A stretch of DNA of 64,000 bases. It comes from an uncultured Anaerolineae bacterium. Its GTDB lineage: Bacteria > Chloroflexota > Anaerolineae > Aggregatilineales > UBA3940. Each line of letters begins with the position of its first letter. The first letter of the stretch is position 1. Of the stretch, positions 1 through 64,000 are shown piece after piece. The translations under genes and the position numbers were made by a program. The DNA is taken from contig CAYMGV010000001.1 in NCBI GenBank assembly GCA_964390105.1, positions 132,088 to 196,087 on the forward strand. Direction: 5' to 3'. The notes under the pieces were generated by a model that searched no databases, was not told the origin of the DNA, and worked only from the letters and a program-made list of their open reading frames with translations.

Positions 1-987
1 CGACTGCCAAATCAGCAGCGACATAAACCCAACTACCAGCACAGTCGTGATCAGGTTGCTGACGACGGGGGAGACATCCATTACGATGCTGAGCGAGATC
101 ACGGCGGCATACCCGGCGCTGACGACCAGCATGTTGCGCCACTGTCGGAAGAACCCGCGACGTGGCAGCGCCTTCCCGGTGAAAACCTCGTAAGAGACGA
201 TGGCCTGCCCGAGCAGCAGCACCGCCACAGATACCAGCCCTGCGATCACGAGATCGAGCAGCGCGATGCCCCACACGGTATCAGTACGCAGCAGCGCGCG
301 CGGCTGTGCCCGCCCGCTCGATGCCGCCCAGATCATGAAGCCCGTCACGATGATGCTGACGATCAGCAGCACTATTGAGGTGCCGATCAGCCATGGGCGG
401 GTGCGCTGGCGGGCAATATCGCCCATGATACGCTCGGATGGGTCGGGGTTGATCAGCGCATCAATCGCCAATAGGATCAGAGCGATGATGAATCCTGAAT
501 AGAGCAGCAGGATCAGCGGAATGCCCCCCAGGCTCATCAGGCTGGAGCTATCCAGCAGCACCGCCTGCACATAAGTAGGGAATAAGCTGGAGAATGGCAG
601 CGCCATGATCATGGCCGCCGCGATGACGGCCATGACGATCAGCCACTTTTTGTGGCGTTTGCGCAACTGCTGGCTGCGAGCCGTCCAGAAGCCGCTGTAC
701 CACAGTGTCATCACATACCACGCCAGCGGCGCGACAATCACCAGTGCCCAGCCCGCTCGCCACCAGAAGTTGACCCCATAGCGCAGCATCGTGATGCCGT
801 AACCGAGGATGGCACTGTGGCTGAAGAAAAAAGCTGCGCCAGCCAGCAGGCCGCCCCCGGCAAACCACACACCCCAGTCACGGCGTTCGGCACTCAGCAG
901 CACCGTCAGCCCCAGCCACAGCATCACGATGGTATTAAACAGCGAGACGAACAGTGTTGCCCAGTCCGTCACCACATGACCGGTCAT
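1..987 (-). CDS. Polytopic membrane protein, N-terminal part only (gene runs off the left edge). It may be the sensor portion of a kinase partnered with the upstream response regulator.
   Basis: Absent from the ORF track because no stop lies in the window. My reverse-strand translation from ATG 987..985 stays open for all 329 codons (MTGHVVTDWATLFVSLFNTIVMLWLGLTVLL...) and is strongly hydrophobic. The ATG overlaps the TGA of the regulator gene (ATGA). Confidence 0.7.
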   Translation of the reverse strand, partial: MTGHVVTDWATLFVSLFNTIVMLWLGLTVLLSAERRDWGVWFAGGGLLAGAAFFFSHSAILGYGITMLRYGVNFWWRAGWALVIVAPLAWYVMTLWYSGFWTARSQQLRKRHKKWLIVMAVIAAAMIMALPFSSLFPTYVQAVLLDSSSLMSLGGIPLILLLYSGFIIALILLAIDALINPDPSERIMGDIARQRTRPWLIGTSIVLLIVSIIVTGFMIWAASSGRAQPRALLRTDTVWGIALLDLVIAGLVSVAVLLLGQAIVSYEVFTGKALPRRGFFRQWRNMLVVSAGYAAVISLSIVMDVSPVVSNLITTVLVVGFMSLLIWQS

Positions 988-1733
988 GGTGTTTCTTCTT
1001 TCCACGGAGTCAGCTTCCCGCGCGTATCATAAGCGTACACGGCCCCATCCACATCCCACGCCAGCAGACGGCCCGCCATCACGATGATAGCGGCCCGCGT
1101 GCGCGCAACCTTTTCATCAGTGTTCGTCTCGACCAACCCCCACGCCGCATAAATCTGGCCGTTGGTGCGGCTGATGGTGCGTTTGTCACGGAAACCCATC
1201 ACCGCCGCGATCTGCTCGTTGGTCATGCCAAGAGCCAGCATCCGCGCGACGGTCTGCTCGTTTGGTTCCAGCAGATCAAACGGATTCTGCTCGTCCTTAC
1301 GGCGGACTTCCTGCACACGCGCCTCGATCTCGGGGTCAATGTAGCTGCGCCCGTTAACGGCATCAGCTAATAGTGGGCGCACCATTTCGGGCAGCAGAAA
1401 GTTGGACTTGCGCACATAGGCATAGTGACTGAGGATGCCCGCCTCACGGAAGGCGCGGTAGTAGGCGTCATCGTCCTGTATCGAATAGAACACCACGGGC
1501 ATACGCGGAATCTCGCGCCGGATCGCTGCCGCCGCATCAATGCCCGTCATTTCCCCGGCTAACGCCACATCCATCAGGATGACATCGACCTCGCCAACAT
1601 GATCGAGACAGTAATCCAACGCATCCTCGCCGCGTTCAAACGCTTCAATCACCTCGGTATCTTTGCCCGAAAGCCCGCGCGCCATGGCCTTTTGCAGCTT
1701 TTTGTTGTCTTCCACCACCACGATCCGCAGCAT
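984..1733 (-). CDS. Response regulator, REC domain plus LuxR/NarL-type HTH
   Basis: 249 aa. N-terminus MLRIVVVEDN...DVILMDVALAGEMTGID is REC-like. C-terminal EPNEQTVARMLALGMTNEQIAAVMGFRDKRTISRTNGQIY is a LuxR-type HTH. Confidence 0.85.
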   Translation of the reverse strand: MLRIVVVEDNKKLQKAMARGLSGKDTEVIEAFERGEDALDYCLDHVGEVDVILMDVALAGEMTGIDAAAAIRREIPRMPVVFYSIQDDDAYYRAFREAGILSHYAYVRKSNFLLPEMVRPLLADAVNGRSYIDPEIEARVQEVRRKDEQNPFDLLEPNEQTVARMLALGMTNEQIAAVMGFRDKRTISRTNGQIYAAWGLVETNTDEKVARTRAAIIVMAGRLLAWDVDGAVYAYDTRGKLTPWKEETP

Positions 1734-1953
1734 TGATGTTCCCTTTCTTCTTCAGCTTACTGGCCTGCATAGGCCACCCTCAACCACCTGAGTGCAATAC
1801 GATCATCACTCAAACGCTCGAATCACCCTGCGCAGCAGGTTATGATCACAGTATAGGTTAAATGCAGTGTTTCGCATGCTTCAGACACACAGCGCAAACA
1901 AACCAAAAACAAACGGAAAATTTGTTCTAATAACGGGGTAGGGGGATACCATC

Positions 1954-2763
1954 GTGGCCGTGCCATCAGACACCACCAACCTCACAACTGGTCTGTACAG
2001 CCCGGACAGCCCAATCTGGCGTATCAACCGTGAGCTGGTCCTGCTGGCAACCGGTCCGCGTGCGCTGTTGCTGGAAGTCGCACACCCATTGGTGGCGGCA
2101 GGTGTGGCGCAGCACAGCAACTTTAAGCAAAAGCCGCTGGGGCGGTTGTTCCGTACCGTGCAGACCATGCAGCGCATCAGCTTTGGCGATGGTCAGGCCG
2201 TTCAGGCGGGATCGCGTCACGTGGCGTCCTGTCATGCCCCGGTGACAGGAACACTGCCAGAAACGGAAGGTCCGTACCCGGCAGGCACATCCTACAACGC
2301 CAACGATCCCGAACTCAAGCTGTGGGTGTATGCCACTCTGATCGATTCAATTCTGCTTGGTTATAAGCAGTTTGTTCGCCCACTTACCAGCGAAGAGAAA
2401 GCCGCGTACTATCTCGACAGCTTGCCAATGGCACAGCACCTCAGCGTGCCGGTATCGATCATGCCGCCAGATTACGCGGCGTTTAAGACCTACATGAGCA
2501 ACATGCTACACGGGGATGTGCTGCACGTCGGGCCAACGGCGTTGAGGATTAAGGACGCACTGTTTGGGCACCCAACCCTCGGAGGGCTGGTACGTTTTAG
2601 TGGGCAGATCGGCGTGGGGATGCTGCCTGATGGTCTACGCGCGGCGTTTGGCTTCACGTGGGCGGCAGTGCAGCAGAAGCGGCTCGCCAGGCTCTCCGCG
2701 TTCAGCCGCGCCGTTTATCCATATGTTCCGCTGCCACTGCGGATACATCCACAGGCGTGGTGA
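1954..2763 (+). CDS. MpaB/DUF2236-family oxygenase-like protein
   Basis: 269 aa with a GTG start. The segment PIWRINRELVLLATGPRALLLEVAHPLVAAGVAQHSNF is typical of the DUF2236 (ER-bound oxygenase MpaB) family. Confidence 0.7.
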   Translation: MAVPSDTTNLTTGLYSPDSPIWRINRELVLLATGPRALLLEVAHPLVAAGVAQHSNFKQKPLGRLFRTVQTMQRISFGDGQAVQAGSRHVASCHAPVTGTLPETEGPYPAGTSYNANDPELKLWVYATLIDSILLGYKQFVRPLTSEEKAAYYLDSLPMAQHLSVPVSIMPPDYAAFKTYMSNMLHGDVLHVGPTALRIKDALFGHPTLGGLVRFSGQIGVGMLPDGLRAAFGFTWAAVQQKRLARLSAFSRAVYPYVPLPLRIHPQAW

Positions 2764-2789
2764 CCGGGTCAGCGCAGGTGAAACAAAAA

Positions 2790-2815
2790 CGGCCCATGAG
2801 ATGGGCCGTTTTTTC
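2790..2815 (+). terminator. Intrinsic terminator hairpin after the MpaB-like gene
   Basis: CGGCCCATGAGATGGGCCG stem-loop followed by TTTTTT. An A-run upstream makes it potentially bidirectional. Confidence 0.7.
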
Positions 2816-2890
2816 TGGCTGGGGGAAAGGGACTCGAACCCCTACTGGCGGAGCCAGAATCCGCAGTTCTGCCAATTAAACTATCCCCCA
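2816..2890 (-). tRNA. tRNA-Gln (anticodon CUG), CCA encoded
   Basis: Hand-folded. Acceptor TGGGGGA/TCCCCCA has the U1-A72 pair typical of bacterial tRNA-Gln. Anticodon stem GCGGA/TCCGC with loop TTCTGGC. T arm contains GGTTCGAGTCC. The 3' end is GCCA. Confidence 0.9.
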
Positions 2891-2901
2891 GAGCAGGGGA
2901 T

Positions 2902-2930
2902 AGTATAGCGCGTATCTGTAGGGTGGGCAA
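2902..2930 (-). promoter_or_regulatory. Sigma70-like promoter for tRNA-Gln
   Basis: Reverse strand reads TTGCCC, 17 nt, TATACT. The -10 element ends 11 nt before the mature tRNA 5' end. Confidence 0.55.
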
Positions 2931-2955
2931 TGGTTTTTCGCCTGAATTGCGCGGG

Positions 2956-2984
2956 TTGGTCGGTATGCCCCCTTGGGCTATACT
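2956..2984 (+). promoter_or_regulatory. Sigma70-like promoter for the FhaA-like gene, predicting a (near-)leaderless mRNA
   Basis: TTGGTC, 17 nt, TATACT. The -10 ends 8 nt before ATG 2993 and no SD lies between them. Confidence 0.4.
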
Positions 2985-2992
2985 ACGAACCT

Positions 2993-3766
2993 ATGAAGGA
3001 TAACAAACACCTCGACCGCATTGAAGCAAACCTACAGCGCCTGTTTGAAGGCGGGCTGCTGGGCCGGCAGGCCACCCTTGAACTCGGTGAGATGCGTATG
3101 AAACTCGCCGATGCGATGCGTGACGCCGCCGTACCCAACCAGTCAGGCCGGGTCTGTGCGCCACAGCAGTACGGGATCAGTGTCAGCCCGGCTGACTTCC
3201 GTGGCCTGAATCCGCTGGAGGAAGCCCAGGAACACCTGGCGCTTGAGATCACGGCTATCGCTTCTGCGTTGGAGATGCATCTGACGCGCTACCCAAAAGT
3301 GACGATACAAGCCAGCGGCGAGATTGAAGCGGGTAGTTGTCAGATCGAGACACACCATGTCAACGAACCCGACGAATCAACGGCAACTCTTCAGCAGGAG
3401 CAGCCCGTCGTGCTGCCAGTGGTGCCGCCGGGCGCGGCGCTGCTTTATAATGGCACCAGCATTCCGCTGACGAAAACCGTAATCAACCTGGGTCGCCATC
3501 GTGACAACGACATCATCCTCGACAGTGCAACCGTCTCCCGGCACCAGGCGCAGATGCGCCTGCGCAGCGGGCACTTCATGCTGTTTGATATCAGCAGCAA
3601 AGGAACCACCCACCTTAACGGGACACCGGTCAGCGAGGCGTTTCTGAAATCCGGTGATGTCATGCTGCTTGCCGGGGAAACGCTGGTTTACCATGACGAC
3701 CACGAAGGCAGCATCCCCATTGACGAAGATTACACACGTCCCTTTGACCCAGACGGCACGGAGTAA
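2993..3766 (+). CDS. FhaA-like protein (DUF3662-type N-domain plus C-terminal FHA domain)
   Basis: N-terminus MKDNKHLDRIEANLQRLFEGGLLGR resembles the FhaA N-domain. C-terminus INLGRHRDNDIILDSATVSRHQAQMRL...FMLFDISSKGTTHLNG is an FHA domain. The track ORF starts at 2930; I prefer the internal ATG at 2993. Confidence 0.75.
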   Translation: MKDNKHLDRIEANLQRLFEGGLLGRQATLELGEMRMKLADAMRDAAVPNQSGRVCAPQQYGISVSPADFRGLNPLEEAQEHLALEITAIASALEMHLTRYPKVTIQASGEIEAGSCQIETHHVNEPDESTATLQQEQPVVLPVVPPGAALLYNGTSIPLTKTVINLGRHRDNDIILDSATVSRHQAQMRLRSGHFMLFDISSKGTTHLNGTPVSEAFLKSGDVMLLAGETLVYHDDHEGSIPIDEDYTRPFDPDGTE

Positions 3767-3773
3767 CGAGGCC

Positions 3774-4244
3774 ATGCCGTTGGACGTGCTGCTGCTTATC
3801 CTCAAGGTCATGATCGCACTCTCCCTGTACGGGTTTATAGGTGTTTTAGGTTGGATGCTGTGGAAAGATGTCAGTAGTTTTGCAGGAGAAAGGCTCTCAG
3901 GAGGTGTGCGTGCGGTGCTTGAAGTGACCCAAACGCACGAAGAAGTTACGCTCGCCATGGGCACTCGCTTCATTATATATAAGGAAGCGACCATTGGGCG
4001 CAGCCCGGCCAATACCATTTACCTGCCGGATAGTTATGCCAGCACACATCATGCCATTATCGCCACGCAAAACAACGCGCTGATGCTGCGCGACAACCAA
4101 AGCCGCAACGGCACGCTGCTGAATGGTGCCCCGATCTCAGATGGCGTGATCCTTTCGCATGGAGATGAGATCGGCATCGGGCGTGTTACATTCTATGTGT
4201 CGATGGGTGGCGCTGACAACACCATGAGGGAAAGCAACGCATGA
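3774..4244 (+). CDS. FhaB/FipA-like small protein: N-terminal TM helix plus FHA domain
   Basis: MPLDVLLLILKVMIALSLYGFIGVLGWMLW is a TM helix. ATIGRSPANTIYLPDSYASTHHAIIATQNNALMLRDNQSRNGTLLNG is an FHA domain. The track start at 3654 overlaps the previous gene, so I use ATG 3774, 8 nt after its stop. Confidence 0.75.
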   Translation: MPLDVLLLILKVMIALSLYGFIGVLGWMLWKDVSSFAGERLSGGVRAVLEVTQTHEEVTLAMGTRFIIYKEATIGRSPANTIYLPDSYASTHHAIIATQNNALMLRDNQSRNGTLLNGAPISDGVILSHGDEIGIGRVTFYVSMGGADNTMRESNA

Positions 4245-5113
4245 CAGACACATCTTTGATTCGCATCGGTGTGATTGGTGGATCGGGCCTGTACAACATG
4301 CCGGGCTTGAGCGATGTTGAAGAATACCAGGTCGATACGCCATTTGGCTCACCCTCGGATGCCATCGTGATCGGCACACTGGAAGGTGAGCGCGTGGCAT
4401 TCCTCGCACGGCATGGACGCGGACATCGGCACAACCCCAGTGAAGTTCCGTACCGTGCCAACATCTACGCCATGAAGACTCTTGGTGTGCAGCAGCTCAT
4501 TTCGGTGAGCGCCTGCGGTTCATTGCGCGACGATTACGCCCCCGGCCATATTGTGATCCCCGACGGTTTGTTTGATCACACCATTAAACGTCCGCGTACG
4601 TTCTTTGAGGACGGCATAGTGGCACATGTCAGCGTGGCACAACCCTATTGTGAAGACCTGCGGCAAGTGCTGCTTGAAAGCACAGAAGAAGCCGGGGCAG
4701 TCACGCATGATACGGGTGCATTCATTACTATCGAAGGGCCGCGCTTCAGCACCCGTATGGAAAGCAGCCTGTACCGTGCATGGGGGCTGTCGATCATCGG
4801 CATGACCACTTCTCCGGAGGCATTCCTCGCACGGGAAGCCAGCATATGCTACGCCGTGATGGCGCATGTCACCGATTATGACGTGTGGCATGAGAGTGAA
4901 GATCCCGTCACCGCTGAGATGGTGGTGGGAACATTGACGAAAAATATCGCTGTGGCGCAGCAGGCTGTGTCGAATGCCGTTCGCAGGCTCGCAGCATCGA
5001 AACAGGCGTGTGCCCATAACCGGGCACTGGCTGATGCCATCATGACCGACCGGCGCAAGATTCCCGTCGAGACGATTAAAAAGCTTGGCCCACTGCTTGA
5101 CGGATACCTGTAA
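4241..5113 (+). CDS. mtnP: S-methyl-5'-thioadenosine phosphorylase
   Basis: IGVIGGSGLY...VDTPFGSPSD...FLARHGRGHRHNPSEVPYRANIYAMKTLGV matches the MTAP/PNP family. ATGA overlap with the upstream gene. Confidence 0.85.
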   Translation: MTDTSLIRIGVIGGSGLYNMPGLSDVEEYQVDTPFGSPSDAIVIGTLEGERVAFLARHGRGHRHNPSEVPYRANIYAMKTLGVQQLISVSACGSLRDDYAPGHIVIPDGLFDHTIKRPRTFFEDGIVAHVSVAQPYCEDLRQVLLESTEEAGAVTHDTGAFITIEGPRFSTRMESSLYRAWGLSIIGMTTSPEAFLAREASICYAVMAHVTDYDVWHESEDPVTAEMVVGTLTKNIAVAQQAVSNAVRRLAASKQACAHNRALADAIMTDRRKIPVETIKKLGPLLDGYL

Positions 5114-5118
5114 TAGGT

Positions 5119-6441
5119 ATGATTATGAACCTGTGGCAGCCCCGGCAGGTTGACGCCCTGAACCACAGCCGCGAGCGATGGTTACTATTGCTCGCGTTTG
5201 TGTTTGTGGCGTTCAACCGCGTCACGCTGATGCTAACCTACGATCAACCCTTCCTTGCCCTTTGGCCGGTGGCCGCCTGGGCTGGTTGTGTGGTGCTAAG
5301 TCATCTCGCGTTGAACTGGCTGGCCCCGGGCCGTGACCCGTATCTGCTGCCCGTCACACTGCTGCTCGCTGGATGGGGCCTGACTCTCATCGCACGGCTG
5401 GCTCCACCGTTTGCCCCGCGTCAAACCCTGTGGCTCGTGATCGCCACTGGCGCATTGATCACGGCGGCGGCGCTGCCCGCCAACCTCGATATCCTGCGCA
5501 GGTATCGGTACAGTTGGCTGTTTGCCGGGCTGGCCCTGCTGGCCCTGACTTTGGTGCTGGGTGTCAACCCATCAGGGAACCAGTTTGCTCCGCGCCTGTG
5601 GCTGGGCTTTGGCCGGGTGTACTTCCAGCCATCGGAACTGCTCAAACTGCTGATGGTGGTCTTCCTTGCCAGTTATCTCGCGGAAAAGCGCACCGCGATC
5701 CGCACAGGGCAGTGGAAGCTGCTGCGCTGGCACCTGACCCCGGCCCCGTACCTTACGCCGATGCTGCTCATGTGGGGGTTCTGCATGGTGCTGCTGATCT
5801 GGCAGCGTGACCTTGGCGCGGCATCGCTATTCTTCCTTATCTTCCTCGCAATGCTGTATAGTGCGACGGGGCAATACGGCTACCTGATCGCCGGGCTGAT
5901 CATGCTGGCGACTGCGTTCATGCTGGGGTATACCCTGTACGGTGTGGTGCAGCTCCGCGTCGATACGTGGATTAACCCGTGGCCGGAAGCTGATAATCGC
6001 GCTTACCAGATCGTGCAGTCGCTGCTGGCGGTGGCATCCGGCGGGCTGACCGGAAGCGGGTTGGGTCGCGGCGCGCCGGAGTTCATCCCCGTTGTTCATT
6101 CCGATTTCGCGTTTGCCGCCATCGCGGAGGAATACGGCCTGCTGGGCAGCGCAGCGGTCACCATGCTGTTGGCCGTACTCGTCACACGTGCACTGCATAT
6201 CGCTATTAACAATGAAGGTGAACGCCCCTTTCATGCGCTGCTGGCTGCCGGGATCGGTTTTTCGCTGGGATTCCAGAGCTTGTTGATCATGGGTGGCGTG
6301 CTGAAGATCATCCCGCTGACGGGCGTCACGCTGCCGTTTGTCAGCTACGGCGGCAGTTCGCTTCTGTTCAGCTTTCTGATGCTGGGCCTGCTGCTGCGAA
6401 TATCAACACCCGCACGCACCGATGAAAATCCGAGGAGCTAA
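5119..6441 (+). CDS. rodA: SEDS-family peptidoglycan polymerase (FtsW/RodA/SpoVE)
   Basis: 440 aa polytopic protein. Contains QPSELLKLLMVVFLASYL, AVASGGLTGSGLGRG, PVVHSDFAFAAIAEEYG and TLPFVSYGGSS, which are SEDS hallmarks. Sits next to a PBP2-like gene. Confidence 0.85.
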   Translation: MIMNLWQPRQVDALNHSRERWLLLLAFVFVAFNRVTLMLTYDQPFLALWPVAAWAGCVVLSHLALNWLAPGRDPYLLPVTLLLAGWGLTLIARLAPPFAPRQTLWLVIATGALITAAALPANLDILRRYRYSWLFAGLALLALTLVLGVNPSGNQFAPRLWLGFGRVYFQPSELLKLLMVVFLASYLAEKRTAIRTGQWKLLRWHLTPAPYLTPMLLMWGFCMVLLIWQRDLGAASLFFLIFLAMLYSATGQYGYLIAGLIMLATAFMLGYTLYGVVQLRVDTWINPWPEADNRAYQIVQSLLAVASGGLTGSGLGRGAPEFIPVVHSDFAFAAIAEEYGLLGSAAVTMLLAVLVTRALHIAINNEGERPFHALLAAGIGFSLGFQSLLIMGGVLKIIPLTGVTLPFVSYGGSSLLFSFLMLGLLLRISTPARTDENPRS

Positions 6442-6445
6442 CGGC

Positions 6446-7840
6446 ATGGATTCAGAATCGATGAAAGGCCCGATGCGCCAGGGTGCTGCCTTTATGCTGA
6501 TGAGTTTCATGACCATCGCACTGACTGCCGGATACTGGGGCACTGTTCGAAGTGACACACTGACCGCGCGCGCCGACAACCCCCGCCTTGTCATCAACGA
6601 GCAGCGTATCCAGCGCGGCACTATCACCGACCGCGACGGCACTGTGCTGGCACAGTCGGTTACCGAGGACGGCATCCAGCAGCGCGTTTACCCAACCCCG
6701 TCAGCCGCATCCGCCACGGGGTATTACAGCCTACGTTATGGTGTCTCCGGGATCGAGGCCGTATTCGATGAACTTCTGCGCGGTGACACGGCTCTCAGCC
6801 CGGAAGAGGAATGGTGGGCGGATGTACTGGATCGCGCGCAGGTTGGTGGCGACATCCGCATGACGCTGGATGCCGGTATCCAGCAGGCCGCGGCTGAGGC
6901 CCTGGGTGATCAGCCGGGTGCGATAGTAGTGATGGATGCTCGCAGCGGTGAGGTACTGGCCGTACTCAGCAGCCCGCGCTATGACCCCAACCAGCTTGAT
7001 GCGGAGTGGGACACCCTCACCGAAGACCCATCGGCCCCGCTGCTCAACCGCGCAACCCAGGGCCAGTATCAGCCGGGTGCGGTGCTGGCCCCGGTGCTGC
7101 TGGCCGGGCTTGAATCCTATACCCTTACCGACATGACCCCCATCTGGTCGATCAGCGGCAGTGCGGGAGTCAACGGTGACTTTCTGCGCTGTTCAGGGTC
7201 ACAGTATGCCGCTACATTAGACGACGCCATCATCAACGGATGCCCCAGCCCACTCAGTGAGGCCGCCGAGGCACTCGGAAAAGAGAGGCTGGCGACGTTA
7301 TTCGACGATTTCGGGCTGCTGCAGGAGCTAGAGTACAACCGGCCCGGCGCGCAGCCTGCCCCGATCCCCATGCCAAATGACTCGCTGCACAGTATCGGCA
7401 TCGGTCAGGGGATGCTGACCCTCTCACCGATGCAGATGGCACGTGCGATTGCGGCGATTGCCAATGGCGGTGAGCTGCCCCCGGTGCGTTTTACCGCAGA
7501 AACACGCCTCTCGCCTAATTCGCCGTGGCAGGCGGCAGAACCCGCCGGGCGTGTGCGTGGCGTCACCGGGCAGAATGCGGTGGAATACGTGCGTGCGTTG
7601 ATGCTGGAGAGCGTGCAAAGTGGTGCCAGCAGCAAGGCCGCTCAACCCGGCATGGTGATAGCAGGCCACACCGCCTATGCCATCGCGGATGAAGCGGGCC
7701 GCCTTGATGAGTGGTTTGTGGGCTGGATCGAGCCATCAGGTGGTGATCCGATTGCCATTGCCGTCATCGTGGAGGACAGCGGCGAAGCGCCCGTCAATGC
7801 CGCCGAGATCGCAGGCCGGGTGCTTGCCGCTGCGCGATAG
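6446..7840 (+). CDS. Class-B penicillin-binding-protein homologue with degenerate catalytic motifs (likely pseudo-transpeptidase)
   Basis: PBP2-like stretches include IVVMDARSGEVLAVLSSPRYDPNQL and LLNRATQGQYQPG. The SxxK position reads AVLA and the KTG position reads HTA. Start chosen at ATG 6446, with SD GAGGAG 8 nt upstream. Confidence 0.8.
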   Translation: MDSESMKGPMRQGAAFMLMSFMTIALTAGYWGTVRSDTLTARADNPRLVINEQRIQRGTITDRDGTVLAQSVTEDGIQQRVYPTPSAASATGYYSLRYGVSGIEAVFDELLRGDTALSPEEEWWADVLDRAQVGGDIRMTLDAGIQQAAAEALGDQPGAIVVMDARSGEVLAVLSSPRYDPNQLDAEWDTLTEDPSAPLLNRATQGQYQPGAVLAPVLLAGLESYTLTDMTPIWSISGSAGVNGDFLRCSGSQYAATLDDAIINGCPSPLSEAAEALGKERLATLFDDFGLLQELEYNRPGAQPAPIPMPNDSLHSIGIGQGMLTLSPMQMARAIAAIANGGELPPVRFTAETRLSPNSPWQAAEPAGRVRGVTGQNAVEYVRALMLESVQSGASSKAAQPGMVIAGHTAYAIADEAGRLDEWFVGWIEPSGGDPIAIAVIVEDSGEAPVNAAEIAGRVLAAAR

Positions 7841-7891
7841 CAAAAGGACCGCCCTCGATGAGCGGTCCTTCGTCGTGAACTGCCCCTCTCT

Positions 7892-9238
7892 TTAAAGAAG
7901 GCCCTGCGCCTCAGCAGCGATGCGCTCAAGGCGCATTGCTACCGGCTCATTCCCCGCCATGCGGAGCTGATCGACGAGTTCGCCCATGGTCTCAACGACC
8001 TGCGGCGTCAGTTCGTCACGACGTTCGCGCAGCATTACCAACGAGGCTTCCTCGGTTTCAGCAGAAAGCACCTGGTTTATGAAGCGGATTTCGGGCGGTG
8101 CGCTGGCTTCGATCATGCTGATAACTTCATCGCGCACGGTTTGTAAGCGGTCCAGTATCTCCTGGTTGCCGGTGCGTGCCGCTTCTTCCATATTGAATTG
8201 AAGCACCTGCAGGAACAAGTCATCAACCAGGTCGGCGTTCTCGCGCACGGCGGCTCGCACATCCTCCGCCTGCAGAAACAGCAGCAGCGTATCGGACGCC
8301 TTCCTGGTCACAGCCTGCTGCTGCTGCTCGATCTCGGCGGCGATGGAAACCAGGCGCTCCCGCATCTTTTTCAGCGTCTTGCGCTCGATATCAGTCTCGG
8401 CGTTTTCAATGCGCCCGGTGATCAGTTCAAAGGTGTTGTAATCCAGCAGCCCCCCCGCCACCGATGCAATGGCATCGAGCTTGACATCATTGTGGGCATG
8501 ACGGCACAGCAGGTCCACAAAGCCTTCGCGCGTAAGGCCCGCTTCATTAAGTGCCTGGATTTCCTCGATGACGTCACGGACGGCCTGTTCACGATGCTTG
8601 ATGCGCTGGCCGACTTCAGTGGTTTCGAGCAGCTTGGCCCGCAGGTTGAGCAGGCGCAGGCTGGTCCGCGAGTCACCGGATTCCCCGGCGGCCCTGGCGA
8701 TCATATCCATCATCTCCAGGAATGATTCATCGACCATGTCGATATTATCCTGGAGCATCTGATCGGCCTCGGCGGACTTCACCCCAGCCAGCTCATTAAT
8801 AAACGCCGCCTTGTGGCGTTCGGCCTCGATGACCTCCGGTGTGATGCCGTCCGCTTCGAGCACCTGGTCGATCAAACCTTGTAGAGTCAGTGCCATAGCA
8901 GGTTGAAGCAAATAGCCCTTGTTGGCCTCTTCTGGCAGCGAACGCATAATGGCCTGCGTCATGGTGCCGATCAACTGCTCGCGGTCGGCCTCTGGCAAGT
9001 TGAGTTCCATCGGCACATGGATGATGGCGAGGTTCTTGGCGTGATCATGGTACATCAGCGGCGTCCCGACCATGCCCTGGTAACCACAGTGTGGGCATGT
9101 AATAACGTTAATGCGCCCACTGAACAGCCGTTCCTTCACGGAAGGGTCGATGCGGGTATCCAGGATTTGTTCGATAATCGCGCCAAATGGCTGCCCGCAG
9201 TTGGGACAGTTGATATTCGTTGGCGTTGGTTTTGCCAT
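7892..9238 (-). CDS. CpXC-domain protein with a long helical C-terminal region
   Basis: N-terminus contains INCPNCGQPF...VITCPHCGYQG (paired CxxC, CpXC-like). The remaining ~350 aa are helical and acidic with no recognised domain. Confidence 0.6.
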   Translation of the reverse strand: MAKPTPTNINCPNCGQPFGAIIEQILDTRIDPSVKERLFSGRINVITCPHCGYQGMVGTPLMYHDHAKNLAIIHVPMELNLPEADREQLIGTMTQAIMRSLPEEANKGYLLQPAMALTLQGLIDQVLEADGITPEVIEAERHKAAFINELAGVKSAEADQMLQDNIDMVDESFLEMMDMIARAAGESGDSRTSLRLLNLRAKLLETTEVGQRIKHREQAVRDVIEEIQALNEAGLTREGFVDLLCRHAHNDVKLDAIASVAGGLLDYNTFELITGRIENAETDIERKTLKKMRERLVSIAAEIEQQQQAVTRKASDTLLLFLQAEDVRAAVRENADLVDDLFLQVLQFNMEEAARTGNQEILDRLQTVRDEVISMIEASAPPEIRFINQVLSAETEEASLVMLRERRDELTPQVVETMGELVDQLRMAGNEPVAMRLERIAAEAQGLL

Positions 9239-9340
9239 TTCTGTTTATTTTCCTTTCATGGCCGGATTTGGATTTGGCAGCGTCACTCACAGCCAGAAGG
9301 CCGGGAGCGATGCTCATTATATGCGCGAGCGAACAACGGT

Positions 9341-10900
9341 TCAACCCTGCGGTGAAAGCCGTGGCAGCGCGACGATGAAAGATGCCCCTTCACCCGGCTG
9401 GCTTTCGACACGGATAGTGCCGCCATGCCCCTCAACGATGGACCGCACGATGAACAACCCCAGCCCGGCCCCCTGCGTAGCGCGGGCCAGCGTATTCTCG
9501 ACACGGTAGAAGCGGTCAAAAATCTGGTCCTGTTGATCGGCATCCAGGCCAACGCCTTCATCGCTGACGGCAATTTCAACCTGATCGGCATCAAAACGGC
9601 CCGCAACTGTGATCTCACCACCATCGGGTGCATACTTGATAGCGTTACTGATCAGGTTCGAGAAAACCTGGGCAAGACGGCGATCATCTCCCTCGATACC
9701 GGGCAGATCGTCAGGCAGATCAACGTGGATGGTGTGCTGATCCGTCTGTGTCTGGAAGGTTTGTGCCAGCCGGTTCAGCATATCACGCAGATTCACCTGT
9801 GCAAAGTGAAGTTGCAGGGTGCCCAACTGCACGCGGGACACATCCAGCAGATTGTCGATCAACTCGGCCAGCTTGTCGGCCTCATCCTCAATGACGGAGA
9901 TGCTGTTCCTCAAGGTCTGTGCGTCCCAGGTTACATCGTCACGGGTTAAGGTGCTGGCATAACCTTTTATCAGCGATACCGGTGTCTTGAGTTCATGCGA
10001 AATGACGGAGATGAAGGTATCCTTCGCCTCCTCAGCTTCCCGAAAGCGCGTGATATCACGCACATTGGCAATGATGTGACTGCACTGTCCGTTGACATTA
10101 AACAGCGGCGCATAGGTGATGCCCACGCTGAGATGTGAGCCACTGGAATGCTGTAGGTCGCCCTCCACGTAGAGGACGCTGTGCTGATTGAGCGGCCAGC
10201 CATTGGCGGCGGCCTCCTTTAAATCGATGCCGGTGGTTCGGTGCGCCCACCGGATCACCCGGTCATACGGTTGACCTGCTGCTGCATCGACCGGGACACC
10301 CGTCATGCGAGCCAGCGCCAGGTTGACGTTCTCAACACGCAGATCGTTATACAGCGTCATGATGCCATCGGCGCTGTGGCGCAGGATAGCATCCATCCGC
10401 TGCTTTTCACTCACCACCCGCTCATAGAGCCATGCGTTATGGACAGCAATCGCAGCCTGATCGGCAAAACTCTGCAACAATCGGCGGTCATTGTGAGAGA
10501 AGCTGCCCCCGGCCTCTCGGAAGATGTACACCACACCGACGAGATTTGCACCGATGATCATCGGCAGCGCCACCACTTGATGCAGCCCCATCCCGGCAGC
10601 CTGCGCCACCATGCGCATTTTCTCATTGAGTTCCGGGATCAAGAAGTCACTGGCATCCCCACGTGGGATGTCGGTAAGCAGCGGCTTGAAGTGCTCCAGC
10701 AGCGCAGGAGGAATGCCATAACTGGCACGAACGGCAAACACATCCTTTTGCGCAAGCGCAATGATTCCCGCCTGACCACCAAGCAATTCGGTGGCAGACT
10801 CGAGAATGCGGCGCAGGACTTCATTCAGGCTCAGTTCCGAAGTCAGTGACCGTGAGATATTGAGTAATTGATCGCGCTGCCGTATCAGGAGTTCAATCAT
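9341..10900 (-). CDS. Cytoplasmic sensor histidine kinase (GAF-PAS-HisKA-HATPase)
   Basis: H-box is ISVISHELKTPVS. N and G boxes are NLISNAIKYAP and DEGVGL...GAGLGLFIV. A GAF-like N-terminal half precedes a PAS-like segment. Confidence 0.85.
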   Translation of the reverse strand: MIELLIRQRDQLLNISRSLTSELSLNEVLRRILESATELLGGQAGIIALAQKDVFAVRASYGIPPALLEHFKPLLTDIPRGDASDFLIPELNEKMRMVAQAAGMGLHQVVALPMIIGANLVGVVYIFREAGGSFSHNDRRLLQSFADQAAIAVHNAWLYERVVSEKQRMDAILRHSADGIMTLYNDLRVENVNLALARMTGVPVDAAAGQPYDRVIRWAHRTTGIDLKEAAANGWPLNQHSVLYVEGDLQHSSGSHLSVGITYAPLFNVNGQCSHIIANVRDITRFREAEEAKDTFISVISHELKTPVSLIKGYASTLTRDDVTWDAQTLRNSISVIEDEADKLAELIDNLLDVSRVQLGTLQLHFAQVNLRDMLNRLAQTFQTQTDQHTIHVDLPDDLPGIEGDDRRLAQVFSNLISNAIKYAPDGGEITVAGRFDADQVEIAVSDEGVGLDADQQDQIFDRFYRVENTLARATQGAGLGLFIVRSIVEGHGGTIRVESQPGEGASFIVALPRLSPQG

Positions 10901-10925
10901 GGTTCAGATTGTAACGTGTCTGCGC

Positions 10926-10959
10926 CCAAATAAAATGAGCCGTGACCGTCACGGCTCAT
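10926..10959 (-). terminator. Intrinsic terminator after the class-III aminotransferase gene
   Basis: Perfect 12-bp stem ATGAGCCGTGAC/GTCACGGCTCAT, followed on the minus strand by TTTTATTT. Confidence 0.75.
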
Positions 10960-10987
10960 TTCTAACAGGCTTCTTATCCCGCAGCGG

Positions 10988-12307
10988 TTAGTTGAGGTCA
11001 GCCTCAATGTCACACAGCGCTGCATCCAGCAGATGCATGGCTTCCCCACCAATAGCCTCATCGATCATCAGGGCCGGGATGAGACGCAGCGCCTCATTAC
11101 CCGCGCCCAGCATCAGCAGACCCCGATTAAACGCCGCATCGACAATCGCGTCACGCAGATCATGGTTCGAGATGCTATCAAGCGGTGAGACAATATCAAG
11201 GCCGATCATCAGGCCGCGACCACGCACGTTCTGCATAAGAGGGTGCTTCTCCGCCATCTCATTGAGGCGATCCACGAAGAACTCCCCCATCCTGGCGGCG
11301 TTTTCCATATACCCGCCCTCGACCAGTTCCAGTGTTTTGAGCGCCGCCGCACATGCCACCGGGTTACCGCCAAAGGTGCTGCCATGTGCGCCGGGTTCCC
11401 ATGTCATCAAATCTTCACGGGCGATGACGGCTCCAATCGGCATACCACTAGCCAGACCCTTGGCTGATGTTAGTATATCAGGCTGCACAGCGACATGGTC
11501 AATGGCCCACCATTTCCCGGTGCGGCCAATACCGCTTTGGACCTCATCGGCAATTAACAAGATACCGTGACGATCACACAGATCGCGCAGGCCGGGCAGG
11601 AAGGTGTCGGGTGGAATGATGTATCCGCCTTCACCCTGGATCGGCTCAACCACGATAGCCGCGACACTGCCCGGCGCAACGATGGTACTGAATACATGCT
11701 GCTCAATGTAATTGAGAACATCTGCACCCACATCTTCCGATTTCGGGTTGAGGATCGGGTTAGCGGGATTGGGGTATGGCACATGGAATGTCCCCGGCAT
11801 CAGTGGGTAGAACTTCTGGCGCTGGCGATACTTACTGGCGGTCAGTGAGAGTGACCCCATGGTGCGCCCGTGGAACCCGCCGTGGAATGCGATAAAGTTG
11901 GGGCGTTCCGTCGCATAGCGAGCCAGTTTGAGGGCTGCCTCAATTGTTTCGGTGCCGGAGTTGGCAAAGAACATATTGACCGGCTCAGCAAACGGCGCGA
12001 TCTCGGCGAGCTTTTCCGCCAACTGCACACCGACTTCATAGTAGAAATCGGAGAAACAAATGTGCAGGAACTTGTCCGCCTGATCCTTGATGGCCTGAAC
12101 GACATCAGGGTGACTGTGCCCGGTGGCCGTCACCGCGATACCGGACATCATATCGATGTAGCGGTTGCCGTCGACATCCCACACTTCGACACCAAGGCCA
12201 CGCTTCATCACCAGCGGGTACACGCGCCCCATACAGCTTGACAGCAGGGCATGATCGCGTTCAATGATCCCGGCGGATTCCGGGCCGGGAACAGCAGACG
12301 GCTTCAT
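10988..12307 (-). CDS. Class-III PLP aminotransferase (GABA/acetylornithine aminotransferase-like)
   Basis: Contains FFANSGTETIEAALKLAR, LLIADEVQSGIGRTGKWWA and DILTSAKGLASGMPIGA (PLP lysine). Confidence 0.8.
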   Translation of the reverse strand: MKPSAVPGPESAGIIERDHALLSSCMGRVYPLVMKRGLGVEVWDVDGNRYIDMMSGIAVTATGHSHPDVVQAIKDQADKFLHICFSDFYYEVGVQLAEKLAEIAPFAEPVNMFFANSGTETIEAALKLARYATERPNFIAFHGGFHGRTMGSLSLTASKYRQRQKFYPLMPGTFHVPYPNPANPILNPKSEDVGADVLNYIEQHVFSTIVAPGSVAAIVVEPIQGEGGYIIPPDTFLPGLRDLCDRHGILLIADEVQSGIGRTGKWWAIDHVAVQPDILTSAKGLASGMPIGAVIAREDLMTWEPGAHGSTFGGNPVACAAALKTLELVEGGYMENAARMGEFFVDRLNEMAEKHPLMQNVRGRGLMIGLDIVSPLDSISNHDLRDAIVDAAFNRGLLMLGAGNEALRLIPALMIDEAIGGEAMHLLDAALCDIEADLN

Positions 12308-12346
12308 AATATTGACTCCTCTAATAGGTATGTGTTGACTGAGAAC

Positions 12347-13432
12347 TCACCGGCTGGCATTTAGCCGCTTGCCGGATGACTGGATCGAAGCGGCGCTAAT
12401 CAGCCCAAGCAGCGTGCCCTCCTGCATCACTGGCAGAACGTCCAGCCCACGGTGTTCCATCTCACGCAGAGCTACCCACAGCGCATCCTGTGGGGACATC
12501 ACCGGGTATTCCGTTTCCATAATATGCGCGACGGTTTTCTGGTTTTTTTGCCGTCTCAGCAGATCGCGATGACTGACCAGCCCGACCAGTTTGTCATCTA
12601 CCATTACGGCAAGGCCGTCGCTGCCACGCAGCATACTGCGCACGGCTGGAGATGACAGCGTATCCCACGGAGAAAGCGCTCCCCCGATAGGCTTCACAAG
12701 CTGGCCCACCGAAAGTTCAACAAAAGCCCGCTGTGTTTTATAGGCACGCCACTCGTACCGGCTGCCCAATACCACAATCACGGCCAGCAGCAGAAATATT
12801 GGATTGATGCGCCCCGGCCATGATACACCCATCAGGCCCAGCAGCACCAGCCCCACACTAACGACATACCCCGCGATGACTGCTATCAGCGTCGCGGCCC
12901 GGATGGGCATCATCAGTGCAAGGCCCGCCCGCAGAATACGCCCGCCATCGATGGGAAAGGCCGGTATCATATTAAACAGAAACAAGCTCACGTTGACCCA
13001 GAATAACAGCGCCACCGTAATGGACAGATCACGCTGCATGAACCACAACAGCAGCAGGTTTCCATCCGACTTGGGCATCACGACCATCAAAAAGGCCAGC
13101 AGGATCGCGATAACCAGGTTGACCAGCGGCCCAGCTAGTGTGAACAGGAGTTCGTGCCACGGGTTCAGCTCGGCAACTTCAAGGTAGGCCACTCCGCCCA
13201 CGGGCAGCAGTGCGATCTCACGTACGGAAATTCCAGCAGCCTGCGCCACCAGTGCATGGCCGAATTCATGAGCCAGCACAGCAGCAAACAGCAGGAGCAC
13301 CAGTATCATCCCCGGCAGAAGGCCCGGCAAGCCCGCGACCAGCCAACCTTGCCAGGCCCCCCAGATCAGCACCAGCAGAAACGTGATGTGGATGTTAACC
13401 GCGATCCCGTGAACTCGTGCGACCTGGATCAT
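12347..13432 (-). CDS. Site-2 protease (M50) with a C-terminal CBS pair
   Basis: Contains HEFGHALVA (HExxH) and NMIPAFPIDGG, with several TM helices. The C-terminus has CBS-like repeats (DGLAVMVDDKLVGLVSHRDL, LDVLPVMQEGTLLGLIS). Confidence 0.8.
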   Translation of the reverse strand: MIQVARVHGIAVNIHITFLLVLIWGAWQGWLVAGLPGLLPGMILVLLLFAAVLAHEFGHALVAQAAGISVREIALLPVGGVAYLEVAELNPWHELLFTLAGPLVNLVIAILLAFLMVVMPKSDGNLLLLWFMQRDLSITVALLFWVNVSLFLFNMIPAFPIDGGRILRAGLALMMPIRAATLIAVIAGYVVSVGLVLLGLMGVSWPGRINPIFLLLAVIVVLGSRYEWRAYKTQRAFVELSVGQLVKPIGGALSPWDTLSSPAVRSMLRGSDGLAVMVDDKLVGLVSHRDLLRRQKNQKTVAHIMETEYPVMSPQDALWVALREMEHRGLDVLPVMQEGTLLGLISAASIQSSGKRLNASR

Positions 13433-13441
13433 GAGCGGGTA

Positions 13442-14605
13442 TTATTCACCGGGCTTTACCGGCAAATCCAGCTCGGGCGCACCGGCCACCGCTCGGCCCT
13501 TCCATTTAATCTCTTTCCTGGAGGCAACAAGATACATACCTTCGGCAAGGATGGCACACACAATCAACGCCCCGATTGGATAGGTAATTGCCGTCCATGG
13601 CGGCATACGGAACCCCATAATCCGGATACCCCCGTAGAACACAAGCTGTATCGCAACAACGGTGCCGAGGATCAGAACAATATCCGCTGGCGCACCGGCA
13701 ACGTATGTAATCAACCACAGGATAACTGGCAGTACGTTGACCAGCAGCATCACAAATAGGCCAGCAATTGATGGCCCCCAACCCCCGGATATTTCAACCG
13801 CAGCCTTGATAGCACCGGAGCGAATCTCTTTGAGGTTATGATACAGGCGTACTCGCATCATGTCCGAGCCATCTACTACATGAATGCGGTGCCCAGCCCC
13901 TTTGACAACTTCTGCGAGTGAGAAGTCATCCATCATGCGCTGTTTGATAGCCTCATGCCCACCGATATCCTCGTAAACGTCGCGTCGTATCAGGATGAAC
14001 TGACCATTTGCCATTGCCAGGCTGGTGGATGGATCATTAACGCGGTTAGGGGGAAAGATCAACAGAAGCCATGGCAGGAATGGCAGCACGATACGCTCCC
14101 ATAACCCCTGCATTTCGTACCATGGCTGCATACTCAGCATATCGATGTGATTAGCTACGGCGAACGAGATGGTCCGTTCGATTAACTCTGGCTCGGCGTA
14201 GGTGTCAGCATCCATAAAACACAGCCAGTCGCCAGTTGATGCCGCCGCGCCTGAGTGGCAGGCCCACTGTTTGCCGTTCCAATTGGTGGGCTTACCCCCT
14301 GTATTGATGACCTTTAAGCGAGGCTCATCTTTGGCATACCTGCCAAGAATTTCGCCGGTGCGGTCTTCGGAATCATCATCAACGAAGATCATCTCGAGGT
14401 GTTCATAAGTTTGATGCACAATACCCGATGCACAGCGCCCGATGTTTCGTTCCTCGTTGCGGGCAGGCACCACCGTGGAAACCAGTGGCAGCTCAGCGGG
14501 GAGCGGCTCGTCAGCCAGGGTCCCTTTGAATTCCACCCCGATATAGCCCAAGATAGCCATCAGACCGATCACGGCAAAGGCATATAGCACGACCAGAACC
14601 AGCAT
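13442..14605 (-). CDS. Family-2 glycosyltransferase, membrane-anchored
   Basis: Contains VVPARNEERNI, IFVDDDSEDRTGEIL and FMDADT (DxD), with C-terminal TM helices. Confidence 0.75.
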   Translation of the reverse strand: MLVLVVLYAFAVIGLMAILGYIGVEFKGTLADEPLPAELPLVSTVVPARNEERNIGRCASGIVHQTYEHLEMIFVDDDSEDRTGEILGRYAKDEPRLKVINTGGKPTNWNGKQWACHSGAAASTGDWLCFMDADTYAEPELIERTISFAVANHIDMLSMQPWYEMQGLWERIVLPFLPWLLLIFPPNRVNDPSTSLAMANGQFILIRRDVYEDIGGHEAIKQRMMDDFSLAEVVKGAGHRIHVVDGSDMMRVRLYHNLKEIRSGAIKAAVEISGGWGPSIAGLFVMLLVNVLPVILWLITYVAGAPADIVLILGTVVAIQLVFYGGIRIMGFRMPPWTAITYPIGALIVCAILAEGMYLVASRKEIKWKGRAVAGAPELDLPVKPGE

Positions 14606-14635
14606 TAATCGAATTGCTCCTGTTGGTGTGGTAGG

Positions 14636-15070
14636 TTATTCCTGTTTTTCGGCGTCAACTGATGGGCGGACAGACCCATAAATCAGCACGCCAATGGCGG
14701 AGACTCCAAACCCCATCAGCATTCCGGTGGCTTGCAGCCAGCCGAGCAGCACGCCATCTGCCGCATTATGAGAGCCAAAGCCAAACACATCGGCGAGCAT
14801 GGCTGAATAAGCAAACACCAGCCCGGTAAATCCCAGCCGAATGCCGATGTCGTGACGCAGTGTGCGTGGATTGCCACGATGGAGGATAGCGTACACGATC
14901 ACGTATGCCCCCATGACCAACAGTGTCAACCCAACCAGGATGGCGATGATCTGTGCGATACCGATACCCGGCGTACCATCCGCACCCACTGCCGAGGGGA
15001 ATAACCCCAGTATCAATACGACGCCACCCAGCACTACACAAAATACACCGAGTTGAGTCAGCCTGCTCAT
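14636..15070 (-). CDS. Hypothetical integral membrane protein (4 predicted TM helices)
   Basis: 144 aa and hydrophobic throughout. Its start ATG shares one nucleotide with the stop of the upstream 86-aa ORF (TGATG). Confidence 0.55.
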   Translation of the reverse strand: MSRLTQLGVFCVVLGGVVLILGLFPSAVGADGTPGIGIAQIIAILVGLTLLVMGAYVIVYAILHRGNPRTLRHDIGIRLGFTGLVFAYSAMLADVFGFGSHNAADGVLLGWLQATGMLMGFGVSAIGVLIYGSVRPSVDAEKQE

Positions 15071-15330
15071 CAGAACCCGCCCGTCTCCAGATTGTGGGTT
15101 TCCGGAAGGGCATCCCGGAGAACGTGAATCCAGTTCTCCCCCATGATACCGTGAACGTCTCGTTCTGAGTACCCGCGTCTGCGGAGAAGTGCGGGGAGTT
15201 TCTGCAGATCAGCATCTCGTCCCTGCCGGCGAGTAACATAGGCGTTCTGGATGTAATCACGGCCAAACGTCTGGATATTCCATGCAAGGCCCTCATGCGC
15301 AGCAACGATGAGGTGCTGAGTGTCGTTCAT
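15070..15330 (-). CDS. 86-aa protein resembling fused N- and C-terminal ends of an M19 (renal-type) dipeptidase
   Basis: LIVAAHEGLAWNIQTFGRDY resembles the xIDxHxDLAxN..RDY N-terminus. LPALLRRRGYSERDVHGIMGENWIHVLRDAL resembles the ...LLRRGYSEEDIxKIxGxNxLRV C-terminus. Overlapping start and stop codons on both sides suggest translational coupling. Confidence 0.5.
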   Translation of the reverse strand: MNDTQHLIVAAHEGLAWNIQTFGRDYIQNAYVTRRQGRDADLQKLPALLRRRGYSERDVHGIMGENWIHVLRDALPETHNLETGGF

Positions 15331-16367
15331 GCGCCCAGGTACGCAATGATAAGCTGGGTGGTGGCAACGATGCTATCGATGTGAGTGCGCTCGTAATGGT
15401 GGGATGCATTGACACCCGGCCCAATCAGGCCGACACGCACATCACCACCAGCTCGCCAATACGACTCACCGTCCGAACCATAATACGGATACACATCAGG
15501 TTTATACGGAATCTCAGCGGCTTTTGCGAGAGAAACCAACTGACGGCGCATCCCGATGTGGTAGGGGCCACCTGCATCCTTGACACAGATACCTACCGTG
15601 AATTCATCGGAGTTTTGTGGGCCGCCGGCTGCCGCCATATCGATGGTGAGCAGTTCCTCCATCTCTGGCGGAAAGCCAGCAGAGCCACCATGCCCGACTT
15701 CCTCGTAATGGCTGATATGTACGATCACATCACGTGTTGGCTGCTTCCCTGCATCGCGCAGTGCTTTGAGTGCCCCGTAGATGCAGGCCACCCCGGCTTT
15801 GTTATCGAGATGACGTGACCGGATGAACCCGTTATCCGTCACCCTGACGCGGGGATCAAATGAGATGAAATCACCCACTTCGATACCGAGGTCGCGTGTT
15901 TCCTTCTCTGATGTGGTGCGTGCATCGATGCGCACCTCGTAGGCAGAGGCAGTGCGTTTGAAGTCACGTGCCTCGCCGCCAAAGATATGAACACTGGCTT
16001 TTACGGGGAGAATCGTGCCAGTGTATTCAGCTTCATCAGCGTGAATAATAACCCCTTCACCCTCAACTGATCCCCACGTCCAGCCACCAAGCTGGGTCAT
16101 CTCAAGGCACCCGTTCGATTTAACACGGGACACCATCGCGCCCAACGTATCGAGATGCGCCGTTACCCCTACGGGAGCCGCATCGGATTCGCCGGACACA
16201 CGACCAACAAGCATACCCTTGGGCGCAGCGTGTAATACCACGCCGATCTCGCGGAAGGCCTTTTGACAGTAGTCCACGGCCTGTTCATGGTAGCCGGTTG
16301 GGCTGGGAATGTTCAGTAGTGGTACCAGGAAATCCATGACTGCCGTCTGATCGACTGAATGTGCCAC
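15327..16367 (-). CDS. M42-family metallo-aminopeptidase (FrvX/PepA-like)
   Basis: 346 aa. Contains VTAHLDTLGAMV, RHLDNKAGV and HYEEVGHGG, which resemble M42 metal-binding motifs. Confidence 0.75.
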   Translation of the reverse strand: MAHSVDQTAVMDFLVPLLNIPSPTGYHEQAVDYCQKAFREIGVVLHAAPKGMLVGRVSGESDAAPVGVTAHLDTLGAMVSRVKSNGCLEMTQLGGWTWGSVEGEGVIIHADEAEYTGTILPVKASVHIFGGEARDFKRTASAYEVRIDARTTSEKETRDLGIEVGDFISFDPRVRVTDNGFIRSRHLDNKAGVACIYGALKALRDAGKQPTRDVIVHISHYEEVGHGGSAGFPPEMEELLTIDMAAAGGPQNSDEFTVGICVKDAGGPYHIGMRRQLVSLAKAAEIPYKPDVYPYYGSDGESYWRAGGDVRVGLIGPGVNASHHYERTHIDSIVATTQLIIAYLGA

Positions 16368-16440
16368 GAAGCGACCTCCTGTGCCGGGGGATAAATGAGA
16401 AATGCGCCCAGGGCAGACGCATTTTCATGGTGCATTCAAT

Positions 16441-16629
16441 CTACCGGGTTTCTTCGGCGGCTTCGTCAGTGATTTCGGCTTCTTCTTCCTGGCCACCTTT
16501 AAGGCCACGGCGGAATTCGCTGATGGCAGAGCCAAGCTCACGACCGATCTTGGAAACGCGCCCGACCCCGAAGATCAGCAACACAATCGCAAGAATGACG
16601 ATTAGTTCAACCGGGCTTAAGGTCCGCAT
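16441..16629 (-). CDS. tatA: Twin-arginine translocase subunit TatA/E
   Basis: MRTLSPVELIVILAIVLLIFGVGRVSKIGRELGSAISEFRRGLK is a canonical TatA TM helix plus amphipathic helix. SD GGAGG lies 7 nt upstream of ATG 16629 (the track ORF starts at 16644). Confidence 0.85.
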   Translation of the reverse strand: MRTLSPVELIVILAIVLLIFGVGRVSKIGRELGSAISEFRRGLKGGQEEEAEITDEAAEETR

Positions 16630-16664
16630 GGGGGATACCTCCAATATAACGATTAGGGATCCCG

Positions 16665-16693
16665 ATTATACCACTTTGGCAAACCATCACGAA
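16665..16693 (-). promoter_or_regulatory. Candidate extended -10 promoter for tatA
   Basis: Reverse strand reads TTCGTG, 17 nt, TGgTATAAT. Confidence 0.4.
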
Positions 16694-16883
16694 ACAATTT
16701 TATGCTATGCAACAAACAAGGCAGGGCGGCATAGAACATTTGTTCTTGTGCGGGGTTCCGGAAAGCAATGCCCCGTTCCGACCGAAAAAACCATTGCTAT
16801 GTTTTTGTTGATTTGTTCGTGCCGGTGACTTGACAAAAAAATGACCCGCTGCAATCTGATTGATCGCAATGGGTCGTAAAACG

Positions 16884-16912
16884 AAAAGGGCCGCTGACCA
16901 GCGACCCTTTTT
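16884..16912 (-). terminator. Terminator-like hairpin downstream of tRNA-Met
   Basis: GGGCCGCTG/CAGCGACCC stem with one mismatch. Flanked by an A-run and a T-run, so it could act on either strand. Confidence 0.5.
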
Positions 16913-16917
16913 AGTGA

Positions 16918-16989
16918 TGGCGATGACTGGATTCGAACCAGTAACCTACGGCTTATGAGTCCGCCGCTCTGCCATTGAGCTACATCGCC
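16918..16989 (-). tRNA. tRNA with CAU anticodon (elongator Met, or Ile2 if lysidine-modified); CCA not encoded
   Basis: Hand-folded. Acceptor GGCGATG/CATCGCC, D stem GCTC/GAGC, anticodon loop CTCATAA, T arm ACTGG-TTCGAAT-CCAGT. A G1-C72 pair argues against an initiator. Confidence 0.85.
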
Positions 16990-17004
16990 CTGAATTCGCG
17001 CTAG

Positions 17005-17032
17005 ATTATATCACACGCCGCTGCTTTGACAA
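17005..17032 (-). promoter_or_regulatory. Sigma70-like promoter for tRNA-Met
   Basis: Reverse strand reads TTGTCA, 16 nt, TATAAT. The -10 ends 15 nt before the mature 5' end. Confidence 0.6.
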
Positions 17033-17104
17033 GTTTGCTTGATTCTCACAGGGTATTCTGATACACTTTCATCCCGGTACTCAAATTGCATACAATTCAA
17101 GTAC

Positions 17105-17161
17105 CTTTCCGCTTTGCAACTCTCATCCCCCGGGAAACGTGCAAGGCAACACCGTGGAAAG
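17105..17161 (+). promoter_or_regulatory. Possible rpsF 5'-leader hairpin that sequesters part of the SD
   Basis: GCTTTGCA (17111-17118) pairs with TGCAAGGC (17140-17147). CTTTCC (17105-17110) pairs with GGAAAG (17156-17161), which overlaps the SD GGAAAGGAG. An S6:S18-binding rpsF leader is known in other phyla. Confidence 0.3.
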
Positions 17162-17172
17162 GAGAACCACAA

Positions 17173-17508
17173 ATGAGCCACAGGCTTTATGAACTGGGTA
17201 TCGTTCTGCGTTCAGAAATGAGCGAGGATGCCCTGAATAAGGAAATAGAAACACTGACCGGCTGGATCGAGCGAGAAGACGGCAAGATTGAGGATTCCCA
17301 GAGTTGGGGCCGCCGCCGTCTGGCGTACGAGATCGACGGTGAGCGCGAAGGCTTCTATTATTTCTTTGATGTGATGCTGCCACCCGAAGCACCTGCTGAG
17401 ATCGAACGCAACATGCGCATTGCTGACAACATCATCCGTTATTTGGTCGTCCGCAAAGAGGACGCGCAGCGCCTTTCAGCCCCAAAGACCTCCGAAGAAG
17501 CTGAGTAG
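17173..17508 (+). CDS. rpsF: 30S ribosomal protein S6
   Basis: MSHRLYELGIVLRSEMSED...SWGRRRLAYEIDGEREGFYYFF. SD AGGAG lies upstream of ATG 17173 (the track start 17086 is an upstream extension). Confidence 0.9.
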   Translation: MSHRLYELGIVLRSEMSEDALNKEIETLTGWIEREDGKIEDSQSWGRRRLAYEIDGEREGFYYFFDVMLPPEAPAEIERNMRIADNIIRYLVVRKEDAQRLSAPKTSEEAE

Positions 17509-17572
17509 CAAATAACACCCCGTACTCTCTGCTGTGCGGAATGGTTTGGTATCAGTCTGGAACGGAGCAGCT

Positions 17573-17971
17573 ATGAGAGGTCTGAACAAAGTCATGATCA
17601 TCGGGCATCTTGGGCGTGACCCCGAGATGCGCTATACACCGAGTGGGCGCCCTGTCACCTCATTCAGCGTTGTCACCAAACGGAGCTGGACATCCGCCGA
17701 GGGCGAGCGCCACGAAGAAGAAGAATGGTTTAACGTTGTTTCCTGGGGAAATCTGGCGGAAATCTGCAACCAGTATCTCAGTAAAGGGCAGCAGGTCTAC
17801 ATTGAAGGACGCCTGCAAACCCGTGGCTGGGAAGACGAAGAAGGCAAAAAGCATTATCGCACAGAGCTTGTTGCCAGCGAGATGATCCTCCTTGGCGATC
17901 GCCGCTCACCCTTTACGAGCGGGTTCAGCCCCGATGACGAGGACGATAACAAAGAGAACTTCGCTTTTTAG
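17573..17971 (+). CDS. ssb: Single-stranded DNA-binding protein
   Basis: MRGLNKVMIIGHLGRDPEMRYTPSGRPVTSFSVVT...WFNVVSWGNLAE is an OB fold. The acidic tail is DDEDDNKENFAF. Confidence 0.9.
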   Translation: MRGLNKVMIIGHLGRDPEMRYTPSGRPVTSFSVVTKRSWTSAEGERHEEEEWFNVVSWGNLAEICNQYLSKGQQVYIEGRLQTRGWEDEEGKKHYRTELVASEMILLGDRRSPFTSGFSPDDEDDNKENFAF

Positions 17972-17988
17972 CAGGACAGGAGTAAGCA

Positions 17989-18369
17989 ATGTCCGACCGA
18001 GATTGGAATAACTCAAACGATAATGATGATCGCAACCAACGCGATGATCGTCGCGGCGGTGGTCGTGGTGGTAACCGAGACAGCGGACGCAGTGGCGGCG
18101 GGCGCAGTGGTGGTGGGCGCAGTGGTGGCGGGCGCAACTGGGGTCGCCGCCCTCGCAGTTATTACAGCGACGCGATGAAGCGTGTGATGGTGATGGACTA
18201 CCGCGACGTGGAATCGCTCAAGTCTTTCGTAACTGAGCGTGGCCGCATCCGCCCGCGCCGTCAGACCGGGCTTTCTGCCAAGGAACAGCACCGCGTCACT
18301 CGCGCCATCAAGCGCGCCCGTCACATGGGCCTGCTGCCATACATCGGCGGCTCGTCCAACGATAACTAA
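17989..18369 (+). CDS. rpsR: 30S ribosomal protein S18 with a ~50-aa Asp/Asn/Arg/Gly-rich N-terminal extension
   Basis: The C-terminal 70 aa ([48 protein letters not shown]) are canonical S18. The N-terminus carries RGG and SGGGR repeats. Confidence 0.9.
18091..18135 (+). repeat. Three tandem 15-bp units inside rpsR, encoding (SGGGR)x3
   Basis: AGTGGCGGCGGGCGC / AGTGGTGGTGGGCGC / AGTGGTGGCGGGCGC at 18091, 18106 and 18121. Confidence 0.9.
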
Positions 18370-18435
18370 AATCCCGTGGGCAAGGCCGGTAACTGTAAAG
18401 GACCCGGCCTCTCCCATATCCAGGAGGATTTGTTA

Positions 18436-19668
18436 ATGGCAAAACACATGACCCGCGCACAATATGAGGCCCGCACGCAGAGATTGGTGATGATTGGCGT
18501 TATTGTTGTGGCGGCCCTTGTGGTGTTGGTCATCGGATACGGTGCGCTGAACGAACTGGTGCTCAAACCAAATCGGACGCTGGTCGAGGTGGGTGAAGAC
18601 AAGATCACACTGGCCTCATTTGAGGACCATGTCCGCTTTGATTACTACCTGCAGACCGGCGGTCTAAGCCCCGAAGAGCTATCGGCATATGCCGGGTTTG
18701 GTTTTGATCCGGCCCAGTATTACCCCGAAACCTTCGCAGAGAATGCACTCACTTCTCTGATCAATGATACGATTGTGCGGCAGAAAGCCGCCGAAATGGG
18801 AATCACGGTGACTGAAGATGAAGTTCGTGAATCCCTTGAGCTTGACTTCGGCTTTGATGCGGGCGAGCCGGAACCCACACCGACCGCATCAAACACCCCG
18901 GTACCAACCGCATCACCAACCTTGACCGCGACTTTTGTCTACACGACTACGCCGTTTCCGACGATGACCCTGGCGCCGGATGTAACCGTCACCCCCACGT
19001 TGGAACCGTCGCCCACCATTCCCACGGAAGACCTTGAACCAACGGAAACCCCCACCCCGCGCCCCACGGCTACCCAGGTGACGGAGGAAGGCTTCCAGGC
19101 GCAGTATGACAACTTGATCACGCAGGTTGCTGACGGCACTGGCTTGAGTGAGGCTCGTGTGCGCGAACTGTGGTATGAGGAAGTACGTGACGGCCTGCTG
19201 CGTGAACGGCTGTACGAAGCCCTGAAGGATGAGTACGAAGTCACGCAAACCAAGGAAAAAATTCACGTAGCGCACATCCTCGTGCTGACGCAAGAAGAAG
19301 CCAATGACCTTGCTGCACAGATTGCGGATGGGCAGGAATTCGAAGTACTTGCTGCGGACTTCTCACTCGATTCGTCCAACGCTTACCGGGGTGGCGACCT
19401 TGGCTGGTCATCCCCGGGACAGTTCGTGCCTGAGTTCGAGGAAGCCGCCTATGCGCTGGAACCCGGTGAAATCAGCGCCCCCGTGTTAACTGATTTTGGC
19501 TGGCACATCATCAAGATGTACGACCGTGAAACGGTTGATACCACTGAAGGTGAGCGCGAAGGTGAGCGCCAGGCGCAGTTCACATCACAGGTAGCGGAGT
19601 GGCGTAACGAACTCGTTCCGGATGTGGGTGATGAATGGCGGCGCTACGTCCCGGCCACCTTACCGTAA
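18436..19668 (+). CDS. Membrane-anchored parvulin-type peptidyl-prolyl isomerase (PrsA/SurA-like)
   Basis: N-terminal TM helix (LVMIGVIVVAALVVLVIG), a Thr/Pro-rich linker, and a PpiC domain (HVAHILV...GGDLGWSSPGQFVPEFEEAAYAL...FGWHIIKMYD). SD AGGAGG lies before ATG 18436. Confidence 0.8.
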   Translation: MAKHMTRAQYEARTQRLVMIGVIVVAALVVLVIGYGALNELVLKPNRTLVEVGEDKITLASFEDHVRFDYYLQTGGLSPEELSAYAGFGFDPAQYYPETFAENALTSLINDTIVRQKAAEMGITVTEDEVRESLELDFGFDAGEPEPTPTASNTPVPTASPTLTATFVYTTTPFPTMTLAPDVTVTPTLEPSPTIPTEDLEPTETPTPRPTATQVTEEGFQAQYDNLITQVADGTGLSEARVRELWYEEVRDGLLRERLYEALKDEYEVTQTKEKIHVAHILVLTQEEANDLAAQIADGQEFEVLAADFSLDSSNAYRGGDLGWSSPGQFVPEFEEAAYALEPGEISAPVLTDFGWHIIKMYDRETVDTTEGEREGERQAQFTSQVAEWRNELVPDVGDEWRRYVPATLP

Positions 19669-19694
19669 GACGTAAACCCAACTGAAGGAACAAA

Positions 19695-19721
19695 CAGGGT
19701 GCTGATCAGCGCCCTGTTTTC
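19695..19721 (+). terminator. Intrinsic terminator after the PPIase gene
   Basis: CAGGGTGC-TGATCA-GCGCCCTG hairpin followed by TTTTC. Confidence 0.65.
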
Positions 19722-19786
19722 AATTATGCAGCCTACCTGACGCTGCGCTAAGATCACTACAGATTACATCACAAGGAAGACAGGGT

Positions 19787-20842
19787 ATGCGTATACTGAT
19801 CTACGGCGCGGGTGCAGTTGGTAGTTTTCTTGGCGGGCAACTAGCCCTTGCTGGCAACGAGGTTGTTTTGCTGGGGCGTAAACGGCTGCGGGAGACAATC
19901 GAACGCAGCGGCGGCCTGACATTGAACCTTGCGGACGGCACCACGCACAAGCTGCCAGTAACCGTCGTCACATCGGCAGAAAAGGCATTTGACAGCGGTC
20001 CGTTTGACTGGATAGCCTTCACGATGAAGGCCTATGATACACCTGAAGCTATTCGTGAGATCATGGCGATCTCATCTGCCCCGCCCGCGCCCATTGTGTG
20101 CTTCCAAAACGGCATTGGCAACGAGGGACTACTGCGCACAATGTTCGGCGAAAACAGGGTTCTTGAGGCCACGCTGACCACCCCCGTCTCGATCCTGGAA
20201 CCCGGTTCAGTCACCGAGGAAAAGGCGCGTGGTATCGCCGTGGCAACTGATAAACCGTTTGCTCAGAGCGTCCGCGCGTCGTTTGATGGCAGCCCGTTTG
20301 ACCAGCTATATTACCCTTCTGGCGCTTCGATCAAGTGGTCAAAGCTGATCTCAAACATCATTGCAAACGCAACATGCGCCATTCTTGATATGACACCCGG
20401 TGAGGTGTATCGCAACAAAGACCTGTACCGTATTGAAATCGCAGCCCTGCGTGAGGCGCTTGACATCATGAATCGCTACGGGATCGAAGTGGTCGATCTG
20501 CCGGGCACCTCGATTAAAACACTGGCGTTTGGTGTTCAGTCGGTACCGGGTTTCATCCTGAAGCCAATCCTGACGGCCAAGGTAGCCGGAGGCCGTGGCG
20601 ATAAACCACCTTCATTACAACTTGCCGTGCGCAATGGCAGCAGCAGGACTGAAGTGGCATGGCTAAACGGTGCCGTGGTCAATGCCGCTGATCAGCTGAA
20701 GCGCTATGCCCCCATTAACCACATCCTTGCCTTGACCCTTTCTGACCTGGTTGCGGGGCGGCTTGATCGAAACAGCTATCGTCAGAACCCAGGCTTGCTA
20801 ATGACCACCGTGCGAGCGGCGGCTGGCCCCAGTGACTGGTAG
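19787..20842 (+). CDS. Ketopantoate reductase (ApbA/PanE) family oxidoreductase
   Basis: MRILIYGAGAVGSFLGGQLALAGNEVVLLGR is a Rossmann GxGxxG motif. Length and C-terminal half are consistent with the PanE family. Confidence 0.65.
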   Translation: MRILIYGAGAVGSFLGGQLALAGNEVVLLGRKRLRETIERSGGLTLNLADGTTHKLPVTVVTSAEKAFDSGPFDWIAFTMKAYDTPEAIREIMAISSAPPAPIVCFQNGIGNEGLLRTMFGENRVLEATLTTPVSILEPGSVTEEKARGIAVATDKPFAQSVRASFDGSPFDQLYYPSGASIKWSKLISNIIANATCAILDMTPGEVYRNKDLYRIEIAALREALDIMNRYGIEVVDLPGTSIKTLAFGVQSVPGFILKPILTAKVAGGRGDKPPSLQLAVRNGSSRTEVAWLNGAVVNAADQLKRYAPINHILALTLSDLVAGRLDRNSYRQNPGLLMTTVRAAAGPSDW

Positions 20843-20917
20843 CTTTGTGGCGCAGATCGGCGTGGGATGATACGATTGCGAACATACTCATCCTTGTGCC
20901 AAACGAGAATCTGATAC

Positions 20918-23353
20918 GTGGCATCTGAAACCAGTCCTTTCGAATCCCAGTACGATTCCAGCACAGTAGCCGGGATCATCCGCAGTGGTGCGAGCCTGTT
21001 AAAGGCACGCCATATTGCCGCGCGTGCCACCTCGCACCGTGTCAGCCTGAGAGAATTCGTCGCTGACTGGTTTATTTACGGTGCGATGATCGTGGGACCC
21101 GCCATTGTCCTCGATACGCTGCAAAACATCCGGACCGCCATCACAGGAAGACCGCGCGAGCATGTCGATGGCTCGTGGCAGTTCTACCTGTACACCGGCC
21201 TGCGTGAGGACCTTGCTCACCATACCAATGAGACCACTGGATACCAGGCTGATCGTCCTGCTGGTGCAACTGATCTGGACGATCTGACGGCGTGGGTTAT
21301 GACCCTGATCCAGTTCGCCTGGAGTTACGACACTTTAATGGGTGTGGTTTGGGATGAGTGGACCCTGCTGCGGCTGGTGAATAAATATGCGGTACAGGCA
21401 GGGCTGGCGGACACCAATTTATTCGACCGGCTGCAACGCCAATGGGAACTGAAACGCCCGTACGATGCCCCATTGAATGGCACCTACGCGGATGTGCGCA
21501 AAGCCGCTTTCGATGCATTTATCACTCCCCGGATCAGCCAGCTACCAGGGCAAGTCCAGCGCCAATTAAAGCATGAGATAGCAACACTACAGATTGAGCG
21601 CAGCCGCTACGTAGAACAAATGTCCTTACTGGCGTGTATTGCGCCGGGCCGCTACCTTGACAAGCGCCAACGCATTGAGATATGGGATGCGCACATCGCG
21701 ATCATCTATGAAGGTCGTTACCATCTGATCCAACTGATAGCCTGCGATGAGAGCGGGCATCCTCTGATGTTCCTGCCGGACGGCTCATGTGAAAAACTCA
21801 AGATCGTGGACGGCAGCCTGTATCATGGCAGGTACGGGCGTCTCGTTACAGATGGCGAGCAGCTTTTAGCCATCGAGTTCGAGAATCGCCCGGTAGGCTA
21901 CCTTGATATGGTGTCGGTGGCACAGGTGCGCGACCAGCTAAGCCAGATTCTTGCGTCGCCACGACAGGAAGACTGGGAGCGAGCCAACCAGGTCGATATT
22001 CTGCTATCGGAAACTCCACGCCGACACCACCAGGGCCTGCGCCGTGAGCTGCCGAGACGTACCCGGAATCAACTTCTGGCGCTGCAAAAAACCCCGGTGA
22101 TCATCAACTGGGATGAACGTGACAGCAGCAACACGTTAGCTGAACTACGCCGGGCACAGCGCGGCATAGGTGACCATGCGCTGACCGTCATCAAGACCGA
22201 TAGCACCATGGTGTTTGACCAGCATCATATCTTCTTTGATGGCACATGGTCACTGGCGATGGCTGAGGTTCTGACCAGCGCAGCGGCGCAATGGTGCAAA
22301 CGCAGCATGGCGATCCCGCCAGTTGAGACGCGCCCTGCCCGCGCGTTCCGGCTCGAGCCTTCCGAGAACTTCCTGGTCAAGGCGCGTGATTTGCAGCAGC
22401 AGCCAGAAGTGTCCGCGGAAACAACCATTTTCGATATCTCGCAGATATTCAAGCTTCGCAAGATGCTGTTTGAGGTGACTGGCACACAGCTTACCGTCAA
22501 CGACCTTTTAATGACGACCCGTATTTTTCACGCAGCGCATTACACGCCATCCCTGCCCGTACAATCAGCACTGGATGAGTTCCGCGCAACCGCCATCACC
22601 AAGGATGAAGAAGAAGCGCTGCAAGCCATTGAGGTTTCACTGGAGCGAGGACGCTTGATTAACCCGGCGCTGCTTATCCCGGTTGATGCATCACCAAGCG
22701 TGCCTTACGAGCGCATTTACCCGATCACATTCCGCAACCTGCTCGATCAAATGGTGTGGATATGGGATGAGACATGGGATGCTTACCAGGCATATCGACG
22801 CATTGAGCCACCAAACACGCCCGAAGGTATCGCAGCCTATGACCGGTTTGTCGAAAAGCGGCACGAGTTGGCATCAACGCTGCGTACCTTCAGCTCAGTT
22901 TTTGAGGCGATGAAGCGTGTCGCACTGCGCGGTGGCAGCGTCAACATTGCCATTTTGAAGCTGATGGTAGGCCTCCCGGTGTGGATGCAGTACTACATCC
23001 GTGGTTTTGCCGAGGTCTTCGCAGTAGTTAATGAAATCGCCCGTGGTGAAGAAGTGTACTCTAATGTAGGGCGTGTGGCGAAAGGCTCGACTCTTTCGCG
23101 CTTCATGAGTGCGCGGGATGACGGCAAGACCAAGACGCTGGTGTGGGGAATTATGACGGATGACCACAACCGCATGATCGTCACCATGCGGGACTTCAGG
23201 CTGCATGTCAAACCGCTGATGGAGGCCGGGCATGAAGAACTTGCCCGCAAATTGGCGCAGGATTATGTTAACAAATACACGGAAGCACTGATTGGGTTGG
23301 TGGCCCGAATGTGGGCCATGTTGAAGGCGACGGATCCGCGCACGATGGAGTAA
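20918..23353 (+). CDS. Large (811 aa) hypothetical protein with no domain recognised
   Basis: Long uninterrupted ORF with a GTG start, followed by a strong terminator. I could not identify any catalytic or structural motif by eye. Confidence 0.6.
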   Translation: MASETSPFESQYDSSTVAGIIRSGASLLKARHIAARATSHRVSLREFVADWFIYGAMIVGPAIVLDTLQNIRTAITGRPREHVDGSWQFYLYTGLREDLAHHTNETTGYQADRPAGATDLDDLTAWVMTLIQFAWSYDTLMGVVWDEWTLLRLVNKYAVQAGLADTNLFDRLQRQWELKRPYDAPLNGTYADVRKAAFDAFITPRISQLPGQVQRQLKHEIATLQIERSRYVEQMSLLACIAPGRYLDKRQRIEIWDAHIAIIYEGRYHLIQLIACDESGHPLMFLPDGSCEKLKIVDGSLYHGRYGRLVTDGEQLLAIEFENRPVGYLDMVSVAQVRDQLSQILASPRQEDWERANQVDILLSETPRRHHQGLRRELPRRTRNQLLALQKTPVIINWDERDSSNTLAELRRAQRGIGDHALTVIKTDSTMVFDQHHIFFDGTWSLAMAEVLTSAAAQWCKRSMAIPPVETRPARAFRLEPSENFLVKARDLQQQPEVSAETTIFDISQIFKLRKMLFEVTGTQLTVNDLLMTTRIFHAAHYTPSLPVQSALDEFRATAITKDEEEALQAIEVSLERGRLINPALLIPVDASPSVPYERIYPITFRNLLDQMVWIWDETWDAYQAYRRIEPPNTPEGIAAYDRFVEKRHELASTLRTFSSVFEAMKRVALRGGSVNIAILKLMVGLPVWMQYYIRGFAEVFAVVNEIARGEEVYSNVGRVAKGSTLSRFMSARDDGKTKTLVWGIMTDDHNRMIVTMRDFRLHVKPLMEAGHEELARKLAQDYVNKYTEALIGLVARMWAMLKATDPRTME

Positions 23354-23389
23354 AAAAACGATGCGAGGGCATCCCCGCATCGTTTTTTA
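23352..23389. terminator. Bidirectional intrinsic terminator between the 811-aa gene and tRNA-Leu
   Basis: AAAAAAA-CGATGCG...CGCATCG-TTTTTT. Confidence 0.75.
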
Positions 23390-23392
23390 CAG

Positions 23393-23474
23393 TGCCCTGG
23401 GTGGGACTCGAACCCACACGCCCAAAGGGCATAGGCCCTCAACCTACCGCGTATGCCAATTCCGCCACCAGGGC
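23393..23474 (-). tRNA. tRNA-Leu (anticodon GAG), class II long variable arm; CCA not encoded
   Basis: Acceptor GCCCTGG/CCAGGGC, anticodon stem GTAGG/CCTAT with loop TTGAGGG, variable arm GCCCTTTGGGCGT, T arm GTGGG-TTCGAGT-CCCAC. Confidence 0.9.
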
Positions 23475-23490
23475 TTGCAAACGAATTGCA

Positions 23491-23518
23491 ATTATAACAC
23501 GCACGCCGGGCCTGTCAA
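23491..23518 (-). promoter_or_regulatory. Sigma70-like promoter for tRNA-Leu
   Basis: Reverse strand reads TTGACA, 16 nt, TATAAT. The -10 ends 16 nt before the tRNA 5' end. Confidence 0.65.
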
Positions 23519-23588
23519 TGCAATTTTGCAGTCACAACGGTACACTAGAGTTAATCGTCAGGCGTGAGTGTGGAGCAACTATAACGAC

Positions 23589-24269
23589 ATGGGGCAGCTT
23601 CGAGAAATCCCTCTTTTCCCCCTTAATACAGTGCTGTTTCCTGGCATGGTACTACCGCTGCATATTTTCGAGCCGCGCTACCGGCTGATGATCGGGCGCT
23701 GCATCAAGGAGAACAGCCCATTTGGCGTCGTGCTGATCAAGGAAGGTATTGAGGTCGGCGGCAGTGCTGTCCCTTACGATGTGGGCACCACCGCCTACGT
23801 GACCCATGCTCAGCGCCTGCCTGATGGCCGTATGACAATCCACACGGTTGGGCATCAGCGCTTTCGGCTGCATGAAGTCCGTCATGATCTGCCTTACCTC
23901 ACCGGGATGATCGAGGAAATCCCAATAAATGACGGGGAAACGCCGGAGATCGCAGAGCTGGCATCAAGGCTATCTGAGAACCTCTCGAACTTTCTGCGGG
24001 TTTATTCGGCCAGCGTTGAGCAGCCACTTGAGATAGAGCGCATCCCCGATGATGCGCTTGGCATGGCATTCTTTGCCGCGATTGTTCTCCCCCTGCCCAG
24101 CGAAGAGAAGCAGAAACTGCTCTCAATTGAGGACCTGCTCCCACTGTTGAAAGCCGAGAAGGCTATCCTGCGACGCGAATGGATGCTTCTTCAGCACATG
24201 ATCGAACATCAGGCTAACGAGCCTGCCGCCCCTGCCACTGACGATCCGCCTCTGTTTTCAGCGAATTAA
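23589..24269 (+). CDS. Lon N-terminal (LON substrate-binding/PUA-like) domain protein
   Basis: LREIPLFPLNTVLFPGMVLPLHIFEPRYRLMIGRCIKENSPFGVVLIKEG. The alternative start is GTG 23568. Confidence 0.75.
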   Translation: MGQLREIPLFPLNTVLFPGMVLPLHIFEPRYRLMIGRCIKENSPFGVVLIKEGIEVGGSAVPYDVGTTAYVTHAQRLPDGRMTIHTVGHQRFRLHEVRHDLPYLTGMIEEIPINDGETPEIAELASRLSENLSNFLRVYSASVEQPLEIERIPDDALGMAFFAAIVLPLPSEEKQKLLSIEDLLPLLKAEKAILRREWMLLQHMIEHQANEPAAPATDDPPLFSAN

Positions 24270-24304
24270 CCAGAGACCGTCAACGATCAAAGGACAAGCC
24301 ACTG

Positions 24305-25297
24305 ATGAAAATAGCTGTTGATGCGATGGGCACCGATAACCGCCCTGCCCCCGATGTTGCCGGTGCCGTGATGGCCGCGAGAGACTACGGTGTTTCGATT
24401 GCACTGGTTGGTGATGAGACGTTGGTCTCCGCGGAATTAGCCAGGCACAACACCGCTGGACTTGATATCGATTTGGTACACGCCAGCGAAGATATCAAGA
24501 TGACGGACAAACCCGCAGAAAGTGCCAAGGAAAAATCCGGCTCCTCGATTCACGTCGGTTTAAACCTGGTCAAGAGCGGCTCAGCCGATGCATTTGTTTC
24601 GATGGGGAACACCGGCGCAGTGCTGGCGGTGGCACTGCTGCATTCCATCGGACGTATTCGCGGCATCAAACGCCCTGCGTTGACGGCCATTGTACCCACG
24701 TTAAAGGAGCCGATGATTCTGGCCGACATCGGTGCAAACACGGACTGCAAACCCGAGTACCTGGTACAGTTTGCACAGATGGCTGATATTTACGCCCGGC
24801 GAGCGCTCGGATATGATAACCCACGGGTGACTCTACTGAGCAACGGTGAAGAAAAAGGTAAAGGCAACCAACTTGTAAAAGAGACCACGCTGCTACTCAA
24901 AGAAGTGGCGGGCCTGAACTTCGTTGGGAATGCCGAACCAAAGGTGCTGCTGCGTGGTGAAATTGCTGACATTGTGATTCATGATGGGTTTGCCGGCAAT
25001 GTGATGATCAAGGCTTATGAAGGCGCGCTCCGTGCGATGAAGGACATGCTCAAAGAGGAGATCGCCAGTGGGCCGGTGACGGCACTTGGCGGTTTGCTAG
25101 CCAGGCCTGCGTTTAACCGCGTCGGGGAACGGCTCAGTGAGGAGACCATCGGCGGCGCGCCGCTGCTGGGTGTGGCTGGCGTGGTGATCATCGGGCACGG
25201 TAGTTCGAGCGCGTTGGCGATCCGGAATGCCATTCTCCGGGCAAAAGAGGCCATTGACGGCAAGGTTGTTGAGGCAATTAAAGACGGTGTTTCATAA
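24305..25297 (+). CDS. plsX: Phosphate acyltransferase PlsX
   Basis: MKIAVDAMGTDNRPAP...DAFVSMGNTGA...GFAGNVMIKAYEG...APLLGVAGVVIIGHGSS. Confidence 0.9.
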   Translation: MKIAVDAMGTDNRPAPDVAGAVMAARDYGVSIALVGDETLVSAELARHNTAGLDIDLVHASEDIKMTDKPAESAKEKSGSSIHVGLNLVKSGSADAFVSMGNTGAVLAVALLHSIGRIRGIKRPALTAIVPTLKEPMILADIGANTDCKPEYLVQFAQMADIYARRALGYDNPRVTLLSNGEEKGKGNQLVKETTLLLKEVAGLNFVGNAEPKVLLRGEIADIVIHDGFAGNVMIKAYEGALRAMKDMLKEEIASGPVTALGGLLARPAFNRVGERLSEETIGGAPLLGVAGVVIIGHGSSSALAIRNAILRAKEAIDGKVVEAIKDGVS

Positions 25298-25311
25298 CCT
25301 GTGCCTAAAAA

Positions 25312-25353
25312 TAAAAAGGCATGGGGCAGAGCCATTCTGCCTCACGCCTTTTC
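25312..25353. terminator. Bidirectional terminator between convergent plsX and rel
   Basis: 13-bp stem AGGCATGGGGCAG/CTGCCTCACGCCT with 2 mismatches, flanked by an A-run and a T-run. Confidence 0.6.
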
Positions 25354-25365
25354 TGTCTGCAACTA

Positions 25366-25404
25366 TCAACAATTGAGCCTTGTTTTCAACAATCTTTCAA
25401 CAAT
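25366..25404. repeat. Three direct copies of TCAACAAT in the rel/plsX intergenic region
   Basis: Copies start at 25366, 25386 and 25397. Confidence 0.5.
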
Positions 25405-25419
25405 TTATTAATACCGGCT

Positions 25420-27627
25420 TCAATTTGCCCGCCTGCGGGCATCCATAACATTAGGAACCCGTTCAATTTTGGTGAGAATACTGCTTAGTTGGGCCGCGCT
25501 TTCGATCTCAACCATGATCTGGAAGGTCGCGATATTCTTTTCAGTATTGACGCTAAGGTCGGTGATGTTAATGCGTTCCTCGGCAATCGCCGCGCCGATG
25601 TCGCGCATCAGACCCTCACGGTCATAGGCACTGATCATGACGGGAACCTGGTAGCGTTCTTCCTTCTGCCCGCCCCATTCAACACTGATCAATCGTTCGT
25701 GGGCAAATCCCAGCACGTTTGAACAGTCTTTGCGATGTACGGTGACACCGCGCCCGCGTGTAATATAGCCGATAATCTCATCGCCGGGCACCGGGTTGCA
25801 GCAGCGCGCCAGGTTGGTTAACAGCCCCCCTGCTCCCTGAATGGTCACCCCGCTGGTCGTCTTTGATGTAGCCGGTGCGATGGGAGATGTCTGCTGCTGA
25901 AAGGCATCGAAAATGCCGTTGCTGACCTGCTCTTTACGCTCGATCTCAACCAGTTTGGTAGCAATATGCTGTGGATGAATGTCACCAAAGCCGAGCTGCT
26001 CGAGCAAATCATCGGTTTTGTCAAAGCCAAGCAGTGCCGCGACATGATCGTGTGATGTCTTTTCCTCGCCCATGCGCTTCAATTCGCGGTCGAGAATGTC
26101 CTTACCAAGCTGGATCATCTTGTCACGATCCTGCTTGCGGAACCACTGCCTGATCTTGGAGGCGGAACGCTTGGTGCGGACATAACCCAGGTGTGGGTTG
26201 AGCCAGTCACGGCTGGGTCCGCCGCGCCGGGCCGTGAGGATTTCGACGCGATCACTTACCTGCAGCTTGTAATCCAGCGGAACCAACTTGCCATTGACCT
26301 TGGCACCACGGCAGCGGTGGCCGACGTCGGTGTGGATCATGTAGGCGAAGTCGATGGGCGTGGCCCCCATCGGCAGGTCAATGATGTCGCCGCGCGGCGT
26401 GAAGACATAGACACGATCTTCCTGTATTTCGCTGGCAACCGCCTCGACGTATTCCTCGGCGTCATCTTGCTGACCCACATCGAGCAGTTCGCGCAGGCGC
26501 TTGATCCGGCGCTCGAAGGCATCATCGGTCCCACTGCGGCCTTCTTTGTAGCGCCAGTGTGCCGCAATGCCGTACTCGGCATGCTCGTTCATCTCGTCCG
26601 TGCGGATTTGTATCTCAAGTGTTTTGCTGTCTTCAAGGAAGACGGCAGTATGCAGTGACTGGTAGAAATTATCCTTGGGCGCTGCAATGTAATCGTCAAA
26701 TTCACCGGCAATTGGCCGCCACGTCTCATGAATGACACCCAGGGCCTGGTAACACTCCGCCTTGGAATCAACAATGATACGGGCAGCGCGCACATCAAAA
26801 ATCTGGTCGAAGGGCAGCCCTTTGCGGTCCATCTTTTTATAGATGCTGTACATGTGCTTGGAACGTCCGCTAACCTCGCCTTTGATCCCCGCCTGTGCGA
26901 GGGTTTTACTAAGCCGTTCAACGATGCGCTGCACATAGTAATCGCGGTCCGTGCGACGTTCGGCGATCATGCTGGCTATTTGCTTGTAGCGGTCCGGGTC
27001 GATATAGCGGAATGAGAGGTCTTCCAGTTCCCATTTGATCTGCCAGATACCGAGACGGCTGGCAAGTGGCGCGAAGATATCCATCGTCTCACGCGCATTG
27101 CGCAGCTGCCGTTCGCGAGAGAGATGACCAAGCGTGCGCATATTGTGAAGGCGGTCAGATAGCTTAATCAGGATGACGCGCACGTCATCATTCATCGCAA
27201 GAAGTGTCTTGCGCAGGAACTCTGCCTCGCGGCCACGCTTGCCGCTCTCCCCCGTCTTTAGTGGAACGGCATCCAGCTTGGTGACGCCGTTGACCAGCAT
27301 CGCCACTTCCTCACCGAAGCGCGCTTCCAATTCTTCGATGGTGACGGACGTGTCCTCAACTGTATCATGTAATAACCCGGCAGCGATTGTTGCCGGGTCC
27401 ATACGAAGTTCGGTTAAGATGCGGGCGACTTCAACGCAGTGAAGGAAGTAGTCCTCGCCCGATTTTCGCTTCTGACCATCATGCACCATCCGCGCAAGGT
27501 CATAGGCCTGACCGAGAAAGGCGTGCTCCTGCATCGTGAGGTTGTCGTTGATAGGAGCGACCAGTTCCTCGAACGTAGCAATGGGCACCTGGGTTTTTAC
27601 GGCTTCCGTTGATTTTGGCTCGGCCAT
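25420..27627 (-). CDS. rel: Bifunctional (p)ppGpp synthetase/hydrolase (RelA/SpoT homologue)
   Basis: HD domain (HCVEVARIL...LLHDTVEDT), synthetase domain (RSKHMYSIYKKM...DVRAARIIV...YQSLHT), a TGS domain, and a C-terminal ACT-like domain. Start taken at MAEPKST (27627); the track start is 27684. Confidence 0.9.
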   Translation of the reverse strand: MAEPKSTEAVKTQVPIATFEELVAPINDNLTMQEHAFLGQAYDLARMVHDGQKRKSGEDYFLHCVEVARILTELRMDPATIAAGLLHDTVEDTSVTIEELEARFGEEVAMLVNGVTKLDAVPLKTGESGKRGREAEFLRKTLLAMNDDVRVILIKLSDRLHNMRTLGHLSRERQLRNARETMDIFAPLASRLGIWQIKWELEDLSFRYIDPDRYKQIASMIAERRTDRDYYVQRIVERLSKTLAQAGIKGEVSGRSKHMYSIYKKMDRKGLPFDQIFDVRAARIIVDSKAECYQALGVIHETWRPIAGEFDDYIAAPKDNFYQSLHTAVFLEDSKTLEIQIRTDEMNEHAEYGIAAHWRYKEGRSGTDDAFERRIKRLRELLDVGQQDDAEEYVEAVASEIQEDRVYVFTPRGDIIDLPMGATPIDFAYMIHTDVGHRCRGAKVNGKLVPLDYKLQVSDRVEILTARRGGPSRDWLNPHLGYVRTKRSASKIRQWFRKQDRDKMIQLGKDILDRELKRMGEEKTSHDHVAALLGFDKTDDLLEQLGFGDIHPQHIATKLVEIERKEQVSNGIFDAFQQQTSPIAPATSKTTSGVTIQGAGGLLTNLARCCNPVPGDEIIGYITRGRGVTVHRKDCSNVLGFAHERLISVEWGGQKEERYQVPVMISAYDREGLMRDIGAAIAEERINITDLSVNTEKNIATFQIMVEIESAAQLSSILTKIERVPNVMDARRRAN

Positions 27628-27711
27628 TTGTGCTACCAACACTTTCCTTTTTATCAGTATAGATAAGTTGGTATTGATAAGCAACAGGAATTATGCCAAC
27701 AAAAAGGAAGG

Positions 27712-28863
27712 CTACGGTTCTTGCACAAGTTGCAACTCCACCCAGTTTGTCATCCCGGCCTGTACCGTCAGATCAACCTCCCAGCTCAGGGTGCTGAAGC
27801 TGGCCTGAGCCAGATACCGCCCTTCGGGGACATCAGGAATCACGAAGTTCTCCTGCCAGTGATCATCCGGGTTGACACTGCTCCCGGCATAGGTCGTTGT
27901 GCGGTGAGTGATATAGCCTGTTTGCTGGCTGATGAGGATGATCTCGGCATCCAGTATTTCGATACCGGATGGCATTTCCAGCCGCCCCGCGACTACCCCC
28001 GTCCCAAGGTATGGTGCAATCCACAAGTCCGGGTTACGAACGGCAGAATAGCGATTCTCGCCCAGCCGTACCTCGACATGCACATGCGGGCCACTCACCT
28101 GCCCTGTGTTACCGATGAGGCCGATCACGTCACCTGAGGAGACGCGCTGCTGCTCCTCAACAAGGATCGAGGCCATGTGCGCGTACAGTGTATATACGGG
28201 CTGGCCTTTGTAGCCGAGGTCATGCTGTATAACGACCGTATTTCCATAGGATGTAATGCCCTCGTACTGGTTAAAGTGCCCTTTTTCAGCCCAGATTACC
28301 AGCCCATCAGCGGCAGCCTGAATCTCAACGCCGATCGGGTTGGAGAGATCAATGCCATGATGGATTCGAAGGTTATTCCCCGCGCCATCGGAGCCATAGG
28401 GATAGTATGGCAGGCCGGAGTTGCGGTAGTTCGCTGCCACCGGGCGAATGAACCAGTAATGATCGTTGGCCTGCCGGGCCAGCGGCACTTCAAACGACGG
28501 TGGGTTCCAGTCTATGGAGGGCGATTCCTCATCAGTGGGCTGCGTGGGTGATGCGATAATGGGCGCTTGCAGGTCATTGGCCGAAATGCCCTGTGACGGC
28601 CCCGAAACAACCGGTGCGGAAGTGGTTGGAGTCGGCCTTTCCGCTGCTTCGCCGGCCTCCGTTGGCAGATAAATAGCCGCCGCTTCAACATCGGTGGTGG
28701 GCAACTGCCCCGCATCAAACGCCTGCCCCCCGGCTAACTCCATCACCGGCACCGGAGCCTCATTGTCAGCAGAGAGATTCCGCGTGCCGCCGGAGATTTG
28801 CAGCAGGGCGACCATGATCCCCAGCGTGGCGAGAAGCCCCAGGATCGGACCCAGCCGTTTCAT
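27712..28863 (-). CDS. M23 (LytM-type) peptidoglycan endopeptidase, secreted
   Basis: Signal or TM N-terminus. HHGIDL (HxxxD) and GPHVHVEV (HxH) are M23 zinc ligands. A C-terminal beta-rich domain follows. Confidence 0.8.
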   Translation of the reverse strand: MKRLGPILGLLATLGIMVALLQISGGTRNLSADNEAPVPVMELAGGQAFDAGQLPTTDVEAAAIYLPTEAGEAAERPTPTTSAPVVSGPSQGISANDLQAPIIASPTQPTDEESPSIDWNPPSFEVPLARQANDHYWFIRPVAANYRNSGLPYYPYGSDGAGNNLRIHHGIDLSNPIGVEIQAAADGLVIWAEKGHFNQYEGITSYGNTVVIQHDLGYKGQPVYTLYAHMASILVEEQQRVSSGDVIGLIGNTGQVSGPHVHVEVRLGENRYSAVRNPDLWIAPYLGTGVVAGRLEMPSGIEILDAEIILISQQTGYITHRTTTYAGSSVNPDDHWQENFVIPDVPEGRYLAQASFSTLSWEVDLTVQAGMTNWVELQLVQEP

Positions 28864-30761
28864 TGAGTAAACACCTCGCTAATGCGGCTCGCCGGGTAGA
28901 TTTCAAGCATGGCCTCCTCCCACGTCAGGTCACTTTCCTTGTGGTATTCCCAGTAGCGAATGGCAGGCCAGTTGTAACGCCAGCTCGCATCGGACGGCAC
29001 CGGTTCCCAGCCATATATCCATGCAATCTGCGTAAAATCGATATAATACCCGCTGGGGATACTGTCCTTGAAGCGGCCACCGTTGTCATAAGCGGTTACA
29101 TCGCCGCTGCTGCGCGAGGAAAAATCCCAAGGCAGCCTGTGCAGCGGCTCGCCCACAGAACCATCCTGTACACTGGCTCGCACGTAAATGCGCCAGTACC
29201 GCTCCGGCCCCCGTGGGTCGGGCACCACCTCGACCTGAGCCGGGCTGCCTTCGTTGTACGCCTGCGCAATAGCAATGGCCCGGCCAGCCTTATGCCAGCT
29301 TTCGAAATCCTGACCTGGTTCGGCGGGCCGGTCGATCTCCCACCAGGCCTCATCGAGACGTCCGAGGAAATCCCAGCCTGCTTCCTGCGCGATTCGATCT
29401 CGCATCGCCACATACGAGGCATCGACCTGATCACTCAGATACGGGGAATCAACAATGACCCCCGGAAGGCTGAACAGCAGGTAAGGTGCATCACCGCCAG
29501 TTTGGGGTGTCACTACTTCTTCGTAAGCAGGAGGTATTGGTTCATCCTGGGCCAGCAAAATCTCACCCTGGTACGAAACCGGGAATGAGGCCGCACTCCA
29601 ATCCGGGTTTGAGACAGATGACGGCAAGGCAAACACTTGTGATGATGCTGACCATGCGCCGGCCTCCCCCGTCAGCAGCAGGTTGCTGTTAGGCCGATCT
29701 GCGATGAACGCTAATCTCGTGCCACCCGGACTCCATGCAGGCTGACGCCCCTGCCCGATCAGGGATGGGGCGTCAGCTTCTGTGTGTGGATCGATGGAAT
29801 AGACCAGGGAAATGCCGTCCTCTACCACGCGGTACGAAATCCGTGTCCCGTCATCGTTCCATGCAGGGGAATCCTCGCGCAGATCGTCTGTGGCCGTGAT
29901 GTTGCGGGCGCTTTCCTCACTCGGGTTATCGAGTGACATCAAGTAGATATCCTGCTGATGGCCGCGCTGTGAGGTATACGCCAGGTAACGTTGATTCGGG
30001 TTGGGAGACCATACTGGCGCATAATCAGCGCCCGATTGTGTGGTCAGTGGATAAGGCCCCTCGGCCCCGTCTGCACGTATGATATAGATATCCAGATTGT
30101 TATTATAGTAGGCTTCGTATGCAATCCACTGTCCATCGGGACTCCATGAAGGCGCGGATTCATAGGCAAGATTGGCCGTCAAACGCTGGATTTCACCGGT
30201 CTCGACCACCATGATGTACAGTTCCCAGTTGCCATCGCGTCGTGACGAGAACGCAATCCGTGAGCCGTCCGGGCTCCATGCCGGCATGCGATCATCCTCC
30301 AGCGAGGCAGTCAGGCGCACAGGCGCAGCGGAACCCGATGGCAGCGCGTACAAATCGCTTTGCCCCCCCACCAGCAGCGAGAAGATCAGGGTGCCTGAAT
30401 TGCCGGGCAATGCCGGTGCATCGATGACCGCCCCGCTGTCCACGGGGGTATCCCCTCCAATGGCTGACGGTGCGGCACCAACGGTAAAGAAGCGCACGAC
30501 CGGGTTTGCGGCTTCGAGGTTGGTGGACCAAAGCAGGACGGCAACAAATGAGAGGAGCAGAAGTACCACCAGGCTGCTTAGTGAACTGACGCGAGCGGTG
30601 GCCGCCCGGCTGCCTTCATGCTGCGCAGCACCAGCCGGCAAACGAGCGCCGCGCAGCGCCAGCCAACTCTGGGCACGCGGCAGCTGATCACCCAACCATG
30701 CCAGGATGCGTATAAAGAACTGGATGCTTCGATCAATGAGGCGTAGCAACCTGATAATCAT
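28860..30761 (-). CDS. TolB-like beta-propeller (PD40/WD40-like repeats) protein with an N-terminal TM anchor and a C-terminal unknown domain
   Basis: Repeated PAWSPDGSRIAFSSRRDGNWELY, PSWSPDGQWIAYEA, PVWSPNPNQRYLAYTS and PAWSPGGTRLAF. ATGA overlap with the M23 gene. Confidence 0.75.
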   Translation of the reverse strand: MIIRLLRLIDRSIQFFIRILAWLGDQLPRAQSWLALRGARLPAGAAQHEGSRAATARVSSLSSLVVLLLLSFVAVLLWSTNLEAANPVVRFFTVGAAPSAIGGDTPVDSGAVIDAPALPGNSGTLIFSLLVGGQSDLYALPSGSAAPVRLTASLEDDRMPAWSPDGSRIAFSSRRDGNWELYIMVVETGEIQRLTANLAYESAPSWSPDGQWIAYEAYYNNNLDIYIIRADGAEGPYPLTTQSGADYAPVWSPNPNQRYLAYTSQRGHQQDIYLMSLDNPSEESARNITATDDLREDSPAWNDDGTRISYRVVEDGISLVYSIDPHTEADAPSLIGQGRQPAWSPGGTRLAFIADRPNSNLLLTGEAGAWSASSQVFALPSSVSNPDWSAASFPVSYQGEILLAQDEPIPPAYEEVVTPQTGGDAPYLLFSLPGVIVDSPYLSDQVDASYVAMRDRIAQEAGWDFLGRLDEAWWEIDRPAEPGQDFESWHKAGRAIAIAQAYNEGSPAQVEVVPDPRGPERYWRIYVRASVQDGSVGEPLHRLPWDFSSRSSGDVTAYDNGGRFKDSIPSGYYIDFTQIAWIYGWEPVPSDASWRYNWPAIRYWEYHKESDLTWEEAMLEIYPASRISEVFTQ

Positions 30762-30846
30762 GGCGAAATCATAACACGCTCACTACCTGCGCGAAAGTGT
30801 CTATTATCGAGTTGCCCGCCCTTCTTGATCGGAATACCATATCGGT

Positions 30847-31686
30847 ATGAGACGTAACCGGAAGATCAGGCCAATCCAGGTAATTGTTAAAGGAATCGGT
30901 GTGGTGACTGCCGCAGGCATACTGACCCACAGTGCCAGCGCTGCCCAGCATCTGATTCACTACGAAATGCTGCCCGCTGATGACGTTAGGCAGCTTGGCC
31001 TGTTTTATGGAACACCCAGCCGGGAGATATTTGCCGTCAACGAAGAAGACTGGCGCTCCAGTAATTTACTCACCATACCCTTTGATGTCGCCGAGGGCTA
31101 TGTCGGTGCATCCATCCCACCAGGTGCCTACACCATCCGTCCGGGCGACACACTGTACAGCATCGCAGCACGCAGTAAAACGCCCATCGTGATGATCGCG
31201 GCATTTAACGAGATCGAAAATGTTAACGAATTGGAAGCTGGCAGCGAGATCGTCATCCCTAACGAGATCGAACTCCGGCAGATGGAATCAGGAGAGTACC
31301 CCTTACCCGGTGCCCCCTCCCCCACTGTCTATGACGGCAAACAGATTATCGTCGCTCTTTCGCAGCAGCGGACATACGCTTTTGAAGATGGCAAGCTGGT
31401 GCGGTTTTTCCTTGTGTCAACCGGTTTATCGAAAACACCAACCATCCAGGGCAACTATGAGATTTACCGGCAGTTGGAAACGCGCCACATGACTGGCCCC
31501 GGCTACGATCTGCCTGATGTACCCTATGTCAGTTATTTTATTGCTGGCTACGCTTTTCATGGTACCTACTGGCATGAAAATTTCGGGACGCCGATGAGCC
31601 ATGGTTGCGTTAATATGGTGACAGATGAAGCACGCTGGCTCTATGAGTGGGCTGAGATCGGCACCCCGGTCCGCGTGATTCCCTGA
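30847..31686 (+). CDS. LysM-domain L,D-transpeptidase (YkuD family)
   Basis: LysM domain: YTIRPGDTLYSIAARSKTP...LEAGSEIVIP. YkuD catalytic region: YAFHGTYWHENFGTPMSHGCVNM. Confidence 0.85.
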   Translation: MRRNRKIRPIQVIVKGIGVVTAAGILTHSASAAQHLIHYEMLPADDVRQLGLFYGTPSREIFAVNEEDWRSSNLLTIPFDVAEGYVGASIPPGAYTIRPGDTLYSIAARSKTPIVMIAAFNEIENVNELEAGSEIVIPNEIELRQMESGEYPLPGAPSPTVYDGKQIIVALSQQRTYAFEDGKLVRFFLVSTGLSKTPTIQGNYEIYRQLETRHMTGPGYDLPDVPYVSYFIAGYAFHGTYWHENFGTPMSHGCVNMVTDEARWLYEWAEIGTPVRVIP

Positions 31687-31721
31687 CCCCACACGCCAAG
31701 GCAAGGTGTACTGCTGGTAAC

Positions 31722-31950
31722 AGCGGGGATCGACAGGGGGCGAAAGCGGCGACATGCCCCTCTCGACTCGCCGGAGAAGGAGTAAGTCGCCATATTTAGC
31801 GATATGGTGTTGCCCGATCGCCCGGAGAGGGCATTGCCTACTGAGCATAGCGAAGTAGGTCAGTATATCGCTAAGTACTGGAACTAGTTTTCGGCAGCTT
31901 GCTGGCGAAATGTCCCTGAGCCGGGCGCGAAGGGGTAGTTCCAGTACCTG
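31722..31950. ncRNA. Candidate structured RNA of unknown class (hairpin-rich, GC-rich intergenic segment); strand unresolved
   Basis: Four non-overlapping hairpins. (1) 31730-31740/31757-31766, 9 bp plus 1 mismatch. (2) 31788-31795/31802-31809. (3) CCTACT/AGTAGG at 31837-31842/31854-31859. (4) Perfect 12-bp GTACTGGAACTA/TAGTTCCAGTAC at 31875-31886/31936-31947, enclosing two smaller GC-rich hairpins. The segment lies upstream of the consensus promoter at 32011, so it is not that gene's leader. No convincing ORF. Confidence 0.35.
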
Positions 31951-32010
31951 TTAATATCATGATTTACTCATTTTTGACCTAACGCCTTCACACAAACGCC
32001 ACAGACGGCT

Positions 32011-32039
32011 TTGACAGCATCATAGGGAAGACGTATAAT
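32011..32039 (+). promoter_or_regulatory. Consensus sigma70 promoter for the S1-domain gene
   Basis: TTGACA (32011-32016), exactly 17 nt, TATAAT (32034-32039). Confidence 0.75.
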
Positions 32040-32041
32040 CC

Positions 32042-32093
32042 AGCCCGGTATTCGGGCTTTGTTTTGCTTGTTCCCCTTTTTAAAAGCCCGGTA
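32042..32093 (+). promoter_or_regulatory. Leader element: duplicated AGCCCGGTA flanking the complementary CGGGCT and a U-rich tract
   Basis: AGCCCGGTA occurs at 32042-32050 and 32085-32093. CGGGCT at 32053-32058 can pair with either copy. TTTGTTTTGCTTGTT follows the first hairpin, and the SD AGGAG follows the second copy. Confidence 0.3.
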
Positions 32094-32104
32094 GTAGGAG
32101 AAGA

Positions 32105-32809
32105 TTGTCCGTGACTGAAGTAGCAGCAACATCCCTATCAGAGTTACAGCCCAAAATGCAGTTGACCGGCACAGTCAAACGTATTGAGTTGACTGGTGCC
32201 CTGGTGGATATCGGTTTCGAGCAAGATGCGATCTTACTGAATTCCCAGGTAAAGACGCGTGGCGGCGAAACCATCCGCGAGGCGCTGAAGCCGGGGCAGG
32301 AGATCAAGGTCTGGGTTCGCAGTGTGGCAGAGGACGGCTCGGCTGTCGATATCACTATGTTTCGCCCTCCGGAAGTGGAGTGGCGTGACATCGCTGAAGG
32401 CAAGGTCTTCAGCGGCACTGTCACCCGCATCAAGAAGTTCGGCGTTTTTGTCGATATCGGTGCTGAACGTCCGGGCCTCGTCCACATCAGCGAACTGGCC
32501 CACGACTATGTCGAGAAGCCGCAGGATGTCGTTGAGCGTGGTAACGAGGTGCAGGTCAAGGTAATCGGCTTCGACCGCAAGAAGAAGCAGATCGACCTGA
32601 GCATCAAGGCACTCGAGACGCCCCCGATGCAAGAGGTTTACACGAACGACGAAGAACTGCCAACAGCCATGGCCCTTGCGTTCCAGCGTGCACGTGAACG
32701 TAGTGACCCCATGGAAGACGGCAAGCCGTCAAAGCGCAAGCAAAAGCAGGAACAATCGGAAGAAATCTACCGTCGCACACTGGAGCGTCACCAGGACGGC
32801 GAAAGCTAG
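32105..32809 (+). CDS. Tandem S1 RNA-binding-domain protein with a basic/acidic C-terminal tail
   Basis: S1 domain 1: MQLTGTVKRIELTGALVDIGFEQDAILL. S1 domain 2: GKVFSGTVTRIKKFGVFVDIGAERPGLVHISELAHDYV...VQVKVIGFDRKKKQIDLSIK. TTG start at 32105, or GTG at 32111. Confidence 0.8.
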   Translation: MSVTEVAATSLSELQPKMQLTGTVKRIELTGALVDIGFEQDAILLNSQVKTRGGETIREALKPGQEIKVWVRSVAEDGSAVDITMFRPPEVEWRDIAEGKVFSGTVTRIKKFGVFVDIGAERPGLVHISELAHDYVEKPQDVVERGNEVQVKVIGFDRKKKQIDLSIKALETPPMQEVYTNDEELPTAMALAFQRARERSDPMEDGKPSKRKQKQEQSEEIYRRTLERHQDGES

Positions 32810-32849
32810 CGACGACTGTTCTGTATGTTGCTGCGCGTCTGCGGAATCA

Positions 32850-32880
32850 AAGAGGGGTAGTTCACACTCCCCCTCTTTTC
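32850..32880 (+). terminator. Intrinsic terminator after the S1-domain gene
   Basis: AGAGGGG...CCCCCTCT hairpin followed by TTTTC. Confidence 0.6.
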
Positions 32881-32929
32881 CTCGTTTATTCACAGGTTGC
32901 AGAGCCTGGCATCACACTGTATCGCTTCT

Positions 32930-34039
32930 CTATCTCACCAACATCGGCACATACTCATACAGCAGTCCTGTGTAAGAGAGATATATTCCCGCACTAAATG
33001 CTGCCGCTGCAAGGATTATCGCGGCCATTGAGGCGAGACAGCCACCACGTCGTCGGCGTATCTGCAGTTCCTGTGTTGTGATCGAGGCCGGGTCCTCAAT
33101 CTCTGGCAGATCGCGCGCGGTCAGATGTTGTGCCGCACGTATCGGGTTTGCCGTCATCCCCGGTGGGTTCGGACTGGCTGCAGACATTTTTGCGGGCAGG
33201 TTATTGAGGTTGCGCAGGTCGTATGCAAACTCACTGACCGTCTGGTAGCGATCATCGGGCGATTTGGCAAGTGACTGGTAAATAATGCGTTCAAGATTGC
33301 TGGGTATGCCGGGTGCCACCTTTGATGGCTGCGGAAGCGGGTCGTTGACGTGCTTCAATACAATCGCAACCGGGGTATCGGCATCATATGGGACAGCCCC
33401 GGTCACCATCTGGTACAGCACAATGCCCAATGAGTAAATATCGGAACGATGATCGCCTGATTGACCTAACCCCTGTTCCGGTGACATATAGGCTGGTGTT
33501 CCCACCATTGAGCCGCTTGCCGTCATATTAGGGCCGCTCACGATACGAGCGATACCAAAATCGGTCAGCACCACGCGGTTATCGGAATCGATCATGATAT
33601 TGGCGGGCTTGATGTCGCGGTGAACCATGCCACGATCATGCGCGTAGGCCAACGCATCGGCGATGTCGGTTGTGACTTTGATTGCCTCAGAGAGCCTCAT
33701 TGACTCTGATCTGTAGCCGAGTTCGATCAACCGCTGACGCAGAGTCGGGCCGTCAACAAATTCCATGACCATGTAGTACAGGTCGCGGCTGCCGTCGTGT
33801 TCAAAGTCATAGACCTGCACAATGCCGGGATGCTTGAGCCGTGCCACGTTACGCGCCTCACGCTCAAAGCGCTCCTTGAATTCCGGGTCTTCACCAAGGA
33901 AGGGATGAAGCACTTTCAGAGCGACATAGCGATCAAGCGATGAGTGGTACGCTTTGTAGACTTCAGCCATCCCCCCCCGCCCCAGGCGTTCGCGCAGTTC
34001 GTATTTGCCGATGGTTTTTCCAGCCAGATTTTGTGACAC
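32930..34039 (-). CDS. Hanks-type Ser/Thr protein kinase with a C-terminal TM anchor
   Basis: Contains GRGGMAEVYKA, VALKV, HRDIKPANI, DFGIA and GTPAYMSPEQ. The C-terminal hydrophobic helix is ASMAAIILAAAAFSAGIYL. Confidence 0.9.
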   Translation of the reverse strand: MSQNLAGKTIGKYELRERLGRGGMAEVYKAYHSSLDRYVALKVLHPFLGEDPEFKERFEREARNVARLKHPGIVQVYDFEHDGSRDLYYMVMEFVDGPTLRQRLIELGYRSESMRLSEAIKVTTDIADALAYAHDRGMVHRDIKPANIMIDSDNRVVLTDFGIARIVSGPNMTASGSMVGTPAYMSPEQGLGQSGDHRSDIYSLGIVLYQMVTGAVPYDADTPVAIVLKHVNDPLPQPSKVAPGIPSNLERIIYQSLAKSPDDRYQTVSEFAYDLRNLNNLPAKMSAASPNPPGMTANPIRAAQHLTARDLPEIEDPASITTQELQIRRRRGGCLASMAAIILAAAAFSAGIYLSYTGLLYEYVPMLVR

Positions 34040-34056
34040 CGCAGTTTATCCGATCG

Positions 34057-34422
34057 TCATGACGCCGAGTCAGGAATAGTGACGTCTTGGCTTATCTCAT
34101 GCTGGGGGTCTTCTTCATCATAGAACAGCTCCCCCTTTAATGTATAGACACCGGGTTTCGGTTCTGCAGTTTTAACATGCATGATAAACGTCATCTCGCG
34201 ATGAAGCGTTTCAATCACACTGAAGCTGCTTACAACAGAGCCGTCAGGGCCGCGCAATGCAAATGCCAGGTTCGGGCGATCCCGTGGGGTAAACGGCGTC
34301 ATGACCACTCGGACACGGATGCGTCGCAGATCATCGAACACCTCATGCGTGACATGCTCAATGACGATCTCTTCGCGCGGTTTCGGGACAAGGCCCGGAT
34401 CACTGATAAAATTAATATCCAT
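34057..34422 (-). CDS. Hypothetical 121-aa protein
   Basis: ORF lies between the ParB/Srx-like gene and the kinase gene on the same strand. No motif recognised; probably beta-rich. Confidence 0.5.
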   Translation of the reverse strand: MDINFISDPGLVPKPREEIVIEHVTHEVFDDLRRIRVRVVMTPFTPRDRPNLAFALRGPDGSVVSSFSVIETLHREMTFIMHVKTAEPKPGVYTLKGELFYDEEDPQHEISQDVTIPDSAS

Positions 34423-34486
34423 ACACCACCATTATAAGGTTCCGATCTGAACGTATCAAATATCCAAGATGTCCCAACACGGCCAC

Positions 34487-35344
34487 TCATTCATCAAACA
34501 GGAAGGTTGGCTCTGCATAGTAGCGTATCTCACGCTGCTGGAATTTGTGCTGCATCCATGACAGCAGTTCGCTATTTTTCTTCTCCAGTGATTTCGACGC
34601 CGCGAGTTCCTCAAGTGGGTAGTTCAGCCGCAGTGCCCTCCCCTGGATGAGGTGACGCGTAATGCCCGCGGGAACGCGCCAGCCGTTACGTGTCAGCGTC
34701 ACAATCTCATCTGGTTCCATGATGGGAAAGGATACAGCCGCAACAATCTCCGGGTAGGCGCGCATCAATTCTTCCATGTTGTTGGATGCCACGCGATCGA
34801 CCGCCGCCCGCTGGATGTATGCTGCTACGACAGCCTGAAGAAACTCTGTGAGCTTATGGAGATCCATCTGCTCACTGGGAAATGCTGTGACGGTGCCGTC
34901 AGTCCACGTACAGTATCCAATCACCGCGCGCTTTGCGATCAAGGCTTCTGCCTCGGACGGCTCAGTTTCAAACGGCGTTACACCACTCAGTTTGGTTATT
35001 CGCGCAGTCAGATCATCCTTGCTGATCCCCGAAATGGCGTGATGCCAGCTTAGCAGCGTGACGAATGGTTCTCGGTAAGGCACAACCTGCACGATGGCAT
35101 GTCCGATACCCAACAGGTCCAGTGATATTGAGCGGTTGGTGCCGTCAAGAACCATATAATCGACGGAGCCGTCAGAGGCAGGGATTTCAGTGACCAGCAC
35201 CGGACTTTTGAGAATGCTATCCTTTCGCAGTTGTTTTACGAGCGGCGTGGCACGCTGCTCATCGTGAAGCTCATGGGGGATGATACGTCCGACCGGCACT
35301 ATGCGCAGGTCGGGGATATCCTGCGAGGGTTGTTTGCCAGGCAT
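34487..35344 (-). CDS. ParB/Srx-fold protein resembling the SbnI / free-serine-kinase (SerK) family
   Basis: LRIVPVGRIIPHELHDEQRATPLVKQLRKDSILKSPVLV...YMVLDGTNRSISLDLLGIGHAIVQVVPY parallels the SbnI/SerK N-domain pattern (from memory: hHE...R...L...G.L.NPP.V...vLDGaNR...L..LG..h.lVQvV.Y). Confidence 0.6.
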   Translation of the reverse strand: MPGKQPSQDIPDLRIVPVGRIIPHELHDEQRATPLVKQLRKDSILKSPVLVTEIPASDGSVDYMVLDGTNRSISLDLLGIGHAIVQVVPYREPFVTLLSWHHAISGISKDDLTARITKLSGVTPFETEPSEAEALIAKRAVIGYCTWTDGTVTAFPSEQMDLHKLTEFLQAVVAAYIQRAAVDRVASNNMEELMRAYPEIVAAVSFPIMEPDEIVTLTRNGWRVPAGITRHLIQGRALRLNYPLEELAASKSLEKKNSELLSWMQHKFQQREIRYYAEPTFLFDE

Positions 35345-35346
35345 GA

Positions 35347-36321
35347 TTACCTCGATTCGGTGCTGTAGGTCTGGATCAGATTGTGGAGTTCGGCTACGAT
35401 GTCCGCGCGCAATGTTTCAGGTTCAAGCACTTCAACCTGCGCACCCCAGCTGCGTATCCATGGAGTCATTTCGCGTACGTCACCGATGGCAACCTCATAT
35501 TCGATTGTGCTGTCGGCATGTTCATGGATGATCTGTGAAGGATGCCAGATGCGTTCTTTGATATAGCCTGAGACTGACGGCTGAAACAACAGCCGCACCG
35601 TTGTCGTTGGGCCACTTCCGGACATGATCCCCCATGCATCCGCGAGATAGTTCTCCGGGTTAAAGGCTGACGGGATTTCGTAGGTTTCAGGCATCAGTTC
35701 AGTATGTTCGATACGGTCAAACTTAAAGGTGCGTATTTCGTTACTGAGGCTGTCATGACCTATCAGATACAACCCACCGGCACTTGACGGTTCTATGGTG
35801 TATGGACTGATGATACGTTCTTTGCTCGTTTGCGTACGTGCAGATTGATACCAGATACGCACCTGCCTGTTTTCAGCCCAGGCAACCGAGATTTCTTTCA
35901 ATACACGGACGAAACTCTCGTTAACAGGGCGCTTATGAATCGATGCTGCTGTCTGATTGATATAATCCAGCAGAGTATCCGGCAGCGCCGTCGCCAATTT
36001 GGTTAGTGCTGACACAAAGTGCGGGTTTTTCTCGTCGGAATGACGGCTCAGAAGCCGTGCGGCGATATAGAGTGCGATAGCTTCGTGAAAGGATAGTCTT
36101 ACTGTGGCAAGGTATTGATCACGAACGATACCGTAGGTTCCACGTTCCTGCCAGATGGGGACCCCTGCATCATCCAGCAGTTCAAGATCGCGATAAATGG
36201 TACGCCGATTAACCTCACACTGAGCGGCCAGCGTGGTAACCTTCACCCCCGATGGATTGCGAAACAGGATATTTTCAATCTCGCGCAGACGCGCTGCACG
36301 TGTCAGTGATTTGGACATCAC
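35347..36321 (-). CDS. HTH-WYL-WCX transcriptional regulator (YafY/PafBC/BrxR-like)
   Basis: N-terminal HTH: RLREIENILFRNPSGVKVTTLAAQCEVNRRTIYRDLELLDDAGVPI. WYL domain: VRIWYQSARTQTSKERIISPYTIEPSSAGGLYLIGHDSLSNEIRTFKFDRI. Confidence 0.85.
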   Translation of the reverse strand: MMSKSLTRAARLREIENILFRNPSGVKVTTLAAQCEVNRRTIYRDLELLDDAGVPIWQERGTYGIVRDQYLATVRLSFHEAIALYIAARLLSRHSDEKNPHFVSALTKLATALPDTLLDYINQTAASIHKRPVNESFVRVLKEISVAWAENRQVRIWYQSARTQTSKERIISPYTIEPSSAGGLYLIGHDSLSNEIRTFKFDRIEHTELMPETYEIPSAFNPENYLADAWGIMSGSGPTTTVRLLFQPSVSGYIKERIWHPSQIIHEHADSTIEYEVAIGDVREMTPWIRSWGAQVEVLEPETLRADIVAELHNLIQTYSTESR

Positions 36322-36333
36322 GTTTCTCGCTAG

Positions 36334-36858
36334 TCAGGACAAGGAGCCGTCAAAATCGATGATGATCTGATCGTTAATATAGTAGTATCTACCGAACAAT
36401 GGCCCTGCACTATTGTGTGCAAGAATAGCCGGTATCAGCACAGGCAGGTCAGGTACCATCTCATTCAGCGGCAGGTTTTCAATGGGATGCCATTCAAGCG
36501 CACCTTCAACTGAAGCGCTGACCGTATCGGAACTGACGGCACCATGAAATACGAACATGAGTATACCCACTGTATCATGATCGCCGAGTATGTTGACAAC
36601 AGCCTTAAGCGATAACCAGTTAATTATGTCTGTGATGATACCGGTTTCTTCTTCGATCTCGCGGAGTGCCGTCTGCTGAATACTTTCGCCCTTTTCGACA
36701 TGACCCCCTACCCCGTTGTAGCGGTTAGGCCATATTTTTTTTGTCGGCGCACCTTTCAGTAACAGCAGGTGGCTGTCATGTTCAAGGAATATGAGTACGC
36801 GTGGTATTGCCTGGTAACGATCAAGTGATGACGAGATACCTTGTTCCTGTGATGTCAT
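36334..36858 (-). CDS. NUDIX hydrolase
   Basis: Nudix box GVGGHVEKGESIQQTALREIEEETGI (Gx5Ex7REUxEExGU). Confidence 0.85.
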   Translation of the reverse strand: MTSQEQGISSSLDRYQAIPRVLIFLEHDSHLLLLKGAPTKKIWPNRYNGVGGHVEKGESIQQTALREIEEETGIITDIINWLSLKAVVNILGDHDTVGILMFVFHGAVSSDTVSASVEGALEWHPIENLPLNEMVPDLPVLIPAILAHNSAGPLFGRYYYINDQIIIDFDGSLS

Positions 36859-36889
36859 TCCTATTATCCTGTTGATTGCGCGTGTACAA

Positions 36890-36906
36890 CTACAATACTA
36901 TAGTAG
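36890..36906. promoter_or_regulatory. 17-nt imperfect palindrome in the divergent NUDIX/DUF2207 promoter region; candidate operator
   Basis: CTACAATA-C-TATAGTAG with 7 of 8 symmetric pairs. It contains the perfect 8-mer palindrome ACTATAGT (36897-36904). Confidence 0.3.
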
Positions 36907-36939
36907 GCAAAGAACCTATCATGCCAAGAAGAGGAGACA

Positions 36940-38847
36940 ATGCGACGTTGGCTTAGCATAGTCGGTATAGTCGTTTTACTGTTTTTCAGCTTTGCTTCAT
37001 CCGGGGAAGCAGCGGCACAGGACCGTACACTAGCCTGGAAAACATGGGATACAACCATTCGCATTAATGAGGATGGATCGTTTAATGTGCGAGAAGTGTA
37101 TGAGATTGAATTCATTGGTGGCCCGTTCACATTTGGCTTCCGCAACATCAGCCTGGATCAAGTTGAATCAATTGTCGATGTCCAGGTAAGTGAGCAGGGC
37201 CGGAACTATACGGCAGCCACCACCGAAGCCGCACAGACTTTCTACACCAACCGCGCTGATGGCGACCTCGTGGTGAATTGGTTCTACGCACCAACATCCA
37301 ACCAGACTCGTACGTTTGTAGTTGAGTATCGTGTGCTGGGTGGCCTGATCGTTGACGCTGAAGGCGATATCCTGAACTGGCAGGCCGTGGGCGAAGAACA
37401 TGCATACAGCATCCAGTCAAGTGATGTCGTGGTCGTGGTGCCTGCAGGGGCACAGATCGTCGTCGAAGACCCCCCTGCCTCACGCGGCGTTTCGGCTTCA
37501 CAGAACATCAGCAATGATGTGATGTCGGTTTCATTCAACACGTCGAATATCCCGGCCAACACACCGCTTGAGGTGTATGTACGCTTCACTCATGGTGTCA
37601 TCCCCGCTACAGCTCCGTCATGGCAGGCTGAATATGAGCGTCAAGCTGAGTGGGATACGACATGGGGGCCTGTTGCGAACCTGGCATCTGGCGCATTGGC
37701 ACTTGCCGTCCTGGTGTTCGGTGTATTGGGGGTTTATCTTCTCTGGGGCCGCCTGGGACGTGATCCCAAGACTGGGCCTGTTCCCAGCTATTTAAGTGTG
37801 CCACCTTCTGACCTGTCTCCTGGAATCGTTGGGGCCCTCGTAGACGAAAAGGTTGATTTACAGGATATCATGGCCGTGTTGATGGACCTTGCCACACGCG
37901 GCTATGTTCAAATGGAAGAACAGGAAGTCAAGGGATTTATCCGAAAAACGAGTACATTCACATTTCATCGGGTTGAAGGCTCCGGTGAACCGGAAAGAGA
38001 CTATGAACAAGACCTGCTCCGTGCTGTGTTTGGCCGCAAACAATCGGTTGACCTGGATGATCTCCAGTATAAGTTCTACGATGAAATACCCAAGTTGAAG
38101 CGAGCCATATACAACGCCCTGGTGACCGAGGGTTTATTTCCCAGGAATCCAAACGCCGTGCGCAGCCGGTGGATGGTGCTGGGTATTGGTGGTGTTGTGC
38201 TGTCATTTGGCGGTGGTTTTTGCAGCCTGGCAGCCGTTGGCAGCTACGCACCAGCGATCATCTGTTTGTTTGTTGCCAGCGGTGTGGTCTCACTGACGCT
38301 GATCGCCGTAGGCCAGGCGATGCCGGTTAAATCACAAAGAGGGGCAGAAGAAGCAGCCAAGTGGAAGGCATTCAAGGCTTATCTTACCAAAATCGAGAAT
38401 CTCGAAAACATGGAGGAGGCTGGAGACATATTCAATCGCTACCTGCCTTATGCCGTGGCATTTGGTATCGAAAAGCTGTGGATACGAACGTTTGCGAAGT
38501 ATCCTGCAACCCCCATACCGCACTGGTATTTCCCATACTGGGCAACTTCCGCACACAGATCGACGCTGGGCAAGCCTGTAGCGGGCCGCCCGACAATGCG
38601 CGATCTCAGTGCCGAACAGGTAACACCGGGGGCCAACCTGGACAGCCTGAGCGGTGGACTTGCCGGTGGCTTGGAACGCATGAGTGATGGCCTGACTTCG
38701 ATGCTTGACAGTACGGCACGAACGCTGACAAGTGTGCCGCAAAGTTCATCATCCAGTGGAGGGTTTGGGGGGTCAACGTTCAGTAGTGGTGGGTTTAGCG
38801 GCGGTGGCTTTAGTTCCGGCGGCAGTGGTGGTGCCGGGTTTGGTTAA
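36940..38847 (+). CDS. DUF2207-family membrane protein
   Basis: Signal peptide, a large N-terminal ecto-domain, and 3 or more TM helices. The characteristic Gly/Ser-rich tail is SSSSGGFGGSTFSSGGFSGGGFSSGGSGGAGFG. SD GAGGAG. Confidence 0.7.
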   Translation: MRRWLSIVGIVVLLFFSFASSGEAAAQDRTLAWKTWDTTIRINEDGSFNVREVYEIEFIGGPFTFGFRNISLDQVESIVDVQVSEQGRNYTAATTEAAQTFYTNRADGDLVVNWFYAPTSNQTRTFVVEYRVLGGLIVDAEGDILNWQAVGEEHAYSIQSSDVVVVVPAGAQIVVEDPPASRGVSASQNISNDVMSVSFNTSNIPANTPLEVYVRFTHGVIPATAPSWQAEYERQAEWDTTWGPVANLASGALALAVLVFGVLGVYLLWGRLGRDPKTGPVPSYLSVPPSDLSPGIVGALVDEKVDLQDIMAVLMDLATRGYVQMEEQEVKGFIRKTSTFTFHRVEGSGEPERDYEQDLLRAVFGRKQSVDLDDLQYKFYDEIPKLKRAIYNALVTEGLFPRNPNAVRSRWMVLGIGGVVLSFGGGFCSLAAVGSYAPAIICLFVASGVVSLTLIAVGQAMPVKSQRGAEEAAKWKAFKAYLTKIENLENMEEAGDIFNRYLPYAVAFGIEKLWIRTFAKYPATPIPHWYFPYWATSAHRSTLGKPVAGRPTMRDLSAEQVTPGANLDSLSGGLAGGLERMSDGLTSMLDSTARTLTSVPQSSSSSGGFGGSTFSSGGFSGGGFSSGGSGGAGFG

Positions 38848-38861
38848 GCAAAAGGTATAAC

Positions 38862-39362
38862 ATGTCAAAAACGGTTGGAGCCTTTCTGATTGCGGCAGGC
38901 GTGCTTGTTGGTCTACTTGGATTAGTTTTCCTGATGGTCAGTGGCGTGGCTGCTGGTGGCGCAGTTCTTGGTGCTTTTCTGCTGTTTGTCGTGCTGGTAC
39001 TTCCATTGATTGGTGGCGGTATTTACGTTATCACTCGAAGTAACAAGGACGAACAGGATGAAGACAAATCTGAAGCTATGCGCACGATCCTCAGCATGGT
39101 TGAGGCACGTGGCGCTGTCAGCATTTCCGATGTTGTGATTGAACTGAAGTCCACTACCGATGACGTAAAATCAATGGTGTATGACTTGGTGGGAATGGGG
39201 GTTTTTGAAGGCTATATCAACTGGAATGAGGGCACACTGTACTCTATGGAAGCCCAGAAACTAAAAGATATGACTGAATGCAAGAATTGTGGAGGGGCGA
39301 TCAAGCCCAGTGGTAAAGGCGTTTTTCAATGCCCGTTTTGTGGGACAGAGTACTTTCTGTAA
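38862..39362 (+). CDS. Membrane protein with a cytoplasmic winged-helix-like segment and a C-terminal zinc ribbon
   Basis: Two N-terminal TM helices. RGAVSISDVVIELKSTTDDVKSMVYDLVGMGVFEGYIN is wHTH-like. CKNCGGAI...FQCPFCGTEYF provides two CxxC pairs. Confidence 0.6.
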   Translation: MSKTVGAFLIAAGVLVGLLGLVFLMVSGVAAGGAVLGAFLLFVVLVLPLIGGGIYVITRSNKDEQDEDKSEAMRTILSMVEARGAVSISDVVIELKSTTDDVKSMVYDLVGMGVFEGYINWNEGTLYSMEAQKLKDMTECKNCGGAIKPSGKGVFQCPFCGTEYFL

Positions 39363-39386
39363 ATAGCGTGAAGGGACAAGGAGACT

Positions 39387-39914
39387 ATGCCAGACTTTTT
39401 TCAGAAAATCACGGAACAGCAGGGAACAATAGAGGAGATCGCGCGGAAGATTCCCGGCTTCAAAGGATACCTTGAAAACAATGATCGACGAGACGCAGAC
39501 CGCATGCTGCGCGAGACCCTTGTGCGTGGATTGGAAGAACAGCATCGTGAGTTTACGTCAGTGCAAAAAGATATCGTCACAAGTGGCGGCATTGCCCATA
39601 TGGAAACATTGTCAAGCATTGACAGCCGTATGCGGATGTTCATTGACAGAATAGAGAGTGCGGCGCAGGGTTATGCCGGGCTGTTTGATGCCGTGAAGGT
39701 TAAAGCCGAGCAGCTTGATAACCTTTATGCGTTTGATAACACCTTACTGGTCTATATTGATCAATTCCGCGATGGTCTTGCGGCGCTGAAAGACAGCATA
39801 GGGACTGACGCACTCGGTGAGGTTATCAAGCAGCTTGATGCCCTTGTTGACGAAGCGAATAACACATTCAAGCGTCGGGTGGAGGCCATGCAAGGCCTTC
39901 AGGATGCTGTATAA
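39387..39914 (+). CDS. Hypothetical 175-aa all-helical protein (weak PspA/ESCRT-III-like flavour, unproven)
   Basis: SD AAGGAG. The sequence is predicted helical throughout. It has an amphipathic-looking N-terminus (MPDFFQKITEQ) and heptad-like charged repeats. Confidence 0.55.
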   Translation: MPDFFQKITEQQGTIEEIARKIPGFKGYLENNDRRDADRMLRETLVRGLEEQHREFTSVQKDIVTSGGIAHMETLSSIDSRMRMFIDRIESAAQGYAGLFDAVKVKAEQLDNLYAFDNTLLVYIDQFRDGLAALKDSIGTDALGEVIKQLDALVDEANNTFKRRVEAMQGLQDAV

Positions 39915-39943
39915 TCCAGTAAATCGGGAAGCACAAGGAGAGT

Positions 39944-40960
39944 ATGATGGCACGAATTCTAGACCTTATCCAGCATCCGAATGTTGGTGGTGATGAACTG
40001 AGCTGGCGTGAGCCCCAGGGTGGCAGCGGTGATTTCCGCATCGGCTCGCAGGTTGTCGTACGTGAGAATCAGGCTGCCGTGTTTGTACGTGGCGGCGAAG
40101 CACTCGATACCCTTGGCCCCGGTACTCACACCATTACCACGGCCAATGTTCCACTGCTGATTGACTATATTGGCAGGGCATTCAACAACCAGAGTCCATT
40201 TACCGCTGAGGTGTATTTCGTCAACATTGGCGACTTCCCCCAGGTGGGTTGGGGCACATCGCAGCCCCTGGCACTGGAAACACCGGGGAAAGGCCTGGGG
40301 TGGCTCTTACTCCAGGGTCATGGCATTATGGATATCAAGATTGCTGAACCGCAGCGCTTTGCCAAACAGTATGGTATCGGCAAACCTGTCGTACGGCTCG
40401 CTGACATCCGTGAACGGCTGCTGACGATGGCCTTAGGTGAACTTCAAGATATAATCGCAACGCATGCGCCAGGTGATCTGATGGGTCTGAATCGTATGAT
40501 CCAGGAGATCGAGCAAGTTATGCTGGTTCAGCTTCGCGATAAGTTTGAAGCTGTTGGCCTGACCTTAAAGGCTTTCGAGATGAAGCCGCTTACGGCTGCC
40601 CCAACCTCCGCTGAAGACCTGCGGAATATGGGCCTGCTGGATGTGGCAACATACCAGGCGCTGCAGGCTGCTGATGCACTGCGTGATGCCGCTAAAAACG
40701 AGGGTGGCACGGCTGGTGCCGGTGTAGGGCTTGGTGCCGGACTTGGGCTTGGGCAGATGATGGCTGGAGCATTCGCTGGTCAACAGCAGCAGCAACAGCA
40801 ACCTCAGCAGCAGTCTTCAGCTCCGTCGAACCCACAGACTGCTGAAGAAATTCAGTCACTTCTGGATAATCTCGATATGAGGCTGGCTAACGGGGAAATA
40901 ACTGAGACTGCTTACAACCGGCTGTACGAAAAATGGCAGGGTAAGCTTAACGAGCTTTAG
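39944..40960 (+). CDS. SPFH/band-7 superfamily protein of the YdjI / 'virion core protein'-like type (COG4260), with a poly-Gln linker and a SHOCT-like C-terminus
   Basis: DLIQHPNVGGDELSWREPQGGSGDFRIGSQVVVRENQAAVFVRGGEALDTLGPGTHTITTANVPLL is typical of this family. The protein also has a QQQQQQQPQQQ linker and ends TAEEIQSLLDNLDMRLANGEITETAYNRLYEKW. Confidence 0.7.
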   Translation: MMARILDLIQHPNVGGDELSWREPQGGSGDFRIGSQVVVRENQAAVFVRGGEALDTLGPGTHTITTANVPLLIDYIGRAFNNQSPFTAEVYFVNIGDFPQVGWGTSQPLALETPGKGLGWLLLQGHGIMDIKIAEPQRFAKQYGIGKPVVRLADIRERLLTMALGELQDIIATHAPGDLMGLNRMIQEIEQVMLVQLRDKFEAVGLTLKAFEMKPLTAAPTSAEDLRNMGLLDVATYQALQAADALRDAAKNEGGTAGAGVGLGAGLGLGQMMAGAFAGQQQQQQQPQQQSSAPSNPQTAEEIQSLLDNLDMRLANGEITETAYNRLYEKWQGKLNEL

Positions 40961-40981
40961 ATTTTAAGGCGTATGGTGTCA

Positions 40982-41015
40982 ACGAGCGAAGCTAATCACT
41001 TCGCTCGTTTTTGTT
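40982..41015 (+). terminator. Intrinsic terminator after the SPFH gene (overlaps the recombinase 3' fragment on the other strand)
   Basis: ACGAGCGAAG-CTAATCA-CTTCGCTCGT followed by TTTTGTTTTTGTT. Confidence 0.75.
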
Positions 41016-42240
41016 TTTGTTGGGCGTCCCGGGGTCAAGAAAGTCCAGATACTTCCGGGTAGTTGCTGACGTCCCGTGCATTGCGGCAGCCTGGGTTTCA
41101 TGAACACTGCCAGTGCTGCTCAGACTCGACTTTATCCATTTTTGAGCAGAGAGCAGGGGCAGATTACGCATAAACCCAGAAATTCGTTCGAAATAGGTGA
41201 AGTCTGGGTCAGACTACAGACCCCATCCTATTTATTCGGGTTCCGCGATTGGTGTTGATGTTCCCTATGGTGGCGTTCTGAACAGATACATTATCGTCTC
41301 CTGCTGCTGCCGGTAGTTCGAGCGTAAACCCGGGCCGGTCTCGGCTTCTGACCGATGTCTTATGTTCATCATAACTCACTTTCCGTGAGTGTCTACCAAA
41401 TGGATAAAGTCGAGTCAGAGTCACTGCCACGAAATAGTGCCGGAAGCTGTGAGGAGTAATTGATATCCCTTTCTCAGCGATCTCTCGGCGTTCCTTGGGT
41501 GATAAGGCCATGCTCATTACGTGATCGATGATATTTGAGGCAGTCCAGCGTAAAATCGAGAGGAGGCTGTTACTGGCTCGTTTGTCATGGCGAGCAAAGA
41601 GTATCGATTGTGGGGTTGATTTGTAATCCCTGCTGCGTGCATTGAGATAGCGGCTTAACGCCTGTGTTGTTTGAATAGTTAGTGTAACCGCTTCTCCACC
41701 TACCGGTAACAGCATGCTTTCACCGGGGTTGAAGTTACTCTCACGCAGGCTCACGACGCCCCCTACCCTGAGGCCGGTCTCCGCAAGAACGAGTACAAAG
41801 GCTCGATCACGCAGATTGCGATATGTGGTGCGCGCGCTGCCTGGATCAGGTTGTGGTGACCAGTTGATCGCGAAAGCGTGGATTTTTTCGATTACATCAA
41901 GTGGCAAATCTGGGAGATTATGCTGTTTTGGCCTGCGCAGTTGGGTAATTGCTTCTTCTATTGCATGGTTATCTATCGGTAGTGATTCTGTGTTCGCAAG
42001 AAACTCGACGTAACGAAGCAGGGCACGGGAGTAAACATGCTCAGTCTCGACAGAAGCATTATTCTGGAGGTGGAGCAAAAATGTTTCAACATCAGTGATA
42101 TCAATGATGACTATGTTTTTATTAGTGTGATGGACCCAGTCTGCAAACTGTCTCACAGCCCGCGCATAAACATCGGCAGTCGAGGCCGAAAACTCGGCTG
42201 CCAACCAGCGTTCATAGGTATCAAGATGCCAGCCCGCCAT
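40992..42240 (-). pseudogene. Tyrosine recombinase (phage-integrase family) interrupted by a 290-bp insertion
   Basis: The track ORF 41209..42240 has a SAM-like N-domain, ETGLRVGG (Arg) and HSFRH (His-x-x-Arg), then a nonsense tail. The missing end ...SSTGSVHETQAAAMHGTSATTRKYLDFL... (His and Tyr region) is encoded on the same strand at 41119..40992. Joining 42240..41415 to 41119..40992 gives 954 nt, which is 317 codons plus a stop, in frame. Confidence 0.85.
41125..41414. mobile_element. MITE-like non-autonomous insertion (290 bp) with 17-bp perfect TIRs and a 5-bp target-site duplication
   Basis: TIRs are CTCGACTTTATCCATTT (41125-41141) and AAATGGATAAAGTCGAG (41398-41414). Direct repeat TCAGA lies at 41120-41124 and 41415-41419. 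There is no transposase-like ORF inside. Family unassigned. Confidence 0.8.
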
Positions 42241-42286
42241 TATTATTCACCATACCCTACTGTCATTTCATCACGCGATGAGCGTT

Positions 42287-42298
42287 ACTTCGTGTAGT
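42287..42298 (-). repeat. Motif copy A (ACTACACGAAGT, the only inverted copy)
   Basis: Plus strand reads ACTTCGTGTAGT. The copy is intergenic, 46 nt upstream of the recombinase ATG (42240). Confidence 0.95.
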
Positions 42299-42348
42299 AT
42301 AAGTTGATAATTAAAACGAAATGGAATGGAAAGGGGTACTGTGTTTCG

Positions 42349-42367
42349 ATATCACTACACGAAGTTT
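42349..42367 (+). repeat. Motif copy B (ATATCACTACACGAAGTTT)
   Basis: 19 nt identical to copy E. It abuts and overlaps by one base the hflX stop codon (42367-42369). Confidence 0.95.
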
Positions 42368-43743
42368 TATTCGCTATCATCTACCAGGTAATCGGAATAC
42401 CTGCCAAGCTCCGTTTTGAGAATCCTTGCTGATATCCAGTATCCATTATCACGCACTTCCTCGGCATCCACATGGCCGGTCTCAAATAACCCGGCACGAA
42501 CGGCACCATCGGCGAAGGGGATATGCAGATCAACAGGAGTAAATCGAAGATGAAGCATTTCCATCACATGGCTGAGCAGATCATTGATGCCCTGCCCAGT
42601 ATGTGCTGATGTATAAAACACGTCCCGGGCCAATCTGTCAAAACGGGTGAGGTCTTCATCCCCTTCCAGGGCATCTATTTTGTTGATCACAAGAATAATG
42701 CGGGTTTGCGGATCGAGTTGAATATCGTCTTGCAGAATGCGATTTACCGTGCGGATGTGGGCCTCACAATGCGGATGCGTGCCATCTACCACATGCATCA
42801 CAATGTCGGCTTCTCGAACTTCCTCGAGTGTGGCCCTGAAGGCAGCAATAAGATCAGTAGGCAACTTCTGGATGAAACCAACCGTATCAGAAAACAAGAC
42901 ACTTTGCCCATCGGGCAGATCAACACGGCGGGTTGTGGGGTCCAATGTGGCAAAAAGCTGGTCAGCAGTAAGGACCCTTGCCCCACTCAGACGATTCAGC
43001 ATCGAGGATTTGCCAGCGTTTGTATAACCAACCAACGCCACAACCGGAATAGCGGATTTCCGGCGCTGCTGGCGATGCCGCTCACGATGGGCGCGCACAT
43101 CCTCCAGTTCGACTTTGAGCTGCGAAATAATACGACCGATCTCACGGCGGTCAGTCTCAAGCTGGGTCTCACCGGGGCCACGCAAGCCGACACCACCAGA
43201 GCCACCTCGCGCGGAACCACCACCGGCCTGACGGGCAAGGTGTGTCCACTGACGTGTCAACCGTGGCAGCCGATACTCATACTGGGCAAGGGAGACTTGC
43301 AACGTTCCTTCGCGGGTGCGGGCATGCTGAGCAAAGATGTCCAAGATCAAGGCTGTTCGATCAAGCACCCGGATATCATCGCCAAACACCCGGTCCAGTT
43401 CTCGCTGGTGTCGAGGTGAGAGTTCATCGTCAAACAACAACACCTGAGCGTCGAGTTCCTCGGCCCACATCTTGATCTCCTCCACCTTCCCCGACCCTAC
43501 ATAGGTCCGAGAATTTGGGACGCGAAGACGCTGCGTCGTCTGGCCGACCACATGCATACCCGCCGTATCCGCCAGCAAAGCCAACTCCTCAAGCGAGGCT
43601 TCTGCTGGCAGCATTTCACGATTGCTATGGAGATCAACGCCGACAAGGAAAGTGCGTTCAGGCGCAGGTTGAATTATCTCGGTTATGGGATCACCCCCCT
43701 CATGACTACACGAAGCTACTTGTATTATACCATGCAGCAACAC
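42367..43743 (-). CDS. hflX: GTPase HflX
   Basis: ERTFLVGVDL...SLEELALLADTAG, RTREGTLQVSLAQYEYRLPRL, VALVGYTNAGKSS (G1), DTVGF and NKID. The track ORF extends to 44031 inside the upstream gene. I place the start at GTG 43743, with SD GGGAGG 9 nt upstream; there is no canonical start codon further downstream before the conserved N-terminus. Confidence 0.8.
   Translation of the reverse strand: MLLHGIIQVASCSHEGGDPITEIIQPAPERTFLVGVDLHSNREMLPAEASLEELALLADTAGMHVVGQTTQRLRVPNSRTYVGSGKVEEIKMWAEELDAQVLLFDDELSPRHQRELDRVFGDDIRVLDRTALILDIFAQHARTREGTLQVSLAQYEYRLPRLTRQWTHLARQAGGGSARGGSGGVGLRGPGETQLETDRREIGRIISQLKVELEDVRAHRERHRQQRRKSAIPVVALVGYTNAGKSSMLNRLSGARVLTADQLFATLDPTTRRVDLPDGQSVLFSDTVGFIQKLPTDLIAAFRATLEEVREADIVMHVVDGTHPHCEAHIRTVNRILQDDIQLDPQTRIILVINKIDALEGDEDLTRFDRLARDVFYTSAHTGQGINDLLSHVMEMLHLRFTPVDLHIPFADGAVRAGLFETGHVDAEEVRDNGYWISARILKTELGRYSDYLVDDSE
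43702..43716 (+). repeat. Motif copy C (ATGACTACACGAAGC)
   Basis: 15 nt identical to copy D. It covers the aminotransferase stop codon (…AGC TTC GTG TAG on the minus strand) and hflX codons …ASCS…. Confidence 0.95.
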
Positions 43744-44887
43744 GGCCCATGGCCTCCCGTATCCGCTGCACTTCCTGCACGATGGACATGCGCAGATAGC
43801 CACGCCCCATCTCACCATATACACTGCCTGGCACCATTGAGACGTGGGCATTCTCCAATACGTCTGCGCAGTACGCCTTGTCGTCTCCACCGGGAACCTT
43901 AGCCCACACATAAAGTGACGCAGGCGGCACGCTGGCAGCAAGGCCAATGGACGGCAGCGCTTCAAGAATGACATCTCGTCGGGCTGAATAGATTGTGTTA
44001 CGCTCCTCAATCCAATCTTGGTCCGTCTCATTGAGCGCTACAATCGCGGCTTCCATCACCGCCCGGAACATGCCGCTATCAACATTACTCTTACAGTGCA
44101 ACAAGCCCTGTACGACCTGGGAGTTGCCTACGCAGGCCCCGACGCGCCACCCGGCCATATTGTAAGCCTTAGACAGCGAGTTGAACTCGACAGCACTCTC
44201 TTTTGCCCCTGCGACACACAGCACGCTGGGCGGATCGACCCCATCAAAGCTGACCTCAGCATAGGGATTATCCGAGCATAGCAGAATGTCATGGGACTTG
44301 CAGAAGGCCACGATCTGTTCGTAATCCTCAAGGGTCGCAACGGCCCCGGTGGGGTTGTTGGGGTAGTTTACCCACATCATTTTTGCACGGGCCAGTATGT
44401 TTGCGGGGATCACATTGAGATCGGGCTGAAAACGATTCTCCGGATCAAGCCGGACAAAATACGGCTCAGCATCCGCAAGCCGCGCCCCACGCTCGTAGGA
44501 TGGGTATGCCGGGTCGGGAATCAACACCACATCCCCCGGGTCAAGGAAGGCAAGATTCAGATGCACGATGCCTTCTTTAGAGCCAATCAGCGGCAGTACT
44601 TCGGTTTCAGCATCAACACTGACACCAAATCGACGAGAATAGTACGCCGAAAATGCTTCACGCAGCCGCGGGATGCCTGCAAATCCAGCATACCCGTGGT
44701 GATTCGGTTGGCGGGCCGACTCATACAATGCCTCGACGACAGCAGGAGGCGGCGGCATATCGGGGCTGCCCATGTCAAGCCGGATGATGTCTTTGCCCTG
44801 AAGCTCCAGTTCCCGCACACGGGAGCTGATCGCAGCAAAGGCATAGGGCGGGATTGTTTTCAGGCGCTCAGAAAGCTCGAACTCCAT
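43706..44887 (-). CDS. Class I/II PLP aminotransferase (AspC/DapL-like)
   Basis: Contains IPPYAFAAI, NYPNNPTGAV and FNSLSKAYNMAGWRVG (PLP lysine). Confidence 0.8.
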   Translation of the reverse strand: MEFELSERLKTIPPYAFAAISSRVRELELQGKDIIRLDMGSPDMPPPPAVVEALYESARQPNHHGYAGFAGIPRLREAFSAYYSRRFGVSVDAETEVLPLIGSKEGIVHLNLAFLDPGDVVLIPDPAYPSYERGARLADAEPYFVRLDPENRFQPDLNVIPANILARAKMMWVNYPNNPTGAVATLEDYEQIVAFCKSHDILLCSDNPYAEVSFDGVDPPSVLCVAGAKESAVEFNSLSKAYNMAGWRVGACVGNSQVVQGLLHCKSNVDSGMFRAVMEAAIVALNETDQDWIEERNTIYSARRDVILEALPSIGLAASVPPASLYVWAKVPGGDDKAYCADVLENAHVSMVPGSVYGEMGRGYLRMSIVQEVQRIREAMGRVAAWYNTSSFV

Positions 44888-44901
44888 GCGCTGTCCTGTT
44901 C

Positions 44902-45870
44902 TTAACCTGGCGGGAAGATGCCACCCTGTTCCTCCAGGAAGACCTCCAGCGTCCGGCCTATGCGCTCAAGGCTATCCGGTGACACCTTATCTATTGTGTC
45001 ATCCACAGTGTGCCAGTACTCGTAGTCAAAGTCGATCATATCCACCGCAGGGATGCCAACCCGCAGAAAGGGGGTATGGTCATCCAAGATCGCGTACTTG
45101 TCCTGTGGGATGATGGTGTCACTGTAGCCCAATGATGCCGCGATCTCCCATAGATGTTCCATCATACCACGGTTAGAAGTCGTCTCATAGAACACCTGTT
45201 GATCCGCATCGCCTATCATATCAACAATCACGGCGTACTCCGGATACTGGGTTTCATCAAGTGATTGTACGAAATACGTTGAACCTTCAATCCAATCCCA
45301 GTCATCAATCCGCCCATTGTCTTCTGCATCAAAGAAGACAAGCCACGGTTGGATCTGTAGCGCAGCGGGTTCCATCACGCGAGCCAGTTCAAGCAGGACA
45401 GCAGTGCCACTTGCCCCGTCATTAGCCCCCGGCACAGGCTGCTGAGGATACAGCGGATCGTTGTCAGCATAGATGCGAGTGTCATAGTGCGCACCATAGG
45501 TTGCAGATGGCAGGCCTTCCATGCCGGGCAGGTGTGCTATCAGATTGACCCCGGTCACACCATTGACGGTAAATTCCTGGCGCACAACAGTCCAACCTGC
45601 CTCCTGGAGATGAGCAATGATGTATGCCTGCGCCAACTGTGAGCCTTCGGAACCCACGATACGCGGCCCCATATCCACCTGCGCAATCACATGATCATAG
45701 GCAACTACCCCATCAAAGGTCAGTGGTACAGGGTCAGCCGGTGTTGACGTGGGGAGTGTCTCCGTGACTGTCGCAGCGGGAGCCAGCGCCTCACCCTCCT
45801 GCCCCGAAGCGGCACACGCAGACAGAAGCAGAAGTATCCCAACCATCATGATCATCTGGTTACGAGTCAT
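44902..45870 (-). CDS. M28-family metallopeptidase, lipoprotein-type signal
   Basis: Contains [10 protein letters not shown] (lipobox-like), [24 protein letters not shown] and FFDAEDNG. Confidence 0.75.
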
Positions 45871-47192
45871 ACAAGCTCCGTCCGGGACAGGTAATCTTCC
45901 AGCGCCTGGCGGCCACGTTCGACGTATCGAGCATAGCGTTCGCGCTTGTTCCTGACCTTTTGGGGCAGAGCCGGCATGATGCCGAAATTAGCCTTCATCG
46001 GCTGGAATTGTTTGGCGTCCGACTTGCAGACATACGCGGACAGCGAACCGATCATGGTTTCCCCAGGGAAAACCAGCATCTCCTGTCCATGAATATATCG
46101 AGCCAGATTCTTGCCAGCGATCAACCCTGATGCAGCATTACCGACATACCCCTCAATCCCTGTAATTTGCCCAGCAAAGAACAGATCAGGGCGGGCAGCG
46201 TACTGCATGGTGGGGAGTAACAAGGTCGGTGAATTCAGGAAGGTATTGCGATGCATCTGCCCCAATCTGATGAACTCAGCGTCCTCAAGCCCGGGTATCA
46301 TCCGCAGAATACGACGTTGTTCTGGCCACTTGATGTTGGTCTGAAAGCCGACAAGGTTGTACATCTCCCCGGCCACATCATCCTGGCGAAGCTGAACTAC
46401 GGCATAGGGCCAGCGCCCGGTGCGGGGATCAGTGATACCGACCGGACGCAGCGGCCCGAAGGCAAGCGACTTTTCGCCGCGCCCTGCCATCACTTCAATA
46501 GGCAAACAGCCCTCGAAGAAGTTTTTGTCGTTCTTCTCAAAGTCACGCAGTTCGATACGCTCGGCACGCAGCAGTTCATGAACAAAGGCATCATACTCCT
46601 CCTTGTTCATAGGGCAGTTGATGTAATCCCCGGCTTCCTCCTCACCACGATCATAACGAGACGCACGAAACGCGATATCAAAGTTGATTGATTCATATGT
46701 GACAATGGGGGACAACGCGTCGTAGAAATACAGGTATTCTTCACCGATCAGGGTGCCGATCTCACCGGCCATGGCGCTGGACGTGAGCGGCCCGGTAGCG
46801 ATGATGGTCGGTTCACCGGGTATAGTCGTCGCTTCCTCACGGCGCAGTTCGATCCGTGGGTGATTATCGATGGCACCTGTTACCAGTTCACCGAATTTCT
46901 CGCGACCTACGGCCAGCGCACCACCAGCCGGCACGCGCGACTCATCAGCAGCCCGCATGATCAGCGAATTCATACGGCGCAGTTCTGCCTTGAGCATACC
47001 CCCTGCCCTGTCAGGCAGGTCTGAACCCAGTGAATTACTGCATACCAATTCAGCCAGTTTGTCCGTCACGTGAGCCGGGGTTGACTTCATCGGGCGCATC
47101 TCCCACAAAACCACGGAGACCCCGGCCTCCGCAAGCTGCCAGGCAGCCTCTGTGCCTGCAAGCCCACCGCCAATGACATGTACCTTCTGCAT
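45867..47192 (-). CDS. trmFO: Folate-dependent tRNA (U54) methyltransferase TrmFO
   Basis: [25 protein letters not shown]...LVCSNSLGS...[19 protein letters not shown]. The alternative start is GTG 47216. Confidence 0.85.
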
Positions 47193-47287
47193 GATGTTTC
47201 TCTCAATACCCAGCACTCGTGCCTTAAGCTGGCGATTTTAGCATGGTTTAAGGACAATGTGTATTGAGTGCTTGTCTACATTTTATA

Positions 47288-47302
47288 ATGACTACACGAA
47301 GC
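47288..47302 (+). repeat. Motif copy D (ATGACTACACGAAGC)
   Basis: It overlaps the last two bases of a TATAAT hexamer (47284-47289) and ends 8 nt upstream of the glycosyltransferase ATG (47311). Confidence 0.95.
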
Positions 47303-47310
47303 ATAGCTGC

Positions 47311-48402
47311 ATGGCACGAGTCCTTCTGCTTGAACCCTATTTCACCGGCTCACATCGCGCATGGGCGTTGGGCCTGAAGCGACACAGTCGACACCACATT
47401 GAGCTTCTGACGCTGCCAGGGCGTTTCTGGAAGTGGCGAATGCATGGCGCTGCCATCACACTCGCACGAATGGCGCTCGAACTACCGCATCGCTACGATG
47501 TTATCCTCGCAACCGATATGATTGATCTGGCATCCTTCATGGCACACGCACGGCATCGCTTTGGCAGCACGCCAACAGCGAGCTACTTCCACGAGAATCA
47601 ACTAACCTATCCCCCTCCCCCCGGCAGCAAGCAGGACCTGCACTATGGGTTTATCAATTACAATTCGGCACTGATCGCCGATCAAGTACTGTTTAATTCG
47701 CGCTTTCACAGGCAGGTGTTCATCAATGAATTGCCCCGGCTGCTCAAACACTTCCCGGATTTCAATAACCTTGAAACCGTTGGTGAGGTTGCGGGTAAGA
47801 GCCGGGTGCTCCCGGTGGGGATGGATTTCAGCGCACTGAAAGCCGCACAGTCTGCCGACCTGACGGAAGGTCCGGCTCGCATTGTGTGGAACCATCGATG
47901 GGAGTATGACAAACAACCGGAGGTGTTTTTCGAGGCCCTGTACGCCCTTCAGGGGGGCGGCAGTGCATTTCAGGTCATCATACTAGGGGAGAGCTTTAGA
48001 AACCAGCCTGAGGAGTTCCTGGAGGGCCAGGGGCGTCTACGCGATCATATCCTGCACTGGGGATATGCGGAATCAACGCAGCAATACGCAAAGCTGCTAT
48101 GGCAGGCCGACATCCAGGTAAGCTGCGCCATACAGGAATTCTTTGGTATCAGCACGCTGGAAGCGATGTATACCAACTGCGCCCCCCTGCTCCCAAACCG
48201 GCTGGCTTACCCGGAGCTGCTTCCTGAGGTGTACCATCTCGATCACCTGTATGATGGGTTTGACCCCTTTGTCCAGAAGCTAAAGTACATGGTTGACAAT
48301 GTAGGACATACGCGGGGAATATCACTACACGAAGTTTCGGCGCGGTATGCATGGGAGCGGGTCATCGGGCAATATGATGACATGATCGATGAGTTGGCAT
48401 AA
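47311..48402 (+). CDS. DUF3524 N-domain plus GT-B (group 1) glycosyltransferase, homologous in pattern to eukaryotic GTDC1
   Basis: MARVLLLEPYFTGSHRAWALGL...LLTLPGRFWKWRMHGAA parallels GTDC1 (…EAFYGGSHKQLVDLL…LPAKKWHWRARTSA…, from memory). The C-terminal EFFGISTLEAMYTNCAPLLP is an EX7E-type GT4 motif. The track start 47257 is an upstream extension. Confidence 0.7.
   Translation: MARVLLLEPYFTGSHRAWALGLKRHSRHHIELLTLPGRFWKWRMHGAAITLARMALELPHRYDVILATDMIDLASFMAHARHRFGSTPTASYFHENQLTYPPPPGSKQDLHYGFINYNSALIADQVLFNSRFHRQVFINELPRLLKHFPDFNNLETVGEVAGKSRVLPVGMDFSALKAAQSADLTEGPARIVWNHRWEYDKQPEVFFEALYALQGGGSAFQVIILGESFRNQPEEFLEGQGRLRDHILHWGYAESTQQYAKLLWQADIQVSCAIQEFFGISTLEAMYTNCAPLLPNRLAYPELLPEVYHLDHLYDGFDPFVQKLKYMVDNVGHTRGISLHEVSARYAWERVIGQYDDMIDELA
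48319..48337 (+). repeat. Motif copy E (ATATCACTACACGAAGTTT)
   Basis: Lies inside the glycosyltransferase CDS (codons G-I-S-L-H-E-V-S), 65 nt before its stop. Confidence 0.95.
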
Positions 48403-48434
48403 ACAAGGCCCGGCGTTTGCCGGGCCTTGTTTAT
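48401..48434. terminator. Bidirectional terminator between the glycosyltransferase gene and gyrA
   Basis: ACAAGGCCCGGC-GTTT-GCCGGGCCTTGT, flanked by AAA and TTTA. Confidence 0.75.
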
Positions 48435-48441
48435 GCCGTGA

Positions 48442-50901
48442 CTATTCGTCTTCCGGCAGTGGTTCACTGCTATTAAACACCCCAAGAACCTTGCGCTGAT
48501 ACAGTACCGCGCGGCTAACCACTTCACTGGCACCCAAAGCAATAACGGATGATCCCTGCGAATTCCGCCCCTGGTCGGGGGCAAGGCTGAGCCGCATATA
48601 CTTCGGCTTGCCCTTTGACGTCACAAGAACGAGATTGTCATCAATTGGCCCTACAATGCCACAGGCCAGGCGTGAGTTACCCAGTTTATAAGTGATAACA
48701 CCTTGCCCGTAACGGCCCTGCACCGGGTAATCCACAACCGGGCTGGACTTGGCAAACCCGGATTCGGTACAGACCCACACCTGCTGCCCCGGCACGATAA
48801 GATCCATCCCCACAACACAGTCATCGTCACTGGCGAGCTTGATACCTTTGACACCACCGGCACGCAGCCCCATCGGTCTGACGTCATCCTCGCTAAATCG
48901 GATTGCCTTGCCCTCCGCCGTAATCAAAAGAAGTTCACTGTCCCCGGTAGTCCAGGCGGCCCAGCCGATCTCGTCACCTTCAACGATCATGACCTGGAAC
49001 GCATTGGCAGCCATCTCGGGCAGGTCAGTGGCAATAATACGTTTGACCTCACCCATGCGGGTCGCCAACACGAGGTAGCCTTCGTCCGCTCCCATTTGCC
49101 GTGTCAAAGCGGCAACCACTTGCTGCTCCGGTTGCAGTGATGTCAGTTCAGAGTAGGGGGCACCATCCTGGAAATCGGCGGCCTGTGGAAGCTGATGAAC
49201 CGGGATCGTGACGGCTTCACCATCTGATGTAATCAGATATAGGACCTCACTGGTAGCCGCGCTCAGGATCGAGTGAGGGGCCTCCTTGACCGCTGTGGTA
49301 ACACGCGGCTGGTCATCTGAGAACGTGCGGGACAGACGCCCGTTTTCAGTCAACACCACCCACACATTTTCATCGGGAAGAAGCTCACTGAAGTCAAGGG
49401 CACTGCCTGCGGCGCTATCGACGATCAAGGTACGCCGGGAATCACCATAAGCGTCCTTGAGGCCATCAAGTTCCTGCTTGATCACCCCCCGCATGAGCTG
49501 CGGGCTTTCCAGCAGATTGGCAAGGTATTCAATGCGAGTAATAAGCTCCTTGTATTCATCCTCGATGCGCTTACGCTCAAGAGCCGCCAGCCGACGCAGT
49601 GGCATATTCAGGATTGCGGCTGCCTGGGCCTCACTGAGCTTGAATGTACGCTGGAGATTGCTGCTGGCGGTCTCTGCAGTGCGCGATTTACGGATAAGAG
49701 CGATGACCTCATCGAGGTTATCGAGCGCAGTGAGGTACCCTTCAAGGATGTGCGCACGCTCACGAGCACGTTCAAGGTCATATTCGCTGCGACGACGGAC
49801 GATCTCAAAGCGATGTTCAAGATAGACACGCAGTGCCTGTTTCAGGGACAGCATGCGCGGCTCGTCATCCACCAGTGCCAGCATAATGACACTGAATGTC
49901 TGGCGCATGGGTGTCATGCGGTACAGCTGATCCAGGATATCATAAGGGTCAACGGTGCGTGTCAGATCAATAACGATGCGCATCCCATTGCGATCCGATT
50001 CATCGCGAAGATCGGTCAGACCCTCAATGCGCTCATCACGAGCCAGCGTCGCGATACGTTCGATCAGGCTGGTTTTGTTGGTTTGATAGGGCAATTCAGT
50101 GACGATGATACGGTTACGATTGCGACTCAACTGCTCAATGTGCACCTTGGCCTGCACGGTGAGCTTCCCCCTGCCCGTGGCATAGGCGTGAGCAAGGTTA
50201 TCGCTGCCATCGTCGCTGCTGCGGAACAACACCCCACCGGTGGGGAAATCCGGCCCCTTGATAAAGTTCATCAGGTCTGATAGTGAAACGTCATCGAGGC
50301 CTTCCCAGTTGTCCAGCATATACATAAGCGCATCACACACCTCGACAAGGTTATGCGGGGGAATGCTGGTGCTCATCCCGACAGCAATACCCGACGCCCC
50401 GTTAACCAGCATGTTGGGCATACTGGCGGGCAATACTGACGGCTCGTAAAGGCTGCCATCGAAGTTTTCAGCAAAATCGACAGTAGCCTTCTCAATATCG
50501 ATGAGCATGTCGCGCCCCATGTGGTACATGCGGGCTTCGGTGTAACGCATGGCCGCTGCAGCATCGCCATCAATAGAACCGAAGTTCCCCTGCCCATCCA
50601 CCAGCGGGTAGCGCATTGAGAAATCCTGCGCGAGGCGCACCATGGCATCATAAACAGCCGCATCCCCATGAGGATGGTACTTGCCCAGAACCTCACCAAC
50701 AATACGGGCGCTCTTGCGATACGGTGTATTGGGTCGCAGCCCCATATCGTGCATGGCATACAGAATGCGGCGGTGAACTGGCTTCAGCCCGTCACGTGCA
50801 TCGGGTAATGCACGGCTCACGATAACACTCATGGCGTAGTCGAGGTACGCCGCACGCATTTCACTATCAATATCGACTTGGCGAACGGTGCCAACTTCCA
50901 T
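48442..50901 (-). CDS. gyrA: DNA gyrase subunit A
   Basis: Contains [24 protein letters not shown] and [11 protein letters not shown] (catalytic Tyr), plus C-terminal beta-pinwheel repeats. Confidence 0.95.
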
Positions 50902-51010
50902 CCGATCTCACCCTCAATTGTTTCATTGTTCAGTTTGCAGATAAAAGTAATGAGTTTGCAGGGGTTTGGCAACCCCTCGTATAGGCTCATTTGTTCTACT
51001 ACTATACTCA

Positions 51011-51039
51011 CGAGGCCTAGTTCTCGCAAGAGCAACCGA
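51011..51039 (-). promoter_or_regulatory. Sigma70-like promoter for gyrA
   Basis: Reverse strand reads TTGCGA, 17 nt, TATAGT. It lies about 105 nt upstream of the gyrA ATG. The leader contains the hairpin AGGGGTT/AACCCCT. Confidence 0.55.
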
Positions 51040-51054
51040 CAATCCAGCAGGTGA

Positions 51055-51090
51055 ATCAAAATGGCCCCACCCTGGTTGGGCAAGGCCATT
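51055..51090 (-). terminator. Terminator-like hairpin after rpoC
   Basis: AATGGCC...GGCCATT stem, followed on the minus strand by TTTTGATT. Confidence 0.5.
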
Positions 51091-51110
51091 CGATTTATGC
51101 AAGGCGTGAG

Positions 51111-55421
<4,311 letters not shown>

Positions 55422-55609
55422 TCGACTATGCAACACGAATCGGTACCTCCTGTATTGACACCGGCATTCCCCCAACAGGCCCGGCAAAACACAAATTGCG
55501 CTCGGAGATAACACCCCAGCGCAGGCCAGATTCCTGATTTATACCGAATTGTAAATTCACGCTGCTGCCACGCGACCTTTTGTTAGTCTTGTTTGGAACG
55601 CGAATTAAG

Positions 55610-55639
55610 ATTGTATCATTTTAGTACATACACTGTCAA
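55610..55639 (-). promoter_or_regulatory. Sigma70-like promoter for rpoC (extended -10)
   Basis: Reverse strand reads TTGACA, 18 nt, TACAAT, preceded by TGa. It predicts a 5' UTR of about 185 nt. Confidence 0.55.
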
Positions 55640-55742
55640 CCATGCAAATATCGGCGATTCTGACATTCTGTTCTTTCATGATTAGTTGAGTGGGGTAAGG
55701 TGGTTTATACCGCCCTACCCCAACACAGGTTAATTGAATGGA

Positions 55743-56975
55743 CTACCAGCGCATCACGGTGCCACAGTATTCACACTTGTGCTGTCGCTGCGTGGCCATC
55801 AGTTCGGGGATAGGAGCCCCGCATGACGAGCAGCAATCCGGGGCAGCCGTGAAGGCTTCTTCTGCCACAGCGGCAGTGTCTACGCCTTCAGCCGTTACTT
55901 TCTCGTTCACGATCTGGCCGGTGTTAACGCGGTTAAGGAGATTAGCCCACTCGTCACTGGCCTGCCCCTTGATCTTGCAGTTGAATACCGGGAGCGTGGC
56001 CTCACCCGTGAAGACGACATCCAGCATCTGCTGGCCGCCCATCATGCCTTTACGTGTCGCCTTGACCGAATCGAGACCCTGCATCCGTGCTTCGTAGGTG
56101 ACTTCCTGAACCATTTCCTTTTCCGTAGCAATGAACAATACCTTCTTGGTAGCCACCTGTTCCTTACGTTCGAAGATCAGGCGCTGATCGGTAGCGTAAA
56201 GGATGCCATCTTGCTCATCACCGCCATCCGGCTGGTATTCAACCTGAACAGCCTGCACCATACCTTCACCGGGGTACAAGTCAAACGATGCCGCACCAAG
56301 TTCATCATACATCCATTCGAGGTTCTCAAGCTGCTTGTTAGTCTGATAGAAGGTGCTTTTGATGTTGGCGTATGCCGCCCGCAGCGCACTCTCTGCCTGG
56401 GCAACACGAGATTCCACCCGGTCGATCTCGCTCTCAACAGCAGACACCCCCGCGGTCGAAGGACGACCCTGGTGAAGCTGATTAAAGCGACGTACTGCGC
56501 CTTCGTAAAGCGGCACGATCTCAGATTCTGCTGACCGAATCTCCTGGCGCACGCCAGCCTCGGCCTCGCCCCACTTGGCTTCAAGAACCCCGGCCTTGTT
56601 CTCAAGGAATGCCTTGTAGGCGTAACCCCGATCACGCAGGGCAGCGATGCGCGGGGCCAATTCCGCGATGCCCTGATCGAGATCGTTGACCGCCTGGTAG
56701 TGGTCATCAAGCCCGATCTTCTCAGTTAAGGCTTGCAAACTCGTCTCCACGCGATCCAGATCAGCAAGAATCGGGTCATCAGCCAGGGCTGCGCGATCCC
56801 ATGTTACCAGCGCATCTGACGGCATCTGAGTGCGCGAGAACGTTGCAGGTTTGGGTGATGACCCCGGTCGTGAGTACGGCGAGGATTTGGCAGTCTTCTT
56901 CATCCCTCCCCCCATGGATGACGAACTGCCACCCTGCTTTTTGCTGCCGCCAGTTGGTTGTCCTTTGCTTTTCAT
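55743..56975 (-). CDS. Hypothetical protein: disordered basic N-terminus, coiled-coil region, PH/GRAM-like segment, C-terminal zinc ribbon
   Basis: 410 aa. The protein ends CCSSCGAPIPELMATQRQHKCEYCGTVMRW. The middle part GILYATDQRLIFERKEQ... resembles bacterial PH (YokE-like) domains. Assignment is weak. Confidence 0.55.
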   Translation of the reverse strand: MKSKGQPTGGSKKQGGSSSSMGGGMKKTAKSSPYSRPGSSPKPATFSRTQMPSDALVTWDRAALADDPILADLDRVETSLQALTEKIGLDDHYQAVNDLDQGIAELAPRIAALRDRGYAYKAFLENKAGVLEAKWGEAEAGVRQEIRSAESEIVPLYEGAVRRFNQLHQGRPSTAGVSAVESEIDRVESRVAQAESALRAAYANIKSTFYQTNKQLENLEWMYDELGAASFDLYPGEGMVQAVQVEYQPDGGDEQDGILYATDQRLIFERKEQVATKKVLFIATEKEMVQEVTYEARMQGLDSVKATRKGMMGGQQMLDVVFTGEATLPVFNCKIKGQASDEWANLLNRVNTGQIVNEKVTAEGVDTAAVAEEAFTAAPDCCSSCGAPIPELMATQRQHKCEYCGTVMRW

Positions 56976-57032
56976 TACCGTCCCCTTCCTCGTATTCTGG
57001 CATGTTGCTGACTACCCCGTTTTACGGGAAGC

Positions 57033-58110
57033 TCAGGAACTGCGCAAGTAAGCTTCCATGAAATCATCCAGCGCACCATCCAGAACCGCGTTGACATTGG
57101 CAGTCTCATGACTGGTGCGGTGATCCTTAACCATCTGGTATGGATGCAGCACGTAGGATCGAATTTGATTACCGAAATCAGCGTTGATATAAGCACCCTT
57201 GAGTTCGGCCAGTTCCGCCTCCTGCCGGGCAAGCTCCTCCTCCAGCAGCCGGGCACGCAGCACACGCATAGCGGCCTCACGGTTCTGCGTCAGAGAACGC
57301 TCGTTCTGGCAGCTTACAACGATGCCGCTGGGCTGATGTGTAATGCGGATAGCGGTCTCGTTTTTCTGAACATGCTGCCCCCCTGCCCCGCCAGCCCGGA
57401 ACGTCTCAGTGGTCAGATCGCTGGGGTTAATTTCAATATCGATCTCGCCCTGGATATCGGGCCAGACTTCAACCATCGCAAATGAGGTGTGACGGCGGCT
57501 GGCCGCATCGAACGGGGAGAGACGGACCAGCCGATGAACACCGCGCTCGGAACGCAGATAGCCATACGTCCAGTCGCCGGACACCGCCATAGTAACGCTT
57601 TTCAACCCGGCGTCTTCACCAACACTACGGTCCAGTATATCGACCTTGATCCCGCGTGACTCAAACCAACGCAGGTACATACGCTCCAGCATCTGTGCCC
57701 AGTCCATGGCATCGACACCACCTGTCCCAGCATGAATAGCAAGAATGGCATCTTCCTGGTCGTGTTCGCCAGAGAGCATGGTAATGAATTCCAGGCGCTC
57801 GATCTCGCGATTGATCGCAGTGTTTTCCGCAGCGAGATCCGCGTCCAGCGATTCATCCTCCATTTCAGCCAGTTCGAGGGCATCACTGACCCGGGTGTTC
57901 AAACTGTCCCATCGCTCAATTTCGGAGCGAAGGCGGCTGGCCTGGCGCATCAGATCGCGAGCGCGATTGGTATCATCCCAGAAGTCCGGCTCCGCAGAAA
58001 GAGTCTCGATTTCATCCAGCCGCTTGCGCTTTGCGGCAAGGTCAAAGACGCCCCGCAAGGTTGCCGAGACGTTCCTTTAGTTCCCCGAAATTCATGACCA
58101 AGTGTTCCAA
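57033..58110 (-). CDS. prfB: Peptide chain release factor 2, requires a programmed +1 frameshift
   Basis: ORF0 (TTG 58110 with SD GAGGAG 7 nt upstream, or ATG 58095) ends ...GGG GCG? no: ...GCG GGG CGT CTT TGA C, with the TGA at 58044..58042. The +1 frame continues as DLAAKRKRLDEIE... through to 57033. SPF and GGQ motifs are present (LSPFDAASRRHTSFA, GGAGGQHVQK). Confidence 0.9.
58042..58056 (-). promoter_or_regulatory. RF2 +1 frameshift site (SD-like GGGG, 3 nt, CTT TGA C)
   Basis: Minus strand reads GGGGCGTCTTTGAC. It has the same architecture as the E. coli site AGGGGGTATCTTTGAC. Confidence 0.85.
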
Positions 58111-58122
58111 AGTATAGCTCCT

Positions 58123-59016
58123 CTAATCAAACAGGCTTTCAACAAAAGCATCCGGATCAAAGGGCAGCAGGGCATCGACCGACTCCCCTACCCCAATGTA
58201 GCGTACAGGCAATCCCAATTCGCGATTGATGGCAAACACCATCCCCCCACGCGCAGTACCGTCCAGCTTGGTAATGATGATACCGGTCACATTGACGGTC
58301 TCAGCAAACTTCCGGGCCTGAACCAAGGCGTTCTGCCCAGTGGTGCCATCGAGTACCAGCCAGACTTCGTGAGGGGCTTCATGGACGTTTTTACGCGCAA
58401 CCGTATGAACCTTCTTGAGTTCCTCCATCAGGTTGTACCGAGTATGCAAGCGCCCTGCAGTATCGATGATCAGCAGATCACACAAGCGTGAACGCGCTGC
58501 ACGGATGGCATCGTACGCCACGGCACCGGGGTCGCCGCCTTCCTGCCCCGCGATCACCGGGACGTCAAGACGCTCACCCCACATTCTGAGCTGATCCACT
58601 GCTGCTGCTCGGAATGTATCCGCAGCAGCAAGCATGACCTTGCGGCCCTGCGCCATGAAACGATGAGCCAGCTTGGCCGTGGTAGTGGTTTTACCTGACC
58701 CATTGACACCGACCACCAACACGACGCTGAGGGTGCGCTCGATATCCAGGGCAGATGACGGTGGCTCAACCAAACGGGAACGCAGGATCATCTTGAGGGC
58801 ATCTACAGCCTCATCCCGCTGGGTGATCCCCTGATCCTCGACCACGGCGCGTAATTCCTCGACGACTTCCAGCGCGGTACGAACACCGAGATCACCCTGG
58901 ATCAGGAGCGCCTCGATTTCCTCCCATGACTCATCATCAAGCTCTGAGCCTCCGAGAAGGGTTACCACCTTGCCAAAGAAACTCTTACGGGTTTTTTCCA
59001 AAGATTGCTTAAGCAT
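58123..59016 (-). CDS. ftsY: Signal recognition particle receptor FtsY (NG domain only)
   Basis: Contains [22 protein letters not shown], and [11 protein letters not shown]. Confidence 0.9.
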
Positions 59017-59165
59017 AGTCTCCCTCGTGCTAATTGACAGGGATTATACCAGCAGCAGGATGAATTGATCGACCGCATCACGATTGTCCTATTGGGGTTG
59101 TTGTATACTAAGAGCATTCCTAGCATTGCCCATTGAGACAGCCTTATACTTGACAGGAGGTAACG

Positions 59166-60395
59166 ATGCATCGTGTCGTTATTACGGGATATGGTGCGGT
59201 TTCCGCAATCGGTAATACAGCAGAAGATAGCTGGCAGGCGGCTTTGAAAGGCGTCTCGGGATTGGGGCCTATCACGCAATTCGACGCATCGGGCTTGCCT
59301 GTGAACGTCGCCTGCGAGGTCAAGGACCTCAACCCCGATGGTATACTGGACCGCAAGGAAATCCGGCGGCAGGACCGCTATGAATCGCTGGCAATGCTTG
59401 CCACGCATGAAGCCATCGAACACAGCGGTTTGGACGTGCCCGACGAACGGAAGGATCGTGTCGGCGTACTCGTGAGTTCCGCCAGCGGTGGCTTCATTTC
59501 GTTCCGCGAGGAGATCGAGAATATTCAGCAGAACGGGGCGCGCCGGATTGGCCCATTTACGATCCCCAAGATCATGGCAAATGGTGCCGCCGGTCTGGTC
59601 AGCATCAAGTATGGGTTTCGCGGGCCAGCACTGGCCGTGGCATCCGCCTGCGCAACCGGAGCCGACGCGCTGGGTATAGCGTTGATGATGCTGCGCAGCG
59701 GCATGATCGATGTCGTTGTTGCTGGAGGCGCTGAAGCTTCGATCCATGAGCTGGGGATTGGCGCATTTATTCGTGTGCAGGCATACACCGAGAAGGGATC
59801 GGCAACACCCACCCCTTTCAGCAAAGACCGTGATGGCATGGTAATGGGTGAAGGTGCCGGAGTGCTGATACTTGAAACGCTGGAACATGCCAGGGCACGC
59901 AGCGCGATGATATACGGGGAATTGGCCGGATATGCCGCAACCGCCGACGCTTACCACATCACCGCACCGACAGAAGACGGTTCAGGGTCCGGAGCAGCGA
60001 TCGCCAAAGCGCTGGACGACGCAAGGGTCAACCGAGACGAAGTGGATTACATCAGCGCGCATGGCACCGGAACGATCCTGAATGACGCAGCTGAGACGAA
60101 AGCGATAAAATACGCGCTGGGTGATGCCGCCTACAGCACACCGATCAGTTCAACAAAGAGCATGACGGGGCATATGATGGGAGCTACCGGAGCACTTGAG
60201 GTTATATTCTGCCTACAGGCGATCAACGATGGCATTGTGCCCCCGACCATTAACTACCATGAAGCTGACCCGGACTGTGACCTGGATTACGTGCCGAACA
60301 AGGCTCGCGAGCAAAAGACGGATATTGCCATCAGTAATGCGTTCGGGTTCGGTGGTCACAACTCAGTATTGGTAATGCGCAGATTTGACGACTAA
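59166..60395 (+). CDS. fabF: 3-oxoacyl-ACP synthase II
   Basis: MHRVVITGYGAVSAIGN, ASACATGA (active Cys), HGTGT and NAFGFGGHNS. Confidence 0.9.
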   Translation: MHRVVITGYGAVSAIGNTAEDSWQAALKGVSGLGPITQFDASGLPVNVACEVKDLNPDGILDRKEIRRQDRYESLAMLATHEAIEHSGLDVPDERKDRVGVLVSSASGGFISFREEIENIQQNGARRIGPFTIPKIMANGAAGLVSIKYGFRGPALAVASACATGADALGIALMMLRSGMIDVVVAGGAEASIHELGIGAFIRVQAYTEKGSATPTPFSKDRDGMVMGEGAGVLILETLEHARARSAMIYGELAGYAATADAYHITAPTEDGSGSGAAIAKALDDARVNRDEVDYISAHGTGTILNDAAETKAIKYALGDAAYSTPISSTKSMTGHMMGATGALEVIFCLQAINDGIVPPTINYHEADPDCDLDYVPNKAREQKTDIAISNAFGFGGHNSVLVMRRFDD

Positions 60396-60407
60396 CGGAA
60401 AGACATC

Positions 60408-61118
60408 ATGAGGCAGGAAGACCCCTTCACCCAACTACAGCGGAATCTCATGTTTGATTTCGAGCATCCACACCTGCTTGAACAGGCACTGACGCACCGG
60501 TCTTTCGTTAACGAGAATCCGCTGCCCGGCGTCGAAGACAACGAACGGCTTGAATTCCTGGGAGATGCAATCCTTGGCTTTATCAGCGGCGATTTGCTGT
60601 ACGCCCGCTTTCCCGAAGAACATGAAGGCCGCCTGACCCGGCTGCGTGCCGCGCTGGTCCGCAAGGAGACGTTGGCTGAATTTGCCCGTCAATGCGGCAT
60701 CAACGATGCGCTGCGGCTGGGACGTGGCGAAGAAGAAAGCGGCGGCAGAAACCGTGACACAAACCTGTGCGGTGCGTTTGAGGCCGTAATCGGGGCACTG
60801 TACCTTGATGGCGGATTGGAAGCCACGACACAGTTTATGCTGCCTGTGTTCAGTGATGCGCTGGCAAACATCATCGAGATGGAGCTGGACAAAGATGCCA
60901 AGAGCCTGCTGCAGGAGAAAGCGCAACAGGTGTTCAGCCGCATCCCGCAGTACAAACTGGTAGACAGCACCGGGCCAGACCATGCCAAGGAATTCACCGT
61001 GGCAGTGTACGTGGAAGATGAGCAATTGGGTGAAGGGGTCGGCAGCAGCAAACAGTCAGCAGGCCAGGCTGCCGCACGTATGGCCCTGAGAAAGATGAGG
61101 GAACAAGCCGCAGGATGA
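60408..61118 (+). CDS. rnc: Ribonuclease III
   Basis: Contains NERLEFLGDAILG, plus a C-terminal dsRBD (GPDHAKEFTVAVYV...GSSKQSAGQAAA). Confidence 0.9.
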   Translation: MRQEDPFTQLQRNLMFDFEHPHLLEQALTHRSFVNENPLPGVEDNERLEFLGDAILGFISGDLLYARFPEEHEGRLTRLRAALVRKETLAEFARQCGINDALRLGRGEEESGGRNRDTNLCGAFEAVIGALYLDGGLEATTQFMLPVFSDALANIIEMELDKDAKSLLQEKAQQVFSRIPQYKLVDSTGPDHAKEFTVAVYVEDEQLGEGVGSSKQSAGQAAARMALRKMREQAAG

Positions 61119-61963
61119 GATTGCTTATCACCGGAGCAAGCGGCACGCTGGGCTTGATCACATCGGCGCACGCGGAACGATCGGAGCATACGGTTTTTGG
61201 CGGATTTCACTCAACCACGAAAATCGGCGGCGGCAGACCTATCCAGATTGACCTGATGAATGCCGATGTAACTTCGGCCACAATCAGGGAGATCAAGCCG
61301 GACTGCATCCTTCATCTTGCAGTATCTGACCGGACAAAGCCCGTCGAAGACAGCATACCCAGGTCAACACGACATATTGTGGATGCGGCGCAACAAGCCA
61401 GCGCACGACTGATCTTTTTGTCAACGGATATGGTGTTTGATGGCAAAACACCCCCCTATGCCGAAGATACGCCTCCTTCCCCGATCAATCCGTATGGCCG
61501 CGCGAAGGCCAGCGCTGAGCAGATTGCATTACAGCATGCCCAATGCCTGATCGTTCGAACCTCACTGATCTACGGATTCCGCCGAGAGAACCGACAGCTT
61601 GGCTGGATGCTGAAAGCAATTGAGGAAGGAAAACCTGTAACCCTGTTTATCGACGAAATCCGGCAACCGATCTATGAGCACGACCTGGCTGATGCGCTGC
61701 TTCAACTCGCAGAGACCACTGACACCGGCATCATGCATATTATCGGGCCAAATGCCTTGAGCAGGGCAGACCTGGGATATGCCTTGCTGAAAGCTGCCGG
61801 GATCAATGCGACTGATCAGGTCCTTGAGATAACCGTACACGATCATCCCGGCCCACGACCGGAACGATTGATCCTGACCGATAAACGATTCAGGCAGGCA
61901 CTAAACGGGTTCAAACTGCGCAGCATCACTGAAGCTGAGCAGCACCATCACCAATCGACCTGA
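61115..61963 (+). CDS. RmlD-like NAD(P)-dependent sugar reductase/epimerase (SDR family)
   Basis: MRLLITGASGTLG, YGRAKASAE (YxxxK), and RTSLIYG. ATGA overlap with rnc. Confidence 0.7.
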   Translation: MRLLITGASGTLGLITSAHAERSEHTVFGGFHSTTKIGGGRPIQIDLMNADVTSATIREIKPDCILHLAVSDRTKPVEDSIPRSTRHIVDAAQQASARLIFLSTDMVFDGKTPPYAEDTPPSPINPYGRAKASAEQIALQHAQCLIVRTSLIYGFRRENRQLGWMLKAIEEGKPVTLFIDEIRQPIYEHDLADALLQLAETTDTGIMHIIGPNALSRADLGYALLKAAGINATDQVLEITVHDHPGPRPERLILTDKRFRQALNGFKLRSITEAEQHHHQST

Positions 61964-61966
61964 ACC

Positions 61967-63895
61967 TCACCAGCCAAACTCAACAACCACCAGGCGGTGA
62001 TCGGAGGCGATGCTATCCACCTGCCGGGAGTCGAGTGGGATCAGAGACGCACCGAACACATAATCATGGCGCAGTGCAGGCACATCGGCAGGCGTAGTGA
62101 AACCACGTTCTATGCCAAGCTGCTGGTCGGGATCGGTATACCCGGCCTGAAGAATCTGCTGCACAACCAAATCAGTTGGCGCTGCGCTCAGACTCCCGGC
62201 AAGAACACGCTGAGCCACACTCGACTGCATATCGAGCAGGACAGCAAGCTGCCTCAGCCGGACCTCCACGTTTGCGGCCTCAACCTGGGCAGCCATTACA
62301 CTCAAAGGTCGCCCACGCAGCGGCTCAATCACTGTGATCTGAAGTGCAAATGACTGGTTACCCCCCGGCAGATCGGTTCCCCGGACATCGGATATCGGCC
62401 AATGTGAAAGTACGGCAACCCCATCCAGGTACTCATTGTTGTACTGATAGGCGTAGTTCATCCCCAATTGGCGGGCCAGAAAGTGGGCCTGATCGACCTG
62501 AGCTGTGACTGGCTGCGCCCCGGCAACCTCCTGTAGCACGATGATATCGGCCTGTGCCGCCTGCACGGTCAGTGCGATTAATTCGATCTGAGAGACGCCA
62601 TTCGCATCACGCCCATGGTTGATGTTGTAGGTTGCCACACGCAAGCTGTCTGGACGGGAAGATGCGACCGCGACATCCGGCGACGTCGCGATCAGCATGG
62701 AAAGAACGAATACACCGACCACCAGCATGACAGGGACACCGGTTGGTGCAACCATACGGGATTGCCACACCACGCTCTGACCGGCAAATAACTGCGGAAT
62801 GTTGAGCAGCGCCACCGCAAGGATCAACACGAGCAACCCGGCAGCCGAAAGCGTCGGCAGGACGAGCGGAGATGCCACCATCACTCCATACAGGACCGTG
62901 AGGACATTCGCCAGCACAAAACCCAGGCCAACCCCCGGCCCTACCGTATCGAGCCGGGTATCACTGGGCGGTGCGGGCAGGCTCCACACCAGCCAGACCA
63001 CGCCAAACTGGGCCAGCATCAAACTGACGGATCCCAACACCCCCCCTACCCGGGCACCGATCAACAGGGTTGCCATGATGAGGAAAAACCACACCCAGCC
63101 GAGTAATCGATCATCGAACAGACCCTGCGTACCCGAAACTGAAATGCGCACCACCGGGATCAATGGCAGAGCGGTTGCCAACAGCACCCACGGAATCAGG
63201 CCGGTAACAGGAACCTGTGCCCAACGAGCCATCGCCGATGGGACCGCCAGCAACGAGGCTTCAAGCGCAATAAAACCGGCCAACCCCAAACCACCCAGTA
63301 ATGACAGGTTTGCTGGCTCAAAGGGTTCATCACGTACCCGTGAACGGATGTGACGACTCCAGGCGACAAGGAACAACGACAAGGGAATCTGCACAAATAA
63401 CCACGCGGCTGCATATGTGACGTTGTTAATCGTGATATAGTGTATGGAACGGAGGCTGATATCGAAGGTATCACCTGCCCGAAACAACTGGTCGAGCAGG
63501 CTGCTGGTCAGCAGGATGACCACCCATGATCGCCAGTTTGCACGAAGGAGAGTGGCCGCATAGGCAGCCGCAGCAGCAACCACAACATAAGCACCAATCT
63601 GCTGAGCCAGTGGAAGCGCCAATGCCATGACAACACGGCCAATCGCCGCCACAATACTGAACGTACTCAGCAGGTCTGGCAGCATCTTCCGCGTACCGGG
63701 CAGAAACCACACAATGAGCGGAATAACCACAAATAACACAGCACCGATAAGGTCGGGCACCTCAGCCTGCCTGACCAGAACAGTCTGGACGAGGCTATAT
63801 GTGATGCGCGCCGCAAGCCATCGATACGCCTGCCAAAAAAAGAGAAAGACCAGCGATCCTTCAACTATGCGCCGGACACGAGTGCTTTCCATCAA
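61967..63895 (-). CDS. Polytopic membrane protein fused to a C-terminal endonuclease/exonuclease/phosphatase (EEP) domain
   Basis: About 400 aa of TM helices. These are followed by LRVATYNINHGRD, IIVLQEV and SDHRLVVVEF, which are typical EEP motifs. Confidence 0.7.
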   Translation of the reverse strand: MMESTRVRRIVEGSLVFLFFWQAYRWLAARITYSLVQTVLVRQAEVPDLIGAVLFVVIPLIVWFLPGTRKMLPDLLSTFSIVAAIGRVVMALALPLAQQIGAYVVVAAAAAYAATLLRANWRSWVVILLTSSLLDQLFRAGDTFDISLRSIHYITINNVTYAAAWLFVQIPLSLFLVAWSRHIRSRVRDEPFEPANLSLLGGLGLAGFIALEASLLAVPSAMARWAQVPVTGLIPWVLLATALPLIPVVRISVSGTQGLFDDRLLGWVWFFLIMATLLIGARVGGVLGSVSLMLAQFGVVWLVWSLPAPPSDTRLDTVGPGVGLGFVLANVLTVLYGVMVASPLVLPTLSAAGLLVLILAVALLNIPQLFAGQSVVWQSRMVAPTGVPVMLVVGVFVLSMLIATSPDVAVASSRPDSLRVATYNINHGRDANGVSQIELIALTVQAAQADIIVLQEVAGAQPVTAQVDQAHFLARQLGMNYAYQYNNEYLDGVAVLSHWPISDVRGTDLPGGNQSFALQITVIEPLRGRPLSVMAAQVEAANVEVRLRQLAVLLDMQSSVAQRVLAGSLSAAPTDLVVQQILQAGYTDPDQQLGIERGFTTPADVPALRHDYVFGASLIPLDSRQVDSIASDHRLVVVEFGW

Positions 63896-63974
63896 AGTCC
63901 CCCTGAGAAGTGAGAAGGATTAGTAACGCCGATCACGCGGGGCTATAATTACAAAAAGTAACGGGAGAATGGAT

Positions 63975-64000
63975 ATGAAACAAGTTGATACCCTCCTCAC
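63975..64000 (+). CDS. Start of an unidentified gene running off the right edge
   Basis: ATG 63975 (MKQVDTLL...) with GGGAG 8 nt upstream and a TATAAT at about 63941. Only 26 nt are visible. Confidence 0.25.

Follow-up and report, generated by a model that had tools for sequence, protein, structure and literature searches.

Why does an open reading frame (ORF) that begins as a tyrosine recombinase end as something else? The ORF in question, P0001 in the public record, occupies positions 41209..42240 on the minus strand of the window, by which we mean the whole 64-kb stretch of DNA analysed here, and is annotated as a protein of 343 amino acids. A sequence-only reading of this stretch had noted that the ORF lacks the His/Tyr end of such enzymes and runs into unrelated sequence. 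Its 68 terminal residues are in fact encoded by a mobile element, which corrects the annotation to 275 real and 68 transposon-translated residues; 42 native residues are missing from the ORF. We conclude, with a probability of about 0.93, that a MITE, which would have been mobilised in trans by a DDE transposase of the IS701 family, inserted into a resident chromosomal gene of the tyrosine-recombinase family, conserved among its relatives, in a bacterium of Chloroflexi type. The event is an ordinary gene knockout, unusually cleanly documented. As a textbook case of gene disruption the insertion is of minor importance in itself, and the more interesting part is the disrupted gene, which is clade-wide and syntenic, has a degenerate active site and is accompanied by a co-conserved array of sites.

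The element and the two pieces of the gene

The element is 290 bp long (41125..41414, minus strand), has a GC content of 48% as compared to 55% for the window, and contains no ORF of more than 39 amino acids. One end carries the 17-bp terminal inverted repeat CTCGACTTTATCCATTT (41125..41141, plus strand) and the other its partner arm (41398..41414, minus strand), a perfect reverse complement (17/17), and the whole is flanked by two copies of the target-site duplication TCAGA (41120..41124 and 41415..41419). Coordinates, inverted repeats, direct repeats and size had all been given correctly by the sequence-only reading. When up to three mismatches are allowed, the 17-mer occurs at two places in the window, which are the two element ends; in shuffled windows 0.13 matches are expected, and none of 100 shuffles contained two. 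The inverted repeat and the duplication are exact, beyond chance. The insertion target, CTC-A-GAG, is itself palindromic and the inverted repeat can therefore be extended to 19-23 nt at the expense of the duplication. Parses with an 18-bp repeat and a 3-bp duplication or with a 19-bp repeat and a 1-bp duplication were discarded because the family follows a 5-bp rule, and comparison with the family favours ends of 17 bp and a duplication of 5 bp. The single strand of the element has a predicted fold with a z score of -6.1. A search of the entire window against Rfam returned tRNAs only, and neither the element nor the motif pair described below was matched.

The element interrupts the gene after the HxxR box and ahead of the His/Tyr box. 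The 5' piece (41415..42240, minus strand) comprises codons 1-275 and the first base of codon 276, including one copy of TCAGA, and encodes an N-terminal SAM-like domain, Arg158 (ETGLR) and His264-x-x-Arg267 (HSFRH), with Pfam matches to PF13495 at residues 15-76 and to Phage_integrase (PF00589) from residue 141. The 3' piece (40992..41124, minus strand), which includes the other TCAGA copy, holds the remainder of codon 276 to codon 317 and the stop codon, and encodes His290 and the nucleophile Tyr299 (MHGTSATTRKY) uninterrupted by stop or frameshift. Removal of positions 41125-41419 (295 nt, that is the element and one TCAGA) joins ...GCTGCTCAGA straight to GTCACTGCC... at the empty site and yields an ORF of 954 nt, or 317 codons and a stop. 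The exact excision proposed earlier, leading to a 317-codon ORF with the RHRY residues, was in this way reproduced, and the claim of 25 residues between the two histidines holds in the reconstruction, whose catalytic positions, by alignment with XerA and the family, are R158, H264, R267, H290 and Y299. In E. coli XerD, too, 25 residues lie between the histidines, and the tyrosine stands 9 after the second. An alignment with tyrosine recombinases over the junction had been suggested as a check, and it is obtained in two ways. Upon reconstruction the protein scores 36.4 instead of 27.3 bits with PF00589 (cut-off 27.1) and the end of the profile match moves from 137 to 167 of 172 positions, the reconstructed protein spanning 20-167. 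The alignment with XerA (5hxy) crosses the junction, and in it both the histidines and the tyrosines of the two proteins are matched up.

The uninterrupted allele, which the sequence-only reading had proposed to look for in relatives, is found at locus L001. It encodes an intact orthologue of 313 amino acids, P0002 (61% identity, 100% coverage), in the same gene order as in the window: trmFO-like / M28 peptidase / aminotransferase / hflX / recombinase. The DNA of the two loci is 78.9% identical over 5.5 kb with no indel at the junction, and the restored ORF, which regains His290 and Tyr299, is collinear with P0002 and gapless at this point. L001 is an empty orthologous site. The protein collection holds no empty allele of the same species, the nearest intact relative in it being 61% identical. 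That the inverted and direct repeats arose by coincidence and that the pieces of ORF come from two unrelated genes has practically no likelihood, refuted as it is by the intact collinear orthologue and by the occurrence of the identical element in other contexts.

Compared with P0002, the gene has a dN/dS ratio of 0.13 overall and of 0.07 in the severed 3' piece, and it carries no further lesion. The structure model of P0002 (pLDDT 90.4) shows a predicted two-domain tyrosine-recombinase fold, for which Foldseek returned XerA as the best match (1e-09), with IntI4, Cre and XerD also among the top. The low dN/dS, the single lesion and the confident recombinase-fold model of the orthologue are evidence that the gene was probably functional before the insertion. 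As to the age of the insertion, dS relative to P0002 is about 2 and saturated, and because of this a recent date rests mainly on the perfect inverted repeats and duplication and on the intact 3' piece. From the earlier description of a clean and apparently recent inactivation we can retain the clean anatomy as observed, while recency and loss of function are what we infer from it.

The gene product would now consist of 275 native and 68 element-derived residues and, as His290 and Tyr299 are missing, cannot perform strand cleavage. But could the split gene still work, either as two expressed pieces that complement each other or as a reversible switch that is reset by precise excision of the MITE? 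An ORF of 59 amino acids (40992-41171, minus strand) does begin with an ATG inside the MITE and run in frame into the His/Tyr segment, a promoter-like TAGACA-16-TATGAT on the minus strand of the element points the same way, and loss of the element together with one duplicate would restore the frame exactly. However, a fragment of 42 residues, one helix plus the tyrosine, is unlikely to fold and dock, and the promoter is a match to the consensus only. Moreover, DDE-transposon insertions seldom excise precisely, and we know of no IS701 relative for which such excision is programmed. We consider a working or switchable gene extremely improbable and hold to an insertion that would have inactivated it.

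Other copies and the IS701-type family

Where did the element come from? Further copies and an autonomous partner had been suggested as objects of search, and both exist. The same 290-bp sequence is present at full length and 96.5-97.2% identity in three metagenome contigs (L125-L127), where the flanking sequences bear no relation to the window and represent at least two combinations differing from that of the window; a TTACA duplication surrounds the element in L125 and L127, and L126 has a different right flank. The terminal 17-mer is much more widespread, with at least 128 ends in at least 120 genome loci from many phyla. Among the matches listed, the two 5-bp flanks agree in 26 complete copies and differ at one base in 13 more, and the target preference of the family is CTNAG. 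The window target TCAGA is off this consensus; Chloroflexi copies, too, are less strict in their targets, and further 5-bp duplications deviate from the consensus.

Three loci (L045, L049 and L077) contain elements of 1440-1485 bp (1440, 1455 and 1485) with the 17-mer at their ends, one mismatch at the far end included. That in L077 has an intact gene for a transposase of 450 amino acids, which scores 299.5 bits with NF049999 (IS701 family; cut-off 170) and 82.8 bits with PF13546 (DDE_5; 4e-23). The autonomous family, with an IS701-type transposase on the shared termini, is thus found in other genomes; within the 64-kb window itself, tblastn with the family transposase as query detected no similarity. 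Between the interior of the window element and the at least 120 genome loci, similarity is confined to the terminal 19-28 nt, the one exception among the matches listed being 43 nt at 81% identity in L076. The closest loci, among the same matches, are Anaerolineae contig ends (L056, L093, L060 and L041), and the element end at 41414 is similar to the transposase-proximal end of the Anaerolineae copies (CCATTTGGTAGACA). By its terminal inverted repeats and duplication, its small and non-coding body, its presence at several sites and the termini that it has in common with an autonomous element, the window element is a MITE. We propose that an IS701-family DDE transposase would recognise the termini CTCGACTTTATCCATTT and mobilise the MITE in trans, and that a staggered 5-bp cut made at TCAGA and then filled in would have left the flanking duplication. 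Such an insertion would be evidence of recent IS701-type transposase activity in the lineage.

An element present in so many places might also mislead an assembler, and the insertion could then be polymorphic or the contig a chimera, the population carrying mostly the intact allele and reads having been joined through the repeated MITE. Copies of the family do break or confuse assemblies, many termini among the matches listed lying 30-70 nt from contig ends; the flank combination of L126 is mismatched with those of L125 and L127; and the public record rests on one contig, to which no second source can be added. Yet both junctions fall at one point of one gene and show an exact 5-bp duplication, and the two parts of the gene line up collinearly with the orthologue, which the joining of two different loci would not yield. 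In the case of mere polymorphism the insertion would be real all the same. An artefact or a minority allele therefore seems very unlikely to us, and we regard the MITE as sitting in the gene where the record places it.

How does the family relate to known elements? IS701 includes what we take to be a 5-bp-duplication subgroup typified by ISAba11, which itself is said to make duplications of 5 bp. The family has been described as having a length of 1400-1550 bp, a direct repeat of exactly 4 bp in almost all members examined, and the end signature ---YACT-Y--YR (PMC2266710). The parent-type elements, at 1440-1485 bp, are within this range and encode a DDE transposase, and the terminus CTCGACTTTATCC agrees with the signature in its ACT (positions 5-7) and in the Y of positions 9 and 12 but departs from it at positions 4 and 13. 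The window element differs in having 290 bp and no transposase. Furthermore, the duplications here are of 5 bp as opposed to the 4 bp described, and therefore point to a subgroup outside the 2008 description of IS701 (PMC2266710). With bacterial MITEs such as Nezha of cyanobacteria, Correia and MITEAba12 the element shares its shortness, lack of coding capacity, flanking duplication, several copies, inverted repeats matching a full-length IS, and filled and empty sites between relatives, the latter being the argument used for Nezha (PMC3184786). Different from those MITEs, which lie between genes, it is located inside a coding sequence. Nezha itself was ruled out as the family, its direct repeat being 10 bp and its partner ISNpu3. 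No published name was found for a MITE with this terminus. A blastn search of the PLSDB plasmids with the element gave no match, and tblastn of the transposase against plasmids gave matches of 43-46% identity labelled 'transposase' only, with no named IS. The terminus CTCGACTTTATCCATTT combined with the CTNAG preference provides a handle for finding elements in cyanobacteria, Acidobacteriota and Chloroflexota.

The disrupted gene and the neighbouring motif array

What kind of protein was lost? Profile, catalytic residues and modelled fold place it in the PF00589 superfamily; recombination activity is putative. In common with XerC, XerD and XerA it has the two-domain fold with an N-terminal SAM-like domain and the order R...HxxR...H...Y, and both in structure and in sequence it comes closest to XerA, XerD, Cre and IntI. 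It differs from the Xer proteins in that it falls below all equivalog cut-offs (71.2 bits for NCBIfam XerA, cut-off 220; 50.5 bits for XerD, cut-off 329.6; 48.6 bits for XerC, cut-off 335), lacks the GKGxK lysine hairpin, and has no dif-like site of 28-31 bp (arms of ~11 bp, centre of 6-11 bp) nearby. The earlier label of a XerD-type enzyme is consequently justified as to the spacing of the residues but not as to a Xer equivalog, the 49-71 bits obtained being far from cut-offs of 220-335. A fixed gene beside trmFO-like and hflX genes recalls the trmFO-codV(xerC) neighbourhood, which we take to be the arrangement in Bacillus subtilis. Related bacteria have a separate canonical Xer-like group at another locus (P0053).

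In all ten of the loci, three of them picked via HflX alone, the gene keeps the same chromosomal position. Upstream of it, with 48 nt to its start codon, the window contains two copies of the motif ACTACACGAAG in inverted orientation, separated by a spacer of 55 nt (42288..42364, minus strand). The motif reads TTCGTGTAG, extended to TTCGTGTAG(Y)GAT, and in duplex form TTCGTGTAGYGAT. Motif array and recombinase-like gene are kept together in all ten related loci, where the inverted pair is found 44-130 bp upstream of the gene with a spacer of 52-59 bp, and further copies in the same orientation are located at upstream gene boundaries (gyrA to hflX), often on the stop codon. No hflX relative without the recombinase was found among the three HflX-picked loci, all of which carry both gene and motif, so that this test could not separate the one from the other. 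Nor was any inversion or deletion between sites detected among the ten loci, in which the housekeeping genes are in conserved order. The motif pair accompanies the gene in every related locus and would have a putative part in the system, and the case for the recombinase acting on TTCGTGTAG is circumstantial.

A conserved inverted site pair beside a recombinase gene is reminiscent of XerS/difSL, FimB/FimE-fimS and IntI-attI with attC. Here, however, the length of the spacer exceeds that of a core site and falls short of that of a typical invertible segment, housekeeping genes lie between the sites, and the link of sites and recombinase is putative. Several other identities of the motif were considered and rejected. 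A dif-like core site does not agree with the spacer of 52-59 bp, which is unlike recombinase core geometry; an ECF-type -10 element (CGTGTA) is not accompanied by a conserved -35 on inspection of the flanks; and there is no resemblance to the consensus sequences of a DnaA box or of parS. As for a terminus signal, the GC skew switches at ~41-42 kb, where the coding strand changes as well, and the pattern falls short of a clean signal at genome scale. Read as an RNA helix, the motif has arms of conserved sequence that covary at position 10 only, in 5 of 7 loci. In the literature the 9-mer was met with in primers only.

But was the knocked-out protein an active recombinase at all? In every member of the hflX-linked clade a deletion of 4-5 residues replaces the GKGxK beta2-beta3 hairpin with its general-acid lysine, and the window protein has no lysine at residues 150-206. 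It does not follow, then, from restoration of the RHRY residues alone that the intact gene encodes a functional recombinase, and which function the insertion abolished is uncertain for this same reason. The protein might instead be a domesticated DNA-binding factor that has lost the chemistry of strand exchange and serves, for example, to regulate or organise the gyrA-trmFO-hflX region via the TTCGTGTAG array. Substitution of Arg-I by Lys or Thr and of the HxxR His by Gln in about half of the clade would fit this, as would the fixed position of the gene, its dN/dS of 0.13, and the retention of the array in members with a replaced Arg-I (L122, L124, L131 and L134). Then again, Arg267, His290 and Tyr299 are invariant throughout the clade and argue for retained chemistry, and the beta2-beta3 hairpin is the least reliable stretch of such alignments. 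Domestication appears possible to us, if on balance improbable, and it leaves the insertion of the MITE undisputed.

Tentatively, and with more doubt still, we suggest that the interrupted gene may represent an undescribed, vertically inherited clade of tyrosine-recombinase-like proteins in Chloroflexi of Anaerolineae type, which would work with the TTCGTGTAG(Y)GAT array, including its one inverted copy directly ahead of the gene's start. The gene is fixed downstream of hflX, and the clade has lost the lysine hairpin and, in many of its members, Arg-I and the HxxR His; the protein could be a domesticated factor that binds the array in a sequence-specific manner, or else part of an unusual recombination system. 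If so, a MITE would have turned the window genome into a natural null mutant, a clean knockout that can be compared with its relatives. Finally, the stop codon of the recombinase gene lies in a hairpin with an 11-bp stem (40981..41009), which is kept in L001; it is the predicted terminator of the convergent Band_7 gene and probably terminates the recombinase gene too.

Interruption and reconstruction of the recombinase gene

The insertion into the recombinase gene is confirmed and was, in the main, interpreted correctly: the event is a MITE knockout of a gene, of an ordinary kind, and such novelty as is still possible rests with the disrupted gene and not with the insertion. The 290-bp element (41125-41414) begins on the plus strand with a 17-bp terminal inverted repeat (CTCGACTTTATCCATTT, 41125-41141), whose perfect reverse complement occupies 41398-41414, and is flanked on both sides by TCAGA (41120-41124 and 41415-41419), exactly at the positions proposed in the sequence-only reading. 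Its GC content is 48% as compared to 55% for the window, in which its terminal 17-mer occurs nowhere else even when up to 3 mismatches are allowed (0.13 chance matches expected from shuffles).

Two minus-strand open reading frames result. The first (41209-42240, 343 aa) starts with a recombinase-like N-terminus and runs into the element, its product comprising 275 native and 68 element-encoded residues, with 42 native residues severed. The second (40992-41171, 59 aa) has its ATG within the MITE, in frame with the severed His/Tyr segment, and ends in ...MHGTSATTRKYLDFL.... Deletion of 41125-41419 joins the native pieces as a 954-nt ORF of 317 codons, and the claim that exact excision restores the gene thus holds. 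A promoter-like TAGACA-16-TATGAT inside the element (41368-41395, minus strand), which has the same direction as the 59-aa ORF, is probably the remnant of a transposase promoter. The recombinase stop codon is contained in a hairpin (40981-41009; 11-bp stem, then a T-run) that follows the convergent Band_7 gene, is kept in the related locus L001 and probably serves both genes as terminator.

The reconstructed protein aligns with tyrosine recombinases across the junction. Whereas the interrupted ORF matches the Pfam Phage_integrase profile with 27.3 bits over positions 20-137 of 172, the reconstruction scores 36.4 bits over positions 20-167. When it is aligned by phmmer to XerA (structure 5hxy), the match continues unbroken through the junction: HSFRH falls opposite HVLRH, and His290 and Tyr299 fall opposite the conserved His and the nucleophile Tyr, respectively. 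A search of the protein collection returned the interrupted ORF itself (P0001, on a single NCBI contig 530,648 bp long) and P0002, a protein of 313 aa that is 61% identical at 100% coverage. The latter is encoded on a Logan contig with the gene order of the window (GIDA-family gene, M28 peptidase, aminotransferase, HflX, recombinase), the two loci being 78.9% identical in DNA over 5.5 kb and their downstream hairpins and convergent genes aligning as well. The junction region of P0002, ...FVAMTLNTTGS..., aligns without a gap to ...FVAVTL|SSTGS... of the reconstruction. This intact, syntenic orthologue is the strongest evidence that the reconstructed protein is real, and its locus is an empty site in a relative.

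The insertion had also been described as apparently recent. The terminal repeats and the duplication are perfect and the 3' piece contains neither stop nor frameshift; relative to the orthologue, the gene as a whole has a dN/dS of 0.13 and the severed 40 aligned codons one of 0.07, from which it follows that the gene was formerly under purifying selection and that the severed piece has not decayed. Since dS is saturated (about 2), however, these ratios provide only a loose bound on the age of the insertion. The insertion is likely to be recent but carries no date.

Relatives of the inserted element

A metagenome scan with a 22-mer across the internal boundary of the left terminus retrieved the full 290 bp in three contigs (L125-L127) at 96.5-97.2% identity, the rest of these contigs showing no match to the window. 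L125 and L127 carry the element between genes for a glycosyltransferase-like protein and a small regulator, with TTACA on both sides. The copy in L126 (1503-1792) shares its left flank with that in L125 (3377-3666) but has a different right flank and mismatched 5-bp flanks, and may therefore mark a further insertion site, at least one, or have arisen by recombination of two copies; assembly chimerism through the repeat is an alternative to recombination. In view of these copies and the TTACA duplication, the window copy is a member of a young MITE family producing 5-bp duplications.

The terminus itself is shared far more widely. A 17-mer scan of one genome per species yielded at least 120 loci, those listed being mostly from Nostocales and other cyanobacteria, Pyrinomonadaceae/Blastocatellia, and Anaerolineae and other Chloroflexota, with single cases in each of several other phyla; in many cases a contig end is 30-70 nt away, as is typical of repeated elements. 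Among the listed loci, at least 26 copies with both ends have identical 5-bp flanks and at least 13 more differ by one base, most two-ended copies are 173-176 bp long, and 53% of 128 ends have CTNAG as the directly adjoining outer flank. The window target TCAGA departs from this consensus; Chloroflexi copies have looser, T-rich flanks, and other off-consensus duplications are also present. Also among these loci, likeness to the interior of our element ends after the terminal 19-28 nt, apart from one longer match (43 nt at 81%, to L076), and at its termini it most resembles Anaerolineae contig ends (CCATTTGGTAGACA). The 173-176 bp MITEs (e.g. L010, L023, L027, L051, L053, L055, L110) occur, among the matches listed, in cyanobacteria, Acidobacteriota, Calditrichaceae, Burkholderiales and Caldilineales; their interiors form separate similarity clusters despite common ends and a target preference for CTNAG. 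The published element Nezha was ruled out as their identity.

No transposase is encoded in the 64-kb window. An autonomous partner family, of the kind that had been sought, is provided by long copies in other genomes, of which at least three (1440-1485 bp; L045, L049, L077) are among the listed loci. L077 carries an intact gene whose 450-aa product matches the NCBIfam IS701 model NF049999 with 299.5 bits (cut-off 170) as well as Pfam DDE_5, and transposase homologues adjoin the terminus in at least five further listed loci. The IS701 family has been described as 1400-1550 bp long with a 4-bp duplication (PMC2266710). The long copies fit in size, but the 17-mer elements differ in their 5-bp duplication, which marks a subgroup different from that description. 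The MITE, for which we found no published name, is a member of this 5-bp-duplication subgroup of the IS701 family.

Nature of the disrupted recombinase

The spacing of the two His residues had been likened to that of XerD-type enzymes. The product of the disrupted gene is a member of the tyrosine recombinase superfamily but not a Xer equivalog, its NCBIfam scores being 71 (XerA), 50 (XerD) and 49 bits (XerC) against cut-offs of 220-335. The gene lies downstream of hflX in the window and in nine other loci, three of them chosen through HflX alone, in a block ordered gyrA, trmFO-like gene, (M28 peptidase), (aminotransferase), hflX, recombinase, ..., Band_7 gene, and is thus a fixture of the chromosome and not a prophage gene. 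Another locus houses a Xer-like group of more canonical type (P0053), with 31-34% identity.

The GKGxK hairpin carries the general-acid lysine. In an alignment of 60 relatives the hflX-linked clade (P0002-P0031) has a 4-5 residue deletion at the GKGxK of the canonical group, corresponding to residues 170-200 of the reconstruction (window about 41640-41730, minus strand). In about half of the clade Arg-I is replaced by Lys or Thr, and the HxxR His by Gln; Arg267, His290 and Tyr299 are invariant. The window protein retains the Arg and the His and contains no lysine from residue 150 to 206. The designation RHRY recombinase is therefore correct as a description of residues alone (R158, H264, R267, H290, Y299). 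The structure model of P0002 (pLDDT 90.4) matches XerA, IntI4, Cre and XerD.

A motif array beside the gene

ACTACACGAAG occurs five times in the window (0.46 expected), always within 42288-48334: at 42288-42298 on the minus strand, and at 42354-42364, 43705-43715 (TATAAT lies 8 nt upstream of this copy), 47291-47301 and 48324-48334 on the plus strand. In gene direction it reads (C)TTCGTGTAG(Y)GAT and is placed at gene boundaries. In four cases its TAG doubles as the stop of the gene before it: the aminotransferase gene in the window and in L001, an IF-2B-family gene in L122 and in L131. The copy closest to the recombinase start codon has the opposite orientation and forms a pair across a spacer of 52-59 bp, 44-130 bp ahead of that codon. 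The same layout from gyrA to hflX is found in 10 of 10 loci (the window, L001, L122-L124, L131-L135), including those in which the recombinase has lost Arg-I to replacement; the array is absent downstream of the recombinase in these loci, and no rearrangement between motif sites is seen among them. In 813 kb of unrelated loci the degenerate core occurs only 7 times. Because the recombinase-like protein is the sole conserved candidate for sequence-specific DNA binding in the gyrA-to-Band_7 block, the suggestion that it may act on the motif is a reasonable one. The spacing of the motif pair differs from that of a recombinase core site, and a role of the motif at the promoter, operator or RNA level is possible.

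Elsewhere in the window, ARAGORN predicts a tRNA-Leu (gag) at 23392-23474 (minus strand), Rfam at its gathering threshold reporting the other two tRNAs only. The mechanically called HflX ORF (42367-44031, minus strand, 554 aa) overlaps the aminotransferase gene, and since its orthologues measure 415-440 aa the real start is probably near 43614.
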